DNA of 64,000 nucleotides from Curvularia clavata (taxonomy: Eukaryota). This document shows positions 1-64,000 of the stretch, one piece after another. A model generated the notes under the pieces. It saw only the letters and a list, made by a program, of their open reading frames with translations. It had not been told where the DNA came from and did no database searches. The stretch covers positions 3,720,001-3,784,000 of the forward strand of contig CP089276.1 in NCBI GenBank assembly GCA_023920165.1. Reading direction: 5' to 3'. Every line of letters starts with the position of its first letter. Position 1 is the first letter of the stretch. Made by a program: the position numbers and the translations under genes.

Positions 1-753
1 ACGGGCGACGCGCCCGTGCACTCTGCTGACGATGGCACTGCGCCCCCGGAGCCCATGAGCGAGGAAGAGCGACGGGACATGCTCAACGTGCTGCAAAAGG
101 ATGCCCATCAAGTCGACGATGTCGTGGCCGAGATACAGGAACGAGGCTCAGAAATGGCCTTCCTCCTCAGCCAGATCGAGAACCATATCAACCATCTCCG
201 CAGCGAGGCCTCAGCGCTGTCGAGCATACTCCAAATGATTTCCCACGTCACCAACGACGTCAAACGTCACATTGCCACATCCCGCGCCTTCCACGTCTCA
301 TGGCTGCAAGACACACGTCCCAACCTACTCAACGGCATCGACGAGTGGGAGAACCAGCGCGAGTTCTACGAGCGCTTCGACCTCGCCTATGCCGAGCTCC
401 TGGTGGAAATCTCGTCGCGGCGCAGACGCCATGAGAAAGCAAAGCGCAAGGCTGAAGAGGCGCAAAAGGAGCTGGACAAGCTGCGCCTCGAGGACGAGCG
501 CGCCAGAGAACAGTTCACCCTAGCCCAAGGCGACTTTCTGCCACTAGACATCTGGCCGGGGCTGAGAGATCCGCCGCGCCGGTACGAGGTCAGGGCTGTC
601 CCTGTCGCCACGGACAAGCAGGATGACAACGTTCAGGGACTGGATGAGGGGGACGAGTGGGGTGACGGCGGGGGTGGCGGCATCCAGAGTATTCCCCAGT
701 TAGGAAGAAATGTCGTGGAGCGAGCACTGATGAGGGTCAAGAGACGCATGTGA
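1..753 (+). CDS. ATG17: Autophagy protein Atg17 (C-terminal part; 5' end lies outside the window)
   Basis: Frame is open from the window edge. Coiled-coil with 'ML.VLQKDA.QVDDVV.EI', 'FYERFDLAYAELLVEI.RRR' and 'GDFLPLDIWPGL', typical of fungal Atg17. Confidence 0.8.
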   Translation, partial: TGDAPVHSADDGTAPPEPMSEEERRDMLNVLQKDAHQVDDVVAEIQERGSEMAFLLSQIENHINHLRSEASALSSILQMISHVTNDVKRHIATSRAFHVSWLQDTRPNLLNGIDEWENQREFYERFDLAYAELLVEISSRRRRHEKAKRKAEEAQKELDKLRLEDERAREQFTLAQGDFLPLDIWPGLRDPPRRYEVRAVPVATDKQDDNVQGLDEGDEWGDGGGGGIQSIPQLGRNVVERALMRVKRRM

Positions 754-965
754 GATGTGGGATTTGATCATATTGCAACTCCGAGTACAAGTATGCGGAT
801 GCTCGTAAGTGGTATTGTGAAGGAGAACTAAGAAGACAAGAAGACGCTAGTTATGCTCATACGGGAAAAGATGTGTTTCGTGAATTTTGACTCGCTCATA
901 ATACCAGACAAAAGACCGCTTTTGAAGACGATGGCACTGGAAAACCCGCTTCGTCATATGCCCAA

Positions 966-2202
966 CTAAGTGGCAGCCTGCTCGGGCTTTCGGCCGTAGA
1001 TGAAGTAGAACCGAATGTAGACATGAACGTCTCTTCGCCTGATGTCGGCGACAACACGGGCCGTCATGACGCGGCACTCTGCCTCGCTCCAGCCCAGGAC
1101 TTTGCCCATGAGGCCGAGGGTGTAGGGCTCGATGCCCATGGACATGTGCTCGCGCTGGTAGCGTCCGATTTCCTTCATGCGGGCGTCCTTGGGCCAGGGG
1201 CCGAGAGGAACCTATCAGGCATATTAGCCAAATGTACATATCTACTATGATGGGAGTTGGATTGCAAAAAGAAAAAGAAAAAAAAGGATGACATACCTTG
1301 ACCACCTTCTCATTCACATCCACAAACCCCGCATCTATCATCTTTTGCTTAAGCGTATTTCCCGCACGGATGTCCCTCCCCCACTTCCCCGCTGCCTCAT
1401 GGCACAAGTCCTGCCAATGCTTGAGATCCTTTGCTAGTTCCATGGTGCCATCGTCGCACTCGCACAGCGCCAGCGGCTCCTGGAACTCGACCCATCCGCC
1501 CGGCTTCGTATGCGTATACGTCTGGCGCACCAATCTGTCCCAGTCGGAAATACTACCAGACATGGTGCGACAGTGGATATAATCAAACGCCTCGGCGGGA
1601 CTATACACCCATTCGGACTCGGCATCGTCAATGTAGAATTTGACATTCGGGGGAACCCATGTGGGCTGGATGGGACTCAGATCGGTGCCAATGACTTCGG
1701 CGCCAGGGTGCTCGTCGGCAAAGTCAATGGCCCAGATACCGGTTCCGGTGCCAATGTCGAGGACGCGCTGTGGGGAAGCCGGGATGGGTGCGTCGTACAG
1801 TTTTCCCTCGAGGATGAGCAGGAAGATGTGGTGTAGCAGGTCCAGCCGGTCTTGCTCTTGCTCGTCGTTGGGCAGGATGTAGGCGCCGGAGCGGTAGCCG
1901 TGGTAGCGGCGGCCGTTGGAGTATTCATAGTTGAGGATGGTCGAGGCGAGCGACGTCGAGGCGGCGGATTGGGACTCAAAGGCAGAGTCCGAGTCGCTGT
2001 TGCTGGCCGTGTCTACGTCCAGGTGGAGGACGGACTGGAGGTTGCCCGTGTCGGCATCTTGTGCTGTAGACGCTGGGTCTGCTGCGGCCGGCGCTTCTGC
2101 TGGTACGGATTGTTGCTGTGGTTGTGTCTGCGATGCTGGTGGTTGTGGTGGTGCTGCTGGCTGTGGCGCGGTTGCGCTGGTGTTGGTGGGGGCAGTCGAC
2201 AT
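966..2202 (-). CDS. SAM-dependent methyltransferase, LaeA-like/TAM (Methyltransf_23) family; 2 exons, intron 1212-1296
   Basis: Motifs YEYSNGRRYH, LPNDEQEQDRLDLLH, VLDIGTGTGIWAIDFAD, GTDLSPIQP and KPGGWVE. A GTATGT...TAG intron joins 'EKVVK' to 'VPLGPWPKD'. Confidence 0.9.
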
Positions 2203-2789
2203 GTCGTATAGCCTCAGGTACTACAGCTATTTCTGGCGAAAAACAACGTCTTCAATCGGACAAGGACAGCGAAAACAGCGTCTGTCAGCGGGGTTACATT
2301 GCCCTTATATTAAGACAACACGCGCGAGTGGCAGATGCAGTGCGCCTAGGCCGCCTGAAGCGGAGGCGCCCTGTCGCCCGTGGTGCCATACTGCCGCCGT
2401 GGGATCCAAGGGCGCGGGTCTGTTCATGACAGCCGGCTCTGGCGCCTCGTGGCACATGGAGCAGCCCTTGTCGGGTTGTGGCAGTTGAGATGCCTTTAGC
2501 CTGCACTCCGTCCGTCCTGTGCTGCGGGGAGTCGTCGAATCCTCCCCTTTCGTCTTCGCTCCTGCCCGACTTAGACTCTATCCGTCTGCTCATCCGTCCC
2601 AATGGCCCCCCAATACATGACTGGTGTCCACTCGGCAACCCCCTTTGGATACGCACCCAACTCAACCGTACGCCCGATAGGCGTAGCACCGCGTAGATCA
2701 AAACTCAGCAATCCTTTGCTCTCAGGCTGCTCGCTTTCATCTGAACTCATGCTCCAACTTGGTCGGCTCCCTACCCCGGCCTGCCCGTC

Positions 2790-4729
2790 ATGAAATCCGA
2801 TACCAACACAGGTACCGCGCAGAAGCTGTCGTTACCACTGCTCGGCCTTGTCGCCTATGTCGCCTATCTGCTCGCACGTGCCGTGTACCGCCTGTATCTC
2901 CACCCGCTGGCCAAATTCCCTGGGCCCAAGACAGCCGCTGTCACGAGCTGGTATGAGGCATATTACGAAATCGCCCTTAGAGGACAGTACTACAAGCAAA
3001 TTGCAAAGCTTCACGACAAATACGGTAGGTTTGCACCTGGCCTCGAAAGGAAACCGAGACATCATCCTCTCCTCTGTCTAGTGGATTCGTGTGCTAAGCC
3101 GACCCACGCCAGGTCCCATTGTACGAGTAACACCAAATGAGCTGCATATCCGAGACTCGCGCTTCTTCGACCAAGTCTACCCTAAGAATGTACATCTTGA
3201 CAAGGAAGGATGGGACAAGAGATTCGGCAGCGCCGACGGCCTGCTTCCCACGGTAAAAGCCGAAGACCACAAGCGACGTCGTGCAGCAGTGGCCCCCATG
3301 TATGTCTTGCATATACAATTCCACACATATCAAGTCACATGAGTAGCATTGTCGACTAACGCGCCTCACAGGTTCTCACGCCGCTCAATCATCGACTTCA
3401 TCCATATTATTTACCGCCATGTCGACACGCTTTCCCGTCGTATGCATGAATTTGAAGAGCGTGCTGAGCCGCTCAACCTCTCCCATGCGTTCCCCGCCCT
3501 GACTGGCGACATCATCATGGACTACTTTTTTGGATTCAACTATGACCAGCTCAAGAACCCCAATTTCGACTCCTTCCATGAAGCCTTTATCAAGATTGGT
3601 GACGTTGGCCATATTGCTACGCAATTTCCCTCGATACTCCCTGTGCGTCTGTCTATAGACTACCCAACATATCAGCATGGGGTTCTGTGGATATGGTTCC
3701 ACTTGCGACAGCATTGCATCAAGTACTGACATGATTATCGCAGATGATGAACAGTATCCCTGATAGCATTACTGGCTGGCTGCAGCCTGCAGCAAGGTCA
3801 CTCATCAAGTTCAAGCAGGTATGTGGCACAGTGCGAGTTCAACTCCCTGCGGATTGTTTCCCCGTCCAAAATTTACTATGTTCACATGGCACTAATGCCA
3901 AACTAGGACAACTGGGAACTGATTGCGAGGACGCTCCGCGGAGAAGATATCAAGTTGAACGACGCAAAAAAGACTATTTTCCAGGAAATTGTCTCGTCCA
4001 AATTGCCCGAATCAGATAAGACGCAGAAGCGACTTGCAGACGAAGCTCAGATTGTCATTGGCGGCGGTGTTGAGACCACAGCCTTTTCTCTATCCACAGC
4101 AGCTTTCCATATTATCAATAACCCACGCATCTATGAGCGCCTGCACAGGGAGCTGGTTGAAGCCTTCCCAAACAGCAGTGACTTGGATCTGGCCACGCTG
4201 GAAAAATTGCCCTACCTCAAGGCCGTCACCACGGAAGCAATACGCTTGTCGTATGGCCTTAGTGCGCGTAACCCAAGGACCCACAAGACGCCTATCCACT
4301 ACAAAGAATGGGTCATTCCTGCAAACACATGTATTGTATGCTACATATTATCCACCAATAACCTGAGTGCCACACTGACTTTGCAATTCACAGTCCATGA
4401 CCATCCCCGACGTATCTCACGATGAGTCCATCTTCCCTTCTTCCCACGAATTCATCCCCGAGCGCTGGCTCGACGATCCCAAGACTGACGATGGCCTTCC
4501 CCTTGACCGTTTTCTTGTCTGTTTCGGCCGCGGCACACGTTCCTGTCTGGGTATTACGCTTGCCTATACCGAAATGTACCTCACGCTGGGCATGATGTTT
4601 CGGCGGTTTAAGTTTGAACTGCATGAAAGCAGCGTTGAGGATGTAAGGTTGGAACACGATTTTTTCATTCCGGTGGTCAAGCTGGATAGTAAGGGACTGA
4701 GAGTTTTTGTCAAGAGGACTGAGGATTAG
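2790..4729 (+). CDS. Cytochrome P450, CYP58/trichodiene-oxygenase-like clan; about 6 exons (alternative start 2749 via a weak intron 2762-2811)
   Basis: N-terminal TM followed by HPLAKFPGP, GPIVRVTPNELH, I-helix GGGVETT, EAIR (ExxR), PERW and heme motif FGRGTRSCLG. Introns at about 3025-3112, 3300-3371, 3643-3743, 3819-3906 and 4336-4393. Confidence 0.92.
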
Positions 4730-4838
4730 GAGGCAGCTATTTCGGTCGAAATGTGTAGGATTAAGATGGACAAGTCAATCGCAACGTCAGCGTCAAATCT
4801 ATTCGTAGTAGGAACATTGAACTCCAATTCATATACAC

Positions 4839-5747
4839 CTACACCAATAAACCACCACCATCCGTCCTCACCATCGTCGCATCCATATTCTCATCCCGCA
4901 TGATCCCCAGAAAACTCTGCGCCACACTCTCTGGCCTTCCCGCTCGTCCCGTCAACAATCCCTTGCCCATACCCTCCAGCACTTGTGCCCTTTTCCCCCT
5001 CTCTTCTCCCGCACCATCCAAATGATCCCATAGCTCCGTATCCACCAACCCCGGACTAACCCCGTTGACCCTGAGGGGCTTCAAATCCAGCGCCAGACCC
5101 CTAACCATAGCATGCAGTCCCCCCGCATACGCGCCGATGACCGACCAGTTGGGGATAGGTTTTTCGGAAACGGAGCCCGTGGTGATTGTGTAAGAAGAGG
5201 AAGAGGAGGAATTGAGGAATTGGGGCAGAAATTTTGCGAGAAGGAGAGGGGCGAAGAAGCGGATTTGACCGGCTGAGAGGATGGAGTCGATGGTCTAGTG
5301 GAGCTGTTAGTAAAGTGTTTGGATGCTGGAAAGGAAGGAAAAAAAAGGTCTAAAGGAAAAGGGGCAACATACCAATTCTCCAACCGACATTTCCGCCAGT
5401 CGATCCCCCGCTGTGTAAACAACATGATCCAACTTCTCTCCTCCCATCATCTGCACCGCCTTTTCCAGCACACCCTTCAGCTCTCCCTCTAATGTCTCTC
5501 TCTTTCCCAGGTCGACAGTCGTGCCCCAGACCCTCCTCTTGCCGTTGGCTGCAGAAGAAGATGGGTAGGCTTCTTCAATCCTCTTCACAGCGCCATCCAC
5601 GCGCTTACGGCTCGAAGATGCGATGGTAACTAGGGCGCCGTGCTCGACACAGGCTTCTGCGACGCAGAAACCAATGCCGGATGTGCCGCCGAGGATGAGG
5701 ATGCGTTTGGAGTGGAGGGTGGTAGAGTATTTTGTTTGGTCCGTCAT
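4839..5747 (-). CDS. Short-chain dehydrogenase/reductase; intron 5295-5372
   Basis: LILGGTSGIG Rossmann motif, LDHVVYTAGD, RVNGVSPGLVDTELW and the C-terminal DGG motif. Confidence 0.88.
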
Positions 5748-6519
5748 GGTGATAGTGTATCCCTGTATGTATCTCTTCGTGTGGAGAGTGGGAAGGGAGA
5801 GGGAGAATAAAAGATTAAGAAGTGTGAATGGAGTGGGAAAAGATTTAGGTCAAAATAAAAAGAAGAAGAAATAATGTTGTATCTAGAGCCTGTGTATGCA
5901 CTTGTCAAGTGGAGAATGATGAGGGTTATATGTCATTTCCATGCCTTCGTTCTCTTTCACGCATAGATATATATATTTATTGACATGGCGGAGGATCGGG
6001 CTATTCTGCATCATTTCCCGCGTCTAAACATTTAGCAGCGGAGAAGAAGGAAATCTGCCCTGGACACGTAACCGGGGCTCAGTCCAATCGCAACTTATCA
6101 TTAACAAAAAAGGAAACTTTCACAATGGAGATAGGATGGAGATAAAAATTAGTGGGTTGGAGTAACACTAGACCACCCCGTCATGCATTACATCATCACC
6201 ACTATCGCCGAGTGTCGACAACAATGACGGCAATTGCATGGGTTCACGAATCGATGAATATCAGGTTTGGCTATATGAATATGCTGTAGAATCTTGTGCC
6301 GAAGCGTTTGCTCCTTGGCTGGATATATTTCTTAGGTGTTCTAGACACCTGCATTGCTGTACTCTAAAACACCTGCCTCTACGCGTGCCCGGCTTGCCCG
6401 GCTCGTGACCAGATCAACGGCGGGCGGACTAGTTGCCCAATGCTTTTTAAGTGTATGAGAACAAGCTTACAAATTCTGCTCCAAAACCACAGCATCCTGA
6501 AGCCGCCTGCATGATTTCA

Positions 6520-9439
6520 TCATATCGTCCAGAGGGTGTTGATCTGCTTTCTCCTAACCTACAAATTCTGTTAGCACATTACCATCTTTAGGTATACACA
6601 GGATACTGACCAATGGTGCTACAAACAGCACGCCAACAAACAAACCAACAACAGTAAGCATCATGGAAATCTTATTAAATCCCTTGCCCAGGATATCAAA
6701 GGCAAAACTAGGTGCGACGCGTGTGCCAAACATGTCGTGGCCATAAGCAAACACCAGACTAGTGCTCTCAATTCCGCTTTCACTGGTAATTATCTCCTTA
6801 ATCCCGAGGACTTCGTATTTGTGGGTAAGGTGCCACTTTGGGTCAAAGTTGATGACCGGCGCGTACTTGACCAGACCCTCAGACTGCTCTTGAGCCGTGG
6901 GATCGCGACCAACTGGACGGCGAGGATCGATGACGGAGCGTGGGATGCCAATGATAGCGTTGATCGAGGGCACAGTGACGAGAAGCTCGCGGCTGGTGAT
7001 GCCCTGCTTGGTTTGTGTCACAGCCATGTGTCCAACTTCAGCTGGCAGTTGATAACTCTGAGATATGACATGTGGCTGCACAGCGTCCCCATCGGCGCTG
7101 GAGGCTTGCACCGTCGACGAGTTGGAGGTATCGCCTAATGGACCCCGGTCATCAGGTAGTGGGGACTCGTACAGGTCGGAGACAACAAGCTGGTAGCCGC
7201 GTGAAGCCGTGATGGGAGCCGCATCAATTGTCAGCGCATAGGTGAACCAGTTTTCCGAGATGGTGGCTGGAATGGGTCGAGAGGTGTCTACGCCATAATG
7301 CGTTGCGGTGTGCAACAGCTGTCCCGAGGCAGAATCCAGCAAGTAGACAGATGCAGATCGCGCCGAGTCGGCAACGGCCGTGACTAGAACCAGGTTGGGG
7401 TTGAGGTACTTGTACAGCACCCTTCGATCTCCCAGTACCTTGCCGATAGAGGCGACAGGGTCCTTGACAGGACGGGCAACGTAACTGACAATGCGCTCCT
7501 CTCCAACAGGGCGGAAACTCCAAACTGGCTCTGTGCTCGGCTTGTTCTGCAGAAAGCCTCTAAGAGCACCATCCTCTAAGGTGAATGCTACCAGAGTCTG
7601 CGCTTCAGAGACAAGCGGAGCCTCGAGTTTGACCTCGGCAGGAGAAATGAGGTTACCCGTGGTAGAGTTGATCAACACAGGGCTCTCAAGCGAGGCGTCC
7701 CTGACTTCGACATAGCCTCTGTGAGCCTTGAGGCTAGGGCGTTGGAAGCTCTTTCCAGGCGCAAACTCGTCAAGATCGATGTTCCACATCATCTTACCGC
7801 GCGAGCCAACATCCAGAGCAGCAAGACGTCCTGTGTCAGTAGCGACGACAACAAGTTTGTGAAATCCGAACGTATCTTGTTGAATGTCGTCAATAGTAGT
7901 CTCTTTTGGCTGCCCAATGACGCTACCAAGGACCCGCTGGGGTATGGCCTGTGCCCAAGCGGGGAAATGCTTCAAGTCTTCCAAGTGTCTCTGCACGCGG
8001 TGAATGTAAGCCGAGACAGGGTTGCGATGGCTTTCGTCAGCAAGTGCTTGCGCCAGGGCTTCCTCTTCAGGCAAACCAGCCCATACTGCAGAGACAGTCC
8101 GTGCCAGAAACTCGGGTCGTGTCCATGCCAGTTCATTGTTACGGAGAAGCGCCCACTCGCCGTTGGAGTAGAGAATAGATGATCGGATGGCACTCACAGT
8201 CGCACCTTTTACGACAACCTCGGCTTGGGCGTGGATAGGGTGTGCTCCTGCAGTTGCAGACGAGGGCCTGAGAAACCAGCGACCCACAACGTTGTCTGAG
8301 ACAGAAGAATAGACCATGACGTCTTCATATGTGATCCTGGTAAAGTAGACGTTCGCGTCCGACGTGCTCGTGGCAAAGGTCCCCTTGGCCTTGAGCTCTG
8401 GCAGCCTGTAGGCCTTGGAGACGGTGTTCTTCTTTAAATCGACATGGAACACGTCGGCAGAGTGACCCTCGGCACTCTGGTACTCGACAAGAAAATGGGG
8501 GCGAGAGTTGACATGGCCAGGTGCATGGAGGATGATGTTCTCGATGACCTCGTCTTCTGGTGTCTTGAAGCTTGCCACAGTCTTTGTGCCTATGATGTTG
8601 ATCTTGAGCACCTTATTTGCCTTGTCGGTCCACGCCAGTAGTGGGGCAGCGGTATTGGCTCCTGCGAATAGGACACGGTCGCGCGAGGATACCTCAGTCT
8701 CGGAGTTTAGTGTGTACTGGTCAAGCTTCTTCCCTGTGATGGGGCTCAGGGCCGTGACGCGCAGCTTGGAGGCTCCGAGCACGGGCGTGTGGAGGGCGAT
8801 GTAGTAGATGGTGGTCGGCGAGGTCGAGAGCTGGAAGGGCGTGTCTCCGCTGTCTTATGGTCAGCCGTAGTCTTGGATGGAGGGGAAGGTTAACATGGAC
8901 AACCTTGTATCCTCGAATGTCCACTTGGCCCGCCCAGTCTTTCCATCGAGCCTCTTGACACTGGGGCCAGCGTCGGTTGCCAGCAGAACGAGGGCATCTT
9001 GAGCTGCATCAATTGACATGCCATCCTCCTGCTCCAGGATCTCGAGATCCTCAACATGTGCACCAGCGGTAGTCGTTTCCCACGCGAGACGGCCGTCCGA
9101 GGCGCTCCATGCTGTGACGCGCTGGCCAATGGCGCTGATGACCGTGTCCTGCTCGCTCCCCGCACGCAGATGGCCAATGTCACTGGGGGCGGCGGGTAGA
9201 TGGTGGCGCCAGACCAGGGCACCATCCTTGGGATTGACGGCGGCGACTGTGTGATTCTGGGAGATTGAGTAGAGCAGAGAGGCCTTGGAGCCAGCATAGG
9301 GCTTCTGGAAGAAGGTGGCCTGGGCCGTGGGGAGGCCTAGCAGGGCGTAGTGGAAGTCAATGTGATAGGCCTCATCCTCGAAGACGGCAGCGGCCGGGGC
9401 GAGGCATGCTGCGAGGGCGAGGGCAGCATGGAGACGCAT
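6520..9439 (-). CDS. EMC1: ER membrane protein complex subunit 1 (DUF1620 + PQQ-like propeller); introns 8850-8903 and 6559-6610
   Basis: Signal peptide then AVFEDEAYHIDFH; GKVLGDRRVLYKYLNPN, ENWFTY, TKQGITSRELL, LDPRRP-like IDPRRP, ESTSLVFAYG, PSFAFDILGKGFNK, a C-terminal TM and 'RKQINTLW'. Confidence 0.93.
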
Positions 9440-10323
9440 TGTATGGTGGGGTTGCAACTGGTCGTCGTTTGGCTGCCGTCAGGCGTGTGGTCGCCATCAG
9501 TTGTCGGAGAGCTGGGCACTTGAGCGCACGGGCCAACACGGCTCCGGATGCATTCCGGACCGTTCACTATGCGGGCGTGTCTACACAGACAACAGCCCAC
9601 TGCGCAGTCGACAGTGGTGCGAATGGGGCCATTACGTCGTCATGGCTGCGGGTGGTGGTGGCAGGCAAAGTCAATTTTGCAGGCGAGCAGAGCCACCGAG
9701 CATGGGGTGGGCTTGGTCGACAGTCGTACGACTACTCTAGCTCAGAGGCACGAGGGTGGTGTGTAGGCAGGCCTCAGCAAGCGGATTGCACCCCAGGCCA
9801 GGAGATGGCACAAGCTGCCATGCCATGGCAAGCTTCGACGCTAGAAGCGCAATCCAGGGCGTCAGTCCTGGGACGATTTGTTCCGCAGCCCGCAGCAGGC
9901 GAGCTCCACCGCCATGGCTAACGAGTGATCGTGTGTAGTCCGTGTGTTGGCGCGCACAGGGGCGTTGCATCGTCTTGGTTCGCAGCCTTGCCAACTACTC
10001 TTGTAGTGTGTATGCCGATTGATGGGGTTGCTTTTTTGCTGCGCGGGCATGCCGTGTCGACAGCTGCTCTGGCGCAGCCGTTGCAGCTAGCTGGGCCGTG
10101 GGCTGGCCAGGTCCAACCGTCGTCGTGGCAGGCTGAACGCCGCGTGCGACCCTGCCGACATCTGGAGAGTAGCACCGGCCGCCTCGCACAACGGAGCTGA
10201 GTCGACTTGTCCATGGCGCGGGCGAGTCGAGTGCAGGCGACGCTACCGTCCATGGGGGCGTTCCCGGCAGCCCGGGTCTGTTTGGCGGCTGGCGATTTGA
10301 GGCGCACAGCTTGATCGAGTACC

Positions 10324-10368
10324 ATGGTGGTGATGGTGATGGTCATGGTCATGGTCATGGTCATGGTC
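10324..10368. repeat. Hexanucleotide microsatellite (ATGGTG/ATGGTC)n
   Basis: Seen directly: ATGGTGGTGATGGTGATGGTCATGGTCATGGTCATGGTCATGGTC. Confidence 0.85.
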
Positions 10369-10537
10369 GCGCCCATGTCTCGCTGGCTGGCCCAGGTGCG
10401 TGTTCAACATGGTGCGTCTCCTACGCACACAGGCAGCGCGTCCGCCGTCTTGCTCTGCGTGCTTGACTCTGTTCCGCGGCAGCGACGGGCGAGGTCGGGC
10501 GTATCCTTGGCTGGCAACTGGCAACCGACGCCGCCAC

Positions 10538-10650
10538 GCAGCGCAGCGCAGCACAGCGCAGCACAGCGCACCTTATCCGCCATATCTTCTGCTAAGCCCT
10601 ACCGAGTCTACGGCATCCATGTCCCGCTGGTGCTGGTGCTGGTGCTGGTC
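10538..10650. repeat. Short tandem repeats: (GCGCA/GCACA)n at 10538-10570 and (GCTGGT)4 at 10627-10649
   Basis: Seen directly in the RSR1 upstream region. Confidence 0.75.
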
Positions 10651-11229
10651 CCTCCTTCCCACCTAATCACCGCCGCTGCTCCCTGACTGTCGTCGCTGTT
10701 GTTTGTGTTCCTGCTTCTGTTCGCTCCTTCCTGCTCTGCTCCTGCTCCCGCCCCTGCTCCTCCGTGCCCCTTCCTGCCCTCCTGCCCTCCTGCCCTTCCT
10801 GCCCCTTCCCCCGGGCCGGCACGTGACTGCCTCGCGGGAGAAAAAAAATCTTCCCCAGTCCCCATCCACCCAGCCTCGCGCGTTCCCCATGTGAGTTACC
10901 CAAAACTTCCCGGACCACCTGAATGCCGTCCATTCGCCTCAATGGCTTATTGACCAGAGTATTCGAGGCTGCTTTTGTCTGATTGGACGCCACCGCGGTT
11001 TAGCAATACATGCGCTGACAAGTGTGGTTGGCTTGCAGCCCAGTACGACGCGCTCCGCCCGACTCAGATCGCTGGTACACGTCCACGCCGTGTCTGAGCA
11101 ACGCGGCGCTTTTGAGCCGCTCTCCCATCTGTGGCACACACCGCCACACCAGGTAACGAGCTTCCCTTTCTCGCCGCCAGCTTCCCTCCCAACCTCGCGA
11201 CAAATTTCTCCCAACACCCTTTTCCAAGC

Positions 11230-12168
11230 ATGTCGCAACGGGAGTACCACATCGTCGTCCTTGGATCTGGTAAGCTAGCAAAACGTGATCAGCAACTAGA
11301 ACATCGACTGACGGCGGTGGCGCACCAGGTGGAGTCGGAAAAAGCTGCCTCACAGGTACGTGGTGCATTCGACTGCTTTCCCAGGCCCGACTCCCGCTGA
11401 CTGTCTCCTGTAGCCCAGTTTGTGCAAAATGTGTGGATAGAGAGCTATGATCCCACCATCGAGGACTCGTACCGCAAGGTGCTCGACGTCGATGTACGTG
11501 CAAACTGCTGCAAAACAAAACCTACCAACCAAATCATGCTGACCCACTCTCCCCTCCTTCCAGGGCCGTCATGTCATTCTTGAGATTTTGGATACTGCCG
11601 GCACAGAACAGTTTAGTAAGTGACTCGACAGTCGCGTGCACGTGAGTTCAAGACTAACAATCACGGCAGCTGCTATGAGGTAGGATGTCCTAGTTTCCCC
11701 CTTCCTCCCCTTTGCTGGGCCATGTCAAAAGACTCACACAGATTGCACAGAGAACTGTATATGAAGACTGGCCAGGGCTTCCTTTTGGTTTTCAGCATAA
11801 CATCAGAATCTTCCTTTCGGGAGCTCGCAGAGTTGCGCGAGCAAATACGACGCATCAAGGAAGACAACAACGTGCCCATGGTGCTCATTGGCAACAAATC
11901 CGACCTGGAAGATGACCGTGCCGTTGCCCGTCCGCGAGCATTTGCCATATCGCGTGAATGGAACGTCCCCTACTTTGAGACGAGTGCGCGAAGAAGAGCA
12001 AACGTCGACGAGGCCTTTGTCGACCTCTGCAGGCAAATCATCCGCAAGGATCAGAGCGAACGCACGCGCATGGCCCCACCGGATTCCCCGAGGCCAGGAC
12101 CCAGGAGCAGAACCCATACGGGACGGCCCAAGCGCAAAGCACACCGTCCGCATTGTACCATTCTTTAA
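11230..12168 (+). CDS. RSR1: Ras-family GTPase Rsr1/Bud1 (Rap/Krev-1 type); 6 exons including a 27-nt and a 10-nt exon
   Basis: Spliced protein reads [44 protein letters not shown]...[24 protein letters not shown]...GNKSDL...ETSAR and ends with the CaaX motif CTIL. Confidence 0.93.
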
Positions 12169-13184
12169 AGCTACGATACCCAGTTGGCGGAAGCGTGCAT
12201 GAGCGACAGCCGGCTTGCTGGACCAGGCGCTGTCATGAGATTCCCTTTGTACCGTTCCTTCGACTTTCTTGTATACACTTTTTTGGTATTATAGAGGATT
12301 TAGACAATCTGCTCACAGTAGCAATTAATCTCATTCATCGAATCCATCCGACCGACCCTTAGCGTGATGGAGAAGCGTCATGTGTTGGGATTGGTATGTT
12401 TGGAGTAAAGGGAAAGTGTAAGTCACAAGCCAATGTTGATCAGTCAGCTGATACGAGCGTCCCGAACACTTTGGCTGGATATCGAAGGAATCAGTTTCGA
12501 AGGGGCCAAGCGTGCATGCGTCCCGCAGTCGGTATCCTTGGTTGCTGTGCTCTCAGTGCCTCGGGTGTTGCAACGGATGAATGGACACGGAATGTTTGGA
12601 CCATCACTGGCAGGGTACTCCGTGCCAAAACGAGAGTGTGGGCCTATATGTATGGGAAACGTGTTTTGGCTGACTCGGGAGTCCATTGAGGGAGAAACCT
12701 GTACGGGTGTGGTTCAGCTACCCTCGCGAGGCAAGGTGCCTGTAGGCGAAGACTGTCTTTTTCTTTCAAAGAATAGAGTCGCGTCGACACGACCGAGGCT
12801 GACTGAGACTGACTGGCCTTGAGACTGAATGGCAGAAAGGGCGTGGTCAAAGCTCTTGTAGCAGAGTATCCAAGTATCCAAGACCGAGGCTCAATGGGGA
12901 TTCCACCGCGCATACTGGAAGAAGCGTATACGGCCTACCTTCCAGTTGTGACAGATGAGCTCTGTAGAGTGTGCTCTTGTGACATGTATGAAACGAGTTC
13001 CTCATCGATCCGCCACTGGTCTTGCTCGAGCAGCTGCGGGGGACAAGTACCAAGCACATCAGCACGGTCTAGCCCAACTTTGAAGAGAAAGCGGGGGCAA
13101 TGGTAGTAGTGTACAGCAAGAATCCGTAGAGGATAAACTTGGTCGAGTAGGTAAAAGGGGGCGCAACAAGAGCTGCTAAGCCCC

Positions 13185-14025
13185 ATGACGTTAGAGGAAC
13201 AGCACAGGTGTCCTTTGCTAAAGCATACAAAACATGCTAAACTGCAGCTTGGCCTTCCCCGCCGGGGAGAGAAGTTGTCAGGTCACGACGAGAGCTAGTG
13301 GCGTCAATCGTGCATGATTCACATGATGGAAAGTGGGATTCTCGGTGAGCATTGTATATCCCGCAAACCAGCGCAGCGAACGTCTGGGACGGATCTCGAT
13401 CAGGTCCCACAGATGACGTTTGCTGTTCAGAACCCTCGGCCGGTCTCTCTTGCATCCGACTACTGTTGCACCGAGAGTAGGAGAAGGTTTACTGGTATCA
13501 CGTGAGTCCATGGAGATGGTCGGGTAAGTCCGTAGGCAACAGCTTTTCGGAAGGCAACGTCTCTGAGCGTCTGGGCGACCTGTACGCCTACAGTAGCCGC
13601 ACGTTGGCGCACTGCAGCGCGTGACACGTAGGCCTTTACAGCAAAAGCGATTGCGTGCATGTTCGGGTTGCAGTACACGATGGGCCAGCCGCGGTTGAAA
13701 TATGTGACGTCAAAAGAGGGGCAGAATCAGGTACGCCGCAAATACGCTAAAACCCATGACGCGATCCGCATCAGATTCGACGATCGACAGTGGCATTTTG
13801 GCAAAAAAGCCGCCCCTCTGGCCCTCGAGCTTTGGCATTTGTCGCTTTTTGCCCTTTACGCGGCCAGCGGGCCCCGTCCCCACTGCTGCAGTTGGATGGG
13901 GGTCTGGCCCTCTCAGCTCAAGCTCGCTCCTCGCTCTTCGGGCGCTAGCGTCACTCCCGCGCCTTCCCTTACTCACCTGCACCCGTCGTTTTCTCTCTGG
14001 CAGTGACGTATGTTTTTTGACGTCA
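13185..14025 (+). promoter_or_regulatory. Cluster of CRE/ATF-like sites upstream of grg1
   Basis: TGACGTCA at 13705-13712 and 14018-14025; ATGACGT at 13185 and 13413; TGACGTA at 14004; TATA-like TTAAATA near 14079. Confidence 0.5.
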
Positions 14026-14190
14026 TTCCTTTTGTTTTACCCTCACTAGCCTCTCTCTCACCTACCCCTCTGCTCTAGTTAAATACCACGTCTATCCACC
14101 CTACCATTGACTTCTCCATCACACCACTCAACTCAATCTACTACTTTACAAACCACCACCTTCAAACCAAATCTTCCAACCACATTCAAA

Positions 14191-14460
14191 ATGTCTGCCC
14201 CCAACACCAACAACCCCAACGAAGGCATCGTCGGCCAGGCCGTCAACTCCGTCAAGAACGCCGCCAACTACGTCTCCGAGAGCGTCCAGGGCGCTACCGC
14301 CTCTGCCAACAAGGAGGCCAACAAGGAGCAGATGAAGGGCAATGTCCCCGGAAACGACAGCCTCGGTGACCGTGTCTCCGGTGGCCTCAACGCTGCCAGC
14401 GACAAGATCAACGAGAAGAAGCACGACACTGCTGCCGATGCCAACAAGCACTCCATCTAA
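14191..14460 (+). CDS. grg1: Glucose-repressible protein Grg1/Ccg-1 family (small hydrophilin), 89 aa
   Basis: VKNAANYVSESVQGATASANKEANKE...DRV...AASDKINEKKHD matches the Grg1 pattern. CAAAATG Kozak context and strong codon bias. Confidence 0.85.
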   Translation: MSAPNTNNPNEGIVGQAVNSVKNAANYVSESVQGATASANKEANKEQMKGNVPGNDSLGDRVSGGLNAASDKINEKKHDTAADANKHSI

Positions 14461-15731
14461 ATGGTGTTGATACCCTCTAGCTCGGACTTTTCTCTTCGGT
14501 ACGCTCAAACACTGCACCTCTACTTTGGCGTGCATCAGGCTAACCATAGGCAAAGGACCAGAACGATACCACACTACTATGGATTAAGGCGAGAGCACTG
14601 TGTCTCTCTGCCGCCCTTTTACGAATAATATGACTTAATTGACACGAGATACCAATACAACCTTCTGTCATCAAGATTTATGCCCGCTTCTGACTGCAAT
14701 TGTGCTTGTGATGTTTGCAATGTGATGTTTGACGTGCATGGATGAGTGACGGGCTTTGTTCAAGATGGTGTTAGTGGCTGGCTAGTGGATAAGCTAGTGG
14801 AACCCAAACTTCAGGTATGTTGAGACTGACACATGACATCGGGGTGTGTTTGTTTATGGCAACTAACATTTGCGTAGTCCTACATGTTGAGTACCGTAAA
14901 CACACACCTGCAGTATACGAGAAGCCCGATACAAGTATCACCAGTATCCAACATCTAACATCACACCACTAATCACACGGTCATGCAGAGCAAGAGATGG
15001 AATGCAAGGAGCTTAACACAATGATGGATATCTGGGGAAAATCGACTATAAAACTAGCATGAGGTGGGGGTATTCGATGTAAGCAACAAGGAAACAAAGA
15101 AGACTAGTTCCAGCAGAAAGGAAAAGGAAAAGGCTAGGAAAGCCTCGTATCGTCCTCAAATACACGTCCATTTCCACGTTCTCTACTCAACGCTCCATTG
15201 GGGGTATGTCTCATCGTCGTCAACGGCATCATTCTTGTAACGTTGGTATATCTCGGGGGGGGGGGGGGGGTTTCGTTTTTTTCGTTTGATTTAAGGGGTT
15301 CATCGTGGTCGAAGTTATCGTGTTTGGTGTGGGAAAAAGTAGGGGTTAAGGCGAAGGGTTTGTTTGATAGGAAGGTGGTGGAGCCAAAGAAGTCGCCGTC
15401 ATCGGACTAATCGGATCTGTAGAAGCGGACGAGGGGTTTGCCGGTTGTGTCGTAAGATGTGTGTTCAGAGACGCCGGGCAGCAAAAGGGGCAGCAGGTAG
15501 CGATAGCCGTAGTTGGAGAACGCGGTCTTGGAATAGTCGTTGGTCCCTAAGCAACCGTATGTGGTCCGTCGCTCAGCCTCGCCTCTTCAATATCTCGGAT
15601 ACGCGGCGGTCGAACTGACTATATCGTAACCCAAGGACAAAGTCAGCAAGCAAGTTCAAACGCGCACTTTAGCATCTGGCCTCTTCTCTTCCTTCTCCCC
15701 CGACCAGAGGACAAAGGTCAAATCAGAAGAC

Positions 15732-16259
15732 CTAGACATGCTGCGGCGCGCGTCCCGTATGCGTAGTCCTTGCCTTCCTGGCCCTCCAAAACAACGCCGC
15801 GCCCACCACGGCCGTAATAAACCATAGGACGACGTTGGTCAATAGGACCCAAACGCCGTTCTTCATGCGCGTCACCCCCTTGTTGCCTTCTGGATCCTCG
15901 CCAATATACATGCGCCCAAAGATGCCAAACGCAACCAGAAAGCAAATAAACACGACCACATCCACTGCGAAAAAGAACCACGCTTTGGCAAACGGCAGCA
16001 TGAAGATGAGCGACACAAAGGATCCCAACGACCCGCAGACTACGGCCCACACCCATTTGGTGTCGATGTAGACGTGTGCTTTGCGTGCGTTGTCCAGGTC
16101 GACTGCGTACATGCCGATGACGGTGAGGCCCATGACGAACTGGAAGAGGCGCAGGATCAGCCGTAGGATGGTGGTCGGCGTGAACGAGGCACGCAGTGTG
16201 GTTCCCAGCGTGGCTTTTTCACCTCGCAAGGTGCTATTTGAGAGGAATTTGAAGCCCAT
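15732..16259 (-). CDS. MARVEL-like four-TM membrane protein, 175 aa
   Basis: RLFQFVMGLTVIGMYAVDL, KWVWAVVCG, four hydrophobic segments and RMKNGVWV.LTN..LW, typical of fungal MARVEL proteins. Confidence 0.75.
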   Translation of the reverse strand: MGFKFLSNSTLRGEKATLGTTLRASFTPTTILRLILRLFQFVMGLTVIGMYAVDLDNARKAHVYIDTKWVWAVVCGSLGSFVSLIFMLPFAKAWFFFAVDVVVFICFLVAFGIFGRMYIGEDPEGNKGVTRMKNGVWVLLTNVVLWFITAVVGAALFWRARKARTTHTGRAPQHV

Positions 16260-17476
16260 GGTTGTCGAGGGGACTGCGTGTCGTGTGTTAGTGCGACTGA
16301 ATTTATAGATGAACAGAAGAGCGCTTACTTTTGTTGTTGTAACTTTTGTTGTTAATTCAACAGAATGTGGTAGATGTGTTATCGTAGGTGGTAGGAATGC
16401 TCTCAGTTTTCTTAGGGGAGGTAAGGTGCGTTGTTAGGGATCACGCTTTCTATGACCCAACCTTGGTAATTCACAGCGCTGTTGTTTGCGACAGCCGTGA
16501 ATCTTCCTCTTTTTTTTCAACAAACAAAAAACACAGTGTTCTTCCCTTTGTGTAAGTGCAATTTCCACGCCCTTCACAGAGTCCGAACGAGATCGAGATC
16601 GGGGGGTTGTCACTGGATGTGGGGAGTGCGCGCGGGGGGTTTAAACAAGGTTGTCCAGCAAGCCTCAGGCTATGACGTCGATTCTGGGATATGGCTTGGA
16701 GACTTGGAGACCCTTTTTTGCCAGGGCCAGAGAGGCGTTATGCTCGTTTTGTCTAATGATCAGCAGGGCCGAGAGGTGGGAAGACGGCCGGTTTGTGCGC
16801 CACAAGGTTTGCGATCAAGGGATCCCGGGTAGACTGATAGGAGATATTCAGGAGAAGGGGATAGCGAGCGACTATCAAAGCCGACGGTAATGTACTATGT
16901 AAGAGAAGGAGAAGAAGAAGAGGGTGTGATAACGACAGCAACAACCACGACATAGTTGTGACTGCACGCGAGAACTGAGATATAAACGCCACAGACATCG
17001 GGACCACTTTGTCTGCCTCACATGGCTGCCATCACGCAGGCATTCGTTGGCGCTCCGTTGCCCTAATCCAGCGGTGCAGCCCAGCCGGACCCTGTTTCTA
17101 GCACGGCGCTTGTAGAACGTGTCGCTGACGTCGTTGGCGGCAGATATGGAGCCGTGTCTAGTGCAGGGGTGCGTGTCTGCCATGATTGGCCCGCAGCACT
17201 CGAGTTGCTATTGACCGAAACACAACTCAGCAAGGTTTCAACTTTGTTCTGGTTTCAGGAAATGGGATATCTGGGTGGCGCAGGGCGCAGGGCGTTGCAC
17301 TCGATTTAGAGTACCGGATTTCTGGGTCGTTGGGGTGCATCGGCCCCTAAATGCTTCTCCTAAAGGCCATAGTCTTTCATAGCGCACTGGGAACCAATAC
17401 CACCTTGCGTTCTTATGTAACCATTACTGCATCGAAATAAATCGTGTCTGTTTTGTTTCTAGCTAACTACCACACC

Positions 17477-18516
17477 TCATGGGCTCGAGTACTTGTAACC
17501 ATACTGCTCCTTGGCAGCGTTAATCTGCTCCGTGAGCTTCTGTTCCTTCTCTGCAAACTCCTTATCATCCTTGAGCTTCTGTAAGTATGCCTCGTTGCTG
17601 AATCCACTCTTGCTCGGAACATTGAGACCTCTCTGCACCGCCGGTCGAGCGAGGATCCTCTCCAGCCACTTCTTCACGTTGGGGAATGCCTCGAGATCGA
17701 TGCCCGAGAAGCGCAGCATGTTGCACCATCCCACGCTAGCAATGTCGGCGATGCTGAACTTGTTGCCTACCAGGTAGTCGGTGTTGGCTAGGTGCGAGTC
17801 TAGGATACCAACTAGGCGCTCCGTCTCGCCCGTGTAACGTTGCATTGCGTATGGTATACGCTCTTTGGCGAAGCGATTGAAGTGGTTGGCCTGGCCTTGC
17901 ATGGGACCAAGACCGCCGTGTTGCCAGGCCATCCATTGCTCTGCGCGAGACACATCAAGGGGGTCAGTGAAGCTAAACTTGTGCTCAGGGTCGTAGTGGC
18001 GCGTCAAATAAGTGAGAATTGCTGGCGTGACGTTAGCATCCTGTTTACGTGGTGTGCTCTAGCATAGACGTACCGAGGCCTTCTTGTACAGCAAAACCGC
18101 CCTGGTCGTGGTCTACAATGACTGGAATTCGGCCATTGGGGCCTAGCTTGGTGAACCACGGCTCCTTCTGGGTGTTCTTGCTGATGTCTATGCTCTGGAA
18201 GGTATATTCTTTGCCATATGCTTCCTTGAGCTCCTCGAGCATGATGCTCGCCTTCCAGCCATTGGGTGTGCCCTGAACCAGTCAGCAATTGGCCGTACCT
18301 AAAGCAATTTGGTCACCATACAGCAGTGAGCAATTCAATGCCCTTGTTTGCGATCAATCCCTTGGGTTGGTTATCCGCCATGTCTGCTGGTGTGTTCAAA
18401 AGTGGTCTCGAAATGTGGAAATGCGATTTAGGCGTAAATTGCGGTTGGCGTATACGGGCGGAAGCGCGAAGCGTATATCTAAGCTGCGAGGCGATGCGCA
18501 GGTGTAATAGTGACAT
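17477..18516 (-). CDS. Glutathione S-transferase, Ure2/GST-II (Nu-like) class; introns 18273-18321 and 18022-18073; second in-frame ATG at 18381
   Basis: [39 protein letters not shown] and FSIADIA motifs. Confidence 0.9.
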
Positions 18517-19385
18517 ATGGAAAGGCTAAACACTGCGCGTTGACGAGGGGTTATATGCATGTGGAGAGCTTCTTCATAGCTGAAATTGCTTAGGAATCCA
18601 TGACGTCGCCGTCCGCCCGCTTTCGCACGTAATGTCTGGCCGCATCCCCACCTTCGAAATACATTACACTGTGGAGAACGCCCAAGCGGTACTGCAACCC
18701 GCAAATTTTACTAATCAACATGTTGGTTATTCTTCAGGTGCCTTGCTGCATTGTAAGCAATTGCCCGCTTACTGAGCAGCTCGGCCTCACCAACTGCAAC
18801 ACCGAGAAGGAACAGCCCTGTATTCAGCTTAATCTATCCAAAAAAAAGCGCTCTGAATCAAGCTTCTACAAAGCGTCTGCGGTTAGCAAGCTGTGCGGTC
18901 TCCTCTAACTATGATTGGATGTTTCGCATCAGCTTGCATTTCCCCACGATAATGCAACGCCTAAGTCGGATCTGAGCTTCATGTTGATTGTCTGCAGGTA
19001 GCTAAGTTGCTCAAGATGTTGATTCACACCACGACGTCCATCCACTACTACTATTGTTCCTGCTTGGTATTAACCAACAGATGTTCGCTCACTAGATAGT
19101 TGTCTACTCCAATGCGCCTTTGGCAGGTCGGCGTCTTACGTGCATCTTCAGGCCAAGACTGTATAATCGTGCAGCAGGTCAATAAAACTGCAACGTTGAC
19201 CACCTACTACAAACATGGCTGGTTCTGGGTGATTCTTGTCCTGCGCCTCGTCGCCTGCTGCGTTCTAGGCCTTACACCATCTTTTCCTTGTACGAAACCC
19301 AGCTGAGTGCTGATTCTATCATAGCCGTCTGTGACCAAGAGATTGGGAAGCATTAATTCACCGCCCACATGTCTGTATCCTGTCA

Positions 19386-20315
19386 TCATCTCCGCCGGCT
19401 GCGATCTCCACTGGCCTGTTGTGCTGCCTGCTGGGCAGCCTCGTGTCCCAGCTCACTCCGCAACGCCTTGAGCTTCGCCTCGACCTCTTCCTTCTTCTTC
19501 GCCTCCTTCTCCAACTGCTTGTCCACCTCTTCAATCTTCGCCTTGAAGAAATCTTGCAAGGCCTGCTCTTGCTCCTGACTGAAAGGCACGTCGTCTGCGC
19601 CTTTTTCAGGCAGCTGTGCACTCCTCTCTCCGTTCGGTAGGCCGCGTTTGAGTCTTCCGTTCGCACCAAGGGAGGCCTTCTTAGAGCCTCCCTTGCCAGG
19701 CGGTATGAGATAGTTCCACTGGTCTTCCGATGTGAGTGCGTCGAAGAGCGCTTCAGTAGGTTCGTTAAATTGCACCACTTCGAGAAACTCAGAGCGCACG
19801 CAGCCGGTCCGCTCCTGCTCTGCTTGCATCTTTTCGTCACCATACTTTTCCAGTTGCAGGAAGTGCTGCCTGTACTGTGCTTTTTCGCCCGATATGGGCT
19901 GAAAATGCAGTCTTATGTCGATGTTGAAGCCTCCCCATCCTGTCTCGGTGACCTCGAACGGCGGCTTTTCAACCATGCGCAGGGGGTTTTCGTAAGTGTT
20001 GAAGATCTTGAACGAGACCTTATTGAGCCATGCTCGGATATCGGGATCGCCTTCGGGTACTCGGACGTATACGGTCCAGCGTTTTGTGTGGTCATCGGGG
20101 ACATTCTTGGGTCGATCGGGGTGGCCCACTGGAGGTAATTGCCAGGCTTCTGAGCCGATTACTAGAAGCGTGAGCGCATGGTTGGAGGCGTTAGATGGGT
20201 CTATTTACTGAGGTTGCGACTTATGCGCTTGTTCTGTCCGCGGTCAGTATGCAGTTTTCGGGACGACGCGCAAGTTGCTTGCCTTTACGCGCTTGTTGGA
20301 CGCGGGAGCAGGCAT
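19386..20315 (-). CDS. YAF9: YEATS-domain protein Yaf9 (NuA4/SWR1 subunit); introns 20234-20282 (GC-AG) and 20162-20208
   Basis: HTKRWTVYVR, KVSFKIFNTYENPLR.VEKPPFEVTETGWGGF, H.LQL..YG and EVVQFNEPTE, plus a C-terminal coiled coil. Confidence 0.9.
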
Positions 20316-20686
20316 TTGGAGCTGCGCAGCCTATTGCGCGATCGTGAATTCAGATGGACTGTGGTCGCAGTCAAAGTTTGGTATCGGGATTGTTCAGGCT
20401 ATGCGACTATAACGCAAGCGACGGTTCGAATTGCGCAGAAAGTAGGGTGTATGGATAGTGATGGTACAGCGAGATTCTGGGTTAGCAGCTAGCCCAGGTC
20501 AGCCCTACGCACGAGCCAGGATCATCTCGAATGCTCCACATTCAGTACTGTCGTCGAACGTTAATTGAACATACAAGCAATTATCTAACGTACAACTGGG
20601 ACGTTGGAATTTAGATTCACATAGACAAGAGCAAAAGAGTAAAACTATTCCCGATCAAGAACTCAAAACCCAGTGCACGACACACA

Positions 20687-21035
20687 TCACTTCCCGCCTC
20701 CGCCTCTCTTCTCGTCTCGTGTTCTTTCATTGTACAACTTTTCCTGTTTCCCAGCATTCCGCTTTCCTTCGATCCTGTCGAGTGAATCTTCAATCAACCC
20801 GACATGGCCACGTATCGTTCCCTCAATTTCATCCAACCTCGCCTCCTGCTCTTCCTCCATATGATCTAGTTTCTTTTCAACTCTCGAGCCTACCGTGTAA
20901 ACTTAGTATTTCGGTAATAATGAAAATGAATGCCTGGAATGTTGAATTACCTAGGAGCATGGCGACGCCACCTAGTACAGTGAGGTTCGTGCCCACGAGG
21001 ACAAAATCGTTCTTGAATAGGTTACGGAGCGCCAT
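20687..21035 (-). CDS. Small hypothetical single-pass membrane/coiled-coil protein, 95 aa, 2 exons (intron 20890-20950)
   Basis: CATCATGG start, GTAATT donor, CTAAG branch and TAG acceptor. The spliced frame stays open: MALRNLFKNDFVLVGTNLTVLGGVAMLLG-SRVEKKLDHMEEEQEARLDEIEGTIRGHVGLIEDSLDRIEGKRNAGKQEKLYNERTRDEKRGGGGK*. Confidence 0.65.
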
Positions 21036-21538
21036 GATGCGTTAATAGCAAGTAGTGATAAGGCAGCAAAGGCAATATTGCATGTGAAAGTTACTGGAGC
21101 ACCTAAGATCTTAACAGCGCTCAAGGTTACTGATGGTGCTTTCGACACTAGCATCACGAGATCATGACGACATGAATTGTATGTGGAGGACCACGCCAAA
21201 GACGGAAATCATCGCATCACTGTAAAAAAAAAGTATAAGATCGAATTCAATCACATCGAAAACGTTGGTCTTCACATTCCAGCCTTAGACGGAGTTATTA
21301 TGAGACAATAGTCCACTTGCAGAGCGCGGAGGTTCCCAGCATCTCCGCACACCCCTGCTCAGCCCTACGCGACTCACGCGAAGCCGAGTGACATCAGCAC
21401 TAGAAGCTTCCGATCACGCATCCTCTGCACAAACTCCAGGTCTTCAGGCTTCACAACACCAATCTGCTTTTCGCTACGCATCGATTGACAGGAGTTACAA
21501 AAACACAACCGTCATCCAGCTTGTAGCGAGGTGCACCA

Positions 21539-22604
21539 ATGGCTTCCGCGTCAGCAGCGAAAAGAAAGCTTGTGGTTTGTGGTGGTAACGGCTTTCTAGG
21601 TATGCATTTGCTCTATCTATGCAACTACAGCCCGAAATAACATCCCAATGGCAAACTAACGTCCACCATAGGAAGCCGGATATGCAAAGCAGCAGCTCAT
21701 AGAGGATGGAGCGTAACTTCGATATCGTAAGCTTCGACCTACCTACTTCACTTCGTATCGCGCATGCTAAAGCAACAGCACAGTCGCTCCGGCAATCCAC
21801 ACTGGGCCTCTGTGTCGTCGTCGCAAACGCCTCCCGAATGGGCCGAAAAAGTATCATGGCAAAAAGGCGACATCATGGATCCAGCATCGTACACGCAGCA
21901 CCTCGAAGGCGCCGACGCAGTCATACACAGCATGGGCATACTCTTGGAGGCAGACTACAAGGGCGTCATCAGCGGACGTGAGAGCCCGATCAAAGGCTTG
22001 CAAAGAGCCTTCAGCAGCACCAAGGCAGGAACGCAGAACCCTCTGGCCCGGAAACAAGGGGAGAAGCTGCAACCGCAGGAAAAGGATGGTCAACTCACGT
22101 ACGAGGTCATGAACCGGGACACAGGTGAGATATCATGGAATTGCTTTTGTTCTATACGTAAACTAACTGGGCAAAAAAGCGGTTTCCCTCGCTCAAGAAG
22201 CATCGACGCGAAAAGTACCCAACTTTGTCTACATCTCTGCTGCAGCCGGAACACCCATCCTCCCCGCCCGCTACATCACAACAAAACGCGAAGCTGAATC
22301 TATCATCTCCACAACCTTCCCTACCATGCGTTCAATCTTCATTCGTGCACCTTTCATGTACGACAGCAGCCGGTCTTTTACTCTGCCCATTGCAGCGGCT
22401 GGTGGTGTCGCGAGCATGATCAACAGCGCCGTAGGAGGCCGATTGACATGGCTGATGGGTGCAGGAGGTATCAAGCCCTTGAAAGCGGACCTCGTCGGCG
22501 AAGCAGTTGTAGAGGCCCTGGAAGACAATGATGTCCGGGGGCCCGTGGAAGTACCGGAGATTGAGAGACTGGGTACAAGAGCGTGGAGGAAGAACATGTT
22601 GTGA
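21539..22604 (+). CDS. COQ11: Atypical SDR/NAD(P)-binding protein, ubiquinone biosynthesis Coq11 (YLR290C)-like; 4 exons
   Basis: KLVVCGGNGFLGSRICKAA, SISRSG.P, AVIHSMGILLEADYK, TYEVMNRD, YISAAAG.P.LP.RYITTKREAE and RAPFMYD.SR. Confidence 0.8.
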
Positions 22605-22752
22605 AGAAGGCGAGACGTGTGGAGGAAGGATGTGGGTATACTGAACTGGGCAGCCTCTAGAGCTGAATGTACCCTCTATTGTTGCGCGGCATTTACAACT
22701 GTAAAGTGCGCCAAAACATAACGCCAAAAGCCTGTTGCAATATCATCCAAAC

Positions 22753-24354
22753 TCACTTCTTACGGCTGCCTGCGCTGACGAGTTTCTTCTTCATATGCTT
22801 GGGCATCTTTTCCTTTCGCTTTTCACGCTTTTCTTCCTTGATTGCTTTCTTGTGTGCCACCTTCTCGTCATGGTCCATGTGCTTCTTTCCACGGCTTGGG
22901 CCCTTTTCAAAGATACTCTGGTCCACCTCGGATGTGTCTGAGCTTCCATCGTCGGAACCAGTGTCTGCATTTGACGCATCAGAAGCATTGTTGACGACCT
23001 TGTCAGCAAGAAGGGCCTGGTATGGCAGATCAGAAGCAGCGCCTGCGTTGACGAGCTCAGCGTCACGCTCAATGTCGTAGACCTGATCCAGCGTCTGTGG
23101 AATGTACTGGTTGCGGAAAACCTCGTCATCTTCGTCCTCCTTCTTCCTCTCTTCTTCAGTCAGAGGCTGCTTATTCAACAAGCCGCGGATCATCTCCTCA
23201 ATCTGCAATACCTCCTTCATATCCTTTGCGCCTGTTGCACCAGTAACGAATCCGTAGGCCTTGCGTTCGCTGAGAGTCTCGACATTGCGCGAACGGAAGA
23301 AGTCGGACACATTTTTGAGATCCATACGCAGAAACTCGAGCGAGCGTGGGTGATCGTGCTCAACAGCTTGCGATACGTCGATCATCCATTGCTTACCGTC
23401 GTGGTACAGAACGTTGTACTCGCTCAGATCGGCGTGAACAAGGCGGCATGTTTGGTACAGTACGCGAACATAGGCCATCATCTGAACGTAGAGATCGGTC
23501 CATTTTGCGTCCTCCTCTTCAGCAGTCAAGCCCTCGAAGCGCACATCCTTGAGTCGCGGCGCTGCCTTGCCTTTTCTATCGCCTACAAGGCCCATGACCA
23601 GAACGTGGTTTCTCAGGGCGTAGACCTCGGGCGAAGGAATACCAGCATCATGTATCCTAGCCAGATTCCTGCGCTCCTTGTCTGCCCACATTCTCACCAT
23701 GGCGCGGTTGTTGCTCTTGTTGTATCCTTGCCTGAACCTGAACTCGCCCTCGACATACTTTGCACGATCTTTGAAAACGAGAATAGAAGTTTTGTAGACC
23801 TTGACGGCGCGATGGACTGGGGCCCCGCCTTCCTCTGACGGCTCGCACATAGCGTGGTAGACATTTGCCTCTTTGCCGGTGGAGATGACACCGTGAAGTT
23901 CTGAAATGACGCCGCGGTTTATGAGTTGTAGGAGAATCATTTGCGTCCTTCGATCCAGCACCTGTTCCGTCGTCGCGCGGTCGGCCTTGTCCTTGTCCCT
24001 CGCATTGCCTCCGGACGCACCGGTCATCTTTCCGGTAAGGCGAATTTTGCTTGCATGCTTTGCGAGGGAGGCAACCTGATCATCGATGGAGGCATTTGTG
24101 TTTGCCGACGGCTTCTGTGGGTTCGATTTGGGCTTGTGGTCGTCTGGAATATTCGGGTCGTTCAGCTTTCGTTGGCGGTTGTAAGCCTTTGTGAAATCGG
24201 CATGGTCGCCAGAAATTAATTCTGGCACTATCTCGTCATCGTCGAACAAATCGTCAATATCGTCGTCGATTTGTTCCTCTGCGGGATTCTGCTCGGCATC
24301 GTGAATTTGCGGGGGCTGTTGCTCTGGTACCTCGACTTCGTTTGTGGTCGCCAT
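22753..24354 (-). CDS. RIO1: Serine/threonine kinase Rio1 (40S maturation), intronless
   Basis: DRATTEQVLD.RT, ISTGKEANVYHA, KVYKTSILVFKDR, LVHADLSEYN, IDVSQAVEHDHP and a Lys-rich tail. The first ATG is at 24354; the ORF-track start is a GTG. Confidence 0.95.
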   Translation of the reverse strand: MATTNEVEVPEQQPPQIHDAEQNPAEEQIDDDIDDLFDDDEIVPELISGDHADFTKAYNRQRKLNDPNIPDDHKPKSNPQKPSANTNASIDDQVASLAKHASKIRLTGKMTGASGGNARDKDKADRATTEQVLDRRTQMILLQLINRGVISELHGVISTGKEANVYHAMCEPSEEGGAPVHRAVKVYKTSILVFKDRAKYVEGEFRFRQGYNKSNNRAMVRMWADKERRNLARIHDAGIPSPEVYALRNHVLVMGLVGDRKGKAAPRLKDVRFEGLTAEEEDAKWTDLYVQMMAYVRVLYQTCRLVHADLSEYNVLYHDGKQWMIDVSQAVEHDHPRSLEFLRMDLKNVSDFFRSRNVETLSERKAYGFVTGATGAKDMKEVLQIEEMIRGLLNKQPLTEEERKKEDEDDEVFRNQYIPQTLDQVYDIERDAELVNAGAASDLPYQALLADKVVNNASDASNADTGSDDGSSDTSEVDQSIFEKGPSRGKKHMDHDEKVAHKKAIKEEKREKRKEKMPKHMKKKLVSAGSRKK

Positions 24355-26244
24355 GGCTGAAAATTGCACTGAAGTGTGTGGATGTGAGTACAGAAATTAT
24401 TCGCCGCCCTGCGTCACTAGAATAATGTTGTCGGCAGAATAGCGGGGTGGCCGCGGGGCTAAAGCGGTCAGCGCCACCTTTAGTCCAGAACCTTCACGCT
24501 ACATCTCTATGAACGAGCCTACGCAAGGCTATATCGTAAAACTACCATACCCTCCAAATGGGTCTGGCATCCACCTTGTCAACCGTAGACATACGTACGA
24601 CGGACCCAGCCAACCGGCACGCCACAAGTCATGTCCCTTGTTCTGAAGATGTTTCGACAAGACACTGGTTAGTGGACTGAGATCGAATAGATTGATAGCA
24701 TCTCTCTCTCACTCTATACTATTTTCGCCGTTGTACAGAGCAGCGTTTTGCATATAGTAATAGTCGGGGCCAGATATACGTCACGTGAGAATATACTGGA
24801 AATAGCCTCTTGTTAATTGCGGCCTCTTCGGGGCCAATAGGCCTTATTTTTAGTTTCTTCTGAAGACAGACACGAGAGGAAGTCGACAAGCAGGGACAAA
24901 TATAGCACCGAGAGTAAGATACTGCATGATCGTGCATTAGATGCTTACCTACGTGCTGTTGCCCTACGTACTGCTGCAGGTGTCTGCAACCCCGTTGTGT
25001 GTGACAAGCCTGCCTCACTCAGGATACGGAGTACCTAACTAAGATCTAAACAGCCTGGGCGAACCAATGGCCTTATCATGAAAACAAAACCTCCGTACGC
25101 GCTCAATATACAACGTTCCCGGGCCAGCAGGGATGTTGGCAAACACAGCCGCTCAATGCTGCCAGCGGATGAGCATAGCCACGCATCTTGGCAACGGCGG
25201 GCGGCTCTCTTCGCAACACAACAACCAATACGCCCAAACGCAAGGGCTGCGTGTCCGGCGATCCAGCCCTGCGTACACTAGGCGATCTCCAGTGCAGCGG
25301 ATCCCTACGGCGTGCCTCCAGGGTAGTAAGGAGGCATGATCTCATAGTCAAGATGGAAGCAAGAAGAATGCGGCTTGTTGCGCATCACAATCAGAGCGAA
25401 CGCGACGGTGGCGACAGTCTGTGCCTCTCGGTTATCCTCTGACTGTCGCAGTCTGATCAGACACAATCCTGCCACACTTACTTTTTTTCGTCCACATCTG
25501 CATGTGAGGCGCAGGCTCATGGTACAGCAACAAAATCCGCTTCCCCTTTTCCATCTCCGGTCTATGGCAATCTCCACAGCACCGCCTCATCACCTACCAT
25601 GCTCTCGAACACAGGTGTACCGTTCATTTAGAGGTGATGGTTTGGTAGAGGGAATGATTAGTGGCTTAGAAGAGAAACATCGGCCAGGTACATCTGCAAT
25701 CTGATAGGCTGAGCCGGAGTTGCCGCCCTGACGGCCGTGGGTAGCTAGCATTTCTGACACACCTAGTATCCACCCACGGCTGGTGAAACACATCAGGAGT
25801 GCGGCTCAGGGTCACGACTGACCACTCAGATCTGCACTACGTTCAATCGGGAGCTTGCATGAATGGATGCAAGAGGCAACATGACCTGACTGGCTGACGC
25901 CTAATGCCCGGCCAAGGAATTGCGTCGCGTACAATCTCGCGACTTTTATGGTCGGGGCTCTCCCGGCTTGTAGTTGGCTTTTGCATTCTTTACTCAGTCT
26001 TCCTCCTTGCGCATTTCTGTGTTTTCACATTCACACATTCTCTTCACCCATTTTCTTTGGACGCAGGGCGACCTCGCAACACTCTCTTTGTGAATATTCC
26101 ATTCTCCGACCGTCGCTGCAGCATTTGCATTACTGGTCTTTTCACCCTGCAAGTAACTCTTCTGTGAAGGTCACTTGCTTTGCGCCCCCCGACGCATACA
26201 TTCTTTACCAAGTCCTAAATTTTCAGTCCTCAACCGCTCCGAAA

Positions 26245-27584
26245 ATGCGTTTCTCAACCTATACCACCGCGAGCGTGCTGGCCGCTTTGGCCTCCGCCCA
26301 GACCTTCACGGACTGCAACCCCATGGAAAAAACATGCCCCAACGACCCTGCCATGCCTCAGACCTGGGAGACCGACTTCACTGCTGGAAAGGACGCCATC
26401 AAGGGCTGGAAGCAGACTGCAGGTGAACTCACCTACGGACCTGATGGAGCCGCATTCACCGTTGCCAAGAAGGGCGATGCGCCAACTATTGGCTCCGAAG
26501 CATACCTCCACTTTGGTTACGTCGAGGTGGTTATGAAGGCAGCTCCTGGTGTTGGCATTGTCTCGTCTATTGTTCTCCAGTCCGATAACTTGGATGAAGT
26601 CGACTGGGAATGGATTGGAGGTGTTGACAGCCGTGTCCAGATGAACTACTTTGGAAAGGTAATTCCCCCAAAACTCAATGTGTGCTATAGTCATTTCAGA
26701 AAAACTAACTATACCGACAGGGTAACACTACCACCTTTGACCGAATGATTGAGGGCGATGTTGCCAACAACCAAAACGACTTCCACAAATACGCTTTGAA
26801 TTGGACATCGGAATCCCTCACCTGGATCATCGACGACAAGCCTGTCCGCACACTCAACTTTGCCGATGCCAACGGCGGCAAGAACTTCCCCCAGACCCCT
26901 TGCAACGTCCGTCTTGGCAACTGGCCTGGTGGTGACTCGGAGAACGAGGGTACCCGTCAGTGGGCTGGAGGAAACGTCACTTATGCCAACGCGCCCTTCA
27001 CCATGACTGTCAAGAGCGTCAAGGTCACCAACTACTCTCCCGGCAAGGAATACCAATGGACCGACAAGACCGGCGACTTCAAGTCGATCAAGGTCATTGA
27101 TGCCGGTAACAAGGACGGTGCCCCCGTCAACAACCTCCCCATCAAGCCCACCAACGGTACCCAGTCCGGCATCGAAGCCGGTGTCGACACTCCCGCCGCC
27201 TCCGGCAGCCCAGCCCAGGGCGGTTCCAGCGGCGACAAGGCCACTCCTTGCGACTGTGGCACCGCCTACGTGACCGTTACTGCCGCTCCCCCACCAGCCA
27301 GCAACGCGCCCCCCGCTACCTTTACCTCCTCCTACTCCGCCATTCCCCTCGAGAGCGCAAAGAGCAAACTCTCTTCCGCCATCGAGCAAACCACCGGCCT
27401 GGCCATCGATACCCGCTCCGCTCCTGGTATCCCCACCCCAACTGCCCCCACCGGCGCTATACCCCAGCCTCAACTCAACGGCACGTCCTCTGCTGCGCCC
27501 CCAGAGTTCACCGGCGCAGCGAGCCATGTTAAGGCTGGTGGATTGATTGGTGCTGTCTTGGGCGCTGTGGTGCTTGCTCTTTGA
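26245..27584 (+). CDS. CRH1: GPI-anchored GH16 chitin transglycosylase, Crh1/Crf1 family; intron 26659-26720
   Basis: Signal peptide, QTFTDCNP...CP.DPA, catalytic DEVDWEWIG, NYFGKG, FPQTP..VRLG.W.GGD, S/T/P-rich linker and a hydrophobic GPI tail. Confidence 0.9.
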
Positions 27585-30147
27585 ATCAAGTAAAGAATTG
27601 GGAGAATGGATTTTTGAAGATACCAAGGGATATTGTAGGGGTTTTTTTTGGGAAGGCAACAAAAGAGAGAGAGATACATAAATACATATACATACATTCA
27701 CTTTTTTTTTATCTGTAAATACTTAATTTCAGGCGCCCTCGTTGAGTGGGATCCATTTGAACCATGGGCAAAAGTTTTTTGAAAGTCGTCTCTTCTATAT
27801 CTTCTATTGCTTGGGTCAAAAGTTCTTTCTCTCTTCGGTGCCATGTCTGAGTTGTTGGCACGAGATGGAATACTTTGATTTTGCTGCCTGTAATGGGTAT
27901 ACAGGGGGTTTTTCTTTGCCCTGCGATAAGCTATCGTTATTTCATTTGTCGTGCTCGGGAAGTGAGTTTGCGTTTAGTGAGATTCATCGCGTCCCCAGGC
28001 CACAACTTGTTTGTCAATGGCTATGTAGATGGTTTGTTTTGTTCTTCCTTGATATCCACGAATGCGTCTCGTGCGTTCGAGTCAGGAAGTAGGTATGGAT
28101 GCAAGCATATTGCATCTAGCCAGGTATTCGCGAGATCGTGTGGGGTGTAAGCAGACTTTTGTGGAAAAGGGTTTGTCTAATACGAGACATTAGTATTGGT
28201 GATTAGTAGGGAACATTGTTTTCAGCCTTGAAGAGGAAATGGATTAGCAATGTCGACTCTTTTGTTTTGTCATGATAGATTTGTCATGCGACAGCGTGTT
28301 AATCAAGGCCTGGGTGTATGGTTGGTGATGTGTTTGATGGATCGGTTCTGATAGCACTGGTATGCTGCTTTGCTCGCCAGTGATTGAACGAGGAAGGATA
28401 ATTCGAGGATCTCAGGCAGGATGAGAACTTGTTAGTGTTGTAACAGTTCATGTCCGTGTCACTCAGAGGAACATTGCGTGTGGTTGTTTGGGCACCGCTC
28501 ATAACTTGCATCTGGGAGGAGGCCAGCAATGCATGCCTTCGTATCAGTAATCTGATTAGATAGCCTTTGTTGCCCACAGAAAATCGTCGAAGAAGCTTTG
28601 TCCATGTATGGAACAGGAAGAATTGTTGGCAGGACAAAAAAGCTCATGCGTTTCGTACGACATGTCTAGCTGGCTCGATGGGATAGCTGTATCCATCCTG
28701 ACCTTCGGGAGTATGTGTAATTGAGGCTCGTCCGTAGTTTGATGAAGACGCGTTCTTGGAAAATAATATCAGAAACCATCCTTGTCTAGGGCTGGCCATC
28801 ATGATTGCGATGAGAACCTCCGAAGTCTCAAAGGCCTTCACCAAGCGGCTTTTGATGGTTCACCTGAAGCAGATTTACGTAAAGCCAGAAACACTCACTC
28901 ATTAGACAAAACCGTATCGGCAGTGCAGTCAACACCATTGTAGATGCGTTCATTACATCAGCCACCTGCATCAGCACTAAACTGGGTCCCTCTCTTGCTG
29001 TAATTCTCCGGTATTCGATCCACTGTTTGTCAGCTCCAACCCGCAAGCCACATGCTCAGCTGAAGACGACTGAGGCTTGACATCGATGTTTCCATTCGTG
29101 GAGGCGTGGCGGTGTCGCGGAGAGCCGCAGCAACCCGCACTAGCGGACACTATAGTTTTGTGTCCGCTCTTCAATCACCTTGGCAGTGATGGTGTTGCTG
29201 AAAGCTGATCAAGAAACTGCATTAGGCAGTATTGGCACTGCCTCGTGGGGATTCATGACTAGTACTGCTCTCCTAAAAAGTGTGCTGTGACCAGTAGCTG
29301 CGGTCCACGTGTGACGAATGCTGCATCGAGGGTCCAAGAAAATGAGAGAAGATTCTCGTGAAGAATATCGAAAAGAGGGCTGAGTGTATGCTGTCGTAAT
29401 GAGAGTGGAAGCGTGATGCCATGAATACTAAGCAATGCGGGTGCATCCGGTAGGAGCTTATGCTCCCCGCCACACCGTTCATCAACTGCAACCAAACACT
29501 GCCTCACATGTCAGTAGATGCGACGCGATCTTCCCAGCCCGCCACGCGCCAACTCCAGATTCGCTCCAGTATGGGCACGCCTCTGCCGCCAGTTTGTGGC
29601 CAGTGCCATGCGCCGGGCTCCGCTCCCCATCAAAGCGTAACGGTTCGGGAGTTTCGCTTCGACGGACGCGTTTCGAAACGGACAAGAACCGTCATTTCAC
29701 CACTGTTTTAGAGCGTGAGCCAAGAAAACCGTCCTCCAAAAACACAGCCTATCTGACACAGTTGACAAGCTTGGCCGCCATGTTTGCCTAGCTCTGCCAT
29801 TGGGCATTTGCCTGGCTAAGCCTCGAAACTCGCACAAGTCGGCCTGCACATCATGCTTCATCCCCACTGGGTGGCCTAGGCATGCGCCCCCGGACAAGTC
29901 AGCACCCTTGCTGATGGGTGCACTTTTTCTTCTAATATTAGGGCTAACCGTGAGAATGTGGCACGCCCAAGGTGTCGAAGGCTTAGAATCTCTCCGAATC
30001 ACGTCTTTCCAGGCTGGGAAAGAGGCCTCAGCTGCATTTGGTCACATCTTGGACCCTATAACACGCTTGCTGCCACTCCACAGGCTGTTCGCTACTCCTG
30101 CTTCTTTTCCCGACATCTCTTTTTGCCGTACACCTTGACTGACTGAC

Positions 30148-30951
30148 ATGGGCATTTCACATCATTATCATCGTGCTTCAAATCCCGCCTCGCAGCCAAA
30201 GGCCACAACATCATCAACAACAACGTCATGGTGGCCACTGTTTGCGGCTTCTTTCGTGCTCTCCGCGCTATCTATTACTAATTTGGGGCTGATTAGCTCC
30301 ATGGTCGGATGGCTGCTCAAGCAAAAACACGACGTGCATGTCTATCAAATCAACTGGCCTGGAAATGAAACGCTGTTGAACGTGCTGCCAAAGAATTTGT
30401 GGGTGGATCAGGGCCATGAGAGCAACGGTGTAGCGGGGTACGGATTCTTTCTGGGTCTCTTTAGCATGTTGACAGCATGGAGAATGCGGAATGCTCAGCG
30501 GGTATGTTGACTCCATGCTCTCTGACCTGTAGCGTAGTATGCTAACGATGATGAGCAGCGCCTGAAGAGCCTCACCGTACTCACGGTTCTGCTGTTCCTC
30601 GCCGTGTTATTCACGCTGTCAGCTTTCATCTTCACCTTTGTTGTAACATATCAGACGACTGGCCAGCAAATTCGCGAGCCTGTCGCCGTCAACACGGCCG
30701 GCATGAACTACCCAGAGTTTCACTGGACACCCGAGACTTGGTTCAAAGCTGTCCTAGACCTGCCTCTCGCAGATCAATCTGTGCGCCATGAGATAGAGCA
30801 CAAGGTCACAAATATGGTGGCGTGGCGGTGGATGCTACTCGTGATATTCATTGTGGATATCGTTGTGTTTAGCCTAGCGGTGATAGCCTGGCTGAAGCAG
30901 CGGAGGGGTGTGGCAGCGCGGACGGGCTCCCCAAACTCTGTTGAGAAGTAA
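30148..30951 (+). CDS. Hypothetical fungal membrane protein with about 4 TM segments; intron 30502-30558
   Basis: Two ORF halves are joined by a canonical GTATGT..GCTAAC..CAG intron. Conserved-looking motifs GHESNGVAGYGFF and WTPETWFKAVLDLPL. Confidence 0.7.
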
Positions 30952-31387
30952 AAGCACGCACTCGCATGCAGTATTTACTGGAAATATAAGCAAAGCGGAG
31001 CGAATTTACTCTGTTGTTCTGTTCACTGGCAGTTCTCACATGCAAAAAGCTGGGTACACATGACAGTATGGTCCGAAGAACCTGGTCACTCGTGAACGGC
31101 CCGTACACGCGTGACACCCACATCCTGGACGGCCGGCACACGGCCTTGACTAATCCACGCCTTATATCACGACGCTGCCTGGCGCGTGTTTACGTTCACA
31201 GCCTGCTTTCTTGTGTTGTTGAAGGTCTAAGGCCCAACACCCCACAAAGGCTTTAGCGAGACGACCAGGTGTGCAGTGCAAGCCTCGGCGCATCACCATT
31301 ACCGCCATCACGAAAAACTGCGGCCCCGCTCAACCAACTCTCCTCCAGCCCGCCGTCTCCTCGCGATCCACGACGCCAGTCTTCGCC

Positions 31388-32388
31388 ATGAGCTGGCTCT
31401 TCTACCTCGCCATGCCGCCCGTGCTCATCATGGCCATGCGGCTGCTGTCGCTCGTGCTGCCCGCGAAGCCCGCCCAGCTGCTCTCCTTCTACGCCTTCGC
31501 AATCAGCTCCTTTATCCTCATGGGCATCTGCGCCTTGTACGGAACACTTGTGGCGTTGCCCCTGCGCATGGTGGGGTACGGTGGCCTGATTCAATGGACC
31601 GTAGCGAGATCCTTCAAGTGGTGCATGTGGTTCGGAACGGGTGTGACTTTTAGGGTTACAGGCAGCATGAAGAAGGAGGCTGGTGTCAGCGGCGAGGATG
31701 CGCTCCGGGACCGACCTGCTGTCTTTGTGGGCAACCACCAGACGTAAGTCTTTGCTAAGAATGAAGAGAAACGAACAATTGTAGCAGAGGCGGGGCTAAC
31801 ACTTTGAGTAGCGAACTCGACGTCCTCATGCTTGGCTGCATGTTCCCCAAGTACACATCCGTCACCGCCAAAAAGTCGCTCAAGTACACGCCGCTGCTGG
31901 GCTGGTTCATGGCCCTGTCAAAGACCGTCTTCATCGACCGCGCAAACCGCACTACTGCCCGCGCCGCTTTTGATACGGCTGCCCAGACTATGAAATCGAC
32001 GCGCCAGTCCGTCTTCATCTTCCCCGAAGGAACACGCTCCTACTCCGAAAAGCCCGATCTCCTTCCTTTCAAGAAGGGTGCCTTCCATCTCGCTGTACAA
32101 GCACAGGTCCCCATTGTGCCCGTTGTATGCGCAAACTACTCGCACGTACTGAACGTCAAGGCTAAGAAGTTTTCCCCTGGTATCGTCGATGTGACCGTCT
32201 TGCCGCCAATACAAACAAAGGGATTGGGCGCTGAGCATGTAGACGAACTCGTCAAGAAGACAAGAGATGCTATGATGGAGGAATTGATCCGGTTAAGCCA
32301 TATCTCAGGTACGGGCAACGGCGAGCCCCTACCAAGGAGCAGCGGAGTCGACGAGCAGGCACGTGGCGAGCTGAGGAAGAGGTACTAG
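31388..32388 (+). CDS. SLC1: 1-acyl-sn-glycerol-3-phosphate acyltransferase; intron 31744-31811
   Basis: NHQTELD (NHxxxxD), KKSLKYTPLLGWFM, FIDR, FPEGTRS and LPFKKGAFHLAVQAQVPIVP. Confidence 0.93.
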
Positions 32389-33184
32389 ACAGCCAGGACG
32401 GCGACTCATCCAAGCGGGGACGAGCGGAGACGTTATGATGGGTCTCTGGCATACAGCAGGAATTAGAGGTGACGAAATGGTTGCATCGAATTCAACAGCC
32501 AAGGATGGGGCTGAAAGCATGCGGCGCGTATGGCGTTGGGTGGCTTGGGTTTTCCATGCATATTGATATCCTAGAGAAGATGCATTTTCATTTCTCCAAT
32601 GGCGTGTATATAGTCGTGGTACTCCGTACTTTGGCGGAAATTAAAGACCATTGTGCATTCTCTTATCAATTTCCGGAGTGTATTCAAAGAGGGCATGCAA
32701 GATTGCTGTGCATGGACTAACTACTTACTGTAAGTAACTTTGCTGCTATTACTTTAGTTTAGTAGACAGTCTTGTTTCACGCGTGAACGTCAAAAGATAT
32801 TATCAGGCAGTGTACCGGTGTAAAAAATACACGCGTCTAGCATGTTGTGAGGAGAAGTGGAATCAATGTTAACAGTGCTAAGAGATCGGCACATCTTTCT
32901 CGCGTCAGAAGACCGACCTCGGGGCGAGCTACCCCACGATAACCCCTCCCGTTTTATTGCCTAATAGGGCATTCCGTTCTGCACGCTTGAGTGGCTGCTC
33001 GACACGATGTAGTATATATATGCTCACATGAACATGAATATAAATACATATCCAACCAGGTGTTTCGGTTATTAAGTCATCAGGCTGATTCATTTCCCCC
33101 GTAGTGCAGTCTGTGATCAATCTGCACTGCTCGATTCAACGTCTGTGAACTGACTGACTAGTTACGTACAACCAAAGGGTAAAG

Positions 33185-34277
33185 ATGGCAGCTGGGCAGG
33201 AATATAATGTGCAAGGCAAGAGTGCGATTGTCACTGGCGCTGGCTCCGGTATGTTACAGCCCCCCTGACTTCATCTGATTAGCATTCACTCTGGGATCTC
33301 TCCGCTGAACCTCGAGTCCAACATCAGGTATTAACTTTTGCTTCGCTGCCTTACTTCTCAATCGAGGCTGCTCTGTCCTGATTGCCGACCTCTCTCTACG
33401 GCCTGAAGCGCAGAAGCTTCTGGACGATTATAGCCAGAAAGAGACGGGCAGACCACGAGCAGTCTTCGTCAAGACGGATGTAACAGATTGGCCACAATTA
33501 GAACGTATGTTCAGCGTCGGCGTGCAAGAATTCGGCCAAATCGATATTGTATGCCCTGGCGCTGGCATCTACGATCCTCACTGGAGCAACTTCTGGCACC
33601 CTCCCGGCGTACCTGGCGGCAAGAGCAAAGACAGCGTCGACGGCGGCCGGTATGCCAGTCTAGACATCAACGTGACGCATCCGATTCGCACGACGCAGCT
33701 TGCCATTTCACATTTTCTGAATCCCCCACCGGGGGTGCAGAAAGTAGGCCCTCAGAACCCAAAGCGCGTCATTATTATTTCCTCTATCGCGGGCCAAAAC
33801 GCCAATCTGAATACGCCCATCTACGTGGCTGCTAAACATGCCATGAACGGCTTCATCCGCTCGCTTGGCCTGCTAGAAGGGGAGATGGGGATTCGCGTCA
33901 ACGGCGTGGCACCAGGTTTGATCAAGACACCGCTTTGGACTGAGCACCCAGAGAAAATGACTTTCCTCGACCTATCAAAAGATACATGGGCGACGCCGGA
34001 AGAAGTGGCTGAAGCCATGTTGAGGTGTTTGCAAGAGGTGGAACTGGGCGGAGGCACGATTCTAGAGGTTGGTGCGAATCAGACGAGGAAAGTTGAGGCA
34101 CTGGTATGTAGAATATTGTCCGTTGCTGTTGTGTCTGTTTACTTGCTAATAGGACCACAGAATGACCCAGGACCGAGCGGCCCAGGACATACGGTTAGCA
34201 ATATACAGGAGCAGTACAAGGAGGTGTATGGATGGCTAGGCCAGGAGGGATGGGGTGTTGCGAAGACAGAATCGTAG
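33185..34277 (+). CDS. Short-chain dehydrogenase, 15-hydroxyprostaglandin-DH-like; introns about 33249-33327 and 34103-34160
   Basis: GKSAIVTGAGSGIN, DVTDW, SSIAG, catalytic YVAAK and IRVNGVAPGLIKTPLW. Confidence 0.88.
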
Positions 34278-35065
34278 CTGGTGTGTCGAGTCAGTTCGCA
34301 TCGTATGATTGTGCCCAATTGTTGTTGAGAGCAGTAAGCGCAGATAGAGTATGGTATGGTTAGGAATTCTTCCGTCTTCAAATACCGCTGGCCTTAGAAC
34401 GTGCCTGATTTCGCGAGGCTTTTGTCGACCGGCTATTGAGAAGTCTTAGCCCTCTGTGCCCCGACGGCCGGACTACTGTGCTCCGGCGGCTCTAAAATTT
34501 GGCATCGCGACATCTAGAACTGAAACGGTGGAAGTAGGCCAACAGAAAAAAAAAAGACGTCTGACGTCGGCCGTATGGCATAGCATAGCATGGCAATACA
34601 TCAGAGAGGGGCCACCCCGGTTGTATTGCGGGCCATTTAGCAAATATGAGATCATTTGGGTGGTGCAACGGCCAACATGCGACAAGAGAGGGCTTGATGG
34701 CCCCGGCCCAATTGCCCATGGCTTTAGGAAAGCGGTTGTACCGGATGAGGATGTCGGCCGGTGGCTTACTTTGTGTTGAAGCATGCTGATTGAGCGTGCG
34801 ACAGCCTATCAGCGAGGCGTTGGCCCGGCGTTGCCACTTGTGACGCTGCAGCCTTTTTCCCATGGAGTGGCGGCGAGTGGGAGTGGGAGGGGCACGACGC
34901 TACGTATGAAAGTGCTCCACCGCCGCAGCAGCTCTCGACTAGCATTCTTTCTCCTCAGACTCTCTCTCCCCTCCATCAATCATCTCCTTTGAACTGTTGT
35001 CAATCTCAGTTTGAATCCAAAAAACACTTACACATACCCCCATATACCCCAAACACCCACCCACA

Positions 35066-36224
35066 ATGCCTAGCTCTCTCGATCAGCTCAAGGCCGCCGG
35101 TACCGTAAGTTGCTCACCCCCACGCCATTGCGATGCACGGAAGAATTGTTGAATCTGACAAACTTTTCCTGTCTGCAGACGGTTGTCGCCGACTCTGGTG
35201 ACTTTGCGACCATCAAGAAGTACCAGCCCCAGGATGCGACGACCAACCCTTCGCTCATCCTCGCCGCCTCCAAGAAGCCCGAGTACGCGAAGCTGATCGA
35301 CGCGGCCGTCGCATACGGCAAGAAGAACGGCACCGACCTCGAGAACCAGGTCGATGTCACTCTCGACAACCTCCTTGTCCAGTTCGGCAAGGAGATCCTC
35401 CAGATTGTCCCCGGCAAGGTCTCAACAGAGGTTGACGCCCGCTTCTCCTTCTCCACCGAGCAGTCTGTAAACAAGGCTCTGCGCATCATCGACGTACGTT
35501 GCCAAACACTTTTCTCTAGAACATAACATGCTGACTTTGCGCAGCTCTACAAGGAGGCCGGTATCGACAAGGAGCGTGTTCTTATCAAGCTTGCCTCAAC
35601 ATGGGAGGGCATCAAGGCTGCCGAGATCCTCCAGTCCAAGCACGGAATCAACTGCAACCTTACCCTCATGTTCTCCCAGGTTCAGGCCATTGCTGCCGCT
35701 GAGGCCGGTGCCTACCTCATCTCCCCCTTCGTTGGCCGTATCCTTGACTGGTACAAGGCCGCGACCAAGAAGGAGTACTCCAAGGAGGAGGACCCCGGTG
35801 TCAAGAGCGTCCAGCAGATCTTCAACTACTACAAGAAGCACGGCTACAAGACCATTGTCATGGGTGCCTCTTTCCGCAGCATCGGCGAGGTCACAGAACT
35901 TGCTGGCTGCGACTACCTGACCATTGCTGTAAGTAGCATTCGCCTTGGTTTTGTATACTCTGTTCAGTTACTAATAATCCCCAGCCCAACCTGCTCGAGC
36001 AGCTCTACAACTCCCAGGATGAGGTGCCCAAGAAGCTCATCGCCGAGGACGCCGCCAACCTCAACATTGAGAAGAAGAGCTACATCAACGACGAGGCCGA
36101 GTTCCGCTTCTACTTCAACGAGGACCAGATGGCCGTCGAGAAGCTCCGCGAGGGTATCTCGAAATTCGCTGCTGACGCCGTCACTCTCAAGGACATTCTC
36201 CGCGAGAAGATCCAGCAGGCATAA
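35066..36224 (+). CDS. TAL1: Transaldolase; 4 exons
   Basis: [67 protein letters not shown] and [13 protein letters not shown]. Confidence 0.97.
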
Positions 36225-36710
36225 ATTGCATGGCCCGATAATCGGCCAGGGAATGAGGATATGATTTAATTACGACGTTTTCTTCCAGTTTGAGCACTGA
36301 GACTTGACGGGAGCTTCGGATGGCACGTAGATAGAAAAAAATCGACACGTGAAAAACCGAAGCTAGTTGCAACATTTGTATTATGCGTGTGTGCCTGCAT
36401 GAGACACAATGAACAGCGTGGGACCATGCCAGCATGGCACCGGATGAGACAGACAGAGGGGCTGGAACCGTAGAGATTTATCATCATTTGCCGGGCCTGG
36501 GGCTCGGCTTTACTGCTTATGTCGACAGCTCTGGCGCAAGGCGGGTCCTGGCGGGTGTTGCGTCACTTAGACAGCCCCGCATTGAAAGCTCACCTCCCCG
36601 ACGGAAGCTACCTCCTCTTCCCCTCCATCGCCCCAAGCTTAGAACATCTCACCACCCACAAGAAATCTCATCAATCCATTCATCAATTCCTAATTACACA
36701 AACCACCACA

Positions 36711-37746
36711 ATGGTCAAAGCCGGTAAGTTGACAACCATACAACAAGCTTTCTTTAAGCTATTTGCCCCGAGGTGGGGTTCGTCCAGCGCGGGGCGGGTT
36801 GTTGCGTGAGATTGAGCAGATTTCTTTGCTGCAAATCGACCACGCACCATGTCTAGCGGGTGCACCAAAGCAGCCGCTCAGAAAGTAGGGGAGGCAGAGA
36901 GAGCGGCAATTGGACGAGTTGGGCGTACGGAGAGGACCTTGATGGCCTTTCTAGAAGCCCTTGAACAATGAGCTTCCGGTTCACCTGCACCGTCGTCGTC
37001 TTGCTCCAATCACCTCTCTTTCTGGCGAAAGGAATACCCTGATGGCTTTGGGGCATGCTTAAACTGGCGGGACGACCCGAAGAATGCTCAAGGGGGGTGC
37101 TGAGAGACCTGATCGCTAACGCGTAACATAGTCGCCGTCCTCCGTGGAGACTCCAACGTCAAGGGAACCGTCACCTTTGAGCAGGCCGACGAGTCCGCCC
37201 CTACCACCATCTCATGGAACATTACTGGCCACGATGCCAACGCTGAGCGCGGCATGCACATCCACGCCTTTGGCGACAACACAAACGGATGCACATCTGC
37301 TGGTCCTCACTGTGAGTTTCCCTTTCCCCTTTGAACTTAGCGCCGAGGTGGTTTAAGCTTCTCTGCGGTTCTTGATATCCACAAAGTATGGCCAAGCTGA
37401 CAACGTTCACTACAGTCAACCCCCACAACAAGACCCACGGCGCCCCCAGCGACGAGGAGCGCCACGTCGGTGACTTGGGCAACTTCAAGACTGATGCCCA
37501 GGGCAATGCTCAGGGAAGCGTCACCGACAAGCTCATCAAGCTGATTGGTTCCGAGAGCGTCATTGGCGTATGTTCCCCTCCTCATTTTTCTCATATATGA
37601 CCGGCAGAGACTAACGATATGATCAGCGCACCATTGTCGTCCACGCTGGTACCGACGACCTTGGCAAGGGCGGACACGAGGAGTCCAAGAAGACTGGCAA
37701 TGCCGGTGGCCGTCCCGCTTGCGGTGTCATTGGTATCTCCAACTAA
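36711..37746 (+). CDS. SOD1: Cu/Zn superoxide dismutase; exons 36711-36723, 37132-37311, 37416-37567 and 37627-37746
   Basis: [55 protein letters not shown] and [13 protein letters not shown]. Confidence 0.97.
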
Positions 37747-38859
37747 ACAATGTTGTTTTGGAGATTGGAAAAGGGGGGTAATCGATTAAAAGTCGAGGAC
37801 CTGAAGTAGTACTCTCTTTTGAGGCTTTCATAGCTAAATAAACTTCTTCTATCCCTACATCGCTCTTTGCATTTCAGAAGTCGGATTGTGATGTTAGTGA
37901 AAAGAAAAACGCTAAAATGTAATGAGAGTAAAGTGAGAGCCCAGGAACAAGGACGGAAGAGTGCTGGAAATCATTATTATTTTTTCATCTACATAAACTA
38001 ACAATCACCCATTACCACCAATTCGCCTGCCTCCCCTCCCATGCATCTCCGGCCCTGTCCGTTCATTTGTTCTGAAGAAAACACGGACTACAGAGAGAAA
38101 GACATGACTAAATCTCTCATCCAGGCAGAAAAGACGAATAGGAGGGGCTCGCTAAATCTCCCAGGGCCGCAATTCTGTTTGTTTCTGTTTGCCTCTTTCC
38201 CGAAAAAATAAATAAATAGAGAAGACCGGGAAAGTCTGATAAGTTAGAGAATATGAGCAATGCAAATGCACAATTCTCAAACACAGAAAAGAACCCAGCT
38301 TCACCAATCTCAAGAACTTTCAGTTCCAAAGAGAGGAGCAGCAATGGTGTCGGTGGGAGAGGGAAAGGGTGGGGGGCAACTCCAAACGCCCAGTCCTTTT
38401 TTTTTGTTCTTGCTCTCTGAATTTTTTTGTTTCGCTGCCACCCAGATGCAAAGAAACGGGAATTAGAAGCAGAAGAAGACGCAAGTAAGATGGAGACCTT
38501 GGTTCGGAAGGGGGTATCGATGCTTACAATCCTGGAAAGACAAATGGGGAGAGAGACAGTCGAGCTTCCTTGCGCGTGCCGCGTGTTGTTTTTGTGCACC
38601 AGAAGTGACTGCTTACCGACAGAAAGAAGGACCGAAAAGTGTATACATGAATGGATGTATATATACTTTTGATCAACCTCTTTCAAAGCGGATAATGAGG
38701 GGGGAGGATGAAGGGAAAGAGTGCACAAGAGGGGCACATCGTTTGCTGTTGTATTCAAAAGTCAGTAGAGGGCGAGGGTGCGCGCAACTACCATGTCGGG
38801 AAGACCCGAATGAAAGATGCGCATAAGCTGTCATCTACACACTTATGGTGATACTCATT

Positions 38860-41800
38860 TCACAAGTTGACAACCCGGGTGTCATCGTTGAGAAATTGGC
38901 GGCGGTATCGCGCTATCTCCTCGGCAATGCCGTTTGGATCTTTGATGTTTCGCTGGCGAAGCTCTTTGAGTACGCCACGGAGACCGTCATTCCACCTCTG
39001 CTTTTCTTCAGACGTCTTGCCTGGGTTTGCTGTTCCCAGCTGGAGAAGTAGCTTGTCACCTGTACAAAAATCTAGTCAGTCTGCGTACAATGGAGGGGAG
39101 AAGCAATGACCAATGCCAGAAAATCCTTTGTTCAACAACGCACCAGTGATAATCGCGTCCCTGAAATGCTGTGCAGGGCATTCAGGGTAAGTGCAAGTGC
39201 CACCTTCTACCTCGGTTTGGCAGAATGGTGTATCAGGGTCTATCTGGTGGCTAAATGTCGTGGACAGGAAACCTCCAGGCACATCTTGCAGATAATTTGG
39301 ATGATAGCGATATGACTTGAACATTCGAAGCGGACTTTCGTACGGCTTGAATTGGGGCGGTTCATCATCAACTTTCTCCTCAGGTGTGGGCTCCTACTCT
39401 GTGTTAGCCAAGTTTCCGAAGGGGTGATACTACATACAGGTTCCACAACGTCCACTACCGATATTGTCCTCGGTTGCAATTCGGGTGCTAGATCATCAGC
39501 AATGTTAGTGACCGGACGGACAGGATTGATCCTAGAAGCAGTATTGTCCGCTTCAGAGCCAGAATCAGATTCTTCGTCCGAATCTGAATCCGAGTCGTCT
39601 GAGCTGTCGTCTGACGATGAAGCAATGTCCATGGCGCCATCCTCTGCTTCAGTTTGGCCTGCTTGTGGAAGAGTGTCCAATGGAGGGGCCTCGGCTTGCA
39701 CATCAATCATTTCCTGATCAGCGTCGGGTGGTTCGTAAGCCTCCTCATCCTCTGCAGAGCTATGCGATGCAGATGCAGGTGGAACACTCATCTGGGTGTT
39801 CTGGGCTTCCGCTGTTGAAGCATCCCTCACAACCGTGTGCTCCTCTGGGTCATATTCTGGCTCATATTCTTCCTCATCCTCGCCATCCTCACCTTCGGAA
39901 ACGGACATCTCGACCTCTCCTTCTTCTGACGGGGAAGGTACGGTGACTGGTTCAGTCGTCGCTGAAGCATCAAGCTGGACGACGTCACCGTTTTTAGCTG
40001 GGGGCGGAGCATCGTAGAAATCCTCACCCATATCTCCATCAGACACAGCGGCTGAACTCTGCGACCTAGACACTCTAGCGTCATTGTCTTCGGCTGTATG
40101 GATGGTGCCATTCGCATTGGATGTCATTTCCGGTTTCGAGGGCAGGCTGACCTGGTTCGTGCTAGGCGGAGTCTGGTGCTGAGCTTGCGAGGTACTCTGT
40201 CCAAGGCCCGGAAGCGTGGCGTATCCTTGAGGAGGCTGGCTTGGGAGTGGTGGTCGATTGGGAAGGCCAGTCTTTGGGTTGCCCGTGATGCCTGCACCTG
40301 AATTCTGATAGGATGGTCGCACAGGGAGGGGGTTTTTGTTTGCAGAGGATTGAGGGGCACTGTCCACACTTTGGGACTGGGCATTGGGTTGCGGAGACTG
40401 CTCACGCTCAATCTCATCTTTCTTGGCACGAAGTTCGGCATGAGACATGCCCTCTGTGTCGACACCAAGACTCTCCAATTCCTTTGTCAGCTGCTCCTTA
40501 TCTCTTGCAATCCTTTCGTTAAGTGCGGTCAATTGCTCCAATTCCTTTGCCAACTCCGCCATCCTGCTTGTATTGCTTGCTATTTCTGCATCCAAAGTGG
40601 GCAGTTTAGACTGAATTTCAGCGCGGCGAGATTGTGCAGTGTTTTTGGCGGTGGTTGTAGAAGGCTTAGTCGGGGTATGGTTTTGAGGCGGCAGTGCTGC
40701 TGTGGAAGCCTTCTGGGCCATGGGTGAAGAAGCAGCTGCAGCGGAAGCTATTCTATCTCTTTCACGCTTTTCAGCAAACTTTTTCTTGAGTGTCTCTCGC
40801 ATGACAGCCAGTTGTTTCTCTTTGTCGGCCAACTCTTTCTCCCGCGCAAGGGTGCTAGGTGTCTGTGGCCCAGGCGTACTACCAGCTGTGGTAGCAGACA
40901 GTACAGAGCCAGCGTGAGAGGCAAAGTTGGGCAGATTTCCAGGAGTCTGACGGGGTGTCTGAGTAATGGTGGGGGCCGGTGGATCGTCGTCAATGTCCAT
41001 GTCGCTACCATTGGATTCATCCTCGCTGACTTGCATTATCATGGAATCGTCTTCTGTCCGAGCATGAGAAGATCGGTCCAAGGGCGTAGTTGGTCCCTGC
41101 GAAGCTGGCACGTCTTTTCGTAAGGCATGTGTCTTCTGAGATACAGATGGCGAAGGTTGAGATACAGTAGGAGTGGCGGTGTTGGAGACCGGAGTAGAGT
41201 TCATAAAAAGACCAGGGATTCCAGTAAAAGATGGTGCGAAGCTTTGGTTTGTAGGAGTGGCCGAACCACCTGCAGCTGGTTCCGTGACCTGGGGCTGGTC
41301 TACTCTTTGGGAGGGACCAGATGACTGCCTGGCACCATTGCTGGCCCCGGCCGGCGCTTTTTGCCTCGCCTTGATTGCCTCTAACCGCTGCTTGATCAGT
41401 TCGGTATTCCTAGCCCTCTGCTCGTCTGTCACGGGTGGCTTGGCAGTGGGTGTGGTTGCAGGCTGAGGAGTCTGGGGCTTAGCGGGCATCGTTTGCTGTG
41501 CAGGGCTCACTGGTTTGGATGTTCCAGCCTGTTTCGCTGCCTTTGCGGCTTGTAGGCGGGCAATGTAATCCTTGCGATCACCTGGCGCAGTTGGTGATGC
41601 GATGGCCTTGGCTGAGGATGCGGGAATGGCACCTGTTTTGAGCGTGGGCATCGTACTGGGTTGTGGGGCAGCTGCTGGCTGAACGGCTGGCGCGCTCGAT
41701 GGCTTGGGCGGCAGAATGGGAGCGGGCTCAGAGGGCAGGTTCATGCTTTGATACAAGCCTCTGAGCAACTCGGGATCAAGCTTCTCATCCGCCAATGTAC

Positions 41801-42569
41801 GGTATGGGATGTTGTTGCTGTGCAGAAGTTTGATGAATTGTTTCGCTGACTCGCGGTCCTGCTGTAGTTTCTCTACAAACGTCGGCTGGTTTTCCTGGGG
41901 CTGCCTTGTGGTCTCGTTGCTTGAGCCGTTGTGCTGGACAGCAGGAGCAGGAGCAGGAGCAGGAGGGGGTCTGCCGTTCACCTTGGCTGGCGGAGGTGGT
42001 TGAGATACGTCAGTCTCGCTTACCTCACCGTCCTCGCGGTCGCTGTCCATAATTTTCTGTATGCGCTGGTGGGCAGGAATGGGCGCAGGCGCAGGCGCGG
42101 ATGCGGTTTGTTGAGGTTGAGGTGGAGCAGGTGGATGTGTAGGTCGCTGGGCAAAGGGCGGCGGGAAGTGTGTGGGCAAGGCGAGGTTCTGCGGAGTCTG
42201 GGGAAGCGACGGGGGAGGGAAGCCCATGGGAGCAAACGGCGGCGGGGGCAGGTTGGGTGGAGGGAATGCGCCATTCTGGAAGAGGGCCCACAGATTGGCG
42301 TCGGGAGGCAGTTGGGGTGGCCAGGAAGCTGGGCATTGTGTAAGTATAGCGGAATCTAAGATATTTTGGCCAGGAGGAGGCGACTCACGCGCTGGGGGTG
42401 GGGGCTGCTGGCCGTTCTGTGTATACGCATTGAAGTTGATGCCGGGCAGTTGTTGCAGCAGAGGAGCGCCGCGCTGTTCTTCTGGCGGCGCGCCTTGGGG
42501 CGGATGGAACTGGGGCGGAGGAAAGCCATTGGGAAAGCCGTAGAACGGCTGCGAGTAGTTGTTGGCCAT
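38860..42569 (-). CDS. Large Pro-rich protein with C-terminal zf-C3H1 domain, Red1-like (MTREC/NURS RNA surveillance); introns about 42329-42388, 39394-39437 and 39060-39142
   Basis: DREDGEV and EEGEV motifs, low-complexity middle, then YESPLRMFKSYRYHP...HQIDPD.PFC..E..GG.C..P.C..QHF (zf-C3H1) and a C-terminal helical domain. Confidence 0.75.
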
Positions 42570-43052
42570 GACCGAGTGCAGCAGCGACGGACTGGAGCTC
42601 TACGCGTCTTGTAGCACGCAAGTTCTAGCGTCAACGCATGGATCCGAGGCGGCGGCGGCGAGGATGGTGATGACGGCGAAGGTAGGTGAGAGCAGAGATG
42701 GGTTGCGCAGATGGGCGGGACGGGTGAAAGGGATTCGTTCGGCGTCGCAGCGATGGAGCCTTTGCGCAGGCAGTGTCGTTAAAGCCAAGAAGTGAATGTC
42801 AATTTCGCGACGGGCTGGGGCGCTGCGGAGAGCACGTGACCATGCGGCCGCACGCGCAGCGCGAGTCAGCAAGGCGGGTGGTGTGGCTGAGTGTGGCTGA
42901 ATGTGGCTTCTAGTGTGGCACGTTGCTAGGGGCAGGCTGCTGTGGTTGTTTACGACGGGCGGTAGCGCATGCACCCGCCAATCTGCACATTCGCTCTCCA
43001 CCAACTTCCCCAGAGGCAGGCCGTGCGTTGTTGTGCTTCCGTCCCACACTCC

Positions 43053-43113
43053 CTGCATTCTGCATTCTGCTTTCTGCATTCTGCTTTCTGCATTCTGCAT
43101 TCTGCTTCTTGCA
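43053..43113. repeat. Heptanucleotide tandem repeat (TTCTGCA/TTCTGCT)n, about 8 copies, in the divergent promoter
   Basis: Seen directly: CTGCATTCTGCATTCTGCTTTCTGCATTCTGCTTTCTGCATTCTGCATTCTGC. Confidence 0.85.
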
Positions 43114-43194
43114 TCCAGCACTGTGGTTACATACAATGTCTGGGACATAACCCTCTAGCACCCACCGCCATATACCTCCGCCGACACCTCCGCC

Positions 43195-46100
43195 ATGAGC
43201 GCGCCGGCGCCCAATGGCCGCCCTTTCGCGCGCAACTCGCGCAACAGCCCGTTTGCCAGGAACGCCTCCATATCTGCTCCTGGCCAGAACCCTTCAAACC
43301 GTCCGCACTCCGCCCTCATCTCCTCGCCGCTGGCCGAAGCGGAACCCGCCATGGGACACTTACGCCACCGCTCCCTCACCAACCTCAGCTCCCCCACCCT
43401 CGGCCGTAGCGACACAGCACGCTCACGTTCCAACTCGCATCGTAACAGCACACATGGCGGCACCTTTGCACCCCAGTTCATCTCCGAAGATGACAACGAG
43501 GCTCCCCGTTTAGGTGGAATCGTAGAGGGTGAGAACGACTTCTCCGGCAAACGCTATGTCTGGCTCAGAGATCCGGTCACGGCTTTCGTCCGAGGCTGGG
43601 TCGTAGAAGATCTCCCCGAGGGAAAGATACTGGTGCAATGTGACAATGGTACCCAGCAAGAGGTCGATGCCGATGCGATTGATAAGGTCAATCCGGCCAA
43701 GTTTGACAAAATCGACGACATGGCCGAACTCACACATCTCAACGAGCCCTCAGTTATCCACAACCTACACATGCGTTACCAGGCCGACCTGATATACGTA
43801 CGTTCTGCTTGCCTCGTGACTGTAGTATTGTGCTAACATCTTGTAGACGTACTCCGGCCTGTTCCTGGTCACAGTGAACCCATATTGCCCACTGCCCATA
43901 TACTCAAGAGAGTACATCAACATGTATCGAGGACGGAGCAGAGAGGAGACCAAACCGCATATTTTTGCAATGGCTGACCACGCCTTTCGAAACCTCATTG
44001 AGGAGGGCACAAACCAGAGCATTCTCGTAACGTGAGTGAACACGCAACTTGTAAGAATACTGGCTAATCATTTGCAGGGGAGAGTCTGGTGCGGGCAAGA
44101 CAGAGAATACCAAGAAGGTCATCCAGTACCTGGCTGCAGTTGCCAATTCGGACACCCCGCACGTCAAGTCAGGAGGACGTCAGCTTTCCAACTTGTCTGA
44201 ACAGATCCTACGTGCCAACCCAATCCTCGAAGCATTCGGAAACGCGCAAACGGTGCGGAATAACAATTCGTCCCGTTTTGGAAAGTTTATCAGAATCGAG
44301 TTTTCACGGACCGGCCAGATCACTGGCGCATACATTGATTGGTACCTCTTGGAAAAGTCGAGAGTAGTGCGGCTCAACTCCAACGAGCGCAACTACCATG
44401 TCTTCTATCAACTGCTGCGCGGCGCGGACAGCAACATGAAACAGGAGTTCTACCTGGGCAACAAGGATACCGAGGATTTTGAATACACCAAGCGTGGAAA
44501 CGACGTCATTTCTGGTGTCTCAGATCCCGAGGAATGGAATGGCTTGATTGAGGCCTTCCATGTCATGGGCTTCAGTGACAAGGAGCAATTTGCCATTCTG
44601 AAGACCGTTGCCGCAGTCCTCCACCTAGGAAACATTCGTGCGATAAAGGAGAGCCGACGAGCAGACCAAGCAACCTTGGACCTTGCAGCTGAACAGCACG
44701 CTCAGATTGTTGCGCAATTGCTCGGCATCTCTGTGGAGGATTTCATCAAAGCGCTTCTGCATCCTCGAGTAAAAGCTGGTAGAGAATGGGTCGAGAAGGT
44801 CCAGACGCCGGAGCAGGTCAACCTCGCCATTGACGCACTCGCCAAAGGTATATACGAGCGTGGCTTCGGCGATCTCGTTGACCGCATCAATCGGCAGCTG
44901 GACCAGACTGGTGCTGGTGCAGACGACTCGCACTTTATTGGTGTACTCGATATTGCTGGTTTCGAAATCTTTGACGAGAACAGCTTCGAACAGTTGTGCA
45001 TCAACTACACAAACGAGAAACTGCAGCAGTTTTTCAATCACCACATGTTCGTCTTAGAACAAGAAGAGTACGCCCGGGAGCAGATAGAGTGGAAGTTCAT
45101 CGACTTTGGGCGTGACCTCCAGCCCACAATCGACCTCATCGAACTGTCAAACCCCATTGGAATCTTCTCCTGTCTAGACGAAGACTGCGTCATGCCCAAG
45201 GCCACTGACAAGAGCTTCACAGATAAGCTGCATTCCCTGTGGGACCGCAAGAGTACGAAATATAAACGGTCACTTCTGACCCAAGGCTTTGTTCTCACAC
45301 ACTACGCTGCTGAGGTAGAGTACTCGACTGAGAATTGGCTGGAAAAGAACAAGGACCCACTCAATGACAATGTCACTCGACTCTTAGCAGCTTCTTCGGA
45401 CAAGCAGGTTGCGAATCTCTTCGCAGATTGTGCTGATCCGGACGATGACCTCGGCGGAACCCGCAGTCGTGTCAAGAAAGGCCTCTTCCGAACAGTGGCC
45501 CAGCGCCACAAAGAGCAGCTATCAACACTGATGACCCAGCTTCACTCAACGCATCCCCACTTCGTTCGTTGCATTTTGCCAAACCACAAGAAGCGACCGA
45601 AGCAGTTTAGCGCGCCCCTCGTCCTGGATCAACTGCGTTGTAACGGTGTCTTGGAAGGAATCCGTATTGCACGTACAGGTTTCCCTAATCGATTGCCTTT
45701 TGTGGAATTCCGCCAAAGATACGAGGTGCTGTGCAAAGACCTTCCCAAGGGCTACGTTGAGGGTCAAGTAGCGGCAAGTATGATCCTTGACAAACTCAAC
45801 CTCGACCGTTCATTGTATCGCGTGGGTCTCACCAAAGTCTTCTTCCGAGCCGGCGTGCTTGCCGAGCTGGAGGACCAGCGAGATGCACTCATCCGCGATA
45901 TCATGATCCGCTTCCAATCTGCTGCTCGTGGTTTCGTTCAACGCCGCCAAGCTCACAAGCGCCTCTATCGTGCTGAAGCTACACGCATCATTCAGCGAAA
46001 TTTCCAGGTCTACCTTGACATGCAGGCCAATCCGTGGTGGAGGCTCTTCGCTCGTATGCGACCTATGCTTGGAGCAACCAGGCAGGCAGCTGAAGTCAAA

Positions 46101-49100
46101 AAGCGTGACGAGATGATTCAGCAGCTGGAAGCGAAGATGCAACAAGAGGCTGCAGAGAAGCAGCGGGTGGAAGATGAGCGAAGGCGTGCGGAATTGGATA
46201 TACAACGCATCCAGAAAACCTTGGAAAGTGAACGCGCTCTAGCACTCGACAAGGAGGAGATCTTCAAGCGCCTCCAATTGCGTGAGGCTGAGCTCGCTGA
46301 GAAGCTGGCTGGCGCAATCGAAGACCATGATCAGCTCGAGGACCAATTGGATGCTCTCATGGATGCTAAGAAGAGAACCGAAGAGGAGGCTGAGCACTTG
46401 CGCGCAGAGCTCGAACAAGCCGGACAAATTATCAGCCGACTTGAGAGCGAAGCACGAGAGCTGGAGGAGCAGAGCGCTCGGTTGGAAGAACAGATCAGAG
46501 AGCTTGAAGCCATCAGGTCGCAACGGACTGAAGCAGAGGAATCTTTAAGTCAGGAGGTGAAGATGCTCAAGAGCCACCTTTCTTTGAAGGAGCGAAAGCT
46601 TCAAGACCTTGAAGCAAAACTCCTGAAAACGGATCAGGACCTCGACATCAAGCTGGCAGCTTCACAGAGAGAAGTACAGGCAGGCAAAAAGCAGATCAAG
46701 GAGCTGCTCGATGAGAACCGACAAATTCGCCAGCAGATTGCAGACCTGTCCTCGACATCTACGAGCTATGAGGACCTCATCAGGCGCAAGGAAAGCGAAC
46801 TGGCGATCCTGAAGACTGACCTCAAGAACTACGAAAACGACCGCCGCTTGTTCGACGATGAGAAGCGGACACTGGCTTCCAAGCACGACAGCCTTCAGAG
46901 CCGACTCCGTGACGCAAATGCGGAGCTAGACGCTGTGCGCTCGCAGAAACAACAATTGGAGCGAGAGGCTGCCGACGCAAAGCGTCTTCTCGAGGAGAAG
47001 ATTTCCGAGGATGCTGAGTACAGCGAGAGCCGGAAGCTACTCGAGGAACAGATCGAGAGCCTCAAGGGCGAGCTCTTCACAGTACAAAAGGAGCTCAGTC
47101 GAGAGAGGCAGTCCCGCGATGACGTTGAGATGCTTGGTGAGCACAAATACGATACGCTCAAGCGTGACTATGATGCGCTGAACGAATCGAAAATCACCAT
47201 CGAGAAAGAGATGTATGCTCAGCAAGACGTCCTGCGACGAGCGACTGAATCGCGTGCGGCTCATGAAAGAGAGCGAAAAGAGTACCAGACGGAACTGCAT
47301 ACTCTGCGTGAAAAGTATTTGAAGCTTGAAGAGGAGAAACTCGACGCCGATGCTGAGGCGGAGCGCATCCAAGCCAAGCTAGCTCTGGAACGACAGGCTG
47401 CCCAGCAACACGAAATCGAGGCCAAGGACCAGCAGCTCGACCAACTGGAGGCGGAGCGCAACGACCTAGCTGAGCAGGTTCATAACTTGACTCAAATGCT
47501 GGCCGACTCTGACTCATTCAAAGAGCGCAACGATCAACAAAAAGAGCGCCTCGAACGCGAAATCGTCACAATCAAGGGACGGCTTACGGCATCGGAGAAT
47601 GACAACCGCGCACTTCTTAACAAGCTTCAACAGAAGAACTTGGACATTGCTCGTACCAACTCGAGGGCTGGAGATACGCAGCGTCTAAAGATCACCCAAC
47701 TTACACATGAGAAGTCCAAGGTTGAGGAGGATAACAAACGCCTCATGCGCCAACTCGAGGATGCCCAGGTTCACATTGCATCTTTGGAGAAGCAAAAGGA
47801 GAAACTCTCTCTGGATCTTGAGGATTTGAACCACGAGGTTGCAAGAGAACACAAGGCCAGCCGCAATGCAGAGAAGGCTTCATCAACAATCAATCTCCAG
47901 CTCGCCGAGGTGAACCGTAAGTTGGAGACAGAACGACAGCTTCGTACGCAAGCCCAAGCCAACACGCGTGCTGTTCAAACATCCCTCGATAACACGAACC
48001 TCGAGTTGGAAGAATGCCACAAACAGCTCATGCTTCTTCGTAAGGTCTTTGACCCAGAAGCAGCTGATGTCTCCATTACCTACGAAGCCGCGAAGCCAGA
48101 GATCGCCAAGACAGTCGATATTGCCGAGCGCCTTGAGTCTGTCAATCAAGCTCTGCGTGTGGCAGTAGAGCGGTACTCACGTGCTGAGGCTCAACTCGAA
48201 GAAGTCCGGGAGAGACATGAGGGTGAACTCAACGAATTGGATGCCCGCCATGCCAACTCGAAGCGTGCACTACTGGAAGAAATGAATAGCAACCAGGTCA
48301 ACCAAGCCAATGCTCGTCAAACACCAACGCATCACCGAAAAGACAGCGAGAACCGCCGGCCATTCTCAATCACAAACACACCTACCAACCAGCGACACAT
48401 GAGCAATGCAACCAACGACTCCGCGCGTTCAGACCGAACTGTCGACACTGTCACTATCAACAATCGCATGGACATGGCTGCCGAGCTTGAACAAGTACAG
48501 AACCAGTTGCAGATGTCGGAGATGCAGAACAAACATCTTCGATCCCAGCTCGAATCCTCACGAAACCGAACCGATTGGCAAGAGGAAAGCCCGTCCATCC
48601 GACGTGTTCAGAAACTGGAGCGTGAGAACTATCGCCTGCATGACATGCTTGATGATTCCGCAACCAAGGTGTCCGCGCTTGAGCACAGCCTTCGCTCTGG
48701 CCAACTCTCTTACCAGGAGGTCCAAACAAAGTCTCATGAGCAGTTGTTTGATCTTTTGAACTCACAGGAGCAGTCGCGCAAATCTATCGTACAGGCACAC
48801 AACAACGCCATCAACGAGCTTGCCGATGCGAAGACTGCTTTTGACGACATCAAGCAAACCAAGACAGCCTTGGAGTCAGAGCTTCGCGAGCTCCACCAAG
48901 AACTGGAGGAGATCACCAATGAGCGCGAGCAAGAGCACGCCAACCACAATCAGCTCCTCCAAGAGTTCGCTGACCTCCAAATCCGGTTGGACAACGAGAC
49001 CTCAACCCTTGTTGATGTGCAGTCAAGCCTGAACATGTACAAGAGCAGGGCTGATGAGTACTTCAACAAGCTTGAGCAAGCAGAACTTGCTGTTTTGAGA

Positions 49101-50629
49101 GCATCTCGTGCCGAGCAGTTCGCAAGGACTCAGGCGCGAGAAGCTGAGGAGACGTGTGCAACGATTATGGCTGAACGCAAGGAGATGGATGGTATGGTTG
49201 AGGACCTGCAACGACAGGTTCAACGATACGAGGAGCGTGTCGAAGATCTCTCCACGGACCTGGAGACCGCTCTGCAGGCCAAGAAGCGACTTCAAAACGA
49301 GCTTGAAGACTACAGGAGTCAGCACGCTCATGATGTCGAGGACAGCGAAACTTCGCTCGAGCAGACGAGGAAGAAGTACCAGAGCGAGCTCCAAGCGCTG
49401 ACTCAGGAGATTGACCAGGAGCGCGAGAACGTTATTCAAGTACGCGAAGAGAACGGACGTCTCCGCGAAGAAATCGAAGAACTGAGGAACAAGTGGGACG
49501 ACGAGGTTCTGAACTCGTCTACTTGGGCCAAGGAGAAGAGCCGGCTTGAGATGACTCTGCAGACTATTTCTGACTCGCGCGACGAGGCTGCCAACGCACA
49601 CAACGAGGCTCAATCCAAGATTGTCAGTCTGCTGTCACAGGTCCGTACACTACGCACCAATGTCGATGACCTCGCCGCAGAGCGTGATTCTGCTATCGAA
49701 GAGAAGAAGCGTCTTGAGGCCCGTCTTCAGGAGGCTGCAGATGCATTGGACGACCTTTCTCGTTCCGAGTCTCCGGCTACACGCAACGCCGCTGCTTACG
49801 ATCGCGACTTGCTGGAACTCAAATCTGGCCTTGCTCAGCAAGAAGACATTACTGCCGCTGCCGTCGGAAAGATGCGTCGTGCAGAGGCACTTGCGCAAGA
49901 ACTGCAGAAAGACATTGTCGCAGAGCGAGAAGCAAATGTCAAGCTCCACAAAGACAAGGCTGCGGTTGAGAAGAGCCTTAAGGACCTTCAACTCCGCATT
50001 GTGGATCTCGAGACAAAGGGTTACAGTGGGTCAGCCGGCAAGGATGTGCGCTTCCTACACGGGCGCATCCAAGAGGTATGTTCTCTTATTCGTTTGATGC
50101 ATTTACTTGTCCTAACATATATTTTTAGCTTGAAAAGGCTCTCGAAGACAGCGAGGCCACTCGTCTATCCGAATCTCGCAGTGTCCGCAATGTCGACCGA
50201 ACTGTCAAGGACCTGCAAACGCAGATCGAGCGTCGTGACAAGCAAAACGCCTCTGTCATGGAAGACCTCAACAAGTCTCGCGACAAGATCTCGAGCCTTC
50301 TTGCTACCATTGATGAGCTGCAGTCTTCCGACTCTACAAATCAACTCGCCGCTAAGCGTGCCGAGCGCGAACTCCGCGAAGAACGTGAGAAGAATCTGCG
50401 TCTTGAGCGTGAACTCGAAGGCTGGAAAAACCTGCGCGTCGAGCGCCGCAGCACCCTGGGTATTCCCGCAGCCCCCGGTAGCGATGCTGGTGACAGCCGT
50501 TCCAGGAGAGGAAGTTCCATTGGCCTGTTGATGGGCGAGATGGGCGAGATGCCCGCAAACGACAAGGGCAAATATGGTAGTCTTCGATCAAACCTACGTC
50601 GCGTCAGCGGTCAGAAGGGTTTTTTGTAG
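43195..50629 (+). CDS. MYO2: Myosin type II heavy chain (cytokinesis/septation); introns 43798-43846, 44032-44077 and 50076-50128
   Basis: SH3-like N-domain, GESGAGKTENTKK P-loop, NNNSSRFGKF, DIAGFE, QLRCNGVLEGIRI, an IQ region, a very long coiled-coil tail and the C-terminus KGFL. Confidence 0.95.
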
Positions 50630-50698
50630 TTGATGGGATCTCTGAGGGGCGGGGAGTATGGAGGTCCCGGTATCCTTTATTGAAGCTAAGTCCGCCAG

Positions 50699-50976
50699 CC
50701 GAAGCAGAAGAGGACTTAGCAACGAGAGCAGTTGTTAATGACGGTAACGGCAATATTGTCGAGGAGGTGGAATTGGACTCGGATGAATACGCTAGCTTGG
50801 CGGACGCGGTTGGAAATCATGCTGCTCAGGATGGTGCCGACCGCGCTGACAAGATGGATTTTGAAATCACGGATGACGAGGGGAGTCAGCCTGGCGATGA
50901 TGGTGACAGTGCCGTCGGTGGTATCAAGCGGAAAAGGACTATCCGTGTTGTCATTCGGTCCAGGGCATTTTTGTAA
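50699..50976 (+). CDS. Candidate alternative terminal exon of myosin II (acidic about 92-aa tail ending RSRAFL)
   Basis: GCTAAG branch plus CCAG acceptor at 50698, in phase with the GTCAGA donor at 50610 in the last myosin exon. The frame is open and protein-like with no ATG start of its own (the ORF-track start is TTG). Confidence 0.5.
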
Positions 50977-52000
50977 CTTTTGATTCGGATGGGCGGGGCA
51001 GGAGAGCTTTGTTGGCTTGCTTTTACAGCATGCTCTACTTGTATTTTCCTGGCACCTTGCCATGCCGAGCATGGCGTTTTCAGTTTGGTTGGTGATATCC
51101 AGGGAACTTTGGGGGTCTCGGATGGATCTTATACCCTCGATGGGCTCTTTGTTCATGATTTATGTTTACTGTTATGCTTAATTAATTACTTACTGCTACT
51201 ATTTAATACCACCAGCAGGATCTGTTTAATAAGGCGTTCAAAATAGCACTTTTATGAGCATTGTTATGCGGTCTTGATTTAATCCCTCACTTGCGCTGCA
51301 CCAGTGTATGTGTATGGTGTTTGGTGCAAAACTGTATTCAAGCAAAATCAAAATTTATGCCCAAGTTCTAGAACTAATTTCACTGAAAGGTAGAAAAAAT
51401 GTATATGAATGACCTTAGTATCTTTTGAGCTAACTAGTGATGCAGATAAATGTATTTGATAGAGCAATGAGATGGGTCTTTTTACAATACTTCACGTCGA
51501 GTGGAATTAAAGACTAAAATGATGTTGATGTATTCTATATAATGCAGTATGAATACAAGACGTTTTGTGTGAGATACCCCGCTTTGCCGTGTTGATGTTG
51601 AACGTGTTGGCTCAATGCCTGCTAGGTATACCGAATAATGTTAGACGTAATGCCTACCGCTTTGCCTTTGATGTTTGACGCGTTCCAATCGCCCATTTTG
51701 GAGAACTAGGAAATGCTCTTGGGTGGAGTATAGTTGAAAGTCGCCTAGCTGGGGTCGCAGTTACCAACAAGGCGAGGGACAGACTTGATGCCACAACGCT
51801 GAGTGAGGTCGCAAGACTCCTAGTCCTTGGACAGACAAACTGAAAATCTTATATATTCTCTGACTACAGATAGACTCTAACACAATAATAATAATACAGC
51901 TGCATTAGCTGTCCCTCATGTTGCCCAACTTGTAGAACATCGTCGAAGTCCTACGTACATTAAGCTTTCAGGAGGGATCCTATCATTTTCAAGTACAACA

Positions 52001-54307
52001 CTAGGTATACAATTGACCTGGAGAAGGCTGAATAACCTCTTCACTTGAGAGACCACAATGTGGTGGCAAATTGTCAAATTTCGGATCATCCTGCACCAGA
52101 ATCTCACCCCACTGGAGTTCCTTCTCCCAGGGTGTATCCTCTACTCGTATTGTGTGACACGATGCAGCGATGGCCGCGCTGCAGGATCCTACTACGGGAG
52201 CGGGGCTGAGTTTCTTCATGCCCAGCACAACCATACCGATTGCCAGACCGATAGCGACAAGCACTGATAGCAGGATACCCAGAGGACAGTACGCCAGCGT
52301 GATAAAGTCAGCACCGCATGTTATAAGGGCAGGGTTATCGTTATTCTGAAACCAATTGCTTCCTAGCGCCTCTTCCCAGTGTACACACTGATGGCTGTTA
52401 TGCTGACCGTACATATTGTACACCTGTACAGAAACAACAAAGAGGCTTTGCGATGACAGCCAATGAAGGAGCGTTGAGAAAGCCAGAAGCGGTAGGGCAT
52501 AGCGGTATGGAAGCTGTAGGAAATATGTGCTGCGTTGGCGCCCTTGACGGCTCGATGAAACGCGTAGCGGCTTGCGCCGTGTGAAGAAGCTTGACCACTC
52601 GTATGAAAGCAGCATTGAGGTGATTGTAGCATTGTAGGAAAAGTAGATGAGAGAGATGATGACCTGAGGGGTATTGGCGATGATGACGTTTTCGAATACG
52701 CCAGCGAGGCCAGAGGACGCGGTGTAATTTCTCACAATAGTTCTTGCGTCAACACTACCTAGGCCGATTCTAAGGACACTGGCTAGGTCCTTTGTGCCGT
52801 TGATAGCGTTGTAGCCATAGACAAAGAGGTAAATTAAGACAGATATGCCAGATGCTAGACTGGGGTTGCAGTTAGTGAAATTATTTAGTTCGTCAAGGCT
52901 GTCAATTATACTGACGCAAGAAAAACAGTCAATAGCTTCCCCCTCTTGACTGATGCAAACCATCTGAGTGATTTTCCAGTAAACGCTCGTGGCTCCTGGC
53001 GCAAAGGCCACTCTTTGCCTGCGCGATGGACTTGCTGTTGTGACAGGAGACACATTTTGTCCGCCGTTGTATCAGGGTCGCGTAAGAAAGATGCTATAGC
53101 ATCTCCGACGGTAAGCATTGGGTCGTTGCGAAGCGTCCGGATGCTGCCTAAGATTGCCAGGATCTTCACTATGTTGAAAATAATGACTATGGTGATCAGA
53201 TGAACACTAAATTTAAGCGTGCATTTCTGGTGAGTGGGCTCACTCAGGCAACTTCGCACTGGGATGGAATTGAGCGGGGCCCATATCGAAGAGTTGGCCC
53301 GCAGTTGAGGCAAAAGTAGATGTGTATTCTGCTCAAGACATTCTGCAGAGTTTGTGTCGAATTGCTCGTAAATCCAAGCTGTCCCAGTATATGCGGAGCA
53401 ACGGCCGCTTGCTACAACCTGATTGTACCAGCCATGAATCTCGTTTTCTGGCATGAGACCTTCGTCAACCAAGAGAAATACATTGCCCCTTGATGGTTGG
53501 AAGGGGATGCTGTATTCGTTTATGCAATCCAGAGGTGAGAGCACCTCGAGTCGATCTGCTTTGAAAGCCTCTGCGTACACCATGCTCCCAAGATGGCGCT
53601 CACCATAAGTAGTCGATGATGATGATATGTTGGGTGGGTTGTTGAATCGGCCAGCTTCTATCGCGGCTTTTGCCTCGGGGCCAAATTTGTAGATTCCATA
53701 TGTCTGAGCTGAGGTGGTTTTGAAGATAACGGAGTTGTAACTATGAAAGTGTCAGCGTGTGCTGGTGGTCTTGGCAAATTCCTTCGACTCATACTGCATA
53801 CCAGAGATGTAATGGGAATGAAGATAACCCCAGAATCCACCAGTATATCTTTTTGTGCTTTCCAAGGTCCGAAGACAAAACGTTTCTCAGACTAGGTATG
53901 CCAATATCGAGCCATTTTCCTCTACGATGGGCGTTATCTATTTCGGAACGAAGAGGGGCTGAAAGACATTGCATGCAGTAATTGCTTGCAGCTAGGATTG
54001 AAGAGCTTAAAATATTGATCAGTAGATGGACACCAATATTTGCCCATTTGGTGTCATCGCAAGACGCTTCGTAGAGTATACCGAGTCCGTCTTCAATCCC
54101 TTTCATCCTCACTGCCCACAATAAAAAGGTGGTATTCACGATGAGTACCACACATCCTAGCAGGGCGAACATGTATAGACTCTTCTGCCATTTCTGTCTT
54201 TTCCTGGCAGTGTGTGTGACATCAGGCGCCAAGAAAGGCTGGTGTTGCACATCTCGTCGCTTCAAAAGATGTGCTTGATCCATATCCGCACCATGAGTGA
54301 CTCCCAT
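52001..54307 (-). CDS. DUF6536-type multi-pass membrane protein; introns about 53741-53801 and 52860-52913
   Basis: HLLINILSS.IL.ASNYCMQCLSAP.R.EID.AH..GKWLDIGIPSLRN, WILGLSS.PLHL.YNS, TVGDAIASFL, ANTPQ, KPLRVS, RSTYFLQLPYRY and GSCSAAIAASCH. Confidence 0.85.
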
Positions 54308-55063
54308 ATTGTGTTTTGTGGCGGATGCAACAGAGTGACCATGAGCAGATCAGAGTTGGCAACACACAATTTATATAACTGCTCTAAGCGTGTGTGGCTG
54401 GTAGCCAAGATAAAGGATGGTGGTTCTGATTCTAGCATTGGCTATGATGCTTGTTTCGATGCGGTAAGGCCCCCTTCATCTTCTGTGGCGGAACAACTAC
54501 CCAGCCAACCAACGTAAATTTGCTGCGCCACAATATCGCACTGCTTCTCAGGATCATTATCCTTGTACCTATTACAAAATTAGGCACATGTTGAAAACAC
54601 GATGTTACACTGCCTACGTAATGACAAGATGAAGGCATTTTGAGTGACCGACTAACTACGCGGTTGATTTTGAGTATACGCAGTCCAGTGGAGGTGACCG
54701 GTTGTATCAGCTCCCTCAGTACCCCTTTTTCAACACGAATGACATCAGCCTATCGCTTGAATAATCGAACGAGAAAAGAAGCGGGCGCTTACTGATCCAC
54801 GATACTGATTGGTTAACACGTGTGTAACTATGGAAGAAAGCTGTCAAGCAGGACATATCAACCAGAAGCGAGTGGAAAGTGATGCCTAATAGATGTCACT
54901 AGGCTTGCCTAGATAGGATGTACTCTTTAGAGCGCCTTTGTTTCCAAATTTTATATAGTAGAGTAAGGTTTAAAAAGGTATTAGACTTTAGGGGATATAA
55001 AGCACTAGCTTGCCTAGGAGTAGTTAGCTTTAGTTTCTTTTAAATAATAGCGGACTTTATTAT

Positions 55064-55333
55064 TATAACCATGTATTTCTCAAGACCTACACCAGATGAG
55101 ACGGCTTATTGAGATCCGACCAAGAACCGGGGCAGATCCGATGAAGACCTGTACTAAGGTATAAGTACCCGGTACCTTCCATAGATGTTGTTATATTTTT
55201 GATATCCTTCCGTACCAGGCCTATGAGTGTCTACCGAATCCAAGGTGTTTCTGTTGTCCCACGCACTTCCATATGCATTTGAGTGACACTTCCCACCGGA
55301 ACCGATTCGACTAGTCTTGCTTGCGCTGTTACA
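55064..55333. mobile_element. Solo LTR (about 270 bp) of an LTR retrotransposon, nested in RIP-like degraded DNA (about 54895-55400)
   Basis: Ends TATAAC...GTTACA (TGTAAC/GTTACA inverted termini with one TpG>TpA change), a perfect 5-bp flanking duplication ATTAT (55059-63 and 55334-38) and an internal TATA-like GGTATAAGTA. Both flanks are TpA-rich. Confidence 0.7.
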
Positions 55334-55776
55334 ATTATCGTTCTCACTACTACTCTAGCTACTAGTATTGCTATCCTAGAGTATCCTAGTATTATATTGA
55401 CTGAAACCACAGTTTCTGTGCATCATGAGAAGACGTATTAATATGCTGTCGTTAGAACTCGGGCAAGGGCTTACCATAATTGTAGCACTTAGAAGGTTCT
55501 GGTAGTCATAGATTCTCATCGCCTCGGTCTTCTTGAGAAACTGGTATTGAGACACGTTTGCGACCATCGTCATTGCTTGAACTACACAAGTGACAATGTA
55601 TGGTGTTTTGTACAAAATTTTATTCAAGCAAAACCAAAATATATACCAAAACCCAGAGCCAATTGTGCTCAAGGGCAAACAAATATGTACAAACAATCTT
55701 ATGCCCCCCCCTTGTTCCTCACCCTCTGATCCTTTAGTCATACCGAGACTCAATTCTCATATAAGAAAGGAGTACC

Positions 55777-56504
55777 TTAGACACAGGCAAAAGTCAATAG
55801 AGTAAAAGCACCTCCGGCATATCCATTCACAACTCCCGCGACCGCTCCCAAGCCCGTCATGATATTCTCACACAGCTCGCTTTGATCCACCTTCTCCATC
55901 GCAATATCAAGCCCAATGTTCGGGGGCGCCGCATTCGCAGCATCCGGTGCCTGATAATTGATACCCCAGAACTTGGGCACCTCACAGTTGGTCGCCACAT
56001 GCTTGTTCGGCGGGCAGTAGGACATAGCAGAGCCACCAAAGCAGCGGTTCGTGTAGGTTACCTCTGTGCATTTGGCGACCTCCTTTGCAGCAAGAGCCAG
56101 GATGTCGACGAGACCGTTGCGGATCCAAGTCGGGTATTCGCCGTCGGGACCGAGAGTCACTTTGATAGCGTCTGCACTTTCAGAGTGCGTGATCATGCCT
56201 TTGAGCTCGATGGGGTTCGTCTCGCATTGCCCGGATTCGTGGCAGATGGGGCCCACGGCGGCCATGATGGCGTCGGTGTTGAGGGAGCCGATTTGCACGG
56301 TTTCTTTGGAGACTGAGATAGGTGGGTTAGTTTGACGAGGTGGAAAGGGACGAAGGGTAGCTTACAAGTCAGCTTGATGTTGCCGTTCTTGTCCCAGGTG
56401 GTTTCGCTCCGCTTGGTGAGGGGGTCGTGTTTGATGGCTGGGACGACGCCGGCGGAGACAGTGGCGGCGAGGAGAGCCGCAATGGTGATGGTGTTGGAGA
56501 GCAT
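55777..56504 (-). CDS. Small secreted Cys-rich protein (224 aa, 8 Cys), effector candidate; intron 56313-56365
   Basis: Signal peptide MLSNTITIAALLAATVSA, propeptide ending LTKR (Kex2-type) and a GTAAGC..CTAAC..CAG intron joining the two ORF halves in frame. Confidence 0.82.
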
Positions 56505-57857
56505 GGTGAATTGGGTAAGAGAAAAAGCTTGCAAGCTGAGAAGTCGAGAATTAAATTGATTGTTTGATAGTGTTGTAGTGGTAGTTTGTGATGCTGATGG
56601 TCTTAACTGCAGCGACCCAACAGCACCTTTATACCTTTTTTCCAAACCTCTGCTTTACCCTCGCCATCTAGATCTCCACCATCTGAACCAATCTTCAGGC
56701 CTCCTGTTCGCCGTCTACACTCGGGGACCAAAGCATAGGGCAGTAAGGCAAGCAAGTGAACAAGCCCGTCAATCTCCCCATGCAGTAACTCTACCTGACT
56801 ATCACCATCTCTATCGCTATCTGTGGTCCCGTTTGAGGCTCAGACACTACTACTTCGTTGAACTACAAGCCTCAAAAGACCCATCCAATCCGCAGCCATA
56901 GGAAAACAGAAGACTGGAATAGACCCGTAAATAGCACCAACCCCATGTCTTTCCCCCCCAGCCGGGGAAATCCCACGCAACAGCCTCCAAACTACCAGCA
57001 GGTAGGCTGTCCACACCCACTCCCTACCTTGGCATCTTTGTCGTCCACGGAAGGCCTTGCCTGGGGCTAGCAAAGAACAAAAAAGCTTGGTATGTGCTCC
57101 GCCTCCCAACCCACGGGGTAGGTTGTGTGTGCAGCGGGCACTAGCATCGAGGCTAGACGGTAGGAATGCAGGGGGCGGGAGGCTGAGTAGGCGAAAACGA
57201 ACACAAAGGAAGGGCCGGAGGGTTTGATACGCAGTTGGCCTTGGTAGGGATGCAGGTAGGTACGTAGATATGCAAGGGCGGGACGGCGCGCCTTATCCTG
57301 CTCTTAGTTGGGGGGATATGGGTGGTTGTGCAACGTCATGTCATGTTGATGGTCTATCCTGGGGGATTATTTTCCCCAATTGCTTTCTGTGCTTGCGCAA
57401 CGAGCATGGTGTGTGCATATTTCCCTCATTTTCTTTGCATCAAGATCATAAAGTAGATTGCTCATGAATTATTGTTTCGACACGTCCGATCTCTTTTGTC
57501 CTCCATCAAGGCGCGCTAGCAGCATGACGTCGGTACCCGCAACTCAGCCTCAAAAAACGGTGGACACCAAAACATGTCACAAAAATAGCAGCAGATGCCA
57601 AGCACAGCTTTTCGGGGGGCGGTAAAAGTCTGCCTTGGGGGAAATGGGAAAGAGAAAGTGCGGGGGGCAAGTGAGGCGGAGTCCGATCTCCCTAAATCGC
57701 AGTTATTTCTTTTTGGGGGGTTGGTCGTGTAGCACATGAATCGTGTAATGCTCCCCCCTACGGGCTACAAAAAATTGGGATCTCGCAGTCTGTGAATAAC
57801 ATAGGGTATATTCTATTCTATAGTATTGTTTACTCTTTCTTTGGCTTCTACATCTTT

Positions 57858-58956
57858 CTACTCCTTAGCGCCGTGCACAAAGAGCCTCGTGCCGAGTGTC
57901 TCCTTATGCGTCTTCTCGCCAGGGCCGCCCGCACGTCCACCAAGGACAAGCTGGGCCCTGAGCTTCCATTCGACCGGAATCTTCCAGTGCTCGGCGGCCT
58001 TTGGGTCAATGAGGGGATTGTAGTGCTGAAGGTTGGCGCCGAAGCCCTCGGCCTCGAGGGCTACCCAGAGAGCGTATTGGTGCATGCCGTTGGTCTGTTC
58101 AGACCAGTCGCCAAAGTGGTGTGCGTAGAGAGCTGTGGATGATTAGTTCCAAGACCTCATTTAATTCATGTACTGGGTCTCTTACGGAATGCTTTTCGGA
58201 GAGCTTCGACTGGCTCGGGGTCTTCGTAGAAGAGGATCTAGAGTTGTCTTGTTAGTTGGTGCTCTTACTATGGTACCACCTAGCTCTAGTCGAAACGAAG
58301 AGCAACTCCACAAATAAACAAATACGTACCGTTCCATAGCCATTCCTGAATCCCTTGATTCTCTGTTCCGTCTGGGGAAACTTGTCTTCAGGAGTGACAG
58401 GCTTCAAGACCTCGAGTACGTAATCCCAAAACTGGTCGTGCTCCTTGTTCAAAAGCACAACGAGACGTGTGCTCTGTGAGTTGAAGGAAGAAGGCACGTG
58501 AAGCAAAGCCTTCTCTGCAAGCTCAACAATCTGCTTGTCGGAGATGGGTGCCTCCTTGTTAAGAGCGTAGATTGTGCGACGTTCCTTGATGGCGTCGATG
58601 AAGGGCTTTTGGGCGGACATGGGGGGCGATGTGGATGTTGAGAAGGCTTTAGAAGACGCAAGCAAGCTTGAAGTTGATGAAGGAATTGAGGATACTGGAG
58701 TCAGACGAAGGGAAGACGAAGCGCTCTTGTATCCCCCGCCGATCCAAGCACGATACCTGGCGGCCCGTAGAGTATTGCTCAGCATCTGCGCCATGGACTC
58801 GGTTAGCTGTAGTGGGGGGTCCGGGGAGGAAAAGTCTTCGGAGACACTGTGACCCGGCGATAGGAAACTACTCGGTACTATATTATGCAGCAGCAGAGCA
58901 AGCAACAGGCCCGCTATTAGGCCGGTGAACAAGGAACGAGTAGCAAACATGGTCAT
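57858..58956 (-). CDS. Nitroreductase-like protein, Hbn1/Frm2 family; introns about 58238-58329 and 58133-58183; in-frame ATGs at 58956/58950, 58794/58785 and 58620
   Basis: RRTIYALNK, HVPSSFNSQSTRLVVL, FRNGYGT.LFYED, NGMHQYALWVALEAEGFGANLQHYNP and WKLRAQLV.G. Confidence 0.88.
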
Positions 58957-59643
58957 GACAGGGTAAGTCTTTTGCGTTTGTAAGATTGACGCAGCACCTG
59001 GGAATTACTTTAAACCGCAATTACCATTGGTTTTGCTACTGTAAGCGCGGGTTTCACATGGAAACGTAACGCTAATGTCGCCATGAAGCGGGTTAATGGT
59101 GTTAGGGGCTCGGCATGCGGGAGTGCCTGGGGCCGAGTGGATTTACAATCCATCTGTCAGCTGCTTCAATTGGTGCGCAGTAATTCCGCAGGAGCGGTAG
59201 TCATCCTACGCAAGGCTTACACATGATGCTGCATGTTTGCCCAGGAATTACATCAGCAAAGCACTGCGTACGTTTGAAGAAAGAGGGTCACGTTTTTCTG
59301 AAGCGAGAGAACCACTTATTTCTGAATCAAGAACATCGCGTACGTTTGAAGTGCTTTTTGGTCTCGCCGCGTTCACACGATTGCATTGAATAACCAACAG
59401 AAAGGGTAATCGATCCATTCTTTGTCTATCAATCACACGGCTTTGCTATTATATTGCAAAAACCTTAAACCGAAACCATATTTATCGAAAAGTTACTGGT
59501 GCATTACCAACAACACAGAGAGGAGAGATATTTACGTATGGATGACCACACTACTCTTAAATATGTAACACGCTGCGTAGTGTCTACAGAAGTCATAAAC
59601 CTCAAACGATGTAGAAGCCACGTTGACCAAACAGATGCGCGCC

Positions 59644-61351
59644 TCAAACTTTCCCGGCTCCTTCCAGGGAAGATTTATCGCCATGGCCCTCACGTAAATG
59701 ATGAGGAACCCACCTGGCCGATGTCCGCGGTGTAGTCTCCTCTAGCATACGATCAACCTGTTCAAGCGAGAGACCCTTCGTCTCCGGCACCAGGAAGTAT
59801 GCGAAAACGATGCAAGCAGTGCACGTCGCACCCCAGATGAAGAACACCCTGGCCTTGAGATTTCCGTAGCCCTTGTCGACCATGTACGGTGTAATGAAGC
59901 CGATGATGAAGTTCCAGAACCACTAGCAAAGATTAGCATTTTGTCGTCTGTATACGCTGTGGGAACTCACATTGCTAGCCGTGGAAAGCGCAACGCCTTT
60001 AGCTCGAATCGGCAGGGGAAATATCTCTCCAATGACGACCCAGGCGCCCGGCCCCCAGGTCGATGCGAAGAAGAAAATGTAGAAGCAAGTGAAGACGATT
60101 AGACACGTGCCAGCTGCCTTGCTGCCTTCGTCGACGGTACCGACAATAGCAATGACAAATTCGCAGACGAGCATGCCGAGGCCGCCACCGATGAATATCG
60201 CACGGCGTCCGAATCGCTCAATGGTCCAGAAAGAGAGGGGAGTAGAGGCAACGTTGACAGCAGTTGTGATCATAGAGATGAGAAAGGCGTTTTGTAGGCC
60301 AATCGTTTGGAAGAAAGTCGAGCCGTAGTAGAAAACTGGCTTCCTGTTAGACTTTACTCAGCCCTCTCGTAGGAAGGGTATTTTCTCACTGAAATTGACA
60401 CCAGTCCACTGCTGCATCATCTGAAGCATCATTCCCAGCACCACGCGACGAAGATTGCTAGACGGCTTCCATCCGCCATGGAAACAATCAGCCCAGGTCG
60501 AGCGCATGGCACGCATTTCGTAGTTGTGGTTATCGATTAATTCCTTGAGCTCGTCGGTAATGTACGTGGAATCTGGAGGCTGTCCACGCAGCGTTCCAAG
60601 CGCACGAGCGGCATCCTCATTCCGGCCTTTTTTGACGTACCAGCGAGGCGACTCTGGAAGCAAGAATAGTCCCACACCCAGGACGCAGGCGAATATCCAC
60701 TGAATCGCCATGGGGATGCGGTACGAGCCAGAGTCCATGAGGTCTTTGGTCGCGTTATCTACAACGGCCGCCAGAAGCAGGCCAATGGTGATGCAGAATT
60801 GGTATCCAGATACCATGGCACCGCGGAAGCGCTTCGGAGCCACCTCAGACATGTACAGGATGATGATTGCGGAAACAAAGCCAATGCCAAAGCCGGCGAT
60901 CAAGCGCCCAGGAACGAGCAGGGTTACAGTGGAGGAAGCAACTTGCAGTGCGACACCAACAGAAAAGATCGCGCAGCCCACAACAATAGTCGAGCGCCGA
61001 CCGATCCAATCAGCCACCGAGCCTGCAGCCAACGCGCCAAAGAATGTGCCAGCGGAGAGGATAGAAACGATAAGTGATTTCTCCCAAGTCCTGTACAGCC
61101 AACCGTTGGATGCGTCTTTGTCGTTTGAAGCGCCTGGTTGCATATTCAGTATGTGGACAGCGCATGCAGGACTATTCCATAGATGGAACGGACTCACTTC
61201 CAAACCGCTGCTTGAAAAACGGCATTCCCATCACGCCGTTGATGTAGCCCGAATCATAGCCGAAGAGGATACCGCCAAAGGCCGCAAAGACGCAGAGGAG
61301 GTAGCCTCGTGGCGTTACAGGGGCTTCGATGCGGTCGGGCGCCATGAGCAT
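59644..61351 (-). CDS. MFS sugar porter, high-affinity glucose/hexose transporter (RCO-3-like clade); 4 exons
   Basis: RIEAPVT, FGGILFGYDSGYING, IVSILSAGTFFGAL, DWIGRR, YMSEVAP, PESPRW, QQWTGVNF.FYYG, WGPGAWVVIGEIFPLPIRAKG and PETKGLSLEQVD. Confidence 0.92.
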
Positions 61352-62134
61352 GGGTTGGGCTGCGTGACCTTATGGATGTAGAATCTTTGGATCAGTTGTA
61401 GGTGTTGTAGATGATCTCAGATTAGAAACAAGTATTGAGACAGTGGCATGAGAGAAAGAATCTTCTCTTGATGAGGACGAGATGAGAAATATATGTCCAG
61501 GTCGATGACGGGAAAATGGTTTGTGTGATAAACGGACAACAGAGAAATGAGTTGGCAGCGTAAACAGCTACAAATAGTAGTAGGCGAGTAAATAGAGCTG
61601 CTCCGAATGTACGCAAGGAAACAGCTATAATGTACATGAAGTATAGACGCAGTGGGCCAATAATAGGACGTGGCTAGAGTGAAGAACTTTTCGGTGTAAT
61701 CACAACAGAACAGATCAAACTAGTGTTGTTTCCAGATAAATACATGAAAACAGTTCGTTCGTTTGGGGAAATACAAGGAAAGTGTATTTGGAATCATACT
61801 TCCTGACCTTAGAGCGCCGTGTCTTTCGCTGCGATTGGGACAGCTTGCACCGCTCCCTGATCAAGAAGTGGTTGATATGCTTGTCGAACAAATGGAAACG
61901 ATGAAGGGCGCACAAGAGAAACAATGCCTAGTTATTAGGGACTAAGAATATTTTAGAGAATCTGGTATTGCCAATCTAAGAATGTTCAAAGTCAACATGT
62001 ATAGGCTGCGGAGAGAAGGTATATATACTAATATGAACAAGAGAAAAACAAAGTATGAGAAAAGGAGAACAAATGAACGCTATGAACCAAATGTTATACG
62101 AAACTAAACGATTTAAGGGAGTGAAGAATAAGAC

Positions 62135-62539
62135 TCAATATCGTGGAGCGTCCTGGCGCACTGCCTCATTGTAACTTGGCGGCGGGTCTTCTTCACCAAC
62201 CCTCTCGGTACTCACACTCCTGCGCCTGCTTCCATCTCGTGATTCAGCATATTGCCCGCGACGAGCCTCTTCTAGTGCTCTTTGCGCATCATCACGTTTT
62301 TCTTGCGTCCGTTGTTGTCGCTCCCGAGTCGTCATTGGCGGTGGTGGTGCCGATGATGAAGAACCGTAGATTGCTTCGTGTTGCTACTAGCATGTTAGCA
62401 CACGGGATAAAGTATCTGTGGAGAGTAAAGGACATACGGCAATGGCCTTTTTCTCTTTTCGCTCCAGTCTCTTCTCAGATATTGTACGTCCTAGTTTTTC
62501 GGCGCCAAGACCGATACTGACAGCAATGAGACCAGCCAT
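62135..62539 (-). CDS. Small hypothetical protein (116 aa) with C-terminal PPPSY (PY) motif; intron 62384-62437
   Basis: ACCATGG start. Exon 1 MAGLIAVSIGLGAEKL...KKAIA is spliced (GTATGT..GCTAAC..TAG) in frame to QHEAIYG...EEDPPPSYNEAV. Confidence 0.7.
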
Positions 62540-64000
62540 GGTTGACAGTTCAGGGCGGTGATAGTTGGTGGGCTGATTCGAGTAAGGTTGATAAACAGAT
62601 CCTTGAGTGGAATATTCTGCAAGACGTGATCCACAGCAGCCTGGTCGGAATGGCGAGGCAAGTTGTCCGGGCCCCAGTGGATATCCCGCTCTCTTTCTGC
62701 AACACATGGTAAGCACTGTTGAGCTAGGAGATGGAACGACTACCAGCAGTATTTTTTTTATGGAAGCTCGCCAAAGTGAGACAGTTTATAACTTGAGAGC
62801 CCTACCTTTTTAACTGGCGTTGGCTCTATCTCTATGGTTCCCCGCAGTACTCGCCTGTCATGGATACCAGGAGAATTGATGTCAGGGTACAGTACTCTTC
62901 GTGCAGTTTGAATGGATGCTCAACGAGACAACAGGAAACAGTTGCTCCGTTCCCGTCGTTTTGTACAAGTTACGGCCGAATAATGGTGACGTAGGATGGT
63001 GTGGCGCAGCCTGTGGCTTTTTGATTGGCTCTTCTATGCTCGGCTATGCGAATGCGAGATGTTATGGCGACACAGCCTCAACTGCTGCGTGCAGGACCAT
63101 TGAAGACCGCACCCTTTTGCGATAGATTGAGTAGATAGCAGGTCGCATACGCAAGTTGGTCGAAAAGGGACGTAGACCTACATGGTCTAGCCGTCTTTCC
63201 TTGTGAGAAGGCCTAGGAGTAGCACTTCTGGCGTAACTTGCATACAATGTGTGGTAACTCTTACATCCAATGTTGCAGCTCCACCTCTTTCCTTTTCATC
63301 AGCGCTAGAGGAATCAAGCAGCACATGCATGTTCTGTGCTACTACCGTTTTTTTTTGATGGCCAGGCCTGTAAAAAAGTAGTAAAGCGTTGCCGCCAGCC
63401 TTTTCTGCACGGCCCATGCTTTTGTCAAACTAGGGTAATGGGCTATCTATGTTGCCCGGCGGCCATCTCCTCTGAACGAAGATCTTCTGCTAGGATATCG
63501 TTGATCATCCGATGTGTGGAATAGCCATCGATCCCTTTTACAAAAGAACATTTAGTTGCACACCATCCTAAGGCGCAAAGAAAGTAGAAGAGTGCGGATC
63601 CGGACAGACCGTGTCGGTGGTACAAGACGGAATGAAATTAGGGTCAAAGGATTACAGTGCAGTGCTAGCCTGGTGCTTACAAGGCTATGCAGTGGATTTC
63701 TACTCTCCAAGAGGACTAGGGGGCCAAAGTACTTGGGTTGCAACTGATTCACAGCGTTTTTGTGACCCCCCCTGGAAATTCAAGGGTAAATGTGATGGTA
63801 ATACTCTGAGTTATCCAATCAGAGGCGTGGTAAGGCATTGCTAGCACCTATAGCACACAGGCTGGGTGCTCTGACCAAGACGCCACTTCCATCATTCGCA
63901 AGACTGCGGTGGGATGGCGTTTGCCAGTCGTCCTGAGGCGCCGTGTGTGAATTTGCCAATACAAGAAGATTTGCACGACGGGTATAGGGATAAGCGGGGG

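Follow-up and report, generated by a model that had tools for sequence, protein, structure and literature searches.

A candidate programmed −1 frameshift site ahead of the myosin II stop codon in Pleosporales fungi

Introduction

The consensus site for −1 ribosomal frameshifting consists of a slippery heptamer X_XXY_YYZ and a structure located 5–9 nt downstream of it (PMC3777964). Conserved sites of this type in cellular genes without a mobile-element origin are very few, and besides PaYIP3 the same paper lists only dnaX of bacteria and edr/PEG10 and Ma3 of mammals (PMC3777964). PaYIP3, a Rab-GDI complex dissociation factor of Podospora anserina, is described as undergoing, like its counterparts in other Pezizomycotina, a programmed −1 frameshift late in its ORF (PMC3777964; PMC5009743). 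The event was shown experimentally, by GFP fusions and by a reporter signal of 1% in yeast (PMC3777964). PaYIP3 is the closest precedent for the myosin II tail considered here and comes from the same subphylum.

Animal myosin II heavy chains carry alternative non-helical tailpieces that arise by alternative splicing. The role of the tailpiece in assembly is the subject of a dedicated study (PMC2289591).

The window analysed here is a stretch of 64,000 nt from the genome of Curvularia clavata, and all coordinates refer to it. A preliminary description of this DNA proposed that the myosin II gene has two alternative C-termini, connected by an 89-nt intron. The second C-terminus is supported on comparative grounds, as part of a longer tail ORF that is conserved and always lies directly behind myosin II; the intron as the mechanism is not. 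Instead, comparison of related sequences suggests that the two frames are better joined at a U-run just before the stop codon. In this respect the locus resembles PaYIP3: both are cellular genes of filamentous ascomycetes, not derived from transposons, in which a U-run that precedes the zero-frame stop by a few codons is the place of the shift, with entry into a longer and less conserved C-terminal ORF, a downstream structure with compensatory changes, and a short and a long protein from one mRNA; for myosin II, the shift and the two products are proposals from sequence.

Results and Discussion

The myosin II gene and its canonical end

The following features delimit the gene and its short form.

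43195..50629, + strand: myosin II heavy-chain gene (zero frame), ATG at 43195 (tblastn of the P0005 N-terminus, Pfam, translations)
50076..50128, + strand: 53-nt intron, GTATGT..CTAAC..TAG, confirmed (GT..AG joint skipping 53 nt in 4 of 4 RNA runs)
50627..50629, + strand: zero-frame stop TAG of the short (canonical) myosin II form (sequence)

According to the translation, the main exon extends to 50075 and the last one from 50129 to 50629; further small introns are situated near 43830 and 44040 (approximate positions). The last exon ends with ...RRVSGQKGFL, followed by the TAG. Like other class II myosin heavy chains, the product has a Myosin_N SH3-like domain, a motor with a P-loop and a long coiled-coil tail. 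In Pfam, 43195–43827 matches Myosin_N (1.3e-12) and Myosin_head, and the translation contains a GESGAGKT P-loop and a coiled-coil rod of ~1200 residues. Relatives at E≤1e-10 number 983. The best-placed among those with a name are class II myosins of Pleosporales, the nearest of which carry PF02736, PF00063 and either PF24319 or PF01576.

A conserved reading frame behind the myosin stop codon

A second reading frame overlaps the myosin stop.

50620..50976, + strand: −1-frame extension (codons start at position mod 3 = 1; open from 50581; TAA at 50974–50976)
50926..50973, + strand: most conserved motif of the extension, KRKRTIRVVIRSRAFL (21-sequence alignment)

From stop to stop this tail ORF spans 50581–50976 (131 codons), of which ~116 lie in the −1 frame past the proposed shift site. 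The extension reads FFVVDGISEGRG, continues through an acidic region and terminates with GGIKRKRTIRVVIRSRAFL; its end, ...RSRAFL, echoes the ...KGFL of the short form, as noted in the preliminary description. The GC content is 0.51–0.55 as far as 50976 and drops to 0.36–0.43 beyond. A phmmer search with the tail against 1.84 billion representatives yielded 23 matches at E≤1e-3, 21 of which were kept as tail-like, whereas P0138 and P0145, long proteins with several short matches, were left out. All 21 share the same C-terminus, and K104, R105, T108, R110 and I113–F118 are invariant in an alignment of 21 sequences.

Several measures bear on the coding status of the tail. No stop codon interrupts its frame in any of the 11 distinct relatives, compared with 2–14 stops in the other two forward frames. 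The dN/dS ratios range from 0.143 to 0.652 and are below 1 in all 54 computable pairs (one of the 55 pairs was saturated), the outcome expected by the preliminary description. Seven of the eight strain variants at 50631–50934 are synonymous in the tail frame, the remaining one being A>V. By these comparative measures the tail ORF is a genuine coding sequence under purifying selection, conserved behind myosin II across Pleosporales, an order with Alternaria-, Pyrenophora-, Plenodomus-, Didymella- and Lentithecium-like lineages. The earlier observation that the ORF has no ATG start extends to the relatives, which have no conserved start codon: the position ahead of KL[SD]P holds M, L or V, or is lacking, and M92 within the tail, encoded by the first in-frame ATG of the window (codon 92), is not conserved either.

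The tail belongs to no family in Pfam and had no usable match in the ESM Atlas. AlphaFold2 run on the tail alignment gave a mean pLDDT of 57.6 and a pTM of 0.16, so that the fold is uninformative and the tail probably disordered. The 91-aa tail peptide had no longer homologue among proteins of up to 2000 aa, a range outside which full myosins fall. A search among long proteins with the tail of P0010 retrieved P0010 alone, a result that, given the word-index limit, says nothing about absence. One continuous myosin-to-tail ORF was found, P0131, in which the frames join 6 nt before the heptamer described below.

Slippery run and downstream hairpin

In each of the 11 distinct sequences (the window and ten others) the tail ORF occupies the −1 frame and extends across the myosin stop, opening at least 8 codons ahead of it. 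Stops in the tail frame are found 24 nt (L008), 30 nt (L019) and 36 nt (the window, L014 and L016) upstream of the heptamer. Between the myosin stop and the L[SDN]P motif the tail frame is open in all 11, its length being, where alignable, 25, 26, 27, 19 or 21 codons (hand count), with indels only in multiples of 3. Because of these upstream stops and the open downstream segment, which varies only by whole codons, any switch of frame must fall between −24 and +13 of the heptamer. This interval holds the following candidate site, with a predicted hairpin behind it.

50617..50626, + strand: slippery run G_GGU_UUU_UUG, proposed −1 shift site (overlapping heptamers 50617–50623 and 50620–50626)
50634..50669, + strand: conserved 10-bp hairpin with a G-rich loop, proposed frameshift stimulator (arms 50634–50643 and 50660–50669; MFE and centroid fold)

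Translation in the zero frame places both X_XXY_YYZ heptamers in phase. The junction is present in 17 of 20 metagenome loci; GGGTTTTTTGTAG occurs in the window and in 16 of these 17, and TTTTTTGTAG in all 18 sequences. At the codon level, the myosin reading frame finishes with TTT TTG TAG in 11 of 11 distinct sequences and with AAG GGT TTT TTG TAG in ten. U_UUU_UUG is present in all 11 and G_GGU_UUU in ten, L019 being the one that lacks it. The codons GGT, TTT and TTG are invariant, although TTT and TTG account for 44% of Phe and 10.8% of Leu codons, respectively, in these exons; invariant residues beside the run use two to four different codons. In eukaryotes, G is a poor last base of a slippery heptamer, and it is U_UUU_UUG, the well-spaced heptamer, that ends in G. 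Both heptamers fit X_XXY_YYZ, whereas the U_UUU_UCC of PaYIP3 is called non-canonical by its authors.

The hairpin begins 7–8 nt after U_UUU_UUG and 10–11 nt after the fully canonical G_GGU_UUU, the latter distance exceeding the usual 5–9; the corresponding spacer in PaYIP3 is given as 2 nt. The structure seen here is a simple hairpin and no pseudoknot was found, a further difference from PaYIP3. Over the 11 sequences 96.4% of the cells are paired, compared with 36–63% in slid controls, and RNAalifold predicts the same hairpin independently. Three of the ten pairs change on both sides, and the covariation score was reached by 6 of 500 shuffles. The covariation is modest, the number of 'further pair types' being reached by 138 of 500 shuffles and four of the ten pairs never varying. 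In one relative (L014) it is through amino-acid-altering changes that the stem is preserved. The stem overlaps the tail coding sequence, itself a source of conservation, and the window sequence taken alone folds no better than its shuffles (z = −0.04; 94 of 200 fold equally well).

Proposed mechanism

On this comparative basis we consider it fairly probable that programmed −1 ribosomal frameshifting yields a chain of the form ...SGQKGFFVVDG...RSRAFL. A single unspliced myosin II mRNA would then give rise to two heavy chains. Most ribosomes would stop at the UAG at 50627–50629 and release the canonical ...RRVSGQKGFL, while a fraction would slip back by one base on G_GGU_UUU_UUG, possibly stimulated by the adjacent stop codon in addition to the hairpin, and would read on in the −1 frame to the TAA. 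The predicted product runs ...SGQKGFF(or L)VVDGISEGRG..., followed by the acidic and probably disordered stretch and by the conserved terminus. The more inclusive proposition, that a canonical −1 frameshift one to two codons before the myosin II stop operates throughout Pleosporales and provides a substoichiometric chain in which an acidic linker leads to a second basic end, ...RSRAFL, has in our view slightly better than an even chance of being right. As to function, we can offer a guess: with another basic ..[GA]FL end placed beyond an acidic spacer, the substoichiometric long chain might change the way in which filaments assemble or the contractile ring is anchored.

RNA evidence and alternative explanations

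Contigs from four RNA runs, each belonging to a different study, cover the junction; such contigs drop rare variants, and gaps in them (e.g. that of X9 between 50717 and 50918) were left out of the interpretation. The contigs of all four runs splice the 53-nt intron at 50076–50128, yet they are colinear across 50577–50700. The joint at this intron identifies the runs as spliced RNA and thus serves as a positive control. The dominant myosin II mRNA is colinear through the tail junction. The following feature is a weak hint at the 3' end of the transcript, which would accordingly contain the whole extension.

51271..51282, + strand: ends of long RNA contigs, probable mRNA 3' end (X1 ends at 51282, X2 at 51271; two studies)

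An alternative way to join the frames is rare splicing, in which a minor mRNA would use TTTTTTGTAG (acceptor after 50629) together with a phase-1 donor, for example GTAGTC at 50577, or a junction that varies among species. The sequence T6GTAG does resemble the acceptor of the real intron at 50076–50128, ...TTTTTAG, and makes a good-looking 3' splice site; in the window, donor 50577 and acceptor 50629 would delimit an in-frame intron of 53 nt, and a rare isoform would be missed by contigs. However, the intron at 50076–50128 is the sole joint in the contigs of all four runs, phase-1 GT donors are not conserved (the best candidates being a poor GTCTYC-like sequence at −37 in 8 of 11 and a GT at −40 in 5 of 11), and none of the 11 sequences has a CTRAY branch motif within the 58 nt preceding the TAG. 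Other acceptors fare no better. The AG at −2 of the heptamer is absent from three of the 11 sequences (L001, L011 and L019), and that at +1 stands in an AAG context devoid of a pyrimidine tract and, in L019, has another phase. Acceptors beyond the stop codon, such as that paired with the GTAG donor at the stop in the Ascochyta model P0033, are excluded because the segment to be skipped continues the tail frame without a stop in all 11 sequences. Four public gene models (P0010, P0025, P0033 and P0054) reach the tail through predicted introns, but at four different junctions, as ab initio guesses would give, and most other models omit the extension. Taken together, we regard rare splicing as unlikely. 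Frameshifting would explain the disagreement among annotations, with four different invented introns on one side and a dropped extension on the other, since gene callers cannot represent a frameshift site. Readthrough or editing of the UAG was rejected as well: in the zero frame 16 sense codons follow the TAG before a TGA, the 17th codon, ends it, and therefore readthrough cannot reach the tail.

The extra base might also be introduced during transcription, if RNA polymerase II added one U in the U6 run of some transcripts, the hairpin being unrelated or acting on the polymerase. One additional T in 50620–50625 gives exactly the tail frame, and an invariant homopolymer is what such a process would leave. 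Nevertheless, six bases are short for polymerase slippage, and in the contigs of all four runs, which report the dominant form, the T-run has no added or missing letters. Slippage also leaves a conserved hairpin at the spacing of ribosomal frameshifting unexplained. Although transcriptional slippage is a recognised alternative to ribosomal frameshifting (PMC5009743), we find it improbable at this site.

Still less probable, in our opinion, is independent translation of the ORF from its own transcript, by non-AUG initiation or by reinitiation behind the myosin stop, into a protein of ~90–115 aa unconnected to myosin. ORF callers list just such a small free-standing protein, 19 of the 21 tail-like matches being ORF-caller products of at most 150 aa, and in most Pleosporineae sequences KL[SD]P is directly preceded by an ATG, TTG or GTG codon. 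That codon, however, is absent in L014, L016 and L019, and neither the constant −1 frame nor the overlap with the stop nor the openness from the heptamer in 11 of 11 sequences would be explained. An independent transcript had been named by the preliminary description as contrary to its own reading; no contig starts at the tail, all of them continuing into it out of the myosin exon, and P0131 is a continuous myosin-to-tail ORF.

The arrangement originally proposed is real as geometry only.

50610..50698, + strand: proposed 89-nt intron, unsupported as an intron (RNA contigs, splice-site conservation, open interior)

GTCAGA starts at 50610 in phase 1 (after the first base of GGT), GCTAAG lies at 50685–50690 and CCAG ends at 50698, and removal of the segment joins G|CC in frame to AEAEEDLATR...IRSRAFL, with the stop at TAA 50974–50976. 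Nonetheless, a regulated intron here that replaces the final six residues with the acidic tail is scarcely credible: the contigs of all four RNA runs are unspliced over this segment, with neither a 50609/50699 junction nor use of donor 50577; the donor GT at 50610 is found in 5 of 11 species, as is the GT at 50577; the acceptor AG at 50698 is present in the window only among the eight sequences alignable there (by eye); the proposed branch point GCTAAG reads GCTGAG or GCTGGA in relatives; and in the tail frame the interior is coding sequence, with no stop in any of the 11 and with length differences of whole codons only.

Comparison with other systems and implications

Programmed −1 frameshifting at this locus would differ from the PaYIP3 case in that a motor protein rather than a membrane-traffic factor is concerned and in that the myosin site has been found so far only in Pleosporales, whereas that of YIP3 is reported across Pezizomycotina. 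The likeness to animal myosin II lies in the two proposed isoforms, whose sole difference would be at the very C-terminus, past the coiled coil. In animals the tailpieces are exchanged by splicing; the RNA contigs and the unconserved splice sites indicate a different mechanism here. Furthermore, the long form would add ~116 residues to a near-complete canonical tailpiece instead of replacing it, and the tail bears no sequence relation to any Pfam family. The mammalian cases, edr/PEG10 and Ma3, derive from retroelements, while myosin II is an ancient housekeeping motor and its extension appears to be a novelty at the level of the order. With dnaX, PEG10/edr and Ma3 the proposed site would share the combination of a heptamer and a downstream structure, a fixed ratio of two products and a common N-terminal part.

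A literature search outside subscription journals turned up no report of frameshifting in any fungal myosin. If the proposal is correct, −1 frameshifting would for the first time be known from a cytoskeletal motor, and only one cellular gene of fungi would precede it in this respect. The proposal implies that fungal myosin II has a long isoform so far unrecognised, which differs at precisely that end of the rod at which tailpieces govern assembly. Since heavy chains dimerise and form filaments, long chains at a few percent could act dominantly in tuning assembly or anchoring of the contractile ring. A canonical heptamer-plus-hairpin site kept across a fungal order in an essential cytokinesis motor would provide a clean new model for cellular recoding.

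Two further elements of the region may be mentioned. An Rfam search of 50400–51300 gave no match at E≤1, and an antisense ORF at 50716–51159 has one weak chance match in Pfam (E = 0.23). A second hairpin is predicted downstream of the first.

50686..50719, + strand: second predicted hairpin (arms 50686–50693 and 50712–50719), with GC<->AU swaps among relatives

Myosin II gene and its transcripts

A gene for a class II myosin heavy chain lies on the plus strand of the window; its main exon encodes the P-loop and a long coiled coil. The other parts of the gene are:

43195, + strand: start ATG, in the first exon with Myosin_N and the beginning of the motor domain
50076–50128, + strand: 53-nt intron, GTATGT..CTAAC..TAG
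50129–50629, + strand: last exon, C-terminus ...GSLRSNLRRVSGQKGFL, then TAG

The closest named relatives of the protein are Pleosporales class II myosins. P0004, a protein whose 90% cluster contains one from Exserohilum turcicum, is 98% identical to it across residues 1700–2005, and proteins from Alternaria, Coniothyrium and Pyrenophora are 95–96% identical. Upstream of the gene, a minus-strand frame (39240–42599) is open over 1119 codons and has no Pfam match at E≤1e-3.

Four sequencing runs, each from a separate study, supplied contigs that were aligned to positions 49000–52000. The record of one run gives oligo-dT RNA-seq; RNA is a guess for the remaining three. Contigs of every run leave out precisely the 53-nt intron, which marks them as spliced RNA. 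The two long contigs terminate 11 nt apart, at 51271 and 51282, and therefore the whole open reading frame behind the myosin stop codon (50620–50976, −1 frame) lies inside the dominant myosin mRNA. In the run of contig X2, a contig of far greater depth (217 versus 13.5) begins at 51875 and covers 51875–52000 of the region; it is part of a convergent, strongly expressed neighbour with a minus-strand ORF of 356 aa (52001–53071), for which Pfam returned no family.

Coding capacity behind the myosin stop codon

The GC content stays at the coding level (0.51–0.55) as far as the stop of the downstream ORF at 50976 and is 0.36–0.43 beyond it. The 131-codon stop-to-stop ORF was compared by phmmer with 1.84 billion representatives, of which 23 matched at E≤1e-3, 21 of them tail-like; two long proteins with several short matches were left out of the tail-like set uninspected. 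Nineteen of the 21 are ORF-caller products of at most 150 aa, and all share the C-terminus G[IVL]KR[KR]RT[IV]R[VIL][VI]IRSRAF[LI]. When the tail alignment was scanned against JGI metagenome contigs, 105 stretches matched and 20 loci were confirmed, 17 of which contain the junction between myosin and tail. Their myosin parts resemble those of Alternaria, Pyrenophora, Plenodomus, Didymellaceae and Massarineae, a rough assignment by single-HSP blastx against 22 named proteins. The junction-holding loci and the window together provided 11 distinct sequences for comparison.

In all 11 the tail frame is stop-free over 88–188 codons, with 2–14 stops in the other forward frames. The preliminary description had suggested testing for a dN/dS below 1 among relatives, and such values were obtained (Nei–Gojobori, 0.143–0.652 in 54 of 54 computable pairs; one of the 55 pairs was saturated). 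The RNA contigs, which derive from the window's own species complex, differ from it at eight positions within 50631–50934; in the tail frame seven of these differences are synonymous and one is Ala>Val. On comparative grounds, the downstream ORF is real coding sequence.

Putative frameshift site

Positions are counted here from the slippery run at 50617–50626. The nearest upstream tail-frame stops lie 24 nt (locus L008), 30 nt (L019) or 36 nt (window, L014, L016) before the GGG codon, and downstream of the myosin stop the tail frame is used from the stop onwards; judging from these sequences, the frame switch has to fall between −24 and +13. The signals found there and immediately behind are:

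50617–50623, + strand: heptamer G_GGU_UUU, within the last codons of the zero (canonical myosin) frame
50620–50626, + strand: heptamer U_UUU_UUG, within the last zero-frame codons
50634–50643 and 50660–50669, + strand: arms of a 10-bp hairpin, predicted fold of the window sequence

The final zero-frame codons are AAG GGT TTT TTG TAG in 10 of the 11 sequences and AGG AAT TTT TTG TAG in L019. Both heptamers are in the phase demanded by the X_XXY_YYZ rule for −1 sites, as given in PMC3777964. Synonymous positions are frozen (GGT in 10/10, TTT in 11/11, TTG in 11/11), although in the same exons these codons account for 33.5% of Gly, 44% of Phe and 10.8% of Leu, respectively; a few codons upstream, other residues that never vary are encoded by two to four different codons.

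The hairpin begins 7–8 nt past the second heptamer and 10–11 nt past the first, and its helix sits within coding sequence. Over the 11 sequences 96.4% of its cells are paired; three of the ten pairs are changed on both sides and four never vary. The covariation score was equalled in 6 of 500 shuffles, and the number of further pair types is unremarkable (reached in 138 of 500). Sliding the 3' arm by 1–3 columns lowers pairing to 36–63%, RNAalifold recovers the identical helix (50634–50669) unaided, and in L014 the stem is preserved through changes that alter the encoded residues. Several points weaken the hairpin: besides the invariant pairs, the unremarkable pair types and the position in coding sequence, the fold of the window sequence alone is no better than that of shuffled sequence (z = −0.04), and an Rfam search at the locus returned nothing.

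We consider it fairly probable that a programmed −1 ribosomal frameshift on G_GGU_UUU_UUG yields the long tail. The product would read ...SGQKGFF(or L)VVDGISEGRG...GGIKRKRTIRVVIRSRAFL, extending 116 residues beyond the canonical chain. The same frame would be reached by tandem slippage on either heptamer (G_GGU_UUU or U_UUU_UUG) and by P-site slippage of a ribosome waiting at the adjacent UAG. Computationally, the site is a strong candidate for a new case of −1 frameshifting in a cellular gene.

Other ways of joining the frames

Four contigs cross positions 50577–50700 colinearly with the genome:

X1: 50127–51282
X2: 50127–51271
X9: 50355–50712
X10: 50542–51138

None of the four has a joint or indel there. 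Contigs drop rare variants, and colinearity in four runs describes the dominant form; a minor spliced form could thus have escaped them. Three AG dinucleotides lie between −24 and +13. L001, L011 and L019 lack the one at −2; the one at +1 belongs to an AAG devoid of a pyrimidine tract, and its phase differs in L019. The third, the TAG stop behind T6, is universal, being present in all 11 sequences. However, the phase-1 donor needed has no conserved candidate, the best being a poor site that resembles GTCTYC and occurs in 8 of the 11, and the 58 nt before the TAG contain no CTRAY branch motif in any of the 11. Rare splicing to this site is accordingly unlikely. Polymerase slippage, by which one U would be added, appears less probable still, and independent translation of the ORF, for which relatives share no conserved start codon, is very improbable.

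The preliminary description had proposed two C-termini for myosin II, produced by an 89-nt intron at 50610–50698 or from an alternative donor at 50577. Its observations are accurate: GTCAGA at 50610 in phase 1, GCTAAG and a CCAG ending at 50698 delimit an 89-nt interval, the removal of which joins exactly in frame into AEAEEDL...RSRAFL*. Two C-termini stand as the probable outcome; the proposed splicing is not supported as the mechanism, given colinear RNA contigs, unconserved splice sites and an open interior. No junction at 50610–50698 or from 50577 occurs in the contigs of the four runs. Among the 11 sequences GT is kept in five at 50610 and in five at 50577, the acceptor AG is confined to the window among eight alignable sequences, and the putative branch GCTAAG is GCTGAG or GCTGGA in relatives. 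Most telling is that the supposed interior itself codes in the tail frame: it is open in 11/11 sequences and in many reads FFVVDG.SEGRG.WRSR...KL[SD]PP. A hand count between the GFF codons and the L[SDN]P motif gives 25, 26, 27, 19 or 21 codons by lineage, so that indels occur only in whole codons. The intron as written is extremely improbable.

Public gene models

Public gene models for the locus are inconsistent. Among the 120 listed relatives, GFL is the end of 50 and RSRAF[LI] that of four. Apart from four models (P0010, P0025, P0033, P0054), most annotations stop at ...KGFL. Each of the four joins the tail at a predicted junction of its own, as would happen if gene predictors had to make up introns around a recoding site (slash, junction):

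RRVS/EEEG: Pyrenophora tritici-repentis
KVG/FFVVGG: Lentithecium fluviatile
GFF/PYF: Ascochyta rabiei
LRS/GTSVRGG: Paraphaeosphaeria minitans

P0131, a JGI protein of 256 aa encoded on a contig of 1903 nt, comes from one uninterrupted ORF in which the coiled coil (...RSRRGSSIGLL) is followed directly by PEGFFVVDG... and the conserved tail; it lacks the canonical tailpiece, and its hairpin-region residues are unlike those of other sequences. Since it begins at the first Met past the position of the 53-nt intron, the contig is probably genomic and carries a frame-fusing deletion, and P0131 probably represents a lineage in which the long tail is constitutive. If it is genuine, myosin II can wear the tail constitutively. 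In considering how the deletion may have originated, we noted that the octamer TTGATGGG occurs twice in the window, perhaps by chance: some 100 nt ahead of the stop (50528–50535; zero frame LLMG) and directly past it (50630–50637; tail frame VDG).

Comparison with known systems

Animal myosin II tailpiece isoforms arise by splicing; they are analogous to the fungal case in outcome, not in mechanism. The closest precedent is PaYIP3 of Podospora anserina. There, ribosomes shift by −1 on a U-run close to the end of the ORF and enter a longer extension specific to Pezizomycotina; the structure downstream shows compensatory changes. Verification of the PaYIP3 shift came from GFP fusions and, in yeast, a reporter signal of 1% (PMC3777964; review PMC5009743). 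The candidate myosin site, known from sequence comparison, lies in a different gene, is so far found in Pleosporales only and is nearer to the textbook signal. Searches of literature outside subscription journals turned up no account of frameshifting in a fungal myosin.

Composition of the tail

The tail matches no Pfam family and has no Atlas neighbour. Its AlphaFold2 model is of low confidence (mean pLDDT 57.6), so it is probably disordered. The tail alignment contains the conserved elements LKL[SD]PP.EEEE, LDLD.D...TLVG and E[IV][DE].[ED][IV]TD[DS]E, followed by the invariant basic-hydrophobic end. This end echoes the canonical one (IRVVIRSRAFL versus LRRVSGQKGFL), bearing out a resemblance remarked on in the preliminary description. 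A function in filament assembly or ring anchoring is something we only infer. Within the extension, RNAalifold predicts a second hairpin (arms 50686–50693 and 50712–50719), which displays several GC↔AU swaps among the 11 sequences, one pair being GC in five and AU in five.
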